A DNA stretch of 44,797 nt. Source: a virus. Lineage: Duplodnaviria > Heunggongvirae > Uroviricota > Caudoviricetes. A program made the translations under genes and the position numbers. The notes under the pieces are model-generated. The model worked only from the letters and a program-made list of their open reading frames with translations. It was not told the DNA's origin and ran no database searches. The stretch lies in IMG/VR virus record IMGVR_UViG_2568526230_000010; one strand, written 5' to 3'. Shown here piece by piece: positions 1-44,797 of this stretch; position 1 is the stretch's first letter; each line of letters opens with the position of its first letter.

Positions 1-516
1 ATGAAATTTAAAAAATGTCTTCTGCCTGTGGCAATGTTAGCGTCATTCACTCTGGCAGGATGCCAGTCAAATGCTGATGATCATGCCGCCGATGTTTATC
101 AAACCGATCAACTGAATACCAAACAAGAAACTAAAACCGTTAATATTATTTCCATTCTTCCCGCAAAAGTTGCCGTAGACAACGCCCAAAATAAACGGAA
201 CGCACAAGCCTTCGGCGCGCTTATTGGCGCTGTCGCTGGCGGTGTTATCGGCCACAACGTCGGGTCTGGCAGCAATTCCGGAACGACGGCAGGTGCAGTT
301 GGCGGCGGAGCTGTAGGCGCGGCAGCGGGTTCTATGGTGAATGATAAAACCTTAGTGGAAGGTGTTTCTTTAACATATAAGGAAGGCACCAAAGTGTATA
401 CCTCCACCCAAGTGGGTAAAGAGTGCCAGTTTACGACAGGTTTAGCCGTTGTTATTACCACGACGTATAACGAAACGCGTATTCAGCCAAATACCAAATG
501 TCCTGAAAAGAGCTAA
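1..516 (+). CDS. yfgH: Host-flank outer-membrane lipoprotein with glycine-zipper domain
   Basis: ATG at position 1; signal peptide ending in lipobox LAGC; Gly/Ala-rich glycine-zipper segment GALIGAVAGGVIGHNVG; 171 aa. Symbol inferred from product class, size and the adjacent 179-aa secreted protein, not from a search. Confidence 0.6.
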   Translation: MKFKKCLLPVAMLASFTLAGCQSNADDHAADVYQTDQLNTKQETKTVNIISILPAKVAVDNAQNKRNAQAFGALIGAVAGGVIGHNVGSGSNSGTTAGAVGGGAVGAAAGSMVNDKTLVEGVSLTYKEGTKVYTSTQVGKECQFTTGLAVVITTTYNETRIQPNTKCPEKS

Positions 517-531
517 TAATCAGGAGGAGTC

Positions 532-1071
532 ATGAAGAAAGTTTTTCTTTGCGCCATCTTAGCCTCCTTAAGCTATCCGGCTATCGCCTCATCATTGCAG
601 GATCAACTCTCGGCTGTCGCAGAAGCGGAACAGCAAGGTAAAAATGAAGAGCAAAGGCAGCATGACGAATGGGTCGCGGAGCGCAACAGGGAAATCCAGC
701 AAGAGAAGCAACGTCGCGCAAACGCCCAGGCCGCGGCTAATAAAAGAGCGGCAACGGCAGCAGCGAATAAGAAAGCTCGTCAGGATAAACTGGACGCCGA
801 AGCCACTGCGGACAAAAAACGCGATCAAAGTTATGAAGATGAGCTACGTAGCTTAGAGATTCAGAAACAAAAACTGGCGCTGGCGAAAGAAGAAGCCCGC
901 GTTAAGCGCGAAAACGAATTTATCGATCAGGAACTGAAGCACAAAGCTGCGCAAACCGATGTGGTGCAATCTGAAGCTGACGCAAACAGAAATATGACTG
1001 AAGGCGGTCGCGATCTGATGAAAAGCGTGGGTAAAGCAGAAGAGAATAAATCAGATAGCTGGTTTAACTAA
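532..1071 (+). CDS. yfgI: Host-flank secreted K/E/Q/A-rich coiled-coil protein
   Basis: RBS AGGAGG 6 nt upstream; cleavable signal peptide (…AIASS); 179 aa, low-complexity charged helical sequence; followed by a strong terminator. Symbol inferred from size and neighbourhood only. Confidence 0.55.
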   Translation: MKKVFLCAILASLSYPAIASSLQDQLSAVAEAEQQGKNEEQRQHDEWVAERNREIQQEKQRRANAQAAANKRAATAAANKKARQDKLDAEATADKKRDQSYEDELRSLEIQKQKLALAKEEARVKRENEFIDQELKHKAAQTDVVQSEADANRNMTEGGRDLMKSVGKAEENKSDSWFN

Positions 1072-1110
1072 ACGATGTTAGTAACTTCAAACCTATAATT
1101 CTTTAGGATA

Positions 1111-1142
1111 AAAAACCCTCTGTAGTAACAGAGGGTTTTGTT
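1111..1142. terminator. Bidirectional rho-independent terminator
   Basis: 10-bp perfect stem AACCCTCTGT/ACAGAGGGTT with loop AGTA, A-tract 5' and T-tract 3', directly after the stop of the 532..1071 gene. Confidence 0.7.
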
Positions 1143-1161
1143 CATTCATAGTGCAGGGTCA

Positions 1162-1260
1162 AATCATTCCCACTCAATTATTTACGGACACCATAACTAA
1201 TTGAGTGATAACATTTTTCCAAAGATGAATTTTTCTCGTACCGTTTTATATACCGTCACC
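1162..1260. other. Candidate att core and P' arm (start of attL/attP identity)
   Basis: First bases shared by the left junction and the inter-copy junction; contains 10-bp inverted repeat CACTCAATTA (1171-1180) / TAATTGAGTG (1198-1207) and the 11-mer ATACCGTCACC (1250-1260) that recurs in the opposite arm at 40954-40964. Confidence 0.35.
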
Positions 1261-1288
1261 GGAAATCAGTACCATGAAAAATGCCATG

Positions 1289-1771
1289 CTATCTGGTCAG
1301 TGTGTCGTACTGTTTTTCGCAGACTCTTCCGGCTTCGGCTGCCCGGTCAGCATACTCTGCCAGTTGTCTGTTTCTCTCGAGAGATTTGCTGAGCACGTCG
1401 GCAAGCAAAACTCCGGTGTCTGCGGCTGACGTCCCAGCGCCGACAATGGCGTTATACTGCCTGAGCTGCTCACGGATGGCAAAGAGTTGTTGCTGCAACC
1501 TGCCAGCGCGAGCGGCAGCATCAAGAGCATCGCTGCGCGCCTGCTCGATCCTCTGCTGCGCTTCACGTTCATTGGTCGCTTTCTCCTGTTCGTAGTGCTG
1601 ACGAACTTTTTCTTCTTCGGCTTTGCGGTCTTCTTTCGCCTGCGCATACCCGGCGTCGTACTGACGACTGCCGTGTGCATTCCAGGCTACAACTCCTGAT
1701 ATGACCAGAACAGCAAGCATCGCCATGATAACCAACTGTTTCCAGTATGCTTTTACGAATGCCCAGATCAT
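1289..1771 (-). CDS. Rz-like inner-membrane spanin
   Basis: 160 aa; N-terminal TM helix then Q/E/R/A-rich coiled coil; last gene of the lysis cassette, overlaps the endolysin stop by 4 nt. Confidence 0.75.
1297..1530 (-). CDS. Rz1-like outer-membrane lipoprotein spanin, embedded in Rz in the +1 frame
   Basis: Internal start gives [12 protein letters not shown]… with lipobox LAGC and a Pro/Ser-rich 77-aa product lying entirely inside the Rz ORF, as in lambda Rz/Rz1. Confidence 0.6.
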   Translation of the reverse strand: MLLMLPLALAGCSNNSLPSVSSSGSITPLSALGRQPQTPEFCLPTCSANLSRETDNWQSMLTGQPKPEESAKNSTTH

Positions 1772-2397
1772 ACCGCTAGCGCCTTACTGGCAGTGATGTA
1801 CCGAGCGCGCCGGTCGTCGATGCCGTTCCTGCCACCATTGATAATCAGAGTTACACGTGCAATATCGCCGGTATACTTCATGCAGCCTTTGCTGGAGAAA
1901 AACCACGCCGCGCTACGAGCTGCATATTCGTCCTGCGCCAGCAGTTCAGGATTCTCCAGCAGGTCCACTTTCAGGCCGTTTCCGCAGTCACGATAGTTAT
2001 TCAAACCGGTAATCTGGATAAGTCCGCGCCCACGGTAATTCCATCCATCGCCTGGGGCATTGTTACCCATGCGTTTGCTGTACACCAGATTTGCGATCGC
2101 GCGCTGGCGCTCGAGTTGCAATGGTGGTTCACCAGCACGGCGACCCAGTGCGTTGGCCTGTCCCTGAGTGAGACGTCCTGCCCGAACAAAGTTAGCCAGT
2201 CCTGTGACACTGTAGTTGAAATTCTCCTGCAACCTGGTGAAGCCACCAGACTCATGCCCGACTTGAGCAATAAACATTGCCTGATCTTCTGCTTTGCTGA
2301 TACCAAACTCTTTCATTGCAGAAGTTATATGCGAGAACCAGCGTGCGGCCAGCGCCTCGCTAATACCAGCAGCTCGCTGGAATTGTTTAATCTCCAT
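1768..2397 (-). CDS. Endolysin, glycoside hydrolase family 19 (chitinase-like lysozyme)
   Basis: 209 aa; motifs [12 protein letters not shown] and [12 protein letters not shown] typical of GH19 phage endolysins; sits between holin-like genes and Rz. Confidence 0.8.
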
Positions 2398-2695
2398 GTT
2401 TAGACCTCGTTATCTTGAAAATCTGAACGACGTTACCGCGAGTTTTAAGAACCGCAGCAAGCATGACAGCGTTGATAATGACCTCAGATAAATCCACAGC
2501 CATTGGCGTGCGTAACCAGATTGCATAGGCGACTCGAACAGGAATACTGGCCGCAGCAACAATCAGGAAATAAGCAAGCCATCCTCCCCACCTTCGATGT
2601 TGAGAGCCGTTACGCCGGAATGTGACAACGCGAATTGCTATGCCAGTGCAAATAACTGCATTGGTGATAAGCAAAAAAAACTCATGCGTTACCAT
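2387..2695 (-). CDS. Holin-like small membrane protein
   Basis: 102 aa with hydrophobic TM segments and a charged C-terminus; overlaps the endolysin start. Confidence 0.5.
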
Positions 2696-3086
2696 CGTCT
2701 TTTCTCCCCGGAATTAACTCGCGTGGATTATCGGAACGGTGATAGAGCCATATACCAATACGCACAGCGACAATTGCTGACACAAATGCGCCTGCAGAGA
2801 AAACAATCCCTTTTTCAAAAGAGTCCTGCGTGATGGTAGGGATCAGGCTGGCTATGCCGATAAGAATTGATGCTGCTGGTTTGTAAAAGAGAAGGCCGCA
2901 AAGAAAGCTGAGCATCGACAGGAGCACCCGGCGACGGATGGGGTACTCTACTGCAGAGGTAACAAAAATTACCGCCCCAGCCAAAGCCCCTAAAGCAACC
3001 TCCGGAGGGACACCTGCAATAACCGCAGCAAGAGAACTAACACTAAGCCACTGATTTGAAGTTTCATTGGTTAGTTGGAATGACAT
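2682..3086 (-). CDS. Holin/antiholin-like multi-TM membrane protein
   Basis: 134 aa, three to four hydrophobic helices; first gene of the lysis cassette, downstream of the tailspike. Confidence 0.5.
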   Translation of the reverse strand: MSFQLTNETSNQWLSVSSLAAVIAGVPPEVALGALAGAVIFVTSAVEYPIRRRVLLSMLSFLCGLLFYKPAASILIGIASLIPTITQDSFEKGIVFSAGAFVSAIVAVRIGIWLYHRSDNPRELIPGRKDDGNA

Positions 3087-3158
3087 AACGAAACCCGTTT
3101 ATTTGCAAACACCCTGCTTCAGGAAAAGTATACCGCGCAACAACACACCATTTACGGT

Positions 3159-5621
3159 TCAATTCCCTGTTAATTGCAAAACTTGCTCTTCCAGCTTTTT
3201 AACCCTGCGTCTCATCATCGCAGATTCCAGAATCAGAGCCTCTTCATAACGGATACCGTAACATTCACCAGCCTCGACGGCTTCGCGTACCAGAACCTTT
3301 GTCTGTATAAGTGGGTAAACTCCTGCAGAATGCTCTTCTTCCGTCACATCCCTGTATTCTGCCGGGGTCTCATTCCACTTGTCATAACAGATAAATGCCA
3401 GTCGTGACACATCTATGCCTTCATTCTGAAATACACTGATAACATGCTGCGCAACTGCACCAAAGTGCCATCTTGCTCCGTCTTTACCTTTCACTTCGAT
3501 CCTGTCAAGGTACTGGTATGAAACCCATTCCACTCTTTCCCATGCGTCCAGTATTTTCTCATCAATAACCTCTGGAGCAGTCTTGAAACGCGCATCGGAC
3601 AGCACCGTAAACGCTGACTGGGTAAATCCCCCCGACCATGCACGACCAGCCAACCCAAGAGAATAAGTATTCGTTGTCGATGGTGTCATGGCTGAATCAG
3701 AAAACTGTATATATTCTGAATTTCCAGTAGATATTCGAATATTTCCATTTATTAGCGACATAGTGCCTTTAGTATTATCACTATTGAATAATTTCAATTG
3801 CGAACTTATACCGCCTCCCACAGCCAGAGATACATCGCCTTCAGCAAGCATTCTGAATTTATCTGCAGAAACAAGCGTCTGGTTAGCAAGGTTAAAATAT
3901 TTAACCCACCATTCAAAACGCCCTGACATAGTCCCAACGTACTGACCAAGCGCAGGGACGTGAACAACATTGCTATTTGTAGTGCCGTCTATACTGGAAA
4001 TACCAGTCACCGCTGATGCAGAACTCAGAATATTATTTCTGTCACCAGGATGTTTAATTTCAACAAAGTTCCTGATACACCCTTCCTCGAAGGTAACCAC
4101 GCCGGAAGAACTATACATGGGGAATATTGACGCATAATTACTGCGTGCAGCATCTAAGAAACGAATGGTTGTAGATGTCTGCAGATCTCCTGATTCATTT
4201 TTCCCATCACACCCAGTCATTAGAATATTACTGGCAATATTATTATTTCCCTGAACGGTGACGCCGTGCGCCTGCTTTGCGTCCGATTCAGAGTAATCAA
4301 CCAGCACATCCGAAATCAGGTTACCAGTCCCCTTGCCAACAACTACTGCGGCGTATTTTGGGTTGTTAGCCATTACACTGCTAATGATATTATTCGTTGG
4401 GGCAGTTTCCGTCTCAGTTCCATTGTAAACAACGTGCTGACACTCTTCACCAATAACATTGCTGACAATGTTATATTTTGCTGCTGTTTTAAGTTCCACT
4501 GCACCAAACTGAGGATAATTTCTGGCTATCACACCATCAATTAGCGTATTTTGCGATGAATCAAAAAGCACACAACCTGCTTTTTTATTATTTGCGAACC
4601 CTAAATACTCTCCTCTTATATCTCTAACAATGTAACCTGACGGAATACCATTATTCGGATAAGCGATCAAGCTAAATCCTGTTCCTCGCGTATTTGTAAA
4701 TCTGATATTTTTAACCGATACATCATGGCCACCTGAAAATGACACCTGGTGTCCCTGCACACTATCATCTGATTTATTTCCCATAATTGTTAGCGTACTA
4801 AGCATGCCACCATCGGGCATGTTAAAAACCAGATGATTACCATCTCTGTCATACTGTTTTATCGTTCCCCCACCTGTTCCGTACAAGCCACAACGTGAAA
4901 GAGAAACTAAAGATGTATTGAATACCCCTTCCGGAACAAAAACACTGCTAAACGAATGTAATGATTTTGTAAAAGCATCCTTGTTATCATTTAAGATTCC
5001 ATTTTGAGCTCCAAAATCCTTAATGCTGACACCATCACGCATCTTATCCTGGAACGTTCTGTATACCGCTCCAGAACCATACTGAATAAACCAACCAAAA
5101 CCACCAATAACTCCGGCGATTGCAGCATCGACATAATTACGCATTGAGCGATTATTTACAGCGTCCTGCTCAAGTGATGGATCGGCAAGGTTAGATATTC
5201 TGTTTTGCTTTGCATCGTAATATTTTGCAAGCAAAGATGGTTTCATCAATGCACGTCTGAACAACCCAAAACATCGCTGGATCAGCATCGTCAGGTAGTC
5301 AAATGCATCCTCATGAACTTCGGGGAAAAATTTTCCCTGATTGCGAAGATCAGTCTCCTGCACCACATCAAGCACACGCTCTATCGTGATTCGCCAGCCA
5401 GCAGCAAGCGGCGACGGAAGAACCACTGCACCGCCACTATAAGTTCCCGCCCCTGTTACCGTATAACCAGCATCCAGCACTAGTTTTGTAACGTTACCGT
5501 TAAGGTCAGACACCTGAACAACCAGGTCGGATTTTTTGAAAATACGGAAGGTATACGGAAATGATGTCGTAACGCCGTTACCTGTGTATTCGTTGTGGTC
5601 AACTTCGGTTGAGACCGTCAT
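3159..5621 (-). CDS. Tailspike with beta-helix and C-terminal intramolecular chaperone (S74-type autoproteolytic) domain
   Basis: 820 aa; conserved podovirus particle-binding N-terminus; long Gly/Asn/Ser/Thr-rich repetitive middle; C-terminal 150 aa ending in a coiled coil resembles endosialidase-type chaperone domains. Confidence 0.8.
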   Translation of the reverse strand: MTVSTEVDHNEYTGNGVTTSFPYTFRIFKKSDLVVQVSDLNGNVTKLVLDAGYTVTGAGTYSGGAVVLPSPLAAGWRITIERVLDVVQETDLRNQGKFFPEVHEDAFDYLTMLIQRCFGLFRRALMKPSLLAKYYDAKQNRISNLADPSLEQDAVNNRSMRNYVDAAIAGVIGGFGWFIQYGSGAVYRTFQDKMRDGVSIKDFGAQNGILNDNKDAFTKSLHSFSSVFVPEGVFNTSLVSLSRCGLYGTGGGTIKQYDRDGNHLVFNMPDGGMLSTLTIMGNKSDDSVQGHQVSFSGGHDVSVKNIRFTNTRGTGFSLIAYPNNGIPSGYIVRDIRGEYLGFANNKKAGCVLFDSSQNTLIDGVIARNYPQFGAVELKTAAKYNIVSNVIGEECQHVVYNGTETETAPTNNIISSVMANNPKYAAVVVGKGTGNLISDVLVDYSESDAKQAHGVTVQGNNNIASNILMTGCDGKNESGDLQTSTTIRFLDAARSNYASIFPMYSSSGVVTFEEGCIRNFVEIKHPGDRNNILSSASAVTGISSIDGTTNSNVVHVPALGQYVGTMSGRFEWWVKYFNLANQTLVSADKFRMLAEGDVSLAVGGGISSQLKLFNSDNTKGTMSLINGNIRISTGNSEYIQFSDSAMTPSTTNTYSLGLAGRAWSGGFTQSAFTVLSDARFKTAPEVIDEKILDAWERVEWVSYQYLDRIEVKGKDGARWHFGAVAQHVISVFQNEGIDVSRLAFICYDKWNETPAEYRDVTEEEHSAGVYPLIQTKVLVREAVEAGECYGIRYEEALILESAMMRRRVKKLEEQVLQLTGN

Positions 5622-5725
5622 GTTAAATCTCCAGATAGTCGCAGCACCCGTTGCGCCGCATATCTGGTTATTCTATTACCTGAAAAACCATATATGGATA
5701 AAAAGACTGTAAATACGAATAGATA

Positions 5726-5740
5726 TTACCTTTCAGGTAA
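5726..5740. promoter_or_regulatory. Operator-like palindrome TTACCTTTCAGGTAA (perfect 6-3-6)
   Basis: Perfect inverted repeat in the divergent region between the tailspike and the accessory island; one of 13 family members. Confidence 0.5.
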
Positions 5741-5777
5741 TTTGCAAAACGTGCTGGATAGCAAACAAATTATTTGC

Positions 5778-5797
5778 TACTGTATAAATATACAGTT
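5778..5797. promoter_or_regulatory. LexA (SOS) box TACTGTATAAATATACAGTT
   Basis: CTGT-N8-ACAG with an AT-rich spacer, matching the enterobacterial SOS-box consensus at 19 of 20 positions; 21 nt upstream of the ATG at 5818. Confidence 0.7.
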
Positions 5798-5817
5798 ATT
5801 GCATGGAGAAGATTAAG

Positions 5818-6075
5818 ATGCAGCAGTATCACTATCCACTGGAAGACGGATTTACCGAAAGGATTCACACGCCGGGAGGCGTCAGGTCACTGGTGGAGGG
5901 ATCGCACTTGATGAAATTACTCCGGGATCTCGATAAGGATGGATTTAATGTCGATGGCCCACTTGCCGAACTGACTGCACTGATTAACTACGTCACCAGC
6001 TCACAGATGTCTATGCAGGATCTGCAAACACATCTCGACTATTGTGCCGAACAATTACGAAAACAAACCAGATAA
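5818..6075 (+). CDS. Small protein homologous to the C-terminal domain of the downstream antirepressor-like protein
   Basis: 85 aa; RBS GGAG 9 nt upstream; IHTPGGVRSLVEGSHLMKLL…MQDLQTHLDY aligns with IHSPSGVLGLTENSLLMNLL…LRDIQTHAEY in the 6889..7608 product. Confidence 0.6.
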   Translation: MQQYHYPLEDGFTERIHTPGGVRSLVEGSHLMKLLRDLDKDGFNVDGPLAELTALINYVTSSQMSMQDLQTHLDYCAEQLRKQTR

Positions 6076-6106
6076 GGTTTGAAATTACCAAATGGAGTGC
6101 TTATAT

Positions 6107-6121
6107 TTACCTTTGCGGTAA
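6107..6121. promoter_or_regulatory. Operator-like palindrome TTACCTTTGCGGTAA inside a hairpin
   Basis: Family member with one mismatch, lying in the loop of the inverted repeat GGAGTGC (6094-6100) / GCACTCC (6131-6137) just after the small-gene stop. Confidence 0.4.
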
Positions 6122-6147
6122 ATTTACATCGCACTCCTCTTGTGCCA

Positions 6148-6240
6148 TAGTAATCGGGCACTGGCAAAATCCAGTGCCGGGATTGGCGTCCCGGATTACT
6201 AGTAGGCGCATACCACGCCAGACGTGGTTTTTTTATGCGT
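6148..6240 (+). ncRNA. Candidate structured small RNA: tRNA-like three-way junction plus intrinsic terminator
   Basis: 8-bp closing stem TAGTAATC/GATTACTA encloses hairpins GGCACTGG-CAAAAT-CCAGTGCC and GGGA-TTGGCG-TCCC, followed by terminator ACCACG-CCAGA-CGTGGT plus T7; no credible ORF on either strand. Confidence 0.4.
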
Positions 6241-6389
6241 ATAGCACAGTCATATCCGAATTATGGTGGGCTGGGCAGGGGCACCGAAAGGTGCGCCGGT
6301 ACCTACTAGGCCGGTACGCCAACCTTGTCCAGTTCACCACCAGCAATTGGCGTTGCGGTGGTGGGTAACTTACTAGTAGAGGTATCGCT

Positions 6390-6896
6390 ATGCCAGGCCA
6401 AAAAATCTCAAACGACGATCTGTATTGGTTAATTTCTAATTCTCCACTCCTTCTTATGCTAAGGCAAGAAAGTGCACCACTGGTCAGTGAATTGATTAGC
6501 TGTAGAAATAGAATGTGGGATGAAGGGGCAGATTTAGATACCAATTTGTTTGATCATCTTATGCAACTAGCAGTCGATAACAAGGCAAAACTACGCTCTG
6601 AATACAACGCTTATCCAGAAATAGCAAAATACCTTAACGCTGAAATACTTGGTGGACCAGGTCAACCAGACCTAAAAACAAAAGATGGTTACCCTGTTGA
6701 GGTGAAGGTAGATACTTTTTCTCCTTCAGCATTAAAACAATTATTAAGGTATATGGATGCTTCTGGCGCAGATTTTGGTTTTGCTTGTGCAAAAACTCTT
6801 TCTGTAAAACTCCCTGAAAACATAAAGTTCATCCAGTTAGATTATAAAGATAATTGCTATTTCGTCGTGAAAGATGGAGGCAATGAAAATGCGTAA
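6390..6896 (+). CDS. Hypothetical protein, AT-rich accessory gene coupled to the antirepressor-like gene
   Basis: 168 aa; RBS GAGGT 5 nt upstream; lower GC than flanking phage genes; its end overlaps the start of the next gene. Confidence 0.55.
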   Translation: MPGQKISNDDLYWLISNSPLLLMLRQESAPLVSELISCRNRMWDEGADLDTNLFDHLMQLAVDNKAKLRSEYNAYPEIAKYLNAEILGGPGQPDLKTKDGYPVEVKVDTFSPSALKQLLRYMDASGADFGFACAKTLSVKLPENIKFIQLDYKDNCYFVVKDGGNENA

Positions 6897-7608
6897 TATA
6901 GCTATTGATAAGTTGCCGATAACAACTCATTGCAACATCCCTGTAATGACTACAGAAATGCTTGCTGATTTGTATGACACAGAACCCAAACTGATTCGTC
7001 AAAACTATCAACGAAATGCAGATCGATTCATTGAGGGAAAACATTGTTTCAAGCTGATAGGCGAAGAATTACGAGCATTTAAGAACGAGTCCTCTCAAAG
7101 AGGTTTGCTTAATATTGCACCAAAAGTAAGTCATCTTTTCTTATGGACCGCTCGCGGTGCAGCACGACATGCGAAAATTCTTGAGACTGAAAAAGCGTGG
7201 GAGGTCTTCGAAAAACTGGAAGATTGCTACTTCGACAGAAAACCCGCAAATGTCAGTGGAGATGTTCGTCTCTCAGGTGGAGCTGATTTATCAAAGGCCA
7301 CTCAGGTAATTGAAAAATTCATGCCCGCCATTATGGAGGCGATCAAGCTGGAAGACAAAAAAGAATACAGTGCCCCACTGAAGCCCGGCTACCGCAGCCT
7401 GATTCATTCTCCGTCTGGTGTTCTCGGCCTGACGGAGAACTCACTGCTGATGAATCTGCTGAACCAGTTACAGGAAGACGGGCACGACGTATCGGGCGCG
7501 GCGGCGGAGCTGACCACCATGTTCTGCTACATCGTCGGTGTGAGCAAATGCCTGCGTGATATCCAGACCCACGCGGAGTACATCAACGACAAGGCAGGGT
7601 TCTTCTGA
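6889..7608 (+). CDS. Antirepressor-like protein with N-terminal ORF6N-type DNA-binding domain
   Basis: N-terminus fits the ORF6N pattern (VMTTEMLADLYDTEPKLIRQNYQRNADRFIEGKHCFKLIGEEL); C-terminal domain is a paralog of the 5818..6075 product. Start placed at the ATG 8 nt after GGAGG; the ORF track starts at 6874. Confidence 0.65.
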   Translation: MRNIAIDKLPITTHCNIPVMTTEMLADLYDTEPKLIRQNYQRNADRFIEGKHCFKLIGEELRAFKNESSQRGLLNIAPKVSHLFLWTARGAARHAKILETEKAWEVFEKLEDCYFDRKPANVSGDVRLSGGADLSKATQVIEKFMPAIMEAIKLEDKKEYSAPLKPGYRSLIHSPSGVLGLTENSLLMNLLNQLQEDGHDVSGAAAELTTMFCYIVGVSKCLRDIQTHAEYINDKAGFF

Positions 7609-7680
7609 CGGGCGGCGGCACATGGATGTGCCTTTAAATAATTCTGTACAGATTGCAGACTGTGGGTGAATAGCGTACTA

Positions 7681-7695
7681 TTACCTCAAGGGTAA
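7681..7695. promoter_or_regulatory. Operator-like palindrome TTACCTCAAGGGTAA
   Basis: Family member with one mismatch, between the antirepressor-like stop and the toxin module; followed by hairpin ACGGATT/AATCCGT. Confidence 0.4.
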
Positions 7696-7755
7696 ACGGA
7701 TTGGTTTCATTTTTATTAATCCGTGTAATGAACTTATGAGATATGAGGTAATGTC

Positions 7756-7935
7756 ATGCGAAACGAAAAATTGCAGATGCGTAGAGCGCAAGCTGCCGCA
7801 AGACGTTCTTTCAATGGAAGCGTAGAGTACGTAAAAGTTACTATGACAAAAGATCACGCAAGTCGCGTATCCCGCGCTTTCTTTGATTCTCGTAACAATA
7901 AGGAAAATTATGAGTTCGTCTGCGTCGCAGAATGA
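7756..7935 (+). CDS. Small basic protein, candidate antitoxin or regulator partner of the YafO-like toxin
   Basis: 59 aa, below the ORF-track cutoff; RBS GAGGT 6 nt upstream; Arg/Lys-rich; its 3' end overlaps the toxin start by 26 nt. No Phd/YefM/YafN-like signature recognised. Confidence 0.35.
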   Translation: MRNEKLQMRRAQAAARRSFNGSVEYVKVTMTKDHASRVSRAFFDSRNNKENYEFVCVAE

Positions 7936-8455
7936 TAAAAATCAAATTGTCAGATATAAGGGTCGAGTGTTGCATACGCAAAATTTCTCGGCCCTTTGTG
8001 CATCTGATCTTGAGCTGAAGAAAGTATCTGATGCCTTTACCCAGTATTGGAAAACGGGATACCATCCATCTCTTGGTAAAGATGCTGCATTTGCTCGTCC
8101 GACAGAAATGCTTAAACTAAATGTCAGGCATACTCATGTCGATAACCAAGACTATATTCCAGAAGATAGTGATAAAAAACACACTGGTAAAAAATCATCT
8201 TGGGATGCATGGAAAAATATAGCGTCTGTACAAGTAAAATGCATACCAACAAGTGATTGCTTTTTAGTTTATTCGGTAAATCACAATCGTGATGCGCTGG
8301 TTATGTTTTTTGTTGACGCAGATGCTCACAACATAACTGAGCAAGAAGAGTTTAAAGAGGAAGCAATCACTATCAGTTATCAATTCTTTGAGAAAACAAA
8401 AACAGAACCAATGCCTTTAGAAGAAGATCTTTTTTCTGATAAATGGAAGGAATAG
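7910..8455 (+). CDS. YafO-family toxin homolog (ribosome-dependent mRNA interferase family) with C-terminal extension
   Basis: Aligns by eye with E. coli YafO as recalled: FTQYWKTGYHPSLGKDAAFARP vs FISYKRDGVLPDIFGRDALYD, LNVRHTHV vs ERVAHIHL, CFLVYSV…ALVMFFV vs AHLVYCQ…AWLLIAI. Start at the ATG with RBS AAGGA; AT-rich; followed by a terminator. Confidence 0.65.
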   Translation: MSSSASQNDKNQIVRYKGRVLHTQNFSALCASDLELKKVSDAFTQYWKTGYHPSLGKDAAFARPTEMLKLNVRHTHVDNQDYIPEDSDKKHTGKKSSWDAWKNIASVQVKCIPTSDCFLVYSVNHNRDALVMFFVDADAHNITEQEEFKEEAITISYQFFEKTKTEPMPLEEDLFSDKWKE

Positions 8456-8475
8456 CCCGCAGCGCGGGCTTTTTT
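8455..8475 (+). terminator. Rho-independent terminator
   Basis: GCCCGC-AGC-GCGGGC followed by T6, at the stop of the toxin gene. Confidence 0.7.
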
Positions 8476-8547
8476 GTGGACGAAACACAAGTCAGTGCTA
8501 CACTCATTGACGCCACATTGAGGTGGCTTATAGATGGAAATTTCACA

Positions 8548-8709
8548 ATGAAAAAAGCATTTGCTGCACTGTTCGTTTTGTTGTCTCTGGTAGCTTCAAC
8601 TCAGGCCTTTGCCGGTCGTTGTCAGCACGACAGCGACACTGCTGCTGACGGCTCCCGCTGCGGTGGGCGTTCTGCGGATTCCCGCCCGGGCGGCGGTGGC
8701 ATTCGTTAA
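8548..8709 (+). CDS. Small exported peptide (signal peptide plus about 31-aa Cys/Gly/Arg-rich mature part)
   Basis: MKKAFAALFVLLSLVASTQAFA signal peptide; possible promoter TTGACG-N16-TATAGA upstream; GC-rich, so real coding is uncertain. Confidence 0.35.
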   Translation: MKKAFAALFVLLSLVASTQAFAGRCQHDSDTAADGSRCGGRSADSRPGGGGIR

Positions 8710-8731
8710 AAACAAGGCCGCGAAAGCGGCC
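8706..8731 (-). terminator. Terminator closing the minus-strand late operon
   Basis: GGCCGC-GAAA-GCGGCC (GNRA loop) followed on the minus strand by TTGTTTTT, 15 nt after the stop of the 8746..9306 gene. Confidence 0.6.
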
Positions 8732-8745
8732 TGTGACATGTCACA

Positions 8746-9306
8746 CTACATTGATATATGATTCATAAAGTAGCTTAAAGATTTACTTCCCAGAAAAGAA
8801 ATTTCTTTTCCTGGATATGTCGCAATAATTGAGCATGACTTATCCCCGTTAGAGGTAACAAATCCTGAATAACCTACTTGTTCTTTACCATTTTGTTGCT
8901 TGGCTAAAAAGTAGAGGTAGCTTATCTTTTTGCCCTCTGGGTAAAACTCTGCCAAACCAGTATCGGTGATTGAATATTTTATTCTCCCGCCTTGAGTAAC
9001 GTTTTCCATCTCAAGTTTAGCTATGTCTTTTCTGTTGTATTCAGCATTGATTTTCCTTTCGAAATCAATGTTGTTTTCAAATGAGTAGGAAGCAACAGTC
9101 TGAATAGATGGGAACACGTTTATCTGGATGCCTCCACAGTCGGCACAGGTATAAAGGTATGAATCAGATGGAATCCCCATAAAAGAAAACTGAGTTACCT
9201 TAAATTTATCGCTATCTCCAAAGTATTGAAGTTCGCATTTAACATTTTGCCCTGCAAAAGAAAATGCAGACATCAATATTGAAACAAAAAATATAATTGC
9301 CTTCAT
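8746..9306 (-). CDS. Exported protein of unknown function, AT-rich moron at the end of the late operon
   Basis: 186 aa; signal peptide MKAIIFFVSILMSAFSFA; markedly lower GC than the upstream ejection-protein gene; start 3 nt after the preceding stop. Confidence 0.6.
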   Translation of the reverse strand: MKAIIFFVSILMSAFSFAGQNVKCELQYFGDSDKFKVTQFSFMGIPSDSYLYTCADCGGIQINVFPSIQTVASYSFENNIDFERKINAEYNRKDIAKLEMENVTQGGRIKYSITDTGLAEFYPEGKKISYLYFLAKQQNGKEQVGYSGFVTSNGDKSCSIIATYPGKEISFLGSKSLSYFMNHISM

Positions 9307-9308
9307 TA

Positions 9309-11861
9309 TTATTTACCTAGCATGAACTGCGATGGTGGGATCAGAAAGTCGTTCCCCTGCTCACGCTCAACACGGCGCTGATAACGCTCAAGAGAGCCTG
9401 GGTCAAGGGCATCTTGTATCCGGTTCAATATTAAACCATTCATCGCCGTACGAAGCCAGAACACGTTGAGGAATGGCGTATTGTCAAGTGCCGTGCGATA
9501 CCAGTCACCCAAATCTGCATCCCCTCTCGTGGTCTGCTGGAGCAGCGTGATAATGCTGTCAGCGTTCGATGCTGCTGGCCCCATTAGCGACGTAACCGGC
9601 CCGGCCCCCATGCGGTTGACCTCACCAAACATGAAGTCACCCAAGATGCCAAGACCGCCCCCCTGAGATGCGGCTGCGAGAAACGTCTTGGCATCTGCCG
9701 GGCGTGGTGTTTGCCCTTTCAGCATGAGTTTTGACTGCATGGAGATATAACCAAACATAGTCGCCCAGACAAAGAGGTTTGCAGCACCAAGGAAAGCCCC
9801 CTTCCCGTTACGTAGCAGCGCATTCGTCAGCGATCCGGTTTTCGACTCACCAAGCCCAGCAGGAATATAACCACGCCCGAATACTTCGCGTCCTAGTACG
9901 TTCTGCATGAAGCTTGCAGTGAACGATTTGTACTGACCAGCGAATCGTATTGCTTCCCCAGCCACCGTTCCTGGCACCGTGCCCATCTTCATAAACGCCT
10001 GCGTGCGATCGCCAGGCTCTGACATGGCGATATTCAGGCGGTCAAGGATGTAGCCGCGCAACTGCCCTTCCAATTGATCGCGTGCGTCAGCGATAGCGCG
10101 CTGCGTTGGTTTGATCCCCTTACTCTCTACATAACCGGCAATCACTTCGTCAGGCACGCCGCGGATGCCGCTGGTCGTCATGAACTTACGACCTTCGCTA
10201 TCGGCCATGTCCATGTTGCGAAAAATTTCCCACTCACGTTCGCCAATACCGTGCAGATCCAGCACGCGTCGCAGGTCTTCCGGTAGCCGCGCATGAGACT
10301 GGTCAGCATTCTTTGCAAGCCAGTTGGTTATCATCATGGCGTTGCTGTTGCGACCGCTCTCGGTCCAGAAGTTCATGAGGTTGTACTTAAAGAAAAGCTG
10401 CTGCGCGCGACCAAGCTTTCCATTCAGCGTGTCATCACCAGATATGCGCCGGATGATTTCCTGCGTCATGGAGTCGGAATAAACTCCGATAGAGGAAAGG
10501 ATCTCTTTCTGCTCCGCGCTGTTGTAACGCGTGAAGCGGCCTCTCATAGCACCAAGCAACGCCTGCATAAAATTCTGCCCTTGGTAGCGCATCTCGGTAG
10601 CGGCGATAGGCACGTCGTTAAACGATGAGATTACCGCGCCACCAAGTTGGCTCATACGCAACCAGCCGCGTACAGCCGCCGACGCATTGGCCCAGCCTAC
10701 GCTGCCAGGAATATTTAGCGAGCCGTCAACCTGCGGCATTACGGTACGGTTAATGCGACGCACCTTCGTCATGTAGTCAGCCAACGCTGCCGGTCTTCCG
10801 GATTTGCTGATATCTTCAGCAATGGCGTCCGTCAGGTACTTAAACATGTTCTGTGGGTTAGTGCCCAGTACGCGCATCATGCCCGTTGTGCGGGCAGCGC
10901 TGTTTAAGCCACCAAACAGCGCTTCTCGCAGGCTGCCGGTGCCGAATTGCTGGTTGTACTCGTGCCACGAGATACCATCTTTGAAGTGCAAAATTCGCTC
11001 TTGGCTGGCGCGTTTAGCTGCGTTCGCCGATCCCTTAAAGCCATTCATCCAATCGGGCTTTTCAGATGTAAGATGCACGCCGGAAGCCAGCCCGTTATAA
11101 ATGTTACGCATGAACTGCTCGCGGTCAGCCACGCCGTCAAAAGTGCGCTCATCAAGGCGCGGGAGAATAGCATTTCGCCATGCTTCATAACCTGCGGCGC
11201 GGATCTTCATGATGTCGTGTGACTGGCGCACTATATAGCCCGGCTCTTTGCGTATCCATGCCCCGGCGCGGTTCTCATCAATGCGCGCAGTTTCCTGCCA
11301 TTTCATGATGATTTGTGCAGCGCTTACGGATTGCTTTGTCATACCGTCAGTTGACTGCCCGCGCCCTATGCGCCACATTGCATCGGCAATTTCCCGGTCA
11401 TTGCTGCCGCTGGCGATGAATTGCACCAGCCCGGCACGGTCAAAATCGTAGTTGATACCGGAATGATACTTGCCGCGCAGTTGCGCCACCTCCGAAGATA
11501 CCGACCGGCGGGCGCCGGTACGCGCATCGTTGCGGCCAACCAGCATTGCTTCAAGCCCGATATCCGGGCGGTCTTTCCAGATAGTACGAAGCTCTCTAAG
11601 TCGTTGTGCGGCAATACGGGCGTTGATTGCCTTATTGCGAGCCTCAATCTGTTTTGCCAGCATATCGGCATTGCTCAGTTCTTCCGCTGCGCGCATCGCG
11701 GCCTCTTCCAGAGACAGCGCCTCATTGGTCGCCAGAATTCGCCTAGTGGTGTCGTTCATGTCACGCACCAGCGACTCCATCTCATCGGAAGAAAGCTCGC
11801 GACCAGCGGCAGCATTTACACTGCGCTCGCACTGCGTCAAAAATTCGTTTGCTGCCATCAC
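9309..11861 (-). CDS. Large internal virion/ejection protein
   Basis: 850 aa; start overlaps the upstream stop by 4 nt; part of the coupled block of large proteins typical of podovirus ejection proteins. Confidence 0.6.
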   Translation of the reverse strand: MMAANEFLTQCERSVNAAAGRELSSDEMESLVRDMNDTTRRILATNEALSLEEAAMRAAEELSNADMLAKQIEARNKAINARIAAQRLRELRTIWKDRPDIGLEAMLVGRNDARTGARRSVSSEVAQLRGKYHSGINYDFDRAGLVQFIASGSNDREIADAMWRIGRGQSTDGMTKQSVSAAQIIMKWQETARIDENRAGAWIRKEPGYIVRQSHDIMKIRAAGYEAWRNAILPRLDERTFDGVADREQFMRNIYNGLASGVHLTSEKPDWMNGFKGSANAAKRASQERILHFKDGISWHEYNQQFGTGSLREALFGGLNSAARTTGMMRVLGTNPQNMFKYLTDAIAEDISKSGRPAALADYMTKVRRINRTVMPQVDGSLNIPGSVGWANASAAVRGWLRMSQLGGAVISSFNDVPIAATEMRYQGQNFMQALLGAMRGRFTRYNSAEQKEILSSIGVYSDSMTQEIIRRISGDDTLNGKLGRAQQLFFKYNLMNFWTESGRNSNAMMITNWLAKNADQSHARLPEDLRRVLDLHGIGEREWEIFRNMDMADSEGRKFMTTSGIRGVPDEVIAGYVESKGIKPTQRAIADARDQLEGQLRGYILDRLNIAMSEPGDRTQAFMKMGTVPGTVAGEAIRFAGQYKSFTASFMQNVLGREVFGRGYIPAGLGESKTGSLTNALLRNGKGAFLGAANLFVWATMFGYISMQSKLMLKGQTPRPADAKTFLAAASQGGGLGILGDFMFGEVNRMGAGPVTSLMGPAASNADSIITLLQQTTRGDADLGDWYRTALDNTPFLNVFWLRTAMNGLILNRIQDALDPGSLERYQRRVEREQGNDFLIPPSQFMLGK

Positions 11862-13555
11862 ATCCCCCGGTTAATCATACAGGCGGCAAATGCCCGGAAA
11901 GCGTTGCTCATACTATTGTCGCTGGCGTCGGCACGAATATCATTGAGTTTCTGGCGCAACGTGGTCGCAAGATCAGGGTTATCGACAGCGATATCGTCAA
12001 GCAGGGCGTTACTCAGGTTGAGCTCGTTATCAAGGTCTGCAGCGGCAGCGGTAATTTCATGATCTGCCTTTTGCGTTTCTTGATAAACCCGATCGGCTGT
12101 TTCGCTTGCTGGGCGAGCCGTTTCATCAACCTGCCGTGCCGGGTTCTGTATGCGATGGATGGCGCGTTCACGCAGTGCTGGTTTGTGCAGTTCATAGAAG
12201 GGCTCAACATCTGGGCTACGTCCTTCCATCATGTGTGCCAGCGCAGCGCGATACGCCTGCTGGTTCACGTTCCAGTCAGCATCCCTGATGGCGCTTGCGG
12301 CAGTGCGAACTGCGCCAGCGACCGGCGACATCTGCATGCCGTCCAGGATCTGCTGCGCACGCTCGGAAATGGTGACTTTCAGGTCGTCGGGGATCTCGCC
12401 GCGGGAAATCTGAGACTGGCGCCAGCGCGCCTGCTCTGCTGTCGCGTTCTGCTCCAGCGATGTGTTGATCTCCTGATTGCGTGCAGCGATGGCGTCTTTC
12501 TCGGCCTGAATCTCTTTCAGTGCCCTAGAGCGCGCATCCTTAAACTTCATCCGCTGCCCCTGATACTTTTTGGTGCGCTGCTGCAGCGTCGCATCAAGCG
12601 AGTCAGCATGACGTTGATTAGCCGCAAGCTCGGCACGCAGGTCGGCAACGTTACCGATCTGCCCGCTCTGTAACTCCTGCTGGCGCGCCATATAGTCAGG
12701 AACCACGTCGTCATAAGCCCGGCTGTATGCGTAGCTCTCCGCTTCACTGGAAATGGCCGCCGCCAGATCTGCGTTAGCGCCAACCTCAGGGATATTCACG
12801 CCCGCCGGAATGTTGTCAGGCGTTATCACCGGGGTTGGCTGCGCATCGCCAGAAAACGCCGGGGACTCTCCCGTTGCAGCATCGGGAACGCGACGCGGTC
12901 GCACGATATCGGCGATAAGGCCGCCGCCAGCATGTATTAGACCGCCAGCCATCGTGTTAAAGAAAGTACTTTCCAACGCGTTGCTATAGGTGAAGTCGTC
13001 ACCTTCCGCCGCCGCTGCCAGCCCGGTAAGCGGCACGGTCACCAACGCCTGCGCTGCCCCCATGCGTGCACCAGCAACAAATCGCTCGCCAAATCGGCCA
13101 AGCACAGAAGCCGCCTTTGCTTCTCCAGCGAACGGAACCAGCGCCAGCGCCACGTTACCAGGATCTGCCATTGAACCAGCTAGGCTGGCTGCGAAATTAA
13201 GCGGCGTGGCTACCCACCCGCTCGGTGCCGACATCGCGATCTGCTGGCGTGCCAGAGAATCTTTGCGTTCGGCAATAACATGATCGAGAAAAGCCTGCGT
13301 AACGCCAGAATCTGGCACGTTTATGCTCTTTACGCCGTACTGCTTCAGGAGCTCATCCGCTTCCTGCTTACTGATAACTGTAGAGTTTGGGTCATTCGCC
13401 AGCGAGTCGGCCTGCGCAAAGCGGTAGCCGGACATGACCGGCCCCTCTTCAAATCCCTGCTTAAGGGAAGAAAGCAGCGATTCGCCAAGCCCTGCTGGCG
13501 CGTTGCCAATTGGCTGGTTAATTCCCTGTCCCGGATCATCTGTGTAAATTGGCAT
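11858..13555 (-). CDS. Internal virion/ejection protein
   Basis: 565 aa, Ala/Gln-rich with coiled-coil segments; adjacent to the transglycosylase-domain protein. Confidence 0.6.
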   Translation of the reverse strand: MPIYTDDPGQGINQPIGNAPAGLGESLLSSLKQGFEEGPVMSGYRFAQADSLANDPNSTVISKQEADELLKQYGVKSINVPDSGVTQAFLDHVIAERKDSLARQQIAMSAPSGWVATPLNFAASLAGSMADPGNVALALVPFAGEAKAASVLGRFGERFVAGARMGAAQALVTVPLTGLAAAAEGDDFTYSNALESTFFNTMAGGLIHAGGGLIADIVRPRRVPDAATGESPAFSGDAQPTPVITPDNIPAGVNIPEVGANADLAAAISSEAESYAYSRAYDDVVPDYMARQQELQSGQIGNVADLRAELAANQRHADSLDATLQQRTKKYQGQRMKFKDARSRALKEIQAEKDAIAARNQEINTSLEQNATAEQARWRQSQISRGEIPDDLKVTISERAQQILDGMQMSPVAGAVRTAASAIRDADWNVNQQAYRAALAHMMEGRSPDVEPFYELHKPALRERAIHRIQNPARQVDETARPASETADRVYQETQKADHEITAAAADLDNELNLSNALLDDIAVDNPDLATTLRQKLNDIRADASDNSMSNAFRAFAACMINRGM

Positions 13556-13556
13556 G

Positions 13557-16178
13557 TTATCGTCCTGATTGCTGGCCGTTCTGGAAAATGTTAATCAGGT
13601 TGTCGCGCTGACTTTCTGCGCTGTATTCCTTAGACTGTCCGGGAGTATATTTCACCGGAGTATCAATGAACTTGGTAATGCTGTTCCATACTGATCGGTT
13701 GGTTGTTCCCAGTTTCGCCAGATCGTTGAACGGCACCGTAATCGGGTTGCCGTCGGCACCGTTGACGATCAGCCCGTTGAGCATCAGGGTAAGTCCTGTT
13801 TCGTCGCTGTTGGTAACCCACTGCGCATTATCACGAATGCGGGAGATACTCTGCTCACGGTTGACCTCATCAGGTAGCCTTGGGTCACCAATAAGCGGCA
13901 TAATCTGATCTGCTGACAGGTTTTTCAGATACGCATTGGCACCATCGTTAACGTCACGAATATCTATCCCTGCACGCTTAGGTAGCCGCCAAGTGCCATT
14001 GGTCTGGTACTGCTCGCCGAGGATGTCCTGATACGCCTGTTTTGCTGCATCAGACGCCGACATTCCGCGCTGCATGTTGATGTAAGTAAGTCGTTTTCCC
14101 TGCTCGTTGAAGTTATTCCACACGGCAGTGCCACCAGGCTGAACAACCATCGTGCCAGCAAAATCTTTCGATTGGTCATTCCATGACGAGTCGGCGCTAT
14201 CCGCGTCGGTTTTCTCAAGACTGCCGCGTAAGTCAGCAGTTTTAACGCTACGGTTTTGCCAGAGCGCATTTGCCGCGCGCGGGTTCTCGGTAGCCATGAC
14301 AACCTGCAACGCAGGATAAGCGCTCTTCTGAACCTGCTGCATCACCTGATCCGAGTATTTGCCGAACGACTGCGCCACCGACTGAATGGCCTTTACGCTA
14401 GATTCCTGCGTGTTGTCAATACGCTGCAGTACGTCGTTGACCATGGACTCCGGTAAAACTTTTTTGCTCATTATCCCCAGGCGGTCTTTTTCAGACTGTA
14501 TGCGGGAAACTAGGTATTCACCAGATGAAGGGTCATTCAGGTACTGCTGGAATGCAGCCTGCACAACCGGAGAGTTTTGTTGCAGCCATGCCCCCGGATC
14601 CGCTTCCCGCGCCTTCAGTACCTGCCCAAGCTTGACCTTTGCCGATGCATAAAGCTCTGCTTTGTATTTAAAGTCAGGGTCGTTTTCCTGCGGTGCCATT
14701 GCCTGCACGGCGGCGGTACCCTGCTGGACGTTGCCCTGCATAATGGTCTGATAAACAGGTTGTAGCGTCATTGCCTGCTGGTATTGCTGGAAGGTTTTTT
14801 CCATCTGCAGGCGCTCGGCAGGCGCTGCCTGAAGCGGCATAACGGCGGCCCATTCGTGCGCTGAAATAGGCGTCACCTGCTTACCGGCCTCAATTTTGGA
14901 TAGGTCGTCCTGCATTCGACTCTGTAGCGCAACGCGACCGGCTGAAGCCTGCATGTCGTACATGCCAGCAACCTTGCTCATCATCTGCGACTTTTTGTCC
15001 GGACTCATGGCGTTCCAGAATGGCTGTGCGATGAGGTTTTCCATCGTCGCAGATCCAGGAATAGCTCCAGCACTGCCAGTTACTTTTGCCACATAATTGC
15101 GCGTCTCGTCGTATGGGATAGCTGCGGCAAACTGGGCGTTACTGACTTCGCCTGTGCGCGGATCGCCAATCTGTTTAATCCAGCCGTCAACCTTTCCTGG
15201 GCCAGCGTTATAGGCAGCTACTGCCAGAACCGGGTTATTGTCGTATTTCTTCATCTGCGCGCCGAAATAAGCTTGCCCCAAGCGGGCATTATAGCGCGGG
15301 TCATTCAACCATTTATCTCGGTCCCACGGCACGCCAGCAAGGCGGGCAGCTTCGGGGCCAGTATCTTCCGTCACCTGCGCTACGCCAACAGCGCCTTTTG
15401 GCGACACCAGAGGTGTTCCGTCCTTTCCGTACTGATTTCCGCCACTCTCCTGCCAGATTATTGCAGAGAATAACTGCGCCTCACTCGGTGTATCGGTTAC
15501 CTCAATCTTGCCGTTCGGACCCATCATCTGTTGATACATCGGCACATACCACGCCTCCGCCGCACCGTTCGCGGCATTCTCGCGCCACGAAACCCAGTTC
15601 TGTTCGATCTCTTCCTGACTCTGGCCGTGGGCTTCGCCGTAAGCGATGATGCTATGATATGCCTTCAATCCTGCCTGGTTTGCCATTGTCGGGTTACGGA
15701 ACTGCATCGATAGGTTTTTTAGTGTCGCATCCTGCATATCCGCCTCATACTGGCGAACCTGTCCTATTTCGTACCTCCCGGCCTGCGTAGTGAACTGAAT
15801 GCGCTGCTGCTGCGCCTGCTGCATGAAAGCATTACGAGCCTGTTCATCCGGCAGCGACATAGCCAGTTGTTCGACCTGAGCATCAAACTGCTGCGTATAC
15901 TCATGGCCTTTTCCAATAGCATTTTTCCCTTTCAGGTTAAGCAATCCTGTTTCAGGATTATTCAGCAGATCGCTGCTTATCTGACTGAGGTTAAGAGATG
16001 CCTCCTGAGCCAGAGCGATATTGGCACGCTGTTTTGCCTGCCCCAAAACATCAATTGCCTCTGTCCCTGCCCGAACAAAAGCATCACCAATACCTGGCTG
16101 AGAAAACGTCTGCAAACCTGCTGACTGAACTCCACGACTCTCAACCTGACGTCCGGATACTGTTGGTACGACTGGCAT
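13557..16178 (-). CDS. Internal virion protein with lytic transglycosylase (SLT) domain
   Basis: Motif AIIWQESGGNQYG…AVGVAQV…AAYNAGPGKV is a soluble lytic transglycosylase signature. Start set at the ATG preceded by GGAGG, overlapping the upstream stop by 1 nt; the ORF track extends to 16253. Confidence 0.7.
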   Translation of the reverse strand: MPVVPTVSGRQVESRGVQSAGLQTFSQPGIGDAFVRAGTEAIDVLGQAKQRANIALAQEASLNLSQISSDLLNNPETGLLNLKGKNAIGKGHEYTQQFDAQVEQLAMSLPDEQARNAFMQQAQQQRIQFTTQAGRYEIGQVRQYEADMQDATLKNLSMQFRNPTMANQAGLKAYHSIIAYGEAHGQSQEEIEQNWVSWRENAANGAAEAWYVPMYQQMMGPNGKIEVTDTPSEAQLFSAIIWQESGGNQYGKDGTPLVSPKGAVGVAQVTEDTGPEAARLAGVPWDRDKWLNDPRYNARLGQAYFGAQMKKYDNNPVLAVAAYNAGPGKVDGWIKQIGDPRTGEVSNAQFAAAIPYDETRNYVAKVTGSAGAIPGSATMENLIAQPFWNAMSPDKKSQMMSKVAGMYDMQASAGRVALQSRMQDDLSKIEAGKQVTPISAHEWAAVMPLQAAPAERLQMEKTFQQYQQAMTLQPVYQTIMQGNVQQGTAAVQAMAPQENDPDFKYKAELYASAKVKLGQVLKAREADPGAWLQQNSPVVQAAFQQYLNDPSSGEYLVSRIQSEKDRLGIMSKKVLPESMVNDVLQRIDNTQESSVKAIQSVAQSFGKYSDQVMQQVQKSAYPALQVVMATENPRAANALWQNRSVKTADLRGSLEKTDADSADSSWNDQSKDFAGTMVVQPGGTAVWNNFNEQGKRLTYINMQRGMSASDAAKQAYQDILGEQYQTNGTWRLPKRAGIDIRDVNDGANAYLKNLSADQIMPLIGDPRLPDEVNREQSISRIRDNAQWVTNSDETGLTLMLNGLIVNGADGNPITVPFNDLAKLGTTNRSVWNSITKFIDTPVKYTPGQSKEYSAESQRDNLINIFQNGQQSGR

Positions 16179-16723
16179 TATAATCCTCCGGGTAATCTGG
16201 TTCCTGCCGCTGCCCCGATTGGCGCAGGAGTGCTTTGAGTAAACGGACTCCACGTCCCACCAAACATCTGGTACGCACCGTATGCCTTCAGAGGCGCGGT
16301 GAGCAATGTTGTTGCTGCTCCCACATTCCCCTGTTTACGGGCTGAACTGGCTTCTGCTTTATAGTTGGCAGCCTGAACCTGATAACCGTAAGCCTCGCGT
16401 TGCGCGTTATTCACCGTCGTCAGCGAATCAAGAGCGCCAAACTGGGCAGTGTCGCCAAATATATCCAGCGCGTTACCTGTAGATAAATCAGCGCCGGTAG
16501 CCCCCATTGTCGCCGCCTGTGTACCAAGCCGCTGTCGGGTCTCTCTGCGCCGTTTCTCAGCTTCAGCGTTACCTCTGTTTATTGCATCATTTGCCTGAGC
16601 TGTGGCTATATCTGCGTTCGCTTCTGCAACCTTCGAGGCATACTTTCCCTGTTGGTACTGGGTGTATGCCTGAATGCCACTCATGGCGAGCATTGCGCCA
16701 CCAGCAATAACCGGATCGCACAT
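16178..16723 (-). CDS. Internal virion protein
   Basis: 181 aa, Ala/Gly/Thr-rich; coupled to neighbours by 1-nt overlaps. Confidence 0.55.
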   Translation of the reverse strand: MCDPVIAGGAMLAMSGIQAYTQYQQGKYASKVAEANADIATAQANDAINRGNAEAEKRRRETRQRLGTQAATMGATGADLSTGNALDIFGDTAQFGALDSLTTVNNAQREAYGYQVQAANYKAEASSARKQGNVGAATTLLTAPLKAYGAYQMFGGTWSPFTQSTPAPIGAAAGTRLPGGL

Positions 16724-17187
16724 TATTTTCTCTCCATGTGAAATCTGTGGAAATTAAGACCAAGAGCACCATAAGGCGCGGCTTCTTCAAGCCTGAATCC
16801 AAGCCAGTGCAGCCATGCTTTGGCAACATGGTTTCGCTCGTCGACGTAGTTTTCCAGGCGCGGATAAACTGCCAACATCTGCTGCAATACAGGGCGGCAG
16901 TGGCGAAGAAATGCCTTCTGATATTTTTCAATACGGCTGGTCCCGACCAGCCAGGGCGTACCATTGCCACCGATCATTGACGCCGGAGATACGCCAAACA
17001 TGGTTACCAGTTCTCCGTTCGCGAACCCTGACCAGGCCATAGTCGCAGTGCGCAGACCAACACGCAGCGCATCTTCGGTAGTCATCAGCGATACCGCATA
17101 CAGTTCGTCAATATCAGCCTGACGAACATCCGGCAAAATCATCTGAAGATGCTCTTCGGTAGCGGGAATAATTTGAACGTAGATCAT
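16723..17187 (-). CDS. Hypothetical virion-associated protein
   Basis: 154 aa; coupled inside the tail/ejection block. Confidence 0.5.
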   Translation of the reverse strand: MIYVQIIPATEEHLQMILPDVRQADIDELYAVSLMTTEDALRVGLRTATMAWSGFANGELVTMFGVSPASMIGGNGTPWLVGTSRIEKYQKAFLRHCRPVLQQMLAVYPRLENYVDERNHVAKAWLHWLGFRLEEAAPYGALGLNFHRFHMERK

Positions 17188-19658
17188 CAGAATCCCCCAA
17201 CAGTAAGGCGAGGAATAACGGCAAGAACAGACAGCGGCAACGGATCAAGCTGACGGATTTTTACACGTCCGTTTTTGCCCCAGTTACTGTCCAGTTTCAC
17301 TTCTACTTTTCCGGTAGCATCATCAACAGGATCATCGTAGAACTCGAATTCACGCTGTGGATATTCGTACCATTTACCGCCGGGCGTAGTCGCCCAGATG
17401 CCGCGACTGGCATTCACAACCAGAGTAACGGATGGGATCACCTGTTTTTTGTCCAGCAGCGTTTCCTGTCCGTTAATGTTGATATCCAGTGTTTCGAATT
17501 CAGCAGTTATTGGCAGGCCGATGTGCACTACAGCCCCCGGAGATTCCAGCGTGACGGCACCTCCGGAAACTACTTTCTGTGGTTCCACGTTCGCATCAGA
17601 GAGGATGTTTACGGTCTGGCCTTCAAGATGAGACAAGCCGCCAAATGTCCGGCGCGCCATCTGCCAGTTCGTGGTGGCCACATTCCTGAGGGATGGCGGG
17701 ACGTTCCTGTTAGCACGAACCACTACAGCGGTATTGCTGGTTACAGAAATAATGTCGCAACGTAATTCTTTTGACACTTCATCGCCAGTATCAGGATCAG
17801 TTCCGGTATAAGGGAACTGTAGTTGCGCGCCGACATCACTACTGGTGAAGTACGCACCACCAGAAACACTGATTGTATATTCCGCATGGTAATCCCATTC
17901 ACCAGAACCACCAGTGATGGTCATCGTTCTGTCAGACGTATTTCTTCCATCATAGCTAAGGCCAGAATCAACAAAGAAAGCATCTTCATCGCTGGTAAAT
18001 AAACGGCTGGACAGTCGCTCGATGTATCTCACTGTTTGCCCGTTAACGGTTCGGTTAACGACGAAATACACCGCATCTTCATTGCCTTCGCTGATACTGC
18101 ATGTGCTTTCATATTTTCCGGTACTGGATTGTGGTGCCCATGCAAAAACCTGCTGATCACGCAAATAGGTCATCACCAGTAATTTACCGTCATCACGAAT
18201 GCAGAAGGCACTGGAGTAAGGGACAATCGAGAAGCACCAGTCAACAATGCTGTGCTTCTGAAAAAGATGATTGGCAAGGATGGTCAGGTCGTTCCCCTGA
18301 TAGCCGTCAACATCGAATGAGTAGGCCAGATCACGGACAACGCTGCCTTTCTCCTGGACGAACAGAGCAATATTCGCCACGGCAATTGGCGGGACGTTGC
18401 TTGAGCCATTTGATCCCTGAGAGCTGAATGCAAATGATGATGGGGTTAACACTTTGTTCTGGTCGCCGGTGATGACGTACTCACCTCCGGAAGTCAGCGC
18501 CACCAGAGAACCAACATCAATCAGGTGGCGGATCTCATTAACCTGACGTCCGGCATAGGTGTAGATAATTCTGTCGTCATCCTGCGTAGGATTGCTTTTG
18601 CCAAAATCCTTATAATCCCCGGTACGGCTGGCCCAGATAGTCTGAGGAAACGCAGTCGATGCGGCGAAGTAAAGACGTTGTTGATAATAAACAACAGTGC
18701 CAGGATAACCATTAACACTGTTCCAGGCATATTTAGCCCATTTATAGCTGGCATTATCCTCGCCAACGACCTGCGAAGGGATATAGGAAATCACCTCAGC
18801 AGTTGCAGTAGTGCCATTTGCAGCAGTGATACGGGCAATGCCAAAACCACTGTGCAGATACTCCCACTCAATGCCAGTATCATCATCACCGGATCCGCCC
18901 CAGCCATCCCATGATGTGCCTTCTGTATGCGAAGGGCGCAAAGTACCTGTTTTGCCTGCTGTAACGGCGCGATAGTAGTTACTGTCTGCACGGCGAATAT
19001 CGCCAATCGACGTACTCTTACTGGTTTCCCATACCGGCACAGAATCCACTGCAGGCTGTTCCAGATAGAACAATTTGCCTACCTGCTCCGCGCCAAAAAT
19101 AGAGGCGCTTGCCGTTAACGTAATTGTCCCGGTGCTGGCGCTGGCATAAACCGTCACTGACTCGTCAATATTGATATCTTCAAATGGCCCGTTCTTCGTT
19201 ACCACATCAACCAGTTGCCAGTTGTCATGCGCATAGCGGCGCAACTCTTTCGGCGGGTATGCCGGATGAACCAGCGTAAGCACGTCTGCGCTTTGCGTGA
19301 ATTTAATTCGGAACAGATCGGCTTCAGTATATGGCGTGGAAATTTCATAAATAACATTGCTGCTGTTCAGCACCAACGCACCATCTTTGATAACGCGCAT
19401 GTACTGGTGTCCGAACTCCAGAGCATAAGTCTGAACCGTCGAGAACTGGAACGGGATCAGGCGGCATTTCCGATTTGGGTATTTGGCGGCACCGACAAAA
19501 CGCGTACCAGGTCGATTCTCAACTCCGCCATACTGCCGCACGATAAAGTTATCGCACTTGCGCAATGCCACCTGGTACTTCGCCATGTCAATACGACCGT
19601 ACAACGACGGTCCAATCTCACCACCGGCAAAGCTGGGCTGGATCCAACTGATAGCCAT
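17187..19658 (-). CDS. Tail tubular (nozzle) protein B-like
   Basis: 823 aa; size and position match T7-gp12-type tail tube proteins; N-terminal pattern loosely resembles gp12. Confidence 0.55.
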   Translation of the reverse strand: MAISWIQPSFAGGEIGPSLYGRIDMAKYQVALRKCDNFIVRQYGGVENRPGTRFVGAAKYPNRKCRLIPFQFSTVQTYALEFGHQYMRVIKDGALVLNSSNVIYEISTPYTEADLFRIKFTQSADVLTLVHPAYPPKELRRYAHDNWQLVDVVTKNGPFEDINIDESVTVYASASTGTITLTASASIFGAEQVGKLFYLEQPAVDSVPVWETSKSTSIGDIRRADSNYYRAVTAGKTGTLRPSHTEGTSWDGWGGSGDDDTGIEWEYLHSGFGIARITAANGTTATAEVISYIPSQVVGEDNASYKWAKYAWNSVNGYPGTVVYYQQRLYFAASTAFPQTIWASRTGDYKDFGKSNPTQDDDRIIYTYAGRQVNEIRHLIDVGSLVALTSGGEYVITGDQNKVLTPSSFAFSSQGSNGSSNVPPIAVANIALFVQEKGSVVRDLAYSFDVDGYQGNDLTILANHLFQKHSIVDWCFSIVPYSSAFCIRDDGKLLVMTYLRDQQVFAWAPQSSTGKYESTCSISEGNEDAVYFVVNRTVNGQTVRYIERLSSRLFTSDEDAFFVDSGLSYDGRNTSDRTMTITGGSGEWDYHAEYTISVSGGAYFTSSDVGAQLQFPYTGTDPDTGDEVSKELRCDIISVTSNTAVVVRANRNVPPSLRNVATTNWQMARRTFGGLSHLEGQTVNILSDANVEPQKVVSGGAVTLESPGAVVHIGLPITAEFETLDININGQETLLDKKQVIPSVTLVVNASRGIWATTPGGKWYEYPQREFEFYDDPVDDATGKVEVKLDSNWGKNGRVKIRQLDPLPLSVLAVIPRLTVGGF

Positions 19659-20263
19659 CAGGACAACCTCGCAATGGTAAACTCGTCAACCGGTGGCAGT
19701 GGTTCCTGTGATTCATTCTGGCTATGCGAGCCAGCACTAAGAATCACGCGATTGTACATATTGAGGGCAAACGTACCGAGGTCTGCATTCCCAGTCAGCG
19801 CCATGTTAATAGCTGCCGCAAGACGCCAGGCCAACGCCTCCATAAAAATGGCATCAAACATGTTCACATCTGAAACGCGAGATACATACTTGAGCCATGC
19901 CTGCGGCTGGTCTGTGTAGATCAACTTTCCTGTTCCGTTGGTGTCTGCACCAACTTCGTACTGAACGCGCATTGCTGCTGTTGGATTGCGTACACCAGGA
20001 AGCATAATTTCAGTAATGCGCAGACAATCGGACGGGTACTGGTACGCATATTCCCAGTCAGGCGGTGGATTGCTCGTATCTGCAAGCGCCACGCGTTTGG
20101 TAGCAAAGTTCCAGTCAAAATCAGAAAGCACAGCATCACGGCAGGCCTCAAAGTGCAGCGAACATTCCCCCGCTTCCTTGCTGGCTTCCGTCAGGCTGTT
20201 AATACTGCGGCTGTTGCCAATATTGGACAGCGCACGATTGCAGATCTCTACTACAGAGGCCAT
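19658..20263 (-). CDS. Tail tubular/adaptor protein A-like
   Basis: 201 aa; immediately upstream of the nozzle-like gene with 1-nt overlap; size matches gp11-type adaptors. Confidence 0.5.
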   Translation of the reverse strand: MASVVEICNRALSNIGNSRSINSLTEASKEAGECSLHFEACRDAVLSDFDWNFATKRVALADTSNPPPDWEYAYQYPSDCLRITEIMLPGVRNPTAAMRVQYEVGADTNGTGKLIYTDQPQAWLKYVSRVSDVNMFDAIFMEALAWRLAAAINMALTGNADLGTFALNMYNRVILSAGSHSQNESQEPLPPVDEFTIARLS

Positions 20264-20319
20264 AAGTTTCTATACTCCTGCAATAAAGGGGCCGAAGCCC
20301 CTTGTCTGATTCGCGAGGC

Positions 20320-20664
20320 TTACACGCCCAGTTCTTTACGCTTATCTGCGATCTTCTCGCGTAGCGTTTCGGCTTTGGCGTTATGGTGTGGCTTCTCGTT
20401 AAAGAGCAATTCGTACTCTTCACGGAGCTTATCCAGTTCACCATCATCTGACACATCGTTGATGATTTTGGTGCTGGTTGCTGCCATTGACACCTTTCCT
20501 GCAACTTTTGCTTTTGCCTGTCTGGCTGCATCGTTAACAGGTTCCAGTGCGCTACCAGGCTCACCTTCGTATTCGATTTCTGCCCCCTCCGGCCACAGAG
20601 TGTTATGGATATGAGAGAGGCGCAAAACGCGGTATCTTGGTTTCTCACCTGACATCGATATCAC
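20320..20664 (-). CDS. Hypothetical head-tail region protein
   Basis: 114 aa ORF in the operon orientation between capsid-associated and tail genes. Confidence 0.45.
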   Translation of the reverse strand: MISMSGEKPRYRVLRLSHIHNTLWPEGAEIEYEGEPGSALEPVNDAARQAKAKVAGKVSMAATSTKIINDVSDDGELDKLREEYELLFNEKPHHNAKAETLREKIADKRKELGV

Positions 20665-20665
20665 C

Positions 20666-21103
20666 TTAACCAGTTACTTTTGAGCGGATCGGATACGGCG
20701 TATTGGCATCAACATCAAGACTGATACCAGCAGTGAATTCGCCAGCCGTTAGTGGGCCAGTTGCGACGGAGTAGTTAACACGCAGATATCGCTGAACACC
20801 GGCAGGCACCTTTGCAGAAACAACTCGTTTACCTGCTGTCAGGGCGGTCTTTGCCAGTGCGCCACTATCATAAATAGTGGTCCATGAGCTGTTATTCTCA
20901 CTCGTCTGCAACTGGATGTTTACAGTTGCATCACCGCTTGCCGCGGCGGCTGTGTTAACCAGCGCCCAAAACTCAAGCGGGTAACCCACGCCGATATCAC
21001 GACGTTTTCCGTCAATTGGACCGAGATCGATTACGTCAGTAGAAGCCGCGGTATTCGTAACCGCCTGAGCTTCGGAGAACATCAACAGTTTGTCGGTGAT
21101 CAT
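20666..21103 (-). CDS. Capsid decoration/auxiliary protein (candidate)
   Basis: 145 aa, Ala/Thr/Gly-rich, directly downstream of the major capsid gene. Confidence 0.5.
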   Translation of the reverse strand: MITDKLLMFSEAQAVTNTAASTDVIDLGPIDGKRRDIGVGYPLEFWALVNTAAAASGDATVNIQLQTSENNSSWTTIYDSGALAKTALTAGKRVVSAKVPAGVQRYLRVNYSVATGPLTAGEFTAGISLDVDANTPYPIRSKVTG

Positions 21104-21154
21104 CTTCTTTCTCCATTAGTGGGTCTGTTACGACCCACAGGTTAATAACAGGCG

Positions 21155-22147
21155 TTACACCACGCGGGCTTCTGTTTCCAGAAGCGCATCAGTTTCACGG
21201 ATTGGTACACCACGGAATGAAGTCCACCACTCGCCTTCTGTCTCTTTTACGCTGATCGCCAGAGATGTTTTCTCCAGAGATTGCAGATCAAGAGCCTGGC
21301 CTACAGTGCGGTTCATGTAGAACACCGGGCGACCCATGCCACGATTTGTAATGCGATGCAGTGCTTTAACCATCAACTTCGCAATATTTGCGGCAGAGGA
21401 AGGTTCTGAAAGATTGCTGACATCGATGTTTGCAATGCGAACAACATAACGCCAGTCACGCAGAGCAAGTCCGTTGTCCCATTTGTAATGGGTACGGTAG
21501 CCTTCGTACTTGCCGCCATTCGCATCTTCCAGTGTCACCTGGCCTTTATCTTCCATCTGGATGCCAGCCTTCTGCCCTTTCGGGAAGATGCCATGCACGG
21601 TGTTTTCGCCCCAAACCACTAACCAGATTGAGGTGTTATCTGTACCCGTGCCACCAGCATCAATGATGTTCTGAGCATTACCCGCAGACAGGCTGGAATA
21701 GCGGGAGGACAGTCCCATAAACTGCTGAGGGTTAACGCTGGAATCACCATAAAACAGTGTCTGCGCCATCTGCTGATTCATCGCTTCAATAAATGCGCGG
21801 TCTTCAGACAGGCGGAATTCGGCGGTATTACCGTTCAGATCAGCCAGTGACTTATCGACTTCAGCATAGGTTTCCAGCATGCCAACGGAATCGGTGACCT
21901 GCACTGTGGTTGATTTGCTTGGCTGTACACCATAGTTCAGCAAACGCCAGGTAGCTGAAGGTAAACCAGAACGAATGGTGGTTCGGTGTCCGGTAGGAAG
22001 GTTCCCTTCGACAAAAGGCATATCCTGAAGGATCGGGTTAGTTTGACCGAGAAGCTCGATAATCTTATCGACTTTCCCGTTTGGATCGACGCGCTTACCC
22101 CAGTCAGCCAGCGTTAGCGCAGTTAAGCCTTTAACAGCCATTGTCAT
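21155..22147 (-). CDS. Major capsid protein (HK97-fold, epsilon15 gp7-like size)
   Basis: 330 aa; lies between scaffold-like and decoration-like genes downstream of the portal. Confidence 0.75.
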   Translation of the reverse strand: MTMAVKGLTALTLADWGKRVDPNGKVDKIIELLGQTNPILQDMPFVEGNLPTGHRTTIRSGLPSATWRLLNYGVQPSKSTTVQVTDSVGMLETYAEVDKSLADLNGNTAEFRLSEDRAFIEAMNQQMAQTLFYGDSSVNPQQFMGLSSRYSSLSAGNAQNIIDAGGTGTDNTSIWLVVWGENTVHGIFPKGQKAGIQMEDKGQVTLEDANGGKYEGYRTHYKWDNGLALRDWRYVVRIANIDVSNLSEPSSAANIAKLMVKALHRITNRGMGRPVFYMNRTVGQALDLQSLEKTSLAISVKETEGEWWTSFRGVPIRETDALLETEARVV

Positions 22148-22155
22148 TTCCTCTC

Positions 22156-22857
22156 TTATTTGCCATAGAGCACTTCGGCCGCACTACGCTGGCCTTCATT
22201 ACCACCGGTGACCATGCCATCTTCAGACATCGCCTTTCCGATTTTCACGAACGTTTTGACCAGATCAGGGTGATTACCCAGCCCGGTGGTGTTCAGATAT
22301 TCTTTGAGCTCGGGTGTCCCGAACTGGTCAAGCGCACGCTGTGCGGCGCTAAGGTTAGAAATCAACTTGTCGCCACCAATTTCTTTGTCAGCTTTTACAT
22401 CAGCAGCCCACTGCTCGGTTGTTTTCTGCCAGGCTTCTGCCTGGCGCTGCTGCACACCTGCCAGAATCTTCGGATAAGCATCAACCAGCTTTTGCGCTTG
22501 CTCGTTGGTCAGGTTTAGTTCTCGCGCCACCGGCTCGAATTCCTTCAACGCTTCTGTATCCAGCTCTACGCCTTCGGCAGCCTGAAACTCGTACTTCTCA
22601 GGCGCACCCTCTGGTTTATCGCCGCCCTTTTTTTCATCCTGCTTATCGTTTTCAGGCTTTTTGTCATCAGCAGGTTTATCGCCATCAGAAACAGGTTGTG
22701 GCTTATCACCTTCCTGTTGTGATGGATCACCAACTGGAGCAGGGTTATCACCTGCAGGCGCTGACGGTTCTGACGCGGCCGGAGCTGCTCCACCATCGAC
22801 TGGTTGCTCATTGCAAAGACGGCGATACAGCAAACGCTCAAATAAATTCATGATCAC
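22156..22857 (-). CDS. Scaffolding protein (candidate)
   Basis: 233 aa; acidic Pro/Asp/Lys-rich low-complexity N-terminal half and helical C-terminal half; positioned between portal and capsid. Confidence 0.55.
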   Translation of the reverse strand: MIMNLFERLLYRRLCNEQPVDGGAAPAASEPSAPAGDNPAPVGDPSQQEGDKPQPVSDGDKPADDKKPENDKQDEKKGGDKPEGAPEKYEFQAAEGVELDTEALKEFEPVARELNLTNEQAQKLVDAYPKILAGVQQRQAEAWQKTTEQWAADVKADKEIGGDKLISNLSAAQRALDQFGTPELKEYLNTTGLGNHPDLVKTFVKIGKAMSEDGMVTGGNEGQRSAAEVLYGK

Positions 22858-23150
22858 TCCTGTTCACTGGCCTCTTTGGCCATCTTCAAATACTGTTCAG
22901 GGCAATGCGCCATAACGCGCTGAAACAGTTCCAGCGCCAGATTGCGTTGCCCCTCATTAAATGCCATTGCCATAGCATCCATCGGAGAGATAGCGGAAAA
23001 CACCCGGCCTTTCTCCAGCACCGACCAGACAACGCGACGCCCCTGTTCACTGCTCATGACAAAGCGAATGTCATCAATTTCACGCTGTGCCATGTCACGT
23101 TGCTTACGGGCGTTTTCTTCTTTCAGTTGATCGTCTTCGTAATCTGTCAT
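22854..23150 (-). CDS. Hypothetical small protein between portal and scaffold
   Basis: 98 aa; 4-nt overlaps with both neighbours. Confidence 0.5.
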   Translation of the reverse strand: MTDYEDDQLKEENARKQRDMAQREIDDIRFVMSSEQGRRVVWSVLEKGRVFSAISPMDAMAMAFNEGQRNLALELFQRVMAHCPEQYLKMAKEASEQE

Positions 23151-24826
23151 TGTGATTGCCCACCCTGACCACTAACTGCATTCGCCATAGCTGACAAAAC
23201 ACTCGGATCCGAAGTTTTAGCTTCGCTTAGCGTCTTGGCACCCTGTGCCGCCGCCATCCCCATCGCCATCATTTGTTGCTGCTGTTGTTGCTGTGCCCGT
23301 TGCTGGCGAGCCTGCTCAACCTGTTCCTGCGGAACAATGACGGTTGGAGACACTCCGGACATATCAGCGAATGCATCGATCGCCTGATCAACGTTGAGTT
23401 TGTCGAGAGCTTCTGGTTTCGCTTGCGCAAGTTGACCAATGAAGTTAACCGTGGACGCCAGACTGGACAGGCCGATAGACTTCTGCGCCTGAGCCATGAC
23501 GGAAATGTATTCGACCTTCAGGGGCATACCTTCCATCACGTCTGGCGGTGGCGGCAGCATGTTTTTACGCACCATCATCGAGAAAGAGCGGTCAATGAGA
23601 GGATTAAGACATTCGTCGTTCAGACGCTCCAGAACCGGCCCCAACATCAGAAGTTTTTCTTCTTTCATTTCGATCACCGCTTCAACAGGCATCGAGCGGG
23701 TATTGATGTTCTGCAACATCATGAACAGATCGACAAAGTAGGCGCTGTTAATGATTTGACGAGTGTCCTGAATGTCTGCCACCAAATCTGCTGTACTGGG
23801 GTTAACCAGATAAGCAGGCCTGAAACCATCCTGACCAGTAATCTGATCGATATACGTGATGTCGCCAGGAAGAAGGGAGGCGCGCTGATTCTTGAGGGAA
23901 GTCGGAGCAACCATCGGCGGATTGGTGGCTTTATCAATCAACTGCGACTTGCGCTTCTGGAGAAGCTGCAATGCCTTAACAGGTCCAAGCGCCAGCATAC
24001 CCGGGCATGATGATCCATAAACATCTTCGCCGTTAACTTCCCAGCGCGGAGCCATAATTGGAAACTCATCGAATCCGGACTCACGCAACAACTTGTCGTT
24101 ATCGCCACCAACCTCGTAATAAACCGATTTGAATGGCTTGTTCTTGCTATCCAGCTTCGATGTATCGCGGTCAATGTTCGGGTAAACCGAATGCATCACT
24201 TCAATCCACTTCTCGTAGGTGCCGCTTTCCCACATGCTTTTTACGGATTCGCTGACGTTATTTAGCCCGAACTCCTGAACAAGCTGACGAACAGTCATAG
24301 AGAACTTGCGAAAACAGGTGTCCACACTGCCACGAGGTGAGTTAGCCAGGTAGTAACTGCCTATCGGGAATGGCATTGTGCGAATGATGTCCTCGTCATC
24401 CTCCAGCACTGCCATTGCACCAGTGCTGTATGTGCCGAGGCTTCCGTATAACTGCGGAAGAGACTGGTAGAGATTCGACTTATTGAACATATCGTTCATG
24501 CGGTTCTGCACCACCTCAAGCCACAACTTAACAGGGCCATAATCCATCATTTCAGGATCTGGCGTAGCCAGGCGAAACCACGGACGCGCGGGGCTTGTGA
24601 TGCCTGACATCATGCCGCTGGCGAGAGTGCGCGCCGCCATAGTCCCGGTCGAATCAATAATACGTGTATTGCGTCGATCGTTACGGTTGACCTCAGAAGT
24701 CAGAAAGCGGGAACCACGCGGGTTGATGTAATCACTCAACTCGCGCCAGTGCGGCTCAAACGACTGACGCTCGCTTTCAAGTTGTGCGAACTGTTTGTTC
24801 AATCGCTCTTTAGTTGTTTCCGCCAT
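23147..24826 (-). CDS. Portal (T7-type head-to-tail connector)
   Basis: 559 aa; size and composition of T7-gp8-type connectors, including the Gln/Ala-rich tail; RBS GGAG 9 nt upstream. Confidence 0.75.
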   Translation of the reverse strand: MAETTKERLNKQFAQLESERQSFEPHWRELSDYINPRGSRFLTSEVNRNDRRNTRIIDSTGTMAARTLASGMMSGITSPARPWFRLATPDPEMMDYGPVKLWLEVVQNRMNDMFNKSNLYQSLPQLYGSLGTYSTGAMAVLEDDEDIIRTMPFPIGSYYLANSPRGSVDTCFRKFSMTVRQLVQEFGLNNVSESVKSMWESGTYEKWIEVMHSVYPNIDRDTSKLDSKNKPFKSVYYEVGGDNDKLLRESGFDEFPIMAPRWEVNGEDVYGSSCPGMLALGPVKALQLLQKRKSQLIDKATNPPMVAPTSLKNQRASLLPGDITYIDQITGQDGFRPAYLVNPSTADLVADIQDTRQIINSAYFVDLFMMLQNINTRSMPVEAVIEMKEEKLLMLGPVLERLNDECLNPLIDRSFSMMVRKNMLPPPPDVMEGMPLKVEYISVMAQAQKSIGLSSLASTVNFIGQLAQAKPEALDKLNVDQAIDAFADMSGVSPTVIVPQEQVEQARQQRAQQQQQQQMMAMGMAAAQGAKTLSEAKTSDPSVLSAMANAVSGQGGQSQ

Positions 24827-24840
24827 TTCAATGACTCCGG

Positions 24841-25047
24841 TTACTGACCAAGCAGCGTTTTACCGCTGGTATTAGCGGTTGATGTGTCGCCCTGAGAACC
24901 GGTAAGCAGCGTAGAACTACGACCAGCAGCAGCGCGACGGCGACGTGTTTCTTCGTCGCGGGCATCAACAACGGCGACATCCTGCTCCTGTGGTGCTGCC
25001 TGAACTTCTGGTGTTGCAGGCACTGATGGTGAGCTACCCATGCACAT
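24841..25047 (-). CDS. Small acidic protein upstream of portal
   Basis: 68 aa; shares the initiation context GGAGTCATTGAWATG with the portal gene; stop 12 nt before the portal RBS. Confidence 0.45.
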   Translation of the reverse strand: MCMGSSPSVPATPEVQAAPQEQDVAVVDARDEETRRRRAAAGRSSTLLTGSQGDTSTANTSGKTLLGQ

Positions 25048-25137
25048 ATCAATGACTCCGTACGCAATTAAATTATTACCAATTTAACCACATATGTTTT
25101 ATTTATCGTAGAAGGTTGACATTTAACGCGCTAATTA

Positions 25138-25152
25138 TTACCCTTCAGGTAA
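25138..25152. promoter_or_regulatory. Operator-like palindrome TTACCCTTCAGGTAA next to a TTGACA -35 element
   Basis: Family member with one mismatch; TTGACA at 25116-25121 lies 16 bp upstream, in the divergent region between the portal operon and the tRNA. Confidence 0.4.
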
Positions 25153-25474
25153 CTAAAGAGTTCATTCCGGTTACTAACCTGACTGGCTTGTCGTTAAATT
25201 GAACAGGTGGAGTGAGCTTTTATTTTGAGCAGTACGGCGTATGGCACATGCGCCGATAGCGGTCTGGATACGTTTAAGGGGCACCCTCCCTTGCTCGGGC
25301 AAACGAACCAGGTAGCCGGAATGTGCAAGTCGAGCGGTTTTATTCCGCGCACGGGGATTCACCATCCCGGCGATTCGGTGTGACGCCTCGGAAGAGACGA
25401 GGGTACAACGATGAGAGCATTTATGGAGCCGCGACAAAGTGTGGCGCCTTAACAGGCTAAGTGCTCTCAGCGTT

Positions 25475-25551
25475 GTGGCATTAGCTCAGTTGGACAGAGC
25501 AACCGCCTTCTAAGCGGTTGGTCGCAGGTTCGAATCCTGCATGCCACGCCA
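25475..25551 (+). tRNA. tRNA-Arg (anticodon UCU), phage-encoded
   Basis: Cloverleaf folded by hand: acceptor GTGGCAT/ATGCCAC, D-stem GCTC/GAGC, anticodon stem ACCGC/GCGGT with loop CTTCTAA, T-arm GCAGG-TTCGAAT-CCTGC, discriminator G and encoded CCA. Acceptor stem differs from host argU as recalled. Confidence 0.85.
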
Positions 25552-25594
25552 GAATCACGCCTAAGGACCGTGATGCCAGAAGTTCCAGGGGCTT

Positions 25595-25636
25595 GGCGGT
25601 GATGGTTTCCCTTGAAGGACTATCACCGCCCTTTTT
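25595..25636 (+). terminator. Terminator hairpin after the tRNA
   Basis: 9-bp stem GGCGGTGAT/ATCACCGCC followed by CTTTTT. Confidence 0.5.
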
Positions 25637-25714
25637 ACAGCAGGACGCCATTGCGATGACTTCATGCTGTAAACCAGTACAGCCACGGAAGGCATAACTC
25701 ATTGCTTCCAGTTC

Positions 25715-25738
25715 GCCCGGTTCGCCGGGCATTTTTTT
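25715..25738 (+). terminator. Rho-independent terminator with UUCG tetraloop
   Basis: GCCCGG-TTCG-CCGGGC followed by T7, ending 5 nt before the RBS of the 25750 gene. Confidence 0.65.
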
Positions 25739-25749
25739 AAGGTGAGATT

Positions 25750-26106
25750 ATGAACGACCAGCAAATCGAAAAAGAAATCGTTGAGAAAGGCAAAACCGCT
25801 CCGCGAGTTACGCCTCAATATATCGAAAGCATCATTCTTGAAGAGCATTTCTTTACTGCTTATGACGGCATTCGTGCTGCCAATATGGGCGTTGGCGATT
25901 CATGGACAGCGCATAAATCTACAGACCTCCTGACTTTCTGCGTATTGGTACTGAAGAATGGCTTCACCGTCACCGGAGAGAGTGCCTGTGCAAGTCCGGA
26001 AAATTTTGATGCAGAAATTGGTCGGAAGATTGCCCGGCAGAATGCTGTAAACAAAATCTGGATGCTCGAAGGTTACTTGCTGAAGCAGAAGTTAAGCGAG
26101 CAATAA
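25750..26106 (+). CDS. Gp49-like phage protein (N4 gp49 / Sf6 gp66 family), moron on the opposite strand
   Basis: 118 aa; RBS AGGTGAG; sequence resembles the Gp49-like family; transcribed against the surrounding structural operon. Confidence 0.6.
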   Translation: MNDQQIEKEIVEKGKTAPRVTPQYIESIILEEHFFTAYDGIRAANMGVGDSWTAHKSTDLLTFCVLVLKNGFTVTGESACASPENFDAEIGRKIARQNAVNKIWMLEGYLLKQKLSEQ

Positions 26107-26196
26107 CACCGTGGCATGTCACAAACAGCAAGCCTATGAACTGGCTTTGTTTTATCCTCACCAGAAGATATCAACGACATTATCCCCACCAGCGAA

Positions 26197-27672
26197 TTAA
26201 GCATAAGGGTCATAATCCGTTATGGCCCTTCCCTGCTGGCTTTGCTGTCCTGGTATATTTATGCGTTTCGAGACCGGGAAAGCAAACGTCAGCAGTAGCG
26301 CATCGCCTTTACCAGGAGAACGCCCAAGACGCTCTTTGATATCTTCCTTCGGTTCGATAACGATTTTACCGTCCACACGAACTTTGTACTCTGCCGCAGA
26401 CAGGTCGTCCGCTGTTTCCTGGTCATCCAGCATGCCGCCCAGCCTCAGCCATGTCTTGCATGAGTTGAACATCTCCCCACGCTTGTTGAGCATCTGCGGG
26501 TCAGTAGACGCGCCACCGAACGGAACAAGTTGCCATGTGCGCCCCCAACCATCACCGATTGACTTCAGACCGGTACCGTAACCGAAGTCGATGAACACCG
26601 CGTCAGCCTGATACTGGTCTTCAAAGTCAGCGATACGCTTCGCCATAATCAGATCGTCGGTAGTCTTGTTGCCAGTCCACAGCACCTTACTGTGTAGCCC
26701 CTGCCGCAGGTATATCACCGCGTCATCAACGCCTGAATATGCCGGGTCAACACCGATTATCACCGGAGCATGCGCCACCTGCGCAGCGGTTACCACCCGT
26801 TTCATTGCCTCATCAGTAAGACCGGTAGGGATAAACTGCAATTCAGATGCATCAGGGAATATGCCGCGCACACGGATTTTAACGAAGTCGCTGTCTTCCC
26901 CGTAGTCATCGACCCATTTCTGCAACTGCTGTTTGTTAGTGCCTTCCACCGTCCGGCTGTCAATCTGCGCAGTTTTCCAGCGGTGTTTATATTTGCGGAA
27001 ACATTCGCGGAAACGCCCGGTGTTACGTGTAGGGTTTCCGAACGCCACCCAGATAATCTCAGTGTCTTCGTCCGTAAGCGCACCCTCAGCAACTTCCCAC
27101 ACCAGATCCGCAATGTTCGACGCTTCATCGAATACCACGATGATGCGTTTGCGCTCGTTGTGTAGTCCGGCGAATGCCTCAGTGTTGTGCTCAGACCAGG
27201 GGATTGCGTCAGCTCGCCACCGCTTGTCGTGCCCAGGATCATTGCTGTACATCGCGGTAGCGGTACAGGTAAACCAGTCTTTCGTGATAGCAAGGTTCGA
27301 CCACTTGATAATTTCCGGCCAGGTCTTCGTTCGTAGCTGGTTGTCGGTGTTGGCGGTCACCACGACCTTACAATCCTCGCAAGTGGACATGCCCCAGTTG
27401 ATCAGCATTGAGATGAATGCGGATTTACCAATACCGTGACCAGAAGCACGTGCCAGCATAAGCGGCTGATATCGCGTCTCTGGATTCTGCAGGTGATCAC
27501 GTATCTCTCGGAACGCATCGGCCTGCCACTGACGTGGACCGGTGGCATGTGCCAGTTCAGTACCCTCTTCCCCCCACGGGAACGCATAGAGGGCATAGCC
27601 AAGCGGATCGTGAGTGAACCCTGCAATATCCTCGATTAACTGCTCTTCAGGAGATAACGCTGTATCTGTCAC
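26197..27672 (-). CDS. Terminase large subunit
   Basis: 491 aa; Walker-A-like GHGIGKSAF in the N-terminal ATPase part and acidic nuclease-domain motifs (VIIGVDPAYSGVDD); start overlaps the TerS stop by 4 nt. Confidence 0.85.
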   Translation of the reverse strand: MTDTALSPEEQLIEDIAGFTHDPLGYALYAFPWGEEGTELAHATGPRQWQADAFREIRDHLQNPETRYQPLMLARASGHGIGKSAFISMLINWGMSTCEDCKVVVTANTDNQLRTKTWPEIIKWSNLAITKDWFTCTATAMYSNDPGHDKRWRADAIPWSEHNTEAFAGLHNERKRIIVVFDEASNIADLVWEVAEGALTDEDTEIIWVAFGNPTRNTGRFRECFRKYKHRWKTAQIDSRTVEGTNKQQLQKWVDDYGEDSDFVKIRVRGIFPDASELQFIPTGLTDEAMKRVVTAAQVAHAPVIIGVDPAYSGVDDAVIYLRQGLHSKVLWTGNKTTDDLIMAKRIADFEDQYQADAVFIDFGYGTGLKSIGDGWGRTWQLVPFGGASTDPQMLNKRGEMFNSCKTWLRLGGMLDDQETADDLSAAEYKVRVDGKIVIEPKEDIKERLGRSPGKGDALLLTFAFPVSKRINIPGQQSQQGRAITDYDPYA

Positions 27673-28265
27673 TGATTACCATCCTGACGTTCTTTGAGTC
27701 GCTTCCTGGCTGCTGCTATGCGATCAGCAATTGTCACATTCACATTAACATCCAGGCGTTCTTTGAACGCATTGACGTCGACGTGCTTACCAATCAGTTC
27801 GAGGTTCTTCACCTTGTCAGGCCATTTAATTTTTTTGAGGATTGTCTCTATCGAATCCTCGTTCATGTTCATGATGGTCGATGACAGATCAAAGCCGCTA
27901 AGCGTAGTGCGCCAGATTTTCGGCCACTCGCGGATTGGCTTAAGGCTCCCATCGTCGTTGAGGATGTCGATCACGTCCATCTGGTCGATCTCCACCAGGC
28001 GCATGAGAACGTAATCAGCACTGACGCGCATTCGTTTGTTGCGCTCCTCCATCAACTCGGCAATCCGTTTTTGAATGCGTTCATCGCGCATCATGACACT
28101 GGCTTTAACTGCCGCTGTATTTGGGGAGAATCCTGCGTTAATCGCTGCCTGAGTCTGGTTTTCAGGCGTTTTGATGTATGACTGGCAATAAGCCTCCTGC
28201 ATTGCTGTTAGTGGCTTAAATTGCGTTGATTTGCGTTTATAGGCTTTAGGTTCAGCAGGCATCAT
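27669..28265 (-). CDS. Terminase small subunit
   Basis: Terminase_2-like N-terminus (LTAMQEAYCQSYIKTPENQTQAAINAGFS). The ORF track extends to a TTG at 28343 through a repeat-containing leader; the start is placed at the first ATG pair. Confidence 0.7.
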   Translation of the reverse strand: MMPAEPKAYKRKSTQFKPLTAMQEAYCQSYIKTPENQTQAAINAGFSPNTAAVKASVMMRDERIQKRIAELMEERNKRMRVSADYVLMRLVEIDQMDVIDILNDDGSLKPIREWPKIWRTTLSGFDLSSTIMNMNEDSIETILKKIKWPDKVKNLELIGKHVDVNAFKERLDVNVNVTIADRIAAARKRLKERQDGNQ

Positions 28266-28383
28266 AACCACCGTGGTAATAGTTACCGTTGTGGTAATAG
28301 TATCATGCAAAATAAAGCCGCCATAGTTGGCGGCAGTATTCAAACCCCATCAAATTCATCATGCATAATCTACTCGTGACATG

Positions 28384-28725
28384 TCACACTATTAATTTCG
28401 TTTCATGCCAGCCTTTAGTCACCCAGCATTGCGAGTCACCATCACACGGGCATGAATTCACAGGAACTCTCTCGCCGCACTTACCGCAACGTTTTCTGCT
28501 GATCGATTTTATACGCCCGTGCACGCGTGCATCATCCTGGCGGATCAGTAACGCTATATACTCACCAAATTCGTAAGGCGCACGCCCGGGGCGACGCGTG
28601 GCACAGTTACGCTCCAGCATTTCAATTTCCTGAGCATCAAGCACAATTTCCAGCTTACGCACACCAGATGCAGCTTGTCTGGCTCTCTGAGCGGCTTTGC
28701 GCTCTGCTGCTGATTTAGCCATCAA
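28384..28725 (-). CDS. Hypothetical protein with C-terminal zinc ribbon, upstream of terminase
   Basis: 113 aa; basic helical N-terminus; C-terminal CGKCG…CPC cysteine cluster. Confidence 0.5.
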   Translation of the reverse strand: MMAKSAAERKAAQRARQAASGVRKLEIVLDAQEIEMLERNCATRRPGRAPYEFGEYIALLIRQDDARVHGRIKSISRKRCGKCGERVPVNSCPCDGDSQCWVTKGWHETKLIV

Positions 28726-28996
28726 TATTCACCTTTATCGCGAACACCTTTACCGGTTTATCTCCGAAGTGCGGATGTGTGATTGTCTTGATTTCATACC
28801 CTTCATACGGGACGTCTATTCTGCGGCTGGAATCGTCGCGCTTCGGATATCCCTTTGTGATAATCAGGCGGTCATACTCGCGGAACATAATTCGCTTATT
28901 CCAGTAGTCATTACACAGGCGATACTCTTCCGTTTTCTCTCCGCGAATCATGGCATCGAAGTATTCACCTTTAACGGCAAGTTGCAGGTTAGCCAC
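28715..28996 (-). CDS. ASCH/PUA-like small protein (DUF3850-like)
   Basis: 93 aa; pattern LQLAVKGEYFDAMIRGEKTEEYR…IITKGYP resembles ASCH-fold DUF3850 proteins common in phages. Confidence 0.5.
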   Translation of the reverse strand: MANLQLAVKGEYFDAMIRGEKTEEYRLCNDYWNKRIMFREYDRLIITKGYPKRDDSSRRIDVPYEGYEIKTITHPHFGDKPVKVFAIKVNIDG

Positions 28997-29276
28997 GACC
29001 TTCCTCCTTTGGCTTGTGAATTTGTATCGTCATGCCGCTTTGAGTGGTGACTACAACGACAGAACCAGGCTGAAGACTGTTAAGATTGAATGCTTCGTAA
29101 AACGAAGCCAAGGCCAGCGCTTTTTTATTCTTTCGGTTCCACCAACGCCATCCATTGCTACAGGCTACACTGACAATCCACTGTCCACTCCTGTAAGCCA
29201 TATAAAACCAGATGAGCAAAACCTGAATGAATGCTATCCAGTCAATAATCGTATATTTCGCGAAGGAGACCATCAA
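28989..29276 (-). CDS. Small membrane protein
   Basis: 95 aa with an N-terminal hydrophobic helix; 4-nt overlap with the upstream gene. Confidence 0.45.
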   Translation of the reverse strand: MMVSFAKYTIIDWIAFIQVLLIWFYMAYRSGQWIVSVACSNGWRWWNRKNKKALALASFYEAFNLNSLQPGSVVVVTTQSGMTIQIHKPKEEGRG

Positions 29277-30088
29277 TTAACCTCCTGCGGCGGTTCCGGT
29301 AGAGGCATCCAGTACAAGGCGTTCCCTAACCACGATAAAGTGCCGTCGCTCAACTCCACGTATTCCCCTTGTACCTGTCCTGCCATATACTCGCCGTGCT
29401 TTGAATAAATTAAAATCCAATCATCTTGAGCGGGCATTCGCTCACTACAGCTTATCCAACCATCAGGAGTTACCGGAGTTGGTCCATCGAATTCGGGCAT
29501 GTCAGGACCTTTTCTGATAGCTTTAGCCAGCTCCAGCGGGTCATCGTAAAGCCAGTCGCCAGTTTGTGGGTGATTTGCTTCTGCAAGCTGCGCAGCCCAT
29601 TCAAGACCATCTTTTTGACCTTGGAGATAATCAAGCGGCAACTCTTCATGATTACTTACAGGTTCGGCACCATGAAGCATGGCGTCGCTCCGCTCTATGC
29701 CATCCAGCGCGATTCGCAGTGCCTGAATTGTGGTAGAGCTATCGTTTGGGGCTATTCCATATCGCTCGAATACAGCTAAATGGTTGCGCATAATCTCAGG
29801 CGTAAGCTCTTTGTAAGCATAAGCAAGAGGCTCTGATGCATTATCCGGCATAACCGACACAGGCGCGGCAGCATAAACAGGAATAACGTCCGCTTGCTCT
29901 TTATTGCTTTCATCCGTTAAAGCCCAGAATAATTTCCCGGCCGGATGTTTGAAAATATAAGCAACTGGTTCTGCTTCCAGCGATGCCAGAGCAATTCGTG
30001 CCAGTTCCATTTGTTCGCCACGAGTAAGCCCGTTTTCAAGCGGATTTTTAATGAACAATTCAATACGTTCTTTGGTAATAGTGGTCAT
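29273..30088 (-). CDS. DUF551-domain protein
   Basis: 271 aa; C-terminus DGWISCSERMPAQDDWILIY…LYWMPLPEPP matches the DUF551 signature of enterobacterial prophage nin-region proteins. Confidence 0.65.
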   Translation of the reverse strand: MTTITKERIELFIKNPLENGLTRGEQMELARIALASLEAEPVAYIFKHPAGKLFWALTDESNKEQADVIPVYAAAPVSVMPDNASEPLAYAYKELTPEIMRNHLAVFERYGIAPNDSSTTIQALRIALDGIERSDAMLHGAEPVSNHEELPLDYLQGQKDGLEWAAQLAEANHPQTGDWLYDDPLELAKAIRKGPDMPEFDGPTPVTPDGWISCSERMPAQDDWILIYSKHGEYMAGQVQGEYVELSDGTLSWLGNALYWMPLPEPPQEVN

Positions 30089-30098
30089 TTGTTAGTCC

Positions 30099-30854
30099 TT
30101 AAACTGCTAGTTGCAATTGCATTTCAAAGCGGTCGCGTTGTTCACAATACGCAAGAGAACCAGGGCTATTGTGTGCCTCAATCCGTTCTACCATTAATGC
30201 TGCGCGTGTCTCTTTACTTGCAGGTGCATAAGCCCCAGACCAGGCTTTATCAATACCGATGTTTCGAGCGACGTTCGTACTATCTGCGCTGGCTAAGGGT
30301 AATTTTGTGAATATCAGCGGATTTAACATGCGCAATCCATGTAGTTTCGTAACCGGCTGACCATGCCCATCAACAATGTGACGAATCAGGTCTTTCATTC
30401 TGGCTACCGCAAGAGTTGGGCGCTTTACGTCATAGTCGCCACAACTACCGATAGCCACTCGCGGAAACTCATTGCACAAATGAATAAATCGCGCGTCACT
30501 TTCATTCATGTGCCACACTGGAACGCCAGCTAGTTTTCCGTGAGGCCACTCATTCAGAAGCGCATCATTTTCCTCCTCTCCGCCATCAATAATATCCGGG
30601 ATAATGGCAAAATCGAATCCTGGGTGATTCTTCCAGCGAGCAACAAACTCGTAGTAATCGCTCCAGTCGATTTTGTTTTTGCCAGCTGCTTTCCAGGCGG
30701 TGAATGCACCGTTGTCCAGCGCGAACGACTGACAGTATTCAGCCGCGAGATTGATCTGGCCTGAATGCGCAAAACTGATAAACGCATGTCGCCCTTTCCA
30801 TGCTCTCATTGCGCACGTATCAGGAGTAATAGGCCCACCGTGGTAGTGAATCAT
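30099..30854 (-). CDS. Hypothetical protein (family not assigned)
   Basis: 251 aa; coupled in the nin-like block; weak, unverified motif resemblance to TGT-type enzymes (see findings). Confidence 0.55.
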   Translation of the reverse strand: MIHYHGGPITPDTCAMRAWKGRHAFISFAHSGQINLAAEYCQSFALDNGAFTAWKAAGKNKIDWSDYYEFVARWKNHPGFDFAIIPDIIDGGEEENDALLNEWPHGKLAGVPVWHMNESDARFIHLCNEFPRVAIGSCGDYDVKRPTLAVARMKDLIRHIVDGHGQPVTKLHGLRMLNPLIFTKLPLASADSTNVARNIGIDKAWSGAYAPASKETRAALMVERIEAHNSPGSLAYCEQRDRFEMQLQLAV

Positions 30855-30855
30855 C

Positions 30856-31512
30856 TCACTCTCCTTTGATGCGAATGCCAGCGGCGCGGATTGCAGCGAT
30901 GACTTCAGAAACTTTGTATGCCATTACCGTTTGGTAATCCTCGTGAAAATCTGTTCGATGAAGCATGCTGCTACGTTCCGGGAGCAGTATTTCCCGCTCC
31001 TCCAGTTCTGCTATGCGATTCTCTGCGGCTTCCAGCTTCTCGCGCATATCGTCAACGTACTCGACCAGAGATCCGCCAGCAGGAATTTCGCACTCCTCGA
31101 CCAGTTGGAAGTAGATATCAGCTGCGGCCCGTGTGTTGCTATGCCTAGCGTCGCCCATCTCACCTTCACGAAGAGCATCGCGTTCGGCGGTAAGATTGGC
31201 TATTTTGCTGTCTTTGCCTTCCAGCTCAACGCGAAGCCTCCCTACCGTTAGCGCAATTTCCTCGTTCTCCTGGTCACGGCGTTTGATGTATTGCTGGTTT
31301 CTTTCCCGTTCATCCAGCAGTGCCAGCACGGTTTCTGGTCCGGTCAGAAATTTGAAGGCGTTGAGCGCATCAATATCCACACCGTAATCTTTAAGTTCCT
31401 GTTCACTTATCAGATCATCATCAACTGGCAACATTAACAGGCGTTCCATTGCCGGAATTGCACGTTCTGCCGCCTCACGCAGCGCCAGTGTGTCGATGTC
31501 GATGTTGCTCAT
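30856..31512 (-). CDS. Ead/Ea22-like coiled-coil protein
   Basis: Acidic coiled-coil protein; start set at the ATG forming an ATGA overlap with the upstream stop (ORF track extends to 31536). Confidence 0.5.
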   Translation of the reverse strand: MSNIDIDTLALREAAERAIPAMERLLMLPVDDDLISEQELKDYGVDIDALNAFKFLTGPETVLALLDERERNQQYIKRRDQENEEIALTVGRLRVELEGKDSKIANLTAERDALREGEMGDARHSNTRAAADIYFQLVEECEIPAGGSLVEYVDDMREKLEAAENRIAELEEREILLPERSSMLHRTDFHEDYQTVMAYKVSEVIAAIRAAGIRIKGE

Positions 31513-31742
31513 TGTGCCTCCTCGATTTCGTCCCATTCCACCCAGGCATTCTCTCCATCAGCATCGATTTCACCTTTGTGACCGCATTTGGAACAAACGG
31601 CCTCATCACCCGCCCACAAAGAATCTTTGGTTACCGACCATCCTGTTACCCTGGCTTTGCCGTGCTGGCACCTAGGGCAATCATCAAGCCATTCGACTTC
31701 GACCGTTGAAGGACCAAATCCATGTTCAGTTCGGATGCTCAT
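31509..31742 (-). CDS. Small zinc-binding protein
   Basis: 77 aa with CPRC…CSKCGH motif; ATGA overlap with the upstream gene. Confidence 0.5.
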   Translation of the reverse strand: MSIRTEHGFGPSTVEVEWLDDCPRCQHGKARVTGWSVTKDSLWAGDEAVCSKCGHKGEIDADGENAWVEWDEIEEAQ

Positions 31743-32386
31743 GACTGAACTCCTTTGCGAATCTGTTCCGCCCATTCTTCAAGGGATTTCTCCGCATATT
31801 CACCGGACAGGCCATCAATCGGATGCGGTTCATTAGCCAACTCTTCTTTCGCTGACAAAATCATGCGTGTAACGTCGAAAACTTCACGCAAAGACTTATT
31901 GATAAATCCGTGATTGAACGCAGCAGCAAGACGGCTTGCGGTGTAGTTAATCCCCTCGTTGCGTGCCTCCGCACGTATTTCAGCCAGGAAAGCGTCGGTG
32001 GCTGACATATTTCCTGTTGCCTTCATGGCCTTCAAAATAACCAGAACGCCATCTTGCCCAACCAACTCGGAGATAATCTCAGTGTTGTCGCCAACAACCT
32101 CACAGAATGCCTGAACAGCTTTACGAGCCAGCTCATTCTCCGCCGCCAGCACCGAAAACTTCTCGTGCGCCAACTTAACAGCCGAATCAGCCTGCTTAAT
32201 TGACTCAGTCGCTCTCTGGTGGTCTTCGGCCAGCGCATTAGCACGCACCAGTTGCACTTCCAGTTGCGTTGCCAAATCGCTGATCAGCTTTGCCACACTG
32301 CGCATATCAACGGCACCACATTCTGCTTTCAGTTCCGAAGCCATCTCATGCCCGGCGGCAACTAACCCTTTGATATTACTTTCCAT
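31739..32386 (-). CDS. Hypothetical protein
   Basis: 215 aa, helical Ala/Glu-rich; first long ORF after the DUF1064-like gene. Confidence 0.5.
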   Translation of the reverse strand: MESNIKGLVAAGHEMASELKAECGAVDMRSVAKLISDLATQLEVQLVRANALAEDHQRATESIKQADSAVKLAHEKFSVLAAENELARKAVQAFCEVVGDNTEIISELVGQDGVLVILKAMKATGNMSATDAFLAEIRAEARNEGINYTASRLAAAFNHGFINKSLREVFDVTRMILSAKEELANEPHPIDGLSGEYAEKSLEEWAEQIRKGVQS

Positions 32387-32447
32387 CTTTACCCTCGCTT
32401 ATCCACATAACTTATTGATTACATTGATAACTAAAAAGATCGTCGAT

Positions 32448-32792
32448 TCAGAACTCTTCGATGTTCCAGCCGCCACCTGCTTTCTTTGGTTTAACCGTTA
32501 CCCCGATGATTCGGAACGGATACTGATCTGCGGCTACTTTGGTTTTCACTCTGGCGTCGTCGGTCCAGAAACCTTTCACTTCGTGCAGTTCCATCTCTCC
32601 GGTGGCGAGCATCACAGCGAAATCGGGCGTATAGAACGTGTTGTCAGCTAACCGCAGCTTAATACCCTCGAATCGATACCAGGCGATTTCCCCTGCACGT
32701 TTACGCTGCTCAAGGTGCTGGCAATACGCAGATTCTGTTTTGTTCATCTGGCCTGTTTTGAGTCGACCAAGAGCCTGTATCTGTTTTCTCAT
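32448..32792 (-). CDS. DUF1064-like phage protein
   Basis: 114 aa; pattern NKTESAYCQHLE…YTPDFAV…HEVKG resembles DUF1064; RBS GAGGT. Confidence 0.55.
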   Translation of the reverse strand: MRKQIQALGRLKTGQMNKTESAYCQHLEQRKRAGEIAWYRFEGIKLRLADNTFYTPDFAVMLATGEMELHEVKGFWTDDARVKTKVAADQYPFRIIGVTVKPKKAGGGWNIEEF

Positions 32793-32795
32793 GAT

Positions 32796-32872
32796 TTACC
32801 TCTAAGGTAATTAAAAACCACATAAGACACGAAATCAATAGATCTTAGAATATTTTGTTACCTTATAGGTAA
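32796..32872. promoter_or_regulatory. Pair of perfect operator-like palindromes, 62 bp apart
   Basis: TTACCTCTAAGGTAA (32796-32810) and TTACCTTATAGGTAA (32858-32872) in the gap between the P-like and DUF1064-like genes; the first overlaps the DUF1064 RBS. Confidence 0.5.
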
Positions 32873-32909
32873 TTATTGAGGCGTAAAAAAATGCGCTATC
32901 GCGCTGGTA

Positions 32910-33686
32910 TTACTTGATAAATCCTGCCGCCTTTCCCCGCCTGTATTCCTCCATCAGCCACTGCGCCGGTGTTATTCCCCCAAGGGTGGCGGCGTTAGGC
33001 ATGCACCCGAAACTTCGCCCTGGTGGATGGTAAACGTCTCTCCCTGTGTCCGGAGGTGTACTCATGGGCTCTGGCTTTGCCTGTATGCTGATCACCGGAT
33101 CGGGTATCTGCTGTCCGGAAGCCACCTTTTTCGCCCAATCATCGAGCAGCCTGCGCGCGTGTTTCTCAACCTCAATCTCGCTAAGCTGGCGCTGATACAT
33201 TGCACGGCGGGTATCACATACGACCCAGTACATAACCGGATGCCGCCACGGGAATCTTTCGGGACCACCAGGATATAAACTTTTTTCCTTGCTGTACCGG
33301 TGAAACTCCGCCATCACATCGTCAATGGTGACGCCAAGAACCATCTTGCTGTCTTTGCACCACTTGATGAATTGCCCAGGCGACGGCCAGAACGGAGATT
33401 CACTGGCGCGGGCGTGGCGCATACCAGCGTTAACCTGTTCCATTGTTGTGATCCCATTCTCCAGAAACGCAAGCATCCATTGCTTACGGAATTCATTAAG
33501 TTTGTTCTGCTCCCTTATGGTCGAAACGCTTGCAGGAAATGCAGCCTGTAACTGGACAAATAGTTCATTGAAAATTCTAGCAACCTGCTCCTTTTTGCCA
33601 TTGCTGTCACGCCGCTCTTCATGCACAGCAACACCATGCTCACGTAAGCGATCGTACTCATTGAGAAGTTCTGGAGTTGATTTCAT
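32910..33686 (-). CDS. Replication protein P-like (DnaB helicase loader)
   Basis: AAFPASVSTIREQNKLNEFRKQWMLAFLENGITTMEQVNAGMRHARASESPFWPSPGQFIKWC aligns closely with lambda P as recalled. Confidence 0.8.
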   Translation of the reverse strand: MKSTPELLNEYDRLREHGVAVHEERRDSNGKKEQVARIFNELFVQLQAAFPASVSTIREQNKLNEFRKQWMLAFLENGITTMEQVNAGMRHARASESPFWPSPGQFIKWCKDSKMVLGVTIDDVMAEFHRYSKEKSLYPGGPERFPWRHPVMYWVVCDTRRAMYQRQLSEIEVEKHARRLLDDWAKKVASGQQIPDPVISIQAKPEPMSTPPDTGRDVYHPPGRSFGCMPNAATLGGITPAQWLMEEYRRGKAAGFIK

Positions 33687-34506
33687 CCCACACCCCTTCT
33701 ATCCAGTCAGTGTTATTCCAGTCAAGCTCATCGCTTTTCCCGGCGTTTTTTGATTTTCCCCTGATATGATTTACGCGCCTGGCGAATTTTTGTTCCCACT
33801 GAACCTGCGTGAACACTTTGCCCTCAGCCATCCAGTAATCCCGGAATGCAGCAAGTTCAGCAGGTGTAAATTCCGGTTCCGGCAGGGCCGTTCCCCACAG
33901 CGCAGCACGCCGTCGAAAATCCGGCGACGGATGCCAGCCATCGGTCATCGGAAATTTCCCGATGGGTTCACTCAGGCCATCCAGAAATTCAGGTTCAGCC
34001 ACCTGCAACGGCATACCGTTCGCTTCACTGGTCGGAGCACCCTCGCGCACGTGCGCTATGTGTGGGGTTTTATATATATCTTCCTCTTCCTCTTCCTCTG
34101 GTAACTCCTTTTGTAACGCTGTTGGCGTTACTTTTTGCGTTACTCGTTTTCGATGCTCTGCCACTCTTCTATTCGTAAGTGCACGTTTTTTCGATGATTC
34201 TCCATTATGTCGCTCAAAGTTTGGAAGAATTAGTTTGCCGTCATGATAAGCAAGCCATCCGACGCTAATGAGGGCGTCAGCAAATCCTGTAATAAAAGCG
34301 AGTCTATCAAGTACTCCTTTTGTAACGCTGCCAGCGTTACCGTCTATTGTTTGCTGGTCAGCCCATGCCCATATACGAACCAGCTTTCCAAGAACAGCAT
34401 CTGGATCAATACCCAGAATTTCTGCTATCTGAAAAATTTCAGGTTTATCAGGAGTGATAACTTCAACCTTAATCCAGCTGCTTGCCATAGGTTTCCCCTC
34501 TTGCAC
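33658..34506 (-). CDS. Replication initiation protein (O-like position, DnaT-like C-terminal region)
   Basis: 282 aa directly upstream of the P-like gene; N-terminus resembles replisome-organiser domains, central acidic linker (EEEEEED), C-terminal aromatic region. Confidence 0.6.
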   Translation of the reverse strand: MQEGKPMASSWIKVEVITPDKPEIFQIAEILGIDPDAVLGKLVRIWAWADQQTIDGNAGSVTKGVLDRLAFITGFADALISVGWLAYHDGKLILPNFERHNGESSKKRALTNRRVAEHRKRVTQKVTPTALQKELPEEEEEEDIYKTPHIAHVREGAPTSEANGMPLQVAEPEFLDGLSEPIGKFPMTDGWHPSPDFRRRAALWGTALPEPEFTPAELAAFRDYWMAEGKVFTQVQWEQKFARRVNHIRGKSKNAGKSDELDWNNTDWIEGVWDEINSRTSQ

Positions 34507-34681
34507 TCTTTAGTGCACAAGCAAATTCATTACGATGGCGGTTGGCGCTATTCATTGCACATTCAACACATGTTCCGTTCAGAACATACCTTTCAGAGAG
34601 ATGGCCGTGACGGCACCGCTTTCCTGTGAAATAGCGATTTAACCCGGCTTTTGCGGCCTCCATTCTGGTTACTATCTTCAA
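34469..34681 (-). CDS. Small zinc-finger protein (cII-position regulator candidate)
   Basis: 70 aa with CRHGH…CVEC cysteine/histidine cluster; lies between a tR1-like terminator and the O-like gene. Confidence 0.45.
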   Translation of the reverse strand: MKIVTRMEAAKAGLNRYFTGKRCRHGHLSERYVLNGTCVECAMNSANRHRNEFACALKSARGETYGKQLD

Positions 34682-34759
34682 TTTTTCCGCCCCTTTTTGT
34701 TATTGATATTGGCTATTTTGCACAATTGGAAAATTTGATCAACCAGATTTGGTTTTTTA

Positions 34760-34774
34760 TTACCTTTGAGGTAC
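34760..34774. promoter_or_regulatory. Operator-like palindrome TTACCTTTGAGGTAC
   Basis: Family member with one mismatch, in the leader between the Cro-like and zinc-finger genes. Confidence 0.35.
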
Positions 34775-34775
34775 G

Positions 34776-34807
34776 AATAGATATGAAAAGACCGCCGGGT
34801 GGCGGTC
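34776..34807 (-). terminator. tR1-like terminator downstream of the Cro-like gene
   Basis: GACCGCC-GGGT-GGCGGTC hairpin followed on the minus strand by a U-rich tract. Confidence 0.5.
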
Positions 34808-34829
34808 TACAGAGGGTTGTAGCTGGATA

Positions 34830-35060
34830 TCATGAGTAGAAGAAGTATGCCAGTTCTGCTTTTGAGCGCAGCCATTGTCTTGTTTTACAGGCTTTAAAAA
34901 GCCCATTCATCAATACTTTACCTGGCATTTTGCGCTTACCTGTTAAGTGAGTCTGGATATAGTGACTCGTCGTTCCGGCTTCCTGTGCGAAGGCTTCACG
35001 CTCATCCGGAGTAAGTGCAAGCCAGTGCTTTTTGAAATCGAAATGTCCGTTATCGCTCAT
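34830..35060 (-). CDS. Cro-like small DNA-binding regulator
   Basis: 76 aa, basic, transcribed divergently from the repressor-like gene across an operator-rich 154-bp region. Confidence 0.6.
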   Translation of the reverse strand: MSDNGHFDFKKHWLALTPDEREAFAQEAGTTSHYIQTHLTGKRKMPGKVLMNGLFKACKTRQWLRSKAELAYFFYS

Positions 35061-35096
35061 AGCTATTGCCTGATATTTATTTCAGATAATAAATAT

Positions 35097-35159
35097 TCAC
35101 CCATAAGGTAACAAAAATCAAGGATAGTTACCCATGAGGTGCATTTACCTGTTGGGTAA
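35097..35159. promoter_or_regulatory. Switch-region operator cluster (three TTACCT-N3-AGGTAA-like sites)
   Basis: TCACCCATAAGGTAA (35097-35111), TTACCCATGAGGTGC (35128-35142) and TTACCTGTTGGGTAA (35145-35159) between the divergent Cro-like and repressor-like starts. Confidence 0.5.
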
Positions 35160-35214
35160 TATTGCTTTAAATTGAATCATCTACTGATTCATATATGAGG
35201 CGATTTTCCAGAAA

Positions 35215-35799
35215 ATGAAAAGTATCCAGGACGTCCGCAGGCAAAATCTCAACGACTTGATCGACCGTGAATTCAATGGTGTTCAGACGCGGATGGCAGA
35301 AAAACTTGGAACTCAGGCAAATCTGGTAAACCGCTGGGCTCTTGGCAAGAAGGTTATCGGCGACCAGGTTGCGCGAAAAATTGAAGCTGCCGCCAATAAA
35401 CCACGTAACTGGCTTGATATCGATCGCTCGCTTTCTCAGGAAGGTTTTCAGCCTGTCGGCCCAAGCGACATTGGTCAGCTGGCGGCTCACAACCTGGAAC
35501 GCTGGATGAGCGAAAGCCGCGACCTTTCAACTCAGGGAAAACTTCACCGCGCATCCGGCGTCGCCCAGGTGACAATCAGCCGCCTGTTAAACAATGAGGT
35601 CAGTGTTTCCATTTCCACCCTGGAGAATGTTGCATCAGCATTCGGGCGTCACGGCTATGAATTACTGATTCACCCGCACGACCCTGCGACCATCAACTAT
35701 GACCGCTCGCGCTACGCATTGTTACCCGAAACCGAGAAAGCAAAGATCGAAAGTTACATTGAATTTGTCATCAACCAGAACGAAAAAAACAAACAATAA
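35215..35799 (+). CDS. Prophage repressor candidate with two HTH (XRE-type) motifs and no S24 peptidase domain
   Basis: 194 aa; HTH-like segments near residues 20-45 and 105-135; no Ala-Gly cleavage site or Ser/Lys peptidase domain seen; own terminator downstream. Confidence 0.6.
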   Translation: MKSIQDVRRQNLNDLIDREFNGVQTRMAEKLGTQANLVNRWALGKKVIGDQVARKIEAAANKPRNWLDIDRSLSQEGFQPVGPSDIGQLAAHNLERWMSESRDLSTQGKLHRASGVAQVTISRLLNNEVSVSISTLENVASAFGRHGYELLIHPHDPATINYDRSRYALLPETEKAKIESYIEFVINQNEKNKQ

Positions 35800-35821
35800 A
35801 ATCATATTTTTCAGTAAGTAA

Positions 35822-35843
35822 GCCGCCTTCTGGCGGCTTTTTT
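35822..35843 (+). terminator. Rho-independent terminator
   Basis: GCCGCC-TTCT-GGCGGC followed by T6, after the repressor-like gene. Confidence 0.7.
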
Positions 35844-35856
35844 ATTGCCTATACTA

Positions 35857-35933
35857 TTACCTAATGGGTAATTTTTTTAACTCATATCTATTGACATCAA
35901 ACCAAATACGCATAATTATTACCTCAACGGTAA
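35857..35933. promoter_or_regulatory. Early promoter flanked by two operator-like palindromes
   Basis: TTACCTAATGGGTAA (35857-35871), -35 TTGACA (35891-35896), AT-rich -10 near 35912-35919, then TTACCTCAACGGTAA (35919-35933). Confidence 0.5.
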
Positions 35934-35952
35934 CAGACCGAGGTAACAAGTT

Positions 35953-36105
35953 ATGCAGTGGAAAATCATCAACGGTTGGTACTGCGTTACTGCATGCGGA
36001 TTCATGAGCTGGAAGTTCCGCACCTTACAGGAAGGCATTAAGTGGGCTTTCGTCAGCAAAGAAGCTCGCGATGTGGCCAACGATAACGAGATATGGGAGG
36101 GCTGA
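35953..36105 (+). CDS. Small hypothetical protein, first gene of the plus-strand early operon
   Basis: 50 aa, below the ORF-track cutoff; RBS GAGGTAA; Trp-rich. Confidence 0.35.
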   Translation: MQWKIINGWYCVTACGFMSWKFRTLQEGIKWAFVSKEARDVANDNEIWEG

Positions 36106-36107
36106 TA

Positions 36108-36407
36108 ATGAACGTTAATCAGCAGAAAAATCTTCAAAAAATCATGCTGGCATTCGACAAGGACTACCGCCTGTCAGAACAGCTATATGACCGACAAGTT
36201 GAACTGATCGAGAGCATCCGGCTTCATCAACTGGCCTCAACTTTCGACGCTGTAACAGGTAAAGGCGTTCGCCAGGAAGTACTGGAGGCCGCTAAAGACA
36301 GTCCAGAGTTCGAAGAACTGATGGATTCCTACCGGCGAGAGGCAATGGCAATTATCGCCCGCTGGGATCTGGCTGATCAGCTTGATGGGCAGAGGGACGC
36401 GGCATGA
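36108..36407 (+). CDS. Hypothetical early protein
   Basis: 99 aa from the ATG preceded by GGGAGGG (ORF track starts at 36093); 4-nt overlap with the next gene. Confidence 0.5.
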   Translation: MNVNQQKNLQKIMLAFDKDYRLSEQLYDRQVELIESIRLHQLASTFDAVTGKGVRQEVLEAAKDSPEFEELMDSYRREAMAIIARWDLADQLDGQRDAA

Positions 36408-37225
36408 AACCGGGAATTTATTTCGACATCAGCAACGAAGACTACCACGCCGGTGACGGCGTGAGTAAGTCGCAACTGGACATGGTTGCCAAGAATCCGG
36501 CGCTTCTTAAATGGGTTCAGGCAGCACCAGAAGACGAAGAGAAAAAGTCTGCACTGGATATGGGAACCGCATTGCACTGTCTGCTTCTGGAGCCTGGAGA
36601 GTTCGACAAACGCTTCATTGTTTCACCGAAATTCGAACGTCGGACGAAACAAGGTAAAGCTGACGAAGAGGCATTTCTTCGTGATATTGCGGATATGGGG
36701 ATTTCGGTACTTGATGCAGAGCAGTGGCGGAAACTGGAGCTGATGCGTGATAGCGCAATGGCTCACCCGGCGGCACGCTGGATGTTGGAAGCACCTGGTT
36801 ACTGCGAAGCATCAATGTACTGGAACGATGAAGAGACGGGGGAGTTGTGCCGAATTCGTCCAGACAAATGGCTGAACGAGCACAACGTGATCGTCGACGT
36901 GAAAAAGGTTGCAGATATGGACCGTTTTGCACGCCACATCGAGGAATTCCGCTACCACGTGCAGGACGCAATGTACCGCGAAGGCGCAATGAGGGTTACT
37001 GGTCAGCCGCATGGTTTTTTCTTTCTTGCCGTGAGCGAAAGCATTGATTGTGGTCGGTATCCGGTACGCGTGTTCGAGCTGGATGCGCCAGATGTCGATG
37101 CCGGGCACGCTCTGTTCCGCCGGGATCTGAATACCTATCACGAATGCCGCATCAACGATGAATGGGGCGGAGTGGAAATTATTAAACGCCCTGACTGGGC
37201 ACGTAAACAGGATATGTACGTATGA
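36404..37225 (+). CDS. RecE-like exonuclease, PD-(D/E)xK family
   Basis: N-terminus GIYFDISNEDYHAGDGVSKSQLD and the IVDVKKV motif are typical of exonuclease VIII-type nucleases; directly upstream of an annealase gene. Confidence 0.7.
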   Translation: MKPGIYFDISNEDYHAGDGVSKSQLDMVAKNPALLKWVQAAPEDEEKKSALDMGTALHCLLLEPGEFDKRFIVSPKFERRTKQGKADEEAFLRDIADMGISVLDAEQWRKLELMRDSAMAHPAARWMLEAPGYCEASMYWNDEETGELCRIRPDKWLNEHNVIVDVKKVADMDRFARHIEEFRYHVQDAMYREGAMRVTGQPHGFFFLAVSESIDCGRYPVRVFELDAPDVDAGHALFRRDLNTYHECRINDEWGGVEIIKRPDWARKQDMYV

Positions 37226-38103
37226 GCAATGATATCGCAATCACATCACAACCAGGCGCAACTGTAGGTACTGCTGCGGCAATCTTCAGCCCGGAGGGCA
37301 TGAATCAACTGGTGCGTTTCGCGGAGTTGATGTCACAAAGCAAAGCGACTGTACCGAAACATCTTGAAGGCAAACCTGCCGATTGCCTGGCGGTGACCAT
37401 GCAGGCGGCACAGTGGGGAATGAACCCTTTCGCCGTGGCGCAGAAAACGCATGTGGTAAACGGAACGTTAGGCTACGAAGCACAGTTGGTAAACGCGGTC
37501 GTATCCTCTTCCAGCCTGCTAGCGACACGCCTGAATTATCGCTGGAGCGGTGACTGGTCGAATGTTAACGGCAAAACAGATAAATCACCGAATCTGACGG
37601 TAACTGTGTCAGCAGTTCTTAAAGGAGAAGCAGAACCCCGTGAGCTTACCATCAGTATGGCGCAAGCCGGAGTGCGTAACTCTCCATTGTGGGAACAGGA
37701 TCCGCGCCAGCAGCTTGCCTATCTTTGCACGAAACGATGGGCTCGCCTGCACGCTCCTGATGTGCTTCTCGGTGTTTACACCCCTGACGAATTACAGGAA
37801 ACGGCACCGCGCGTTGAGCGAGACATTACTCCGCAAACGACTACTGCTGCGGGAATGAACAGTCTGATCAACGCTAAACCAGTGAAAAAGCATGATGAGC
37901 AAACGCGTAAAGCGGATAGCCGTGATCCAGAAGAAATGCTGATGGCCTTTACCAGCGCAGCGATGAATTACAGCACCGTCTCCGAACTGGATAAGGCTTA
38001 CAAATACATTGCACAAAAACTTTCAGATGATGACGAACTGCTGGCAAAAGCCACCGACGTTTACAGCGTTCGTCGGGAAGAATTAAACGAAACATCTATG
38101 TAA
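37222..38103 (+). CDS. Single-strand annealing protein (RecT/Red-beta family)
   Basis: Segments LAVTMQAAQWGMNPFA and SPLWEQDPRQQLAYLCTKRWARL parallel conserved Red-beta/RecT regions; coupled to the exonuclease. Confidence 0.7.
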   Translation: MSNDIAITSQPGATVGTAAAIFSPEGMNQLVRFAELMSQSKATVPKHLEGKPADCLAVTMQAAQWGMNPFAVAQKTHVVNGTLGYEAQLVNAVVSSSSLLATRLNYRWSGDWSNVNGKTDKSPNLTVTVSAVLKGEAEPRELTISMAQAGVRNSPLWEQDPRQQLAYLCTKRWARLHAPDVLLGVYTPDELQETAPRVERDITPQTTTAAGMNSLINAKPVKKHDEQTRKADSRDPEEMLMAFTSAAMNYSTVSELDKAYKYIAQKLSDDDELLAKATDVYSVRREELNETSM

Positions 38104-38152
38104 CCACCACCGCGGCGCCACGCGCGCCGCACTGCAACCAAGAGAGGTATTT

Positions 38153-38401
38153 ATGAAAGGTGCATTAGGTAAGAAGGAACTCCTGGCGGTGGTGCCACTG
38201 TCATGGAGCACTATCGACCGTATGGAGCGCGCAGGTGAATTTCCTAAACGCTGGTATATCACTGACAAACGCTGCGCATGGAACCGTGACGAAGTTGAGC
38301 GTTGGCTTGATGAACGTCAGGCAGCAAGCCCGGCAGAGTTCCAGGGTAAAAAACCTCCTGTTCAGCAACGTGTATATCGTCCCGTGAGCAACGCTGCATG
38401 A
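38153..38401 (+). CDS. AlpA-family DNA-binding protein (excisionase-like regulator)
   Basis: 82 aa; LSWSTIDRMERAGEFPKRWYITDKRCAWNRDEVERWL matches the AlpA/Xis-like family. Confidence 0.7.
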   Translation: MKGALGKKELLAVVPLSWSTIDRMERAGEFPKRWYITDKRCAWNRDEVERWLDERQAASPAEFQGKKPPVQQRVYRPVSNAA

Positions 38402-38510
38402 GTGCGCTGCTAAGGCACTGGATCAAATGGTCAGGATGGTACTTATTCCTGGCCTCTGTTTCAGCATGGCTTTATCTGCTGGCATTAATTTTCAGAGAGG
38501 GTTGGATTAA

Positions 38511-38783
38511 GTGAGAAAGTTAAGCCGACTTGAAAAATATCACATGAATAAGGTTTCAATGCGCAGTCCGTCAAAGATTGTCGCCGTTACTCCTGCGGCG
38601 ATAGAGATCGAAAAACGCGCGATTGAAAGAGAGAAAAAGGGCAGTTCCGCATTGCCGCTCACCTTTGGCTTCAGTGTATGGATGTTGCTTCTGGTGATGT
38701 TGAGCGTGCAAGGATCGCGGTTCGCAGGGACCAATGTATCACAAAAGGTAACGGCCTTCGCCGTGGAGACTATAGCGGTATAG
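38511..38783 (+). CDS. Hypothetical small protein with a C-terminal hydrophobic segment
   Basis: 90 aa; basic N-terminus then a hydrophobic stretch (FGFSVWMLLLVMLSV). Confidence 0.4.
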   Translation: MRKLSRLEKYHMNKVSMRSPSKIVAVTPAAIEIEKRAIEREKKGSSALPLTFGFSVWMLLLVMLSVQGSRFAGTNVSQKVTAFAVETIAV

Positions 38784-38801
38784 GATGTTGCGGGGTGGTT
38801 T

Positions 38802-39452
38802 ATGACTAAGAAATACACACTAATCTATGCAGATCCACCCTGGGTATACCGGGACAAAGCCGCAGATGGTAATCGCGGTGCCGGTTTTAAATATCCGGTT
38901 ATGAGTGTGCTGGATATCTGCCGCCTTCCTGTGTGGGATTTGGCCGATGAAAACTGTCTGTTGGCCATGTGGTGGGTGCCAACACAACCACTCGAAGCAC
39001 TAAAAGTTGTTGAAGCCTGGGGATTCCGTCTGATGACGATGAAGGGCTTCACGTGGATAAAATGTGGTAGTCGACAACCAGATAAACTGGTTATGGGTAT
39101 GGGACACATGACTCGCGCCAATAGTGAAGATTGCCTGTTTGCGGTAAAGGGAAAACTACCTACGCGCATTAATGCAGGGATCGTTCAGTCATTTACCGCA
39201 CCGCGGCTTGAGCATTCAAGAAAGCCAGATATCGTTCGTGAAAAACTTGTGCAATTATTAGGCGATGTTTCTCGCATTGAACTGTTCGCCCGCCAGACGT
39301 CTCATGGCTTCGATGTTTGGGGTAATCAGTGCGAAGACCCGGCAGTGCAACTACACCCTGGATACGCGTTGGATATTGGCGGATTAACAAATGCATTCAG
39401 CAATGCTCCGCTGTCACCAACAGACAACCAGGGGCGGGAGCGTGCTGCATGA
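38802..39452 (+). CDS. MT-A70-family DNA N6-adenine methyltransferase (orphan)
   Basis: 216 aa; catalytic DPPW motif in IYADPPWVY; no restriction endonuclease gene adjacent. Confidence 0.75.
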   Translation: MTKKYTLIYADPPWVYRDKAADGNRGAGFKYPVMSVLDICRLPVWDLADENCLLAMWWVPTQPLEALKVVEAWGFRLMTMKGFTWIKCGSRQPDKLVMGMGHMTRANSEDCLFAVKGKLPTRINAGIVQSFTAPRLEHSRKPDIVREKLVQLLGDVSRIELFARQTSHGFDVWGNQCEDPAVQLHPGYALDIGGLTNAFSNAPLSPTDNQGRERAA

Positions 39453-39643
39453 ACAGGGCATCACCAGCAGATTTAAGAAAATGCCTTGAAACTGCAAACA
39501 TGCTTGCACACAGCGGGATCAGGTTTGTTCCAATTCCCGCTGTCACTGATGCTGAATTTGCAACACTGTCAGCAATATTCGAAAACAAAATTGAATCACT
39601 GGCAGCAGAAGCAGAGATGGAAGAAAATCAGCAGAACTATTAA
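39449..39643 (+). CDS. Hypothetical small protein
   Basis: 64 aa; start forms an ATGA overlap with the methyltransferase stop. Confidence 0.45.
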   Translation: MNRASPADLRKCLETANMLAHSGIRFVPIPAVTDAEFATLSAIFENKIESLAAEAEMEENQQNY

Positions 39644-39646
39644 ACG

Positions 39647-40897
39647 TTATTCCCCCGCCATCCACTTCTCAAACTTCGACGGGGAGAACGGAATCAGATC
39701 CGTATGCTCCCCGTCAATCCATGAATCAATCATATCGGCCCACTGCTGCAACATGTAGGCGCGCTGTCTGGCGTATTCCGCTTTGTTATATACGGCGCGC
39801 ACACCTTTCTGCTCATGTGCCAGAGCCTTTTCAATCCAGTCTGAAGGATAACCAGCCTCATGCAACAACGTACTGGCTGTACGGCGCATATCATGTACAG
39901 TGAAGTCCTGAATATGCTCACCATCTTCATTTATTATTTTCACCGTTCTGTCGATCAGAGAGTTCAGCGCGGCATTAGATAATGGCTTCCGGAAATTGTA
40001 ACGACCAGGAACCAGATATTCACTTCCACCAGCGCACATCTGCAACCCGACCAATATATCCTGTGCCTGTTTAGGCAGGTAAATAACGTGCGCCCGGCTT
40101 CCCTTCATGCGGTCTGGAGGAATTGTCCATGTCCATTTTTTAAAATCTATTTCATCCCACGTTGCATTGGTGAATTCGCCCTTACGAACCATAGTGATAA
40201 GCACCAGTTTTAAAGCCATTTTCATAGTGCCCATAGCACCAATGGCATCCAGCGTGCGGAAGAACAGGCCAATTTCTTCTGGTGTCAGTGTTCGCTCTCG
40301 TGGTTTAAATATGGCGATAGACGAAGGTTTAATGTCAGCCGCAGGATTAAACAAACCATGACCACGGTCATTGGCGTGACGGTATACGCTACTGATGATC
40401 TCCCTGGCCTGCACTGCTGTTGCCCGGCCACCGCGTTCGACAATCCGGTCACACAAATCACGAACCATCGATGTGGTAATTTCAGCCATCATTTTATTGC
40501 CAAGAACCGGAAGTATGTCACGGTCGATCACCGCCTGTTTCATTGCGCGGGTACTGTCAGCCAGGATGACGTGTTTCATATAACTGTCGGTATGTACCGC
40601 AAACGTCTCGGCACCACGAATCTTTTTGATACCGTCACGTTTAGCCGCAGCCGGTGACTGGCCTGCTTTAAGCAGCTTCTTTGCAGCAATCAGTTCTTCT
40701 CGCGCTTCTGCCAGGCTGATACCGTCACGCCCATACTGCCCGATTACCAGTGTTTCGCGGCGACCGTTGATACGGTAGTCATAGCGAAACGAGACCGTGC
40801 CTGACGTAAGCACAGCTACATACAGCCCGTCACGATCGGAGACCTTGTACAGTTTGTCCTGCGGCTTGAGGTTTTTTAATTTTGTATCGGTAAGCAC
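39647..40897 (-). CDS. int: Tyrosine integrase (P4-type with N-terminal arm-binding domain)
   Basis: 416 aa; N-terminal DUF4102-like region (LYKVSDRDGLYVAVLTSGTVSFRYDYR) and C-terminal catalytic region with HDMRRT and a conserved Tyr; last gene before the inter-copy junction. Confidence 0.85.
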   Translation of the reverse strand: MLTDTKLKNLKPQDKLYKVSDRDGLYVAVLTSGTVSFRYDYRINGRRETLVIGQYGRDGISLAEAREELIAAKKLLKAGQSPAAAKRDGIKKIRGAETFAVHTDSYMKHVILADSTRAMKQAVIDRDILPVLGNKMMAEITTSMVRDLCDRIVERGGRATAVQAREIISSVYRHANDRGHGLFNPAADIKPSSIAIFKPRERTLTPEEIGLFFRTLDAIGAMGTMKMALKLVLITMVRKGEFTNATWDEIDFKKWTWTIPPDRMKGSRAHVIYLPKQAQDILVGLQMCAGGSEYLVPGRYNFRKPLSNAALNSLIDRTVKIINEDGEHIQDFTVHDMRRTASTLLHEAGYPSDWIEKALAHEQKGVRAVYNKAEYARQRAYMLQQWADMIDSWIDGEHTDLIPFSPSKFEKWMAGE

Positions 40898-41087
40898 AAT
40901 TCACCCGTATAGAAACCATTTTCATGACGGTATGAGAGTATACCTTTAAGGTAATACCGTCACCTGTACCGACGAAAAATATGGTGTAGAGTGAATAGAA
41001 ATGAATACATAAAAACAAAAACCCTCTGTAAAAACAGAGGGTTAAATTAGTATCTGAATAGGAATGAGTTGCTATGAGTTAGCTGTT
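40898..41087. other. attP-type P arm between the integrase and the second prophage copy
   Basis: Unique 190-bp segment carrying a terminator hairpin, an ATACCT-N3-AGGTAA site (40940-40954) and the ATACCGTCACC repeat (40954-40964); identity with the left junction resumes at 41088. Confidence 0.5.
41011..41043 (-). terminator. Terminator hairpin nearly identical to the host-flank terminator
   Basis: Stem AACCCTCTGT/ACAGAGGGTT identical to 1114-1137; loop AAAA instead of AGTA; U-tract only on the minus strand. Confidence 0.55.
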
Positions 41088-41214
41088 AATCATTCCCACT
41101 CAATTATTTACGGACACCATAACTAATTGAGTGATAACATTTTTCCAAAGATGAATTTTTCTCGTACCGTTTTATATACCGTCACCGGAAATCAGTACCA
41201 TGAAAAATGCCATG

Positions 41215-41697
41215 CTATCTGGTCAGTGTGTCGTACTGTTTTTCGCAGACTCTTCCGGCTTCGGCTGCCCGGTCAGCATACTCTGCCAGTTGTCTGTTTC
41301 TCTCGAGAGATTTGCTGAGCACGTCGGCAAGCAAAACTCCGGTGTCTGCGGCTGACGTCCCAGCGCCGACAATGGCGTTATACTGCCTGAGCTGCTCACG
41401 GATGGCAAAGAGTTGTTGCTGCAACCTGCCAGCGCGAGCGGCAGCATCAAGAGCATCGCTGCGCGCCTGCTCGATCCTCTGCTGCGCTTCACGTTCATTG
41501 GTCGCTTTCTCCTGTTCGTAGTGCTGACGAACTTTTTCTTCTTCGGCTTTGCGGTCTTCTTTCGCCTGCGCATACCCGGCGTCGTACTGACGACTGCCGT
41601 GTGCATTCCAGGCTACAACTCCTGATATGACCAGAACAGCAAGCATCGCCATGATAACCAACTGTTTCCAGTATGCTTTTACGAATGCCCAGATCAT
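41215..41697 (-). CDS. Rz-like spanin (copy 2)
   Basis: Protein identical to the 1289..1771 product. Confidence 0.75.
41223..41456 (-). CDS. Embedded Rz1-like lipoprotein spanin (copy 2)
   Basis: Identical to the 1297..1530 ORF. Confidence 0.55.
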   Translation of the reverse strand: MLLMLPLALAGCSNNSLPSVSSSGSITPLSALGRQPQTPEFCLPTCSANLSRETDNWQSMLTGQPKPEESAKNSTTH

Positions 41698-42323
41698 ACC
41701 GCTAGCGCCTTACTGGCAGTGATGTACCGAGCGCGCCGGTCGTCGATGCCGTTCCTGCCACCATTGATAATCAGAGTTACACGTGCAATATCGCCGGTAT
41801 ACTTCATGCAGCCTTTGCTGGAGAAAAACCACGCCGCGCTACGAGCTGCATATTCGTCCTGCGCCAGCAGTTCAGGATTCTCCAGCAGGTCCACTTTCAG
41901 GCCGTTTCCGCAGTCACGATAGTTATTCAAACCGGTAATCTGGATAAGTCCGCGCCCACGGTAATTCCATCCATCGCCTGGGGCATTGTTACCCATGCGT
42001 TTGCTGTACACCAGATTTGCGATCGCGCGCTGGCGCTCGAGTTGCAATGGTGGTTCACCAGCACGGCGACCCAGTGCGTTGGCCTGTCCCTGAGTGAGAC
42101 GTCCTGCCCGAACAAAGTTAGCCAGTCCTGTGACACTGTAGTTGAAATTCTCCTGCAACCTGGTGAAGCCACCAGACTCATGCCCGACTTGAGCAATAAA
42201 CATTGCCTGATCTTCTGCTTTGCTGATACCAAACTCTTTCATTGCAGAAGTTATATGCGAGAACCAGCGTGCGGCCAGCGCCTCGCTAATACCAGCAGCT
42301 CGCTGGAATTGTTTAATCTCCAT
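41694..42323 (-). CDS. GH19 endolysin (copy 2)
   Basis: Protein identical to the 1768..2397 product. Confidence 0.8.
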
Positions 42324-42621
42324 GTTTAGACCTCGTTATCTTGAAAATCTGAACGACGTTACCGCGAGTTTTAAGAACCGCAGCAAGCATGACAGCGTTG
42401 ATAATGACCTCAGATAAATCCACAGCCATTGGCGTGCGTAACCAGATTGCATAGGCGACTCGAACAGGAATACTGGCCGCAGCAACAATCAGGAAATAAG
42501 CAAGCCATCCTCCCCACCTTCGATGTTGAGAGCCGTTACGCCGGAATGTGACAACGCGAATTGCTATGCCAGTGCAAATAACTGCATTGGTGATAAGCAA
42601 AAAAAACTCATGCGTTACCAT
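42313..42621 (-). CDS. Holin-like membrane protein (copy 2)
   Basis: Identical to 2387..2695. Confidence 0.5.
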
Positions 42622-43012
42622 CGTCTTTTCTCCCCGGAATTAACTCGCGTGGATTATCGGAACGGTGATAGAGCCATATACCAATACGCACAGCGACAAT
42701 TGCTGACACAAATGCGCCTGCAGAGAAAACAATCCCTTTTTCAAAAGAGTCCTGCGTGATGGTAGGGATCAGGCTGGCTATGCCGATAAGAATTGATGCT
42801 GCTGGTTTGTAAAAGAGAAGGCCGCAAAGAAAGCTGAGCATCGACAGGAGCACCCGGCGACGGATGGGGTACTCTACTGCAGAGGTAACAAAAATTACCG
42901 CCCCAGCCAAAGCCCCTAAAGCAACCTCCGGAGGGACACCTGCAATAACCGCAGCAAGAGAACTAACACTAAGCCACTGATTTGAAGTTTCATTGGTTAG
43001 TTGGAATGACAT
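42608..43012 (-). CDS. Holin/antiholin-like membrane protein (copy 2)
   Basis: Identical to 2682..3086. Confidence 0.5.
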   Translation of the reverse strand: MSFQLTNETSNQWLSVSSLAAVIAGVPPEVALGALAGAVIFVTSAVEYPIRRRVLLSMLSFLCGLLFYKPAASILIGIASLIPTITQDSFEKGIVFSAGAFVSAIVAVRIGIWLYHRSDNPRELIPGRKDDGNA

Positions 43013-43084
43013 AACGAAACCCGTTTATTTGCAAACACCCTGCTTCAGGAAAAGTATACCGCGCAACAACACACCATTTACGGT

Positions 43085-44797
43085 TCAATTCCCTGTTAAT
43101 TGCAAAACTTGCTCTTCCAGCTTTTTAACCCTGCGTCTCATCATCGCAGATTCCAGAATCAGAGCCTCTTCATAACGGATACCGTAACATTCACCAGCCT
43201 CGACGGCTTCGCGTACCAGAACCTTTGTCTGTATAAGTGGGTAAACTCCTGCAGAATGCTCTTCTTCCGTCACATCCCTGTATTCTGCCGGGGTCTCATT
43301 CCACTTGTCATAACAGATAAATGCCAGTCGTGACACATCTATGCCTTCATTCTGAAATACACTGATAACATGCTGCGCAACTGCACCAAAGTGCCATCTT
43401 GCTCCGTCTTTACCTTTCACTTCGATCCTGTCAAGGTACTGGTATGAAACCCATTCCACTCTTTCCCATGCGTCCAGTATTTTCTCATCAATAACCTCTG
43501 GAGCAGTCTTGAAACGCGCATCGGACAGCACCGTAAACGCTGACTGGGTAAATCCCCCCGACCATGCACGACCAGCCAACCCAAGAGAATAAGTATTCGT
43601 TGTCGATGGTGTCATGGCTGAATCAGAAAACTGTATATATTCTGAATTTCCAGTAGATATTCGAATATTTCCATTTATTAGCGACATAGTGCCTTTAGTA
43701 TTATCACTATTGAATAATTTCAATTGCGAACTTATACCGCCTCCCACAGCCAGAGATACATCGCCTTCAGCAAGCATTCTGAATTTATCTGCAGAAACAA
43801 GCGTCTGGTTAGCAAGGTTAAAATATTTAACCCACCATTCAAAACGCCCTGACATAGTCCCAACGTACTGACCAAGCGCAGGGACGTGAACAACATTGCT
43901 ATTTGTAGTGCCGTCTATACTGGAAATACCAGTCACCGCTGATGCAGAACTCAGAATATTATTTCTGTCACCAGGATGTTTAATTTCAACAAAGTTCCTG
44001 ATACACCCTTCCTCGAAGGTAACCACGCCGGAAGAACTATACATGGGGAATATTGACGCATAATTACTGCGTGCAGCATCTAAGAAACGAATGGTTGTAG
44101 ATGTCTGCAGATCTCCTGATTCATTTTTCCCATCACACCCAGTCATTAGAATATTACTGGCAATATTATTATTTCCCTGAACGGTGACGCCGTGCGCCTG
44201 CTTTGCGTCCGATTCAGAGTAATCAACCAGCACATCCGAAATCAGGTTACCAGTCCCCTTGCCAACAACTACTGCGGCGTATTTTGGGTTGTTAGCCATT
44301 ACACTGCTAATGATATTATTCGTTGGGGCAGTTTCCGTCTCAGTTCCATTGTAAACAACGTGCTGACACTCTTCACCAATAACATTGCTGACAATGTTAT
44401 ATTTTGCTGCTGTTTTAAGTTCCACTGCACCAAACTGAGGATAATTTCTGGCTATCACACCATCAATTAGCGTATTTTGCGATGAATCAAAAAGCACACA
44501 ACCTGCTTTTTTATTATTTGCGAACCCTAAATACTCTCCTCTTATATCTCTAACAATGTAACCTGACGGAATACCATTATTCGGATAAGCGATCAAGCTA
44601 AATCCTGTTCCTCGCGTATTTGTAAATCTGATATTTTTAACCGATACATCATGGCCACCTGAAAATGACACCTGGTGTCCCTGCACACTATCATCTGATT
44701 TATTTCCCATAATTGTTAGCGTACTAAGCATGCCACCATCGGGCATGTTAAAAACCAGATGATTACCATCTCTGTCATACTGTTTTATCGTTCCCCC
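43085..44797 (-). CDS. Tailspike (copy 2), partial: N-terminal part lies beyond the window end
   Basis: Identical to the C-terminal 570 codons of 3159..5621; the reading frame stays open to the last base of the window. Confidence 0.75.
   Translation of the reverse strand, partial: GGTIKQYDRDGNHLVFNMPDGGMLSTLTIMGNKSDDSVQGHQVSFSGGHDVSVKNIRFTNTRGTGFSLIAYPNNGIPSGYIVRDIRGEYLGFANNKKAGCVLFDSSQNTLIDGVIARNYPQFGAVELKTAAKYNIVSNVIGEECQHVVYNGTETETAPTNNIISSVMANNPKYAAVVVGKGTGNLISDVLVDYSESDAKQAHGVTVQGNNNIASNILMTGCDGKNESGDLQTSTTIRFLDAARSNYASIFPMYSSSGVVTFEEGCIRNFVEIKHPGDRNNILSSASAVTGISSIDGTTNSNVVHVPALGQYVGTMSGRFEWWVKYFNLANQTLVSADKFRMLAEGDVSLAVGGGISSQLKLFNSDNTKGTMSLINGNIRISTGNSEYIQFSDSAMTPSTTNTYSLGLAGRAWSGGFTQSAFTVLSDARFKTAPEVIDEKILDAWERVEWVSYQYLDRIEVKGKDGARWHFGAVAQHVISVFQNEGIDVSRLAFICYDKWNETPAEYRDVTEEEHSAGVYPLIQTKVLVREAVEAGECYGIRYEEALILESAMMRRRVKKLEEQVLQLTGN

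Follow-up and report, generated by a model that had tools for sequence, protein, structure and literature searches.

A tRNA unit transcribed against the structural genes

The window, i.e., the whole 44,797-nucleotide stretch of virus record IMGVR_UViG_2568526230_000010 that was analysed, contains one tRNA gene according to ARAGORN, a tRNA-Arg with the anticodon UCU (TCT in the DNA) at 25475-25551 on the plus strand, with an encoded CCA at 25549-25551. The Rfam tRNA model RF00005 scores 73.3 bits (E = 8.6e-16; gathering threshold 29) at 25475-25551 only, and the sequence at 25234-25474 directly upstream has no tRNA match of its own to this model. Both searches support the tRNA-Arg(UCU) unit of the original prediction, and so does its layout: the unit lies on the plus strand and is transcribed against the flanking genes on the portal side (24841-25047 and 23147-24826) and the large terminase gene on the other flank (26197-27672), all of which are on the minus strand. 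Per 1000 codons, the phage genes contain 4.9 AGA and 3.8 AGG, and the 820-aa ORF at 3159-5621 reaches 15.9 for AGA; in E. coli K-12, the two codons average about 2 and 1. The suggestion that the tRNA aids decoding of AGA therefore remains plausible, the tRNA being a separate cargo of the locus.

A sigma70 promoter is predicted at 25116-25144 (+), with the -35 hexamer TTGACA at 25116-25121, a 17-nt spacer and the -10 hexamer TACCCT at 25139-25144, which would place the transcription start at about 25151; it was called in a relaxed scan and not in a stricter one, and its counterpart in phage epsilon15 reads TTGACA-17-TACCTT. The -10 hexamer and the predicted start are overlapped by the palindrome TTACC-N4/5-GGTAA at 25138-25152, a putative repressor operator, which by blast-alignment offset is the site that the depositor of the epsilon15 record (L004 1322-1338) annotated as 'protein_bind repressor, lysogeny'.

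Just 3' of the tRNA, a conserved hairpin AUCACG-N9-CGUGAU can be read from the sequence at 25554-25574 (+), and AAUCACGCCUNAGGACCGUGAU also follows the tRNA or tRNA-like module in four Uetakevirus-type loci (L012, L013, L076 and L093). The two intrinsic terminators proposed earlier were both recovered on the plus strand by a terminator scan, in a region with five terminator-like sites against 1.7 expected. T1 (25595-25636) consists of a 14-pair stem at 25595-25630 followed by CUUUUU (CTTTTT in the DNA), and a strong homologous hairpin (-18 to -22 kcal/mol) is kept in Uetakevirus-type loci. T2 (25715-25738) is formed by six G-C pairs at 25715-25730 followed by ATTTTTTT; its U-run AUUUUUUU ends at 25738, directly before the ribosome-binding site AAGGTGAG and the ATG at 25750, just as had been described for the gp49-like gene. 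T1 and T2 recur as a tandem throughout the genus, with a spacing of about 100 nt, and the equivalent of T2 is annotated as a rho-independent terminator in the epsilon15 record. The downstream gene at 25750-26106 (+) belongs to the N4 gp49 / Sf6 gene 66 family (Pfam PF13876, 118.6 bits; phrog_322) and may or may not share a transcript with the tRNA unit.

The sequence preceding the tRNA is GC-rich, as noted in the original prediction (0.534 in 25153-25474 and 0.577 in 25234-25474 vs. 0.494 in the whole window), and holds no credible ORF: short ORFs are present on both strands, yet no frame is conserved among homologs. The stretch of about 320 nt upstream of the tRNA is not uniform. Positions 25151-25233 (+) form a short leader specific to Uetakevirus, epsilon15 included, where only relatives from this genus match, and 25234-25474 is a conserved RNA module.

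A conserved and covarying RNA structure

We are almost certain that 25234-25474 is an autonomous, conserved, pseudoknotted non-coding RNA, a mobile module of temperate enterobacterial phages and not a tRNA leader. Its conserved core of about 170 nt (25234-25405, +) is supported by covariation counts on two alignments, A2 and A5, and by a covariance model, R1, which scores 148 bits at 25220-25413 (+). The core begins with helix H1 (25235-42/25248-55, loop GGCAC) and helix H2 (25263-67/25308-12), which closes a variable arm. These are followed by a near-invariant strand, the 19-mer GGUAGCCGGAAUGUGCAAG at 25311-25329, found once in the window with 0 occurrences expected by chance, the variable hairpin H3 (about 25334-48), H4 (25354-57/25365-68, loop UUCACCA), a pseudoknot (25360-63/25377-80) and H6 (25386-90/25398-402, loop GGAAGAGA), all on the plus strand. 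The 3' arm H7 (25406-25475, +) has a 16-pair closing helix, 25406-25421 with 25460-25475, and a hypervariable distal hairpin region, 30-200 nt long among homologs; its last pair uses the first base of the tRNA, so that the helix abuts the tRNA. Overall, the core contains about 50 near-invariant nucleotides, with hypervariable peripheral arms around it.

The region had been called hairpin-dense, which is true, although its single-sequence fold only modestly beats shuffled sequences (z = -1.81) and the support for the structure comes from covariation. In A2 (64 sequences), 96.3% of cells are paired vs. 26-46% with slid partners, and 13 pairs show double changes, with 137 double-changed cells vs. 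35 +/- 9 after shuffling (0/500). A5, which comprises 72 distinct sequences mostly obtained via an anchor different from that of A2, gives 96.9% paired cells and 193 double-changed cells vs. 61 +/- 9 (0/500). The pseudoknot, which is absent from the model, is 100% paired in A5 with exchange between CG and AU in 11 sequences. H7 is paired in 93.8% of cells vs. 36-45% when slid, with compensatory changes at four positions and one conserved mismatch, and it also forms in the MFE fold of the window sequence. The covariation in A2, A5 and H7 shows that this is a real structured RNA. The suspicion of a second RNA element within the leader was thus well founded, and a leader whose homologs lack conserved structure, which would have been simply a processed-away precursor, is clearly not what A2 and A5 describe. 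A long-range pairing GGCACAU/AUGUGC suggested by RNAalifold was dropped in favour of the local hairpin H1, which covaries, and an invariant 4-bp loop-strand contact GCAC/GUGC is possible.

A conserved stretch of this kind might instead be a signal at the DNA level, i.e., an operator cluster, a recombination hotspot or a single-strand initiation site, or might encode a small protein on one strand or the other. Its boundaries are sharp, like those of a recombination module, several GenBank records place hypothetical proteins across it, and in 109 of 160 loci the antisense strand offers an open frame of about 86 aa. Against this, the many G.U pairs in A2 and A5, which would be A.C on the other strand, identify the molecule as RNA transcribed from the plus strand, and the matches of R1 are strand-specific. 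The lengths between conserved blocks take all values modulo 3 (32/20/12 and 28/20/16), so there is no conserved protein frame, and the open antisense frame shifts between homologs and is missing in 15 of 64. A small protein, sense or antisense, was therefore rejected, and we regard this whole group of explanations as very improbable.

Mobility and early position among temperate phages

Of 5426 complete E. coli genomes, 1840, or about a third, carry the element, both on chromosomes and on plasmids, and none of the resources searched annotates it as an RNA. Its phage hosts include Uetakevirus (phiV10-like), lambdoid and Stx phages lacking N, the P1/P7/D6/SJ46/RCS47 group and SopranoGao. Each phage carries it once (86 places across 86 records, with a single R1 match per locus and a single copy in the window). 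The 5' edge is sharp at 25234/25235 in all lineages, and homology to the lambdoid and P1 copies begins there. These observations show that the element is autonomous and moves between unrelated phage backbones. No members were found beyond Enterobacterales-type phages, except in one record labelled as a Stenotrophomonas phage; 42 metagenome matches to the second anchor proved to be unrelated GC-rich sequences, and four genome matches to an 18-mer (three gut MAGs and Azonexus) were due to chance. None of the 4227 models of Rfam 15 matched the element, either at E <= 10 in scans of the window and of mEp460 or at gathering thresholds in P1, mEp460, BUCT708, SopranoGao, mEp390 and Tyrion; in all, the Rfam scans covered the window and seven homologous loci. 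Full-text literature searches on conserved 15-mers, prophage RNAs downstream of cI, STnc6030, Pas sRNAs, the P1 transcriptome and phiV10/epsilon15 found no description of it.

This RNA is horizontally mobile and has several alternative neighbours, of which the tRNA is one. A tRNA-Arg lies downstream in about 43 of 193 unique copies, and most copies have no tRNA nearby. In P1 the element follows tRNA-Ile, between trnI and ban, in the C1-controlled ban operon, which also holds a dicF-like region, and in lambdoid phages it sits in the PL leader; the description of the sequence as a leader of the tRNA was therefore not upheld. The related idea, that the sequence is a common precursor leader of a tRNA or the remains of a tRNA array and functionless in itself, draws on co-transcription with the tRNA in the window, on the degenerate copies common in phage tRNA clusters and on pseudo-tRNAs that relaxed ARAGORN calls in the region. 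Those calls are noise; they also fall inside the core, where no cloverleaf is conserved. The predominance of copies without tRNA, together with near-invariant blocks and covarying helices across unrelated phage backbones, already contradicts this idea, and we give it hardly any credence.

As judged from predicted promoters and operators, the element sits early and promoter-proximal in repressor-controlled units. Of 62 representatives, 29 have a predicted sense promoter in the 150 nt before the element, vs. 8.4 in shuffled sequences and 3 on the antisense strand. In mEp460, the cI terminator, the OL operators and PL all lie upstream of the element, which starts about 40 nt past the predicted PL start, i.e., at the position of nutL or putL; co-transcription with cI, a rex-like lysogenic position, was rejected for this phage, as the cI terminator and OL/PL separate the two. 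The early-left operon of mEp460 comprises 11 genes with no annotated N, and a hairpin with a U-tract stands between the element and the first ORF. The P1 copy is 2.3 kb from its promoter, with no terminator before ban. SopranoGao has a self-contained unit of terminator, promoter and RNA with almost nothing downstream in the record, and in three loci (L097, L054 and L169) the core is followed directly by a bidirectional terminator. As it opens repressor-controlled early transcripts, the element would be among the first products upon prophage induction.

Such a position is also what would be expected of a cis-acting signal for processive antitermination, in which the nascent element folds, remains bound to the elongating RNA polymerase and lets it pass the terminators before the first genes, in the manner of put and in place of N/nut in lambdoids lacking N. 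This is the main rival of the reading favoured below, though an unlikely one. It fits the promoter-proximal placement in early units, the arrangement in mEp460, whose element lies past the cI terminator and the OL operators and ahead of an operon without N, and the terminators before the first ORF in the window (the genus-wide T1/T2 tandem), in mEp460 and in the L097 type, which suit read-through at least as well as a free RNA. Moreover, the mEp phages were collected as Nus-dependent (PMC11893012). A first, strict census of terminators downstream of the element showed no enrichment, which speaks against read-through, and an energy-based one showed a modest enrichment (47 sense vs. 26 antisense). 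The P1 and SopranoGao copies do not fit, nor does epsilon15, which has lost the element and retained T2 and the gene behind it.

A close known counterpart, put of phage HK022, is a cis-acting antiterminator RNA that binds the zinc-binding domain of the RNA polymerase beta' subunit and suppresses termination with no help from protein factors. It resembles the element in being a phage RNA just past the repressor-controlled PL of a lambdoid without annotated N, with higher-order structure and terminators downstream; the put-like position, shortly past an early promoter and before terminators, is found for the element with P1 as the exception. The put RNA is about 70 nt long, with two stem-loops, and occurs as the pair putL and putR (PMC9378689). 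In contrast, the element has 170-240 nt, six to seven helices, a pseudoknot and a 19-nt invariant strand, is present in a single copy instead of a pair at PL and PR, and is also found in podoviruses and P1. Homology to put was rejected, as R1 run with filters off on HK022 20000-40751 gave at most 3.7 bits. No single-stranded boxA resembling GCUCUUUA was found in the element copies either. Matches to GCTCTTTAACAA with at most one mismatch occur in 3 of 163 unique copies, there as the U-tail of a bidirectional terminator, and UGCUCUUU, present in 20 of 192 copies, lies within helix H7; a boxA-bearing nut site was rejected on these placements. A lambda-type boxB would be a hairpin with a GNRA-like pentaloop, used together with an N protein bearing an arginine-rich motif. 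The H6 loop GGAAGAGA contains GAAGA, yet it is 7-8 nt long, no N is annotated in mEp460, and an arginine-rich N-terminus is absent from the first protein encoded downstream.

A possible free early-lytic RNA and its significance

The transition from the element into the tRNA or tRNA-like module, ...CGUUG|UGG, never varies, and most copies carry the stable H7 arm and a module of this type after the core. The modules standing in place of the tRNA are called neither by Rfam nor by default ARAGORN, and relaxed ARAGORN proved too noisy to identify them. The L024 module folds into a four-arm cloverleaf (z = -2.7), the L093 module has z = -4.3, and acceptor closure of at least 7 bp is seen in 64% of cases vs. 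26% of shuffled sequences, in an observed set that includes true tRNAs; their tRNA-like nature is only suggested by these data. The RprA-like ends seen at 22 of 225 loci constitute modules of their own downstream of the element, so that the neighbours of the element include several kinds of small-RNA cargo, i.e., tRNAs, the dicF-like region of P1 and RprA-like ends elsewhere.

The pseudoknotted core with its near-invariant nucleotides and variable 3' sequence is also typical of an aptamer, and the element could be a riboswitch-like sensor of a metabolite or signal, with the variable 3' parts serving as expression platforms to control transcription of the early operon. A 5'-leader position fits such a sensor, and one subclass has a terminator directly after the core. 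On the other hand, no alternative pairing between the core and a terminator or Shine-Dalgarno sequence was identified, and in most copies neither a terminator nor an SD-sequestering hairpin comes after the core, this place being taken by H7 and a tRNA or tRNA-like module. The Rfam search up to E = 10 returned no riboswitch, and the functions of the downstream genes are inconsistent and point to no ligand. We consider this sensor improbable.

We tentatively favour the reading that the element is a stable RNA of the early lytic phase, set free by processing of the tRNA type, though our confidence in it falls somewhat short of even. It would be transcribed from the predicted repressor-controlled promoter at 25116-25144, hence among the first lytic products, in a primary transcript that would span the RNA and the tRNA and extend to T1. 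A predicted RNase P cut at 25474/25475 would then put the 3' end of the RNA at the foot of H7. In copies without tRNA, a tRNA-like module or a terminator may set the 3' end, and in P1, 3' processing of the upstream tRNA-Ile may set the 5' end. The freed RNA, presenting invariant single-stranded segments held by H1, H2, H4 with the pseudoknot, and H6, would bind a macromolecule that is conserved among Enterobacterales and thereby act in trans; it would likely serve to take over the host or to counter its defences early in lytic growth, and the sequence of the element suggests no target. A free RNA is preferred to a cis signal on account of the self-contained units of SopranoGao and of L097, L054 and L169, the invariant CGUUG|UGG junction, the hypervariable arms on a fixed core and the small-RNA cargo among the neighbours. 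Epsilon15 points the same way: there, the core and the tRNA are deleted and T2 and the downstream gene are kept, which argues that this gene does not need the RNA. An argument against release is that the -1 base for RNase P, U25474, takes part in H7, a less than ideal situation for cleavage.

Several known RNAs invite comparison with an early-lytic RNA of this kind. ROOL and GOLLD are large orphan RNAs in Rfam, 500-800 nt long, often located in prophages beside tRNA genes, with mainly Firmicutes and others as hosts. The element shares with them a complex non-coding fold, carriage by phages and frequent adjacency to tRNA, and differs in its size of about 240 nt, its lack of an Rfam match, its Enterobacterales hosts and its promoter-proximal early position. 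In the eukaryotic MALAT1/mascRNA system, a downstream tRNA-like structure forms the 3' end through RNase P. There, too, a structured RNA lies immediately 5' of a tRNA or tRNA-like module at an invariant junction, with cleavage predicted in our case; the element, however, belongs to bacterial phages, and the module in the window is a genuine and probably functional tRNA-Arg. DicF-type RNAs are about 50 nt long, Hfq-dependent and base-pairing. Like DicF of Qin and the dicF-like region of the P1 ban operon, which holds both RNAs, the element is non-coding cargo of repressor-controlled early transcripts that would be freed by processing, but it is large, compact and pseudoknotted, and neither a seed region nor a terminator belonging to it is evident in the window. 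The Pas sRNAs are 84 nt long and are encoded in the late region (bioRxiv 10.64898/2026.05.13.724894). The Hfq-type prophage sRNA format known from Pas, DicF and RprA-like RNAs, with 50-110 nt, a seed and an own terminator with a U-tail, does not describe the element.

If the element is real, a complex-fold RNA has been overlooked in the heavily studied P1, in Stx-converting and other lambdoid prophages and in the O157 typing phages, and several databases now cover it with spurious "hypothetical protein" genes; R1 is a covariance model ready for its annotation. It is possible, though on balance doubtful, that it represents a new class of phage regulatory RNA, either a protein-independent, RNA polymerase-modifying antiterminator unrelated to put that replaces N/nut in many lambdoid prophages, or an early RNA neutralising a conserved host factor or defence, spread through temperate podo-, sipho- and myoviruses of Enterobacterales including P1. 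The element could thus bear on early-gene expression in lambdoid phages lacking N, some Stx2 phages included, and on the disarming of the host by temperate phages.

A conserved folded RNA upstream of the tRNA gene

The sequence directly 5' of the tRNA-Arg(UCU) gene, at window 25234-25474 (+) with its core at 25234-25405, is a conserved, compactly folded RNA. In alignments of homologues the near-invariant blocks GGCACAUG, AGCGGUC, GGUAGCCGGAAUGUGCAAG, GGCGAUNCGGUGUGAC and GGAAGAG are separated by variable segments, and the curated structure on the + strand comprises helix H1 (25235-42/25248-55), H2 (25263-67/25308-12), which closes a variable arm, the small variable hairpin H3, H4 (25354-57/25365-68), a pseudoknot from the H4 loop (25360-63/25377-80), H6 (25386-90/25398-402) and the 3' arm H7 (25406-25421/25460-25475; 16 pairs). 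In alignment A2, which holds 64 representatives less than 93% identical, 96.3% of cells are paired versus 26-46% with slid partners, and 137 double-changed cells (13 pairs with compensatory changes) compare with 35 +/- 9 in shuffles, 0 of 500 being as high. Alignment A5, of 72 distinct and mostly independently retrieved copies aligned to R1, the covariance model built for the element, gave 96.9% paired cells versus 28-43% and 193 double-changed cells versus 61 +/- 9, again with 0 of 500 shuffles as high. The pseudoknot was left out of R1 and is still 100% paired in A5, with C-G exchanged for A-U in 11 sequences. H7 is paired in 93.8% of cells versus 36-45% with slid partners, with four compensatory positions and one conserved mismatch, and its distal arm ranges from 30 to 200 nt. 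Since G.U pairs are frequent, the RNA is read from the + strand. R1 finds one match per locus on one strand only, scoring 124-180 bits for true elements (148 bits at window 25220-25413) versus at most 15 bits for chance matches. The original prediction guessed correctly that a second RNA element might lie upstream of the tRNA.

Some copies (loci L010, L013 and L112) carry T-arm-like hairpins (GGUCCGUUCGAUUCGGAC, GGAAAGGUUCGAUUCCUUUCC) within the hypervariable distal arm of H7. The H6 hairpin CCUCG-GAAGAGA-CGAGG (25386-25402) shares GAAGA with the boxB loop of lambda nutL, and UGCUCUUU, rrn boxA positions 1-8, occurs in the 3' strand of H7 in some copies; a boxA resemblance was not upheld as a general feature.

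Inter-block lengths take all three mod-3 classes among homologues, and an antisense ORF is open in many copies but shifts frame between them, so that no protein is conserved. As no reading frame is kept, the "hypothetical protein" CDSs that GenBank records place over the element on either strand (mEp460_037, mEp390_036, Ayreon, JL22, Tyrion gp54, phiSTEC1575) are probably spurious. Rfam 15 gave no match to the element in the window and seven homologous loci, at gathering thresholds or at E <= 10, and neither its conserved sequence nor plausible descriptions matched published full text. The prophage Pas sRNAs were rejected as candidates, being 84-nt Hfq-type sRNAs of late regions. The element represents a new family in an already recognised category, the orphan structured RNAs of phages. 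Readings as a small protein gene, a DNA-level signal or an ordinary leader of the tRNA are contradicted by the data.

Distribution and genomic setting

The element is mobile between phage backbones. By megablast and blastn, it matches otherwise unrelated phages at 70-84% identity, i.e., lambdoid and Stx-converting phages (cdtI, mEp460, mEp390, 2H10, Ayreon, Stx2c phages, Stx2a_1447/WGPS2, 1720a-02), the P1 family (P1, P7, D6, SJ46, RCS47), Klebsiella phage SopranoGao and one record labelled Stenotrophomonas phage, with a sharp 5' homology edge at window 25234/25235 in all lineages. It was matched in 1840 of 5426 complete E. coli genomes, at 1920 places on chromosomes and 554 on plasmids, all of them left unannotated by PGAP. 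Exact-pattern scans with two independent anchors found it in more than 120 IMG/VR contigs, 23 Enterobacterales species genomes and many metagenome contigs; matches beyond the Enterobacterales-phage group were rejected as chance. The near-invariant 19-mer strand (25311-25329) is exact in 63 of 76 copies fetched via a different anchor and 1-2 bases off in the others.

Labelling the sequence a leader of the tRNA was wrong, as most copies have no tRNA nearby. tRNA-Arg(UCU) lies directly 3' in about 43 of 193 unique copies, and in the P1 family tRNA-Ile lies directly 5'. The general feature is that it lies close to where an early transcript under repressor control begins, and the element is thus placed to be made first upon induction or infection. 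A CI-type repressor gene is located just upstream on the same strand in 74 of 160 loci, and in 29 of 62 representatives a predicted promoter in the sense orientation lies no more than 150 nt upstream, versus 8.4 in shuffles and 3 antisense; the same scan found no promoters inside or downstream of the element. The window has a predicted promoter TTGACA(25116)-17-TACCCT(25144), conserved in epsilon15 and overlapped by a palindrome that the authors of epsilon15 annotated as a lysogeny repressor site. In mEp390 the predicted promoter TTGACA-18-TACATT ends ~55 nt 5' of the element, and in SopranoGao a terminator is followed by an extended -10 promoter whose predicted start lies a few nt from H1. 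In mEp460 a terminator of its own closes cI, a PL-like promoter is overlapped by a pair of OL operators with the same TTGC-N7-GCAA pattern as those at OR, and the element begins ~40 nt past the predicted start.

The main rival explanation, rather unlikely in our view, is that the element acts in cis to allow read-through, at the position that nutL/putL would take in lambdoids lacking N. Consistent with this are the terminators that separate it from the first ORF, and mEp460 being without an annotated N. However, the element is not similar to put, is single-copy, and lies deep in the C1-controlled ban operon of P1, 2.3 kb from the promoter and with no terminator ahead of ban, while the enrichment of downstream terminators is modest genome-wide.

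Rfam also detected C4 antisense RNA (83.6 bits) and isrK RNA (67 bits) adjoining the Rha antirepressor gene of mEp460 (L002 206-293 and 318-394, both on the minus strand), and int-alpA RNA (44 bits) in Enterobacter phage Tyrion (L008 3208-3272, +).

The tRNA unit and other downstream modules

The window belongs to a phiV10/epsilon15-like podovirus (Uetakevirus), and the region is 98-99% identical to phiV10, TL-2011b, the O157 typing phages 9/10 and ZX5 by megablast/blastn. Positions 1162-4871 and 41088-44797 show 100% identity across 3710 nt, therefore the window wraps a ~39.9-kb genome, by circular permutation or as a record beyond unit length. ARAGORN called one tRNA only in the 44.8 kb, tRNA-Arg(TCT) at 25475-25551 (+), backed by Rfam (73 bits). 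Downstream on the + strand are two hairpins with U-runs that resemble terminators, T1 (25595-25630) and T2 (25715-25730), the latter ending just 5' of the RBS and ATG (25750) of a + strand PF13876 gene (N4 gp49/Sf6 gene 66 family). With portal-side genes on one side and the large terminase gene on the other, both on the minus strand, the predicted tRNA unit, its two terminators and its orientation against the structural genes were all confirmed. The tandem of strong T1 and weaker T2 is conserved among Uetakevirus-type loci; these also keep a hairpin AUCACG-N9-CGUGAU (window 25554-25574, directly 3' of the tRNA), after tRNA or tRNA-like module alike. In the phage genes, AGA and AGG account for 4.9 and 3.8 of every 1000 codons, with some late genes far richer, e.g., 15.9 per 1000 in an 820-aa ORF at 3159-5621. 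As this usage exceeds the E. coli averages, the suggested role of the tRNA as a translational aid at AGA codons is reasonable, and it is a matter separate from the upstream RNA.

At least half of the copies read GUUG|UGG directly after H7 without a spacer, followed by tRNA-Arg or by an 83-133-nt module closed by an acceptor-like stem, GUGGUGA/UCACCAC and variants. The tRNA-sized modules at the tRNA-Arg position (L002 2741-2873 of mEp460, L018 of an Stx2c phage, L024, L093, L076) have the closing stem GUGGUGA...UCACCAC-AACA with D-like and T-like arms; the L024 version folds as a four-arm cloverleaf and has a 7-nt loop CUUUUAA at the anticodon position. ARAGORN and Rfam recognised no tRNA in them, and we tentatively consider them tRNA-like. 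In 22 of 225 copies (L085 5260-5370, L005, L105, L055, L024 and others), the window not being among them, an RprA-like sRNA end, GCUGUGUKUAGUCUU plus terminator, lies downstream; it scores 37.4 bits with Rfam RprA (E = 0.004, below gathering), and these phages may carry RprA mimics. Other copies have a bidirectional terminator straight after the core, and in P1 the ban start codon lies ~60 nt past H6. Epsilon15 (L004 1498-1581, 1579-1731) keeps H1 alone and its sequence resumes within T1, which looks as if core and tRNA had been deleted and T2 and the downstream gene retained. The metagenome contig L283 has a similar truncated remnant.

A possible free RNA

We cautiously favor, as the leading though far from certain reading, that the element acts as a free, stable RNA, because self-contained promoter-RNA-terminator units occur, an invariant junction joins it to tRNA or tRNA-like modules, hypervariable peripheral arms surround a fixed core, the adjoining cargo is other small RNA, and epsilon15 shows the downstream gene to be independent of the RNA; a riboswitch-like sensor appears improbable. 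The primary transcript of the window would run from ~25151 to T1, and RNase P would cut at 25474/25475, freeing the tRNA and setting the 3' end of the RNA at the base of H7. Held on a helical scaffold, the invariant strands could then bind a factor that is conserved among Enterobacterales. The original observation stands, and its interpretation was right about a second RNA element and mistaken about a leader. The element is notable for its breadth, encompassing P1, Stx phages and a third of E. coli genomes, for the strong evidence of its structure, and for being placed where the lytic programme begins.
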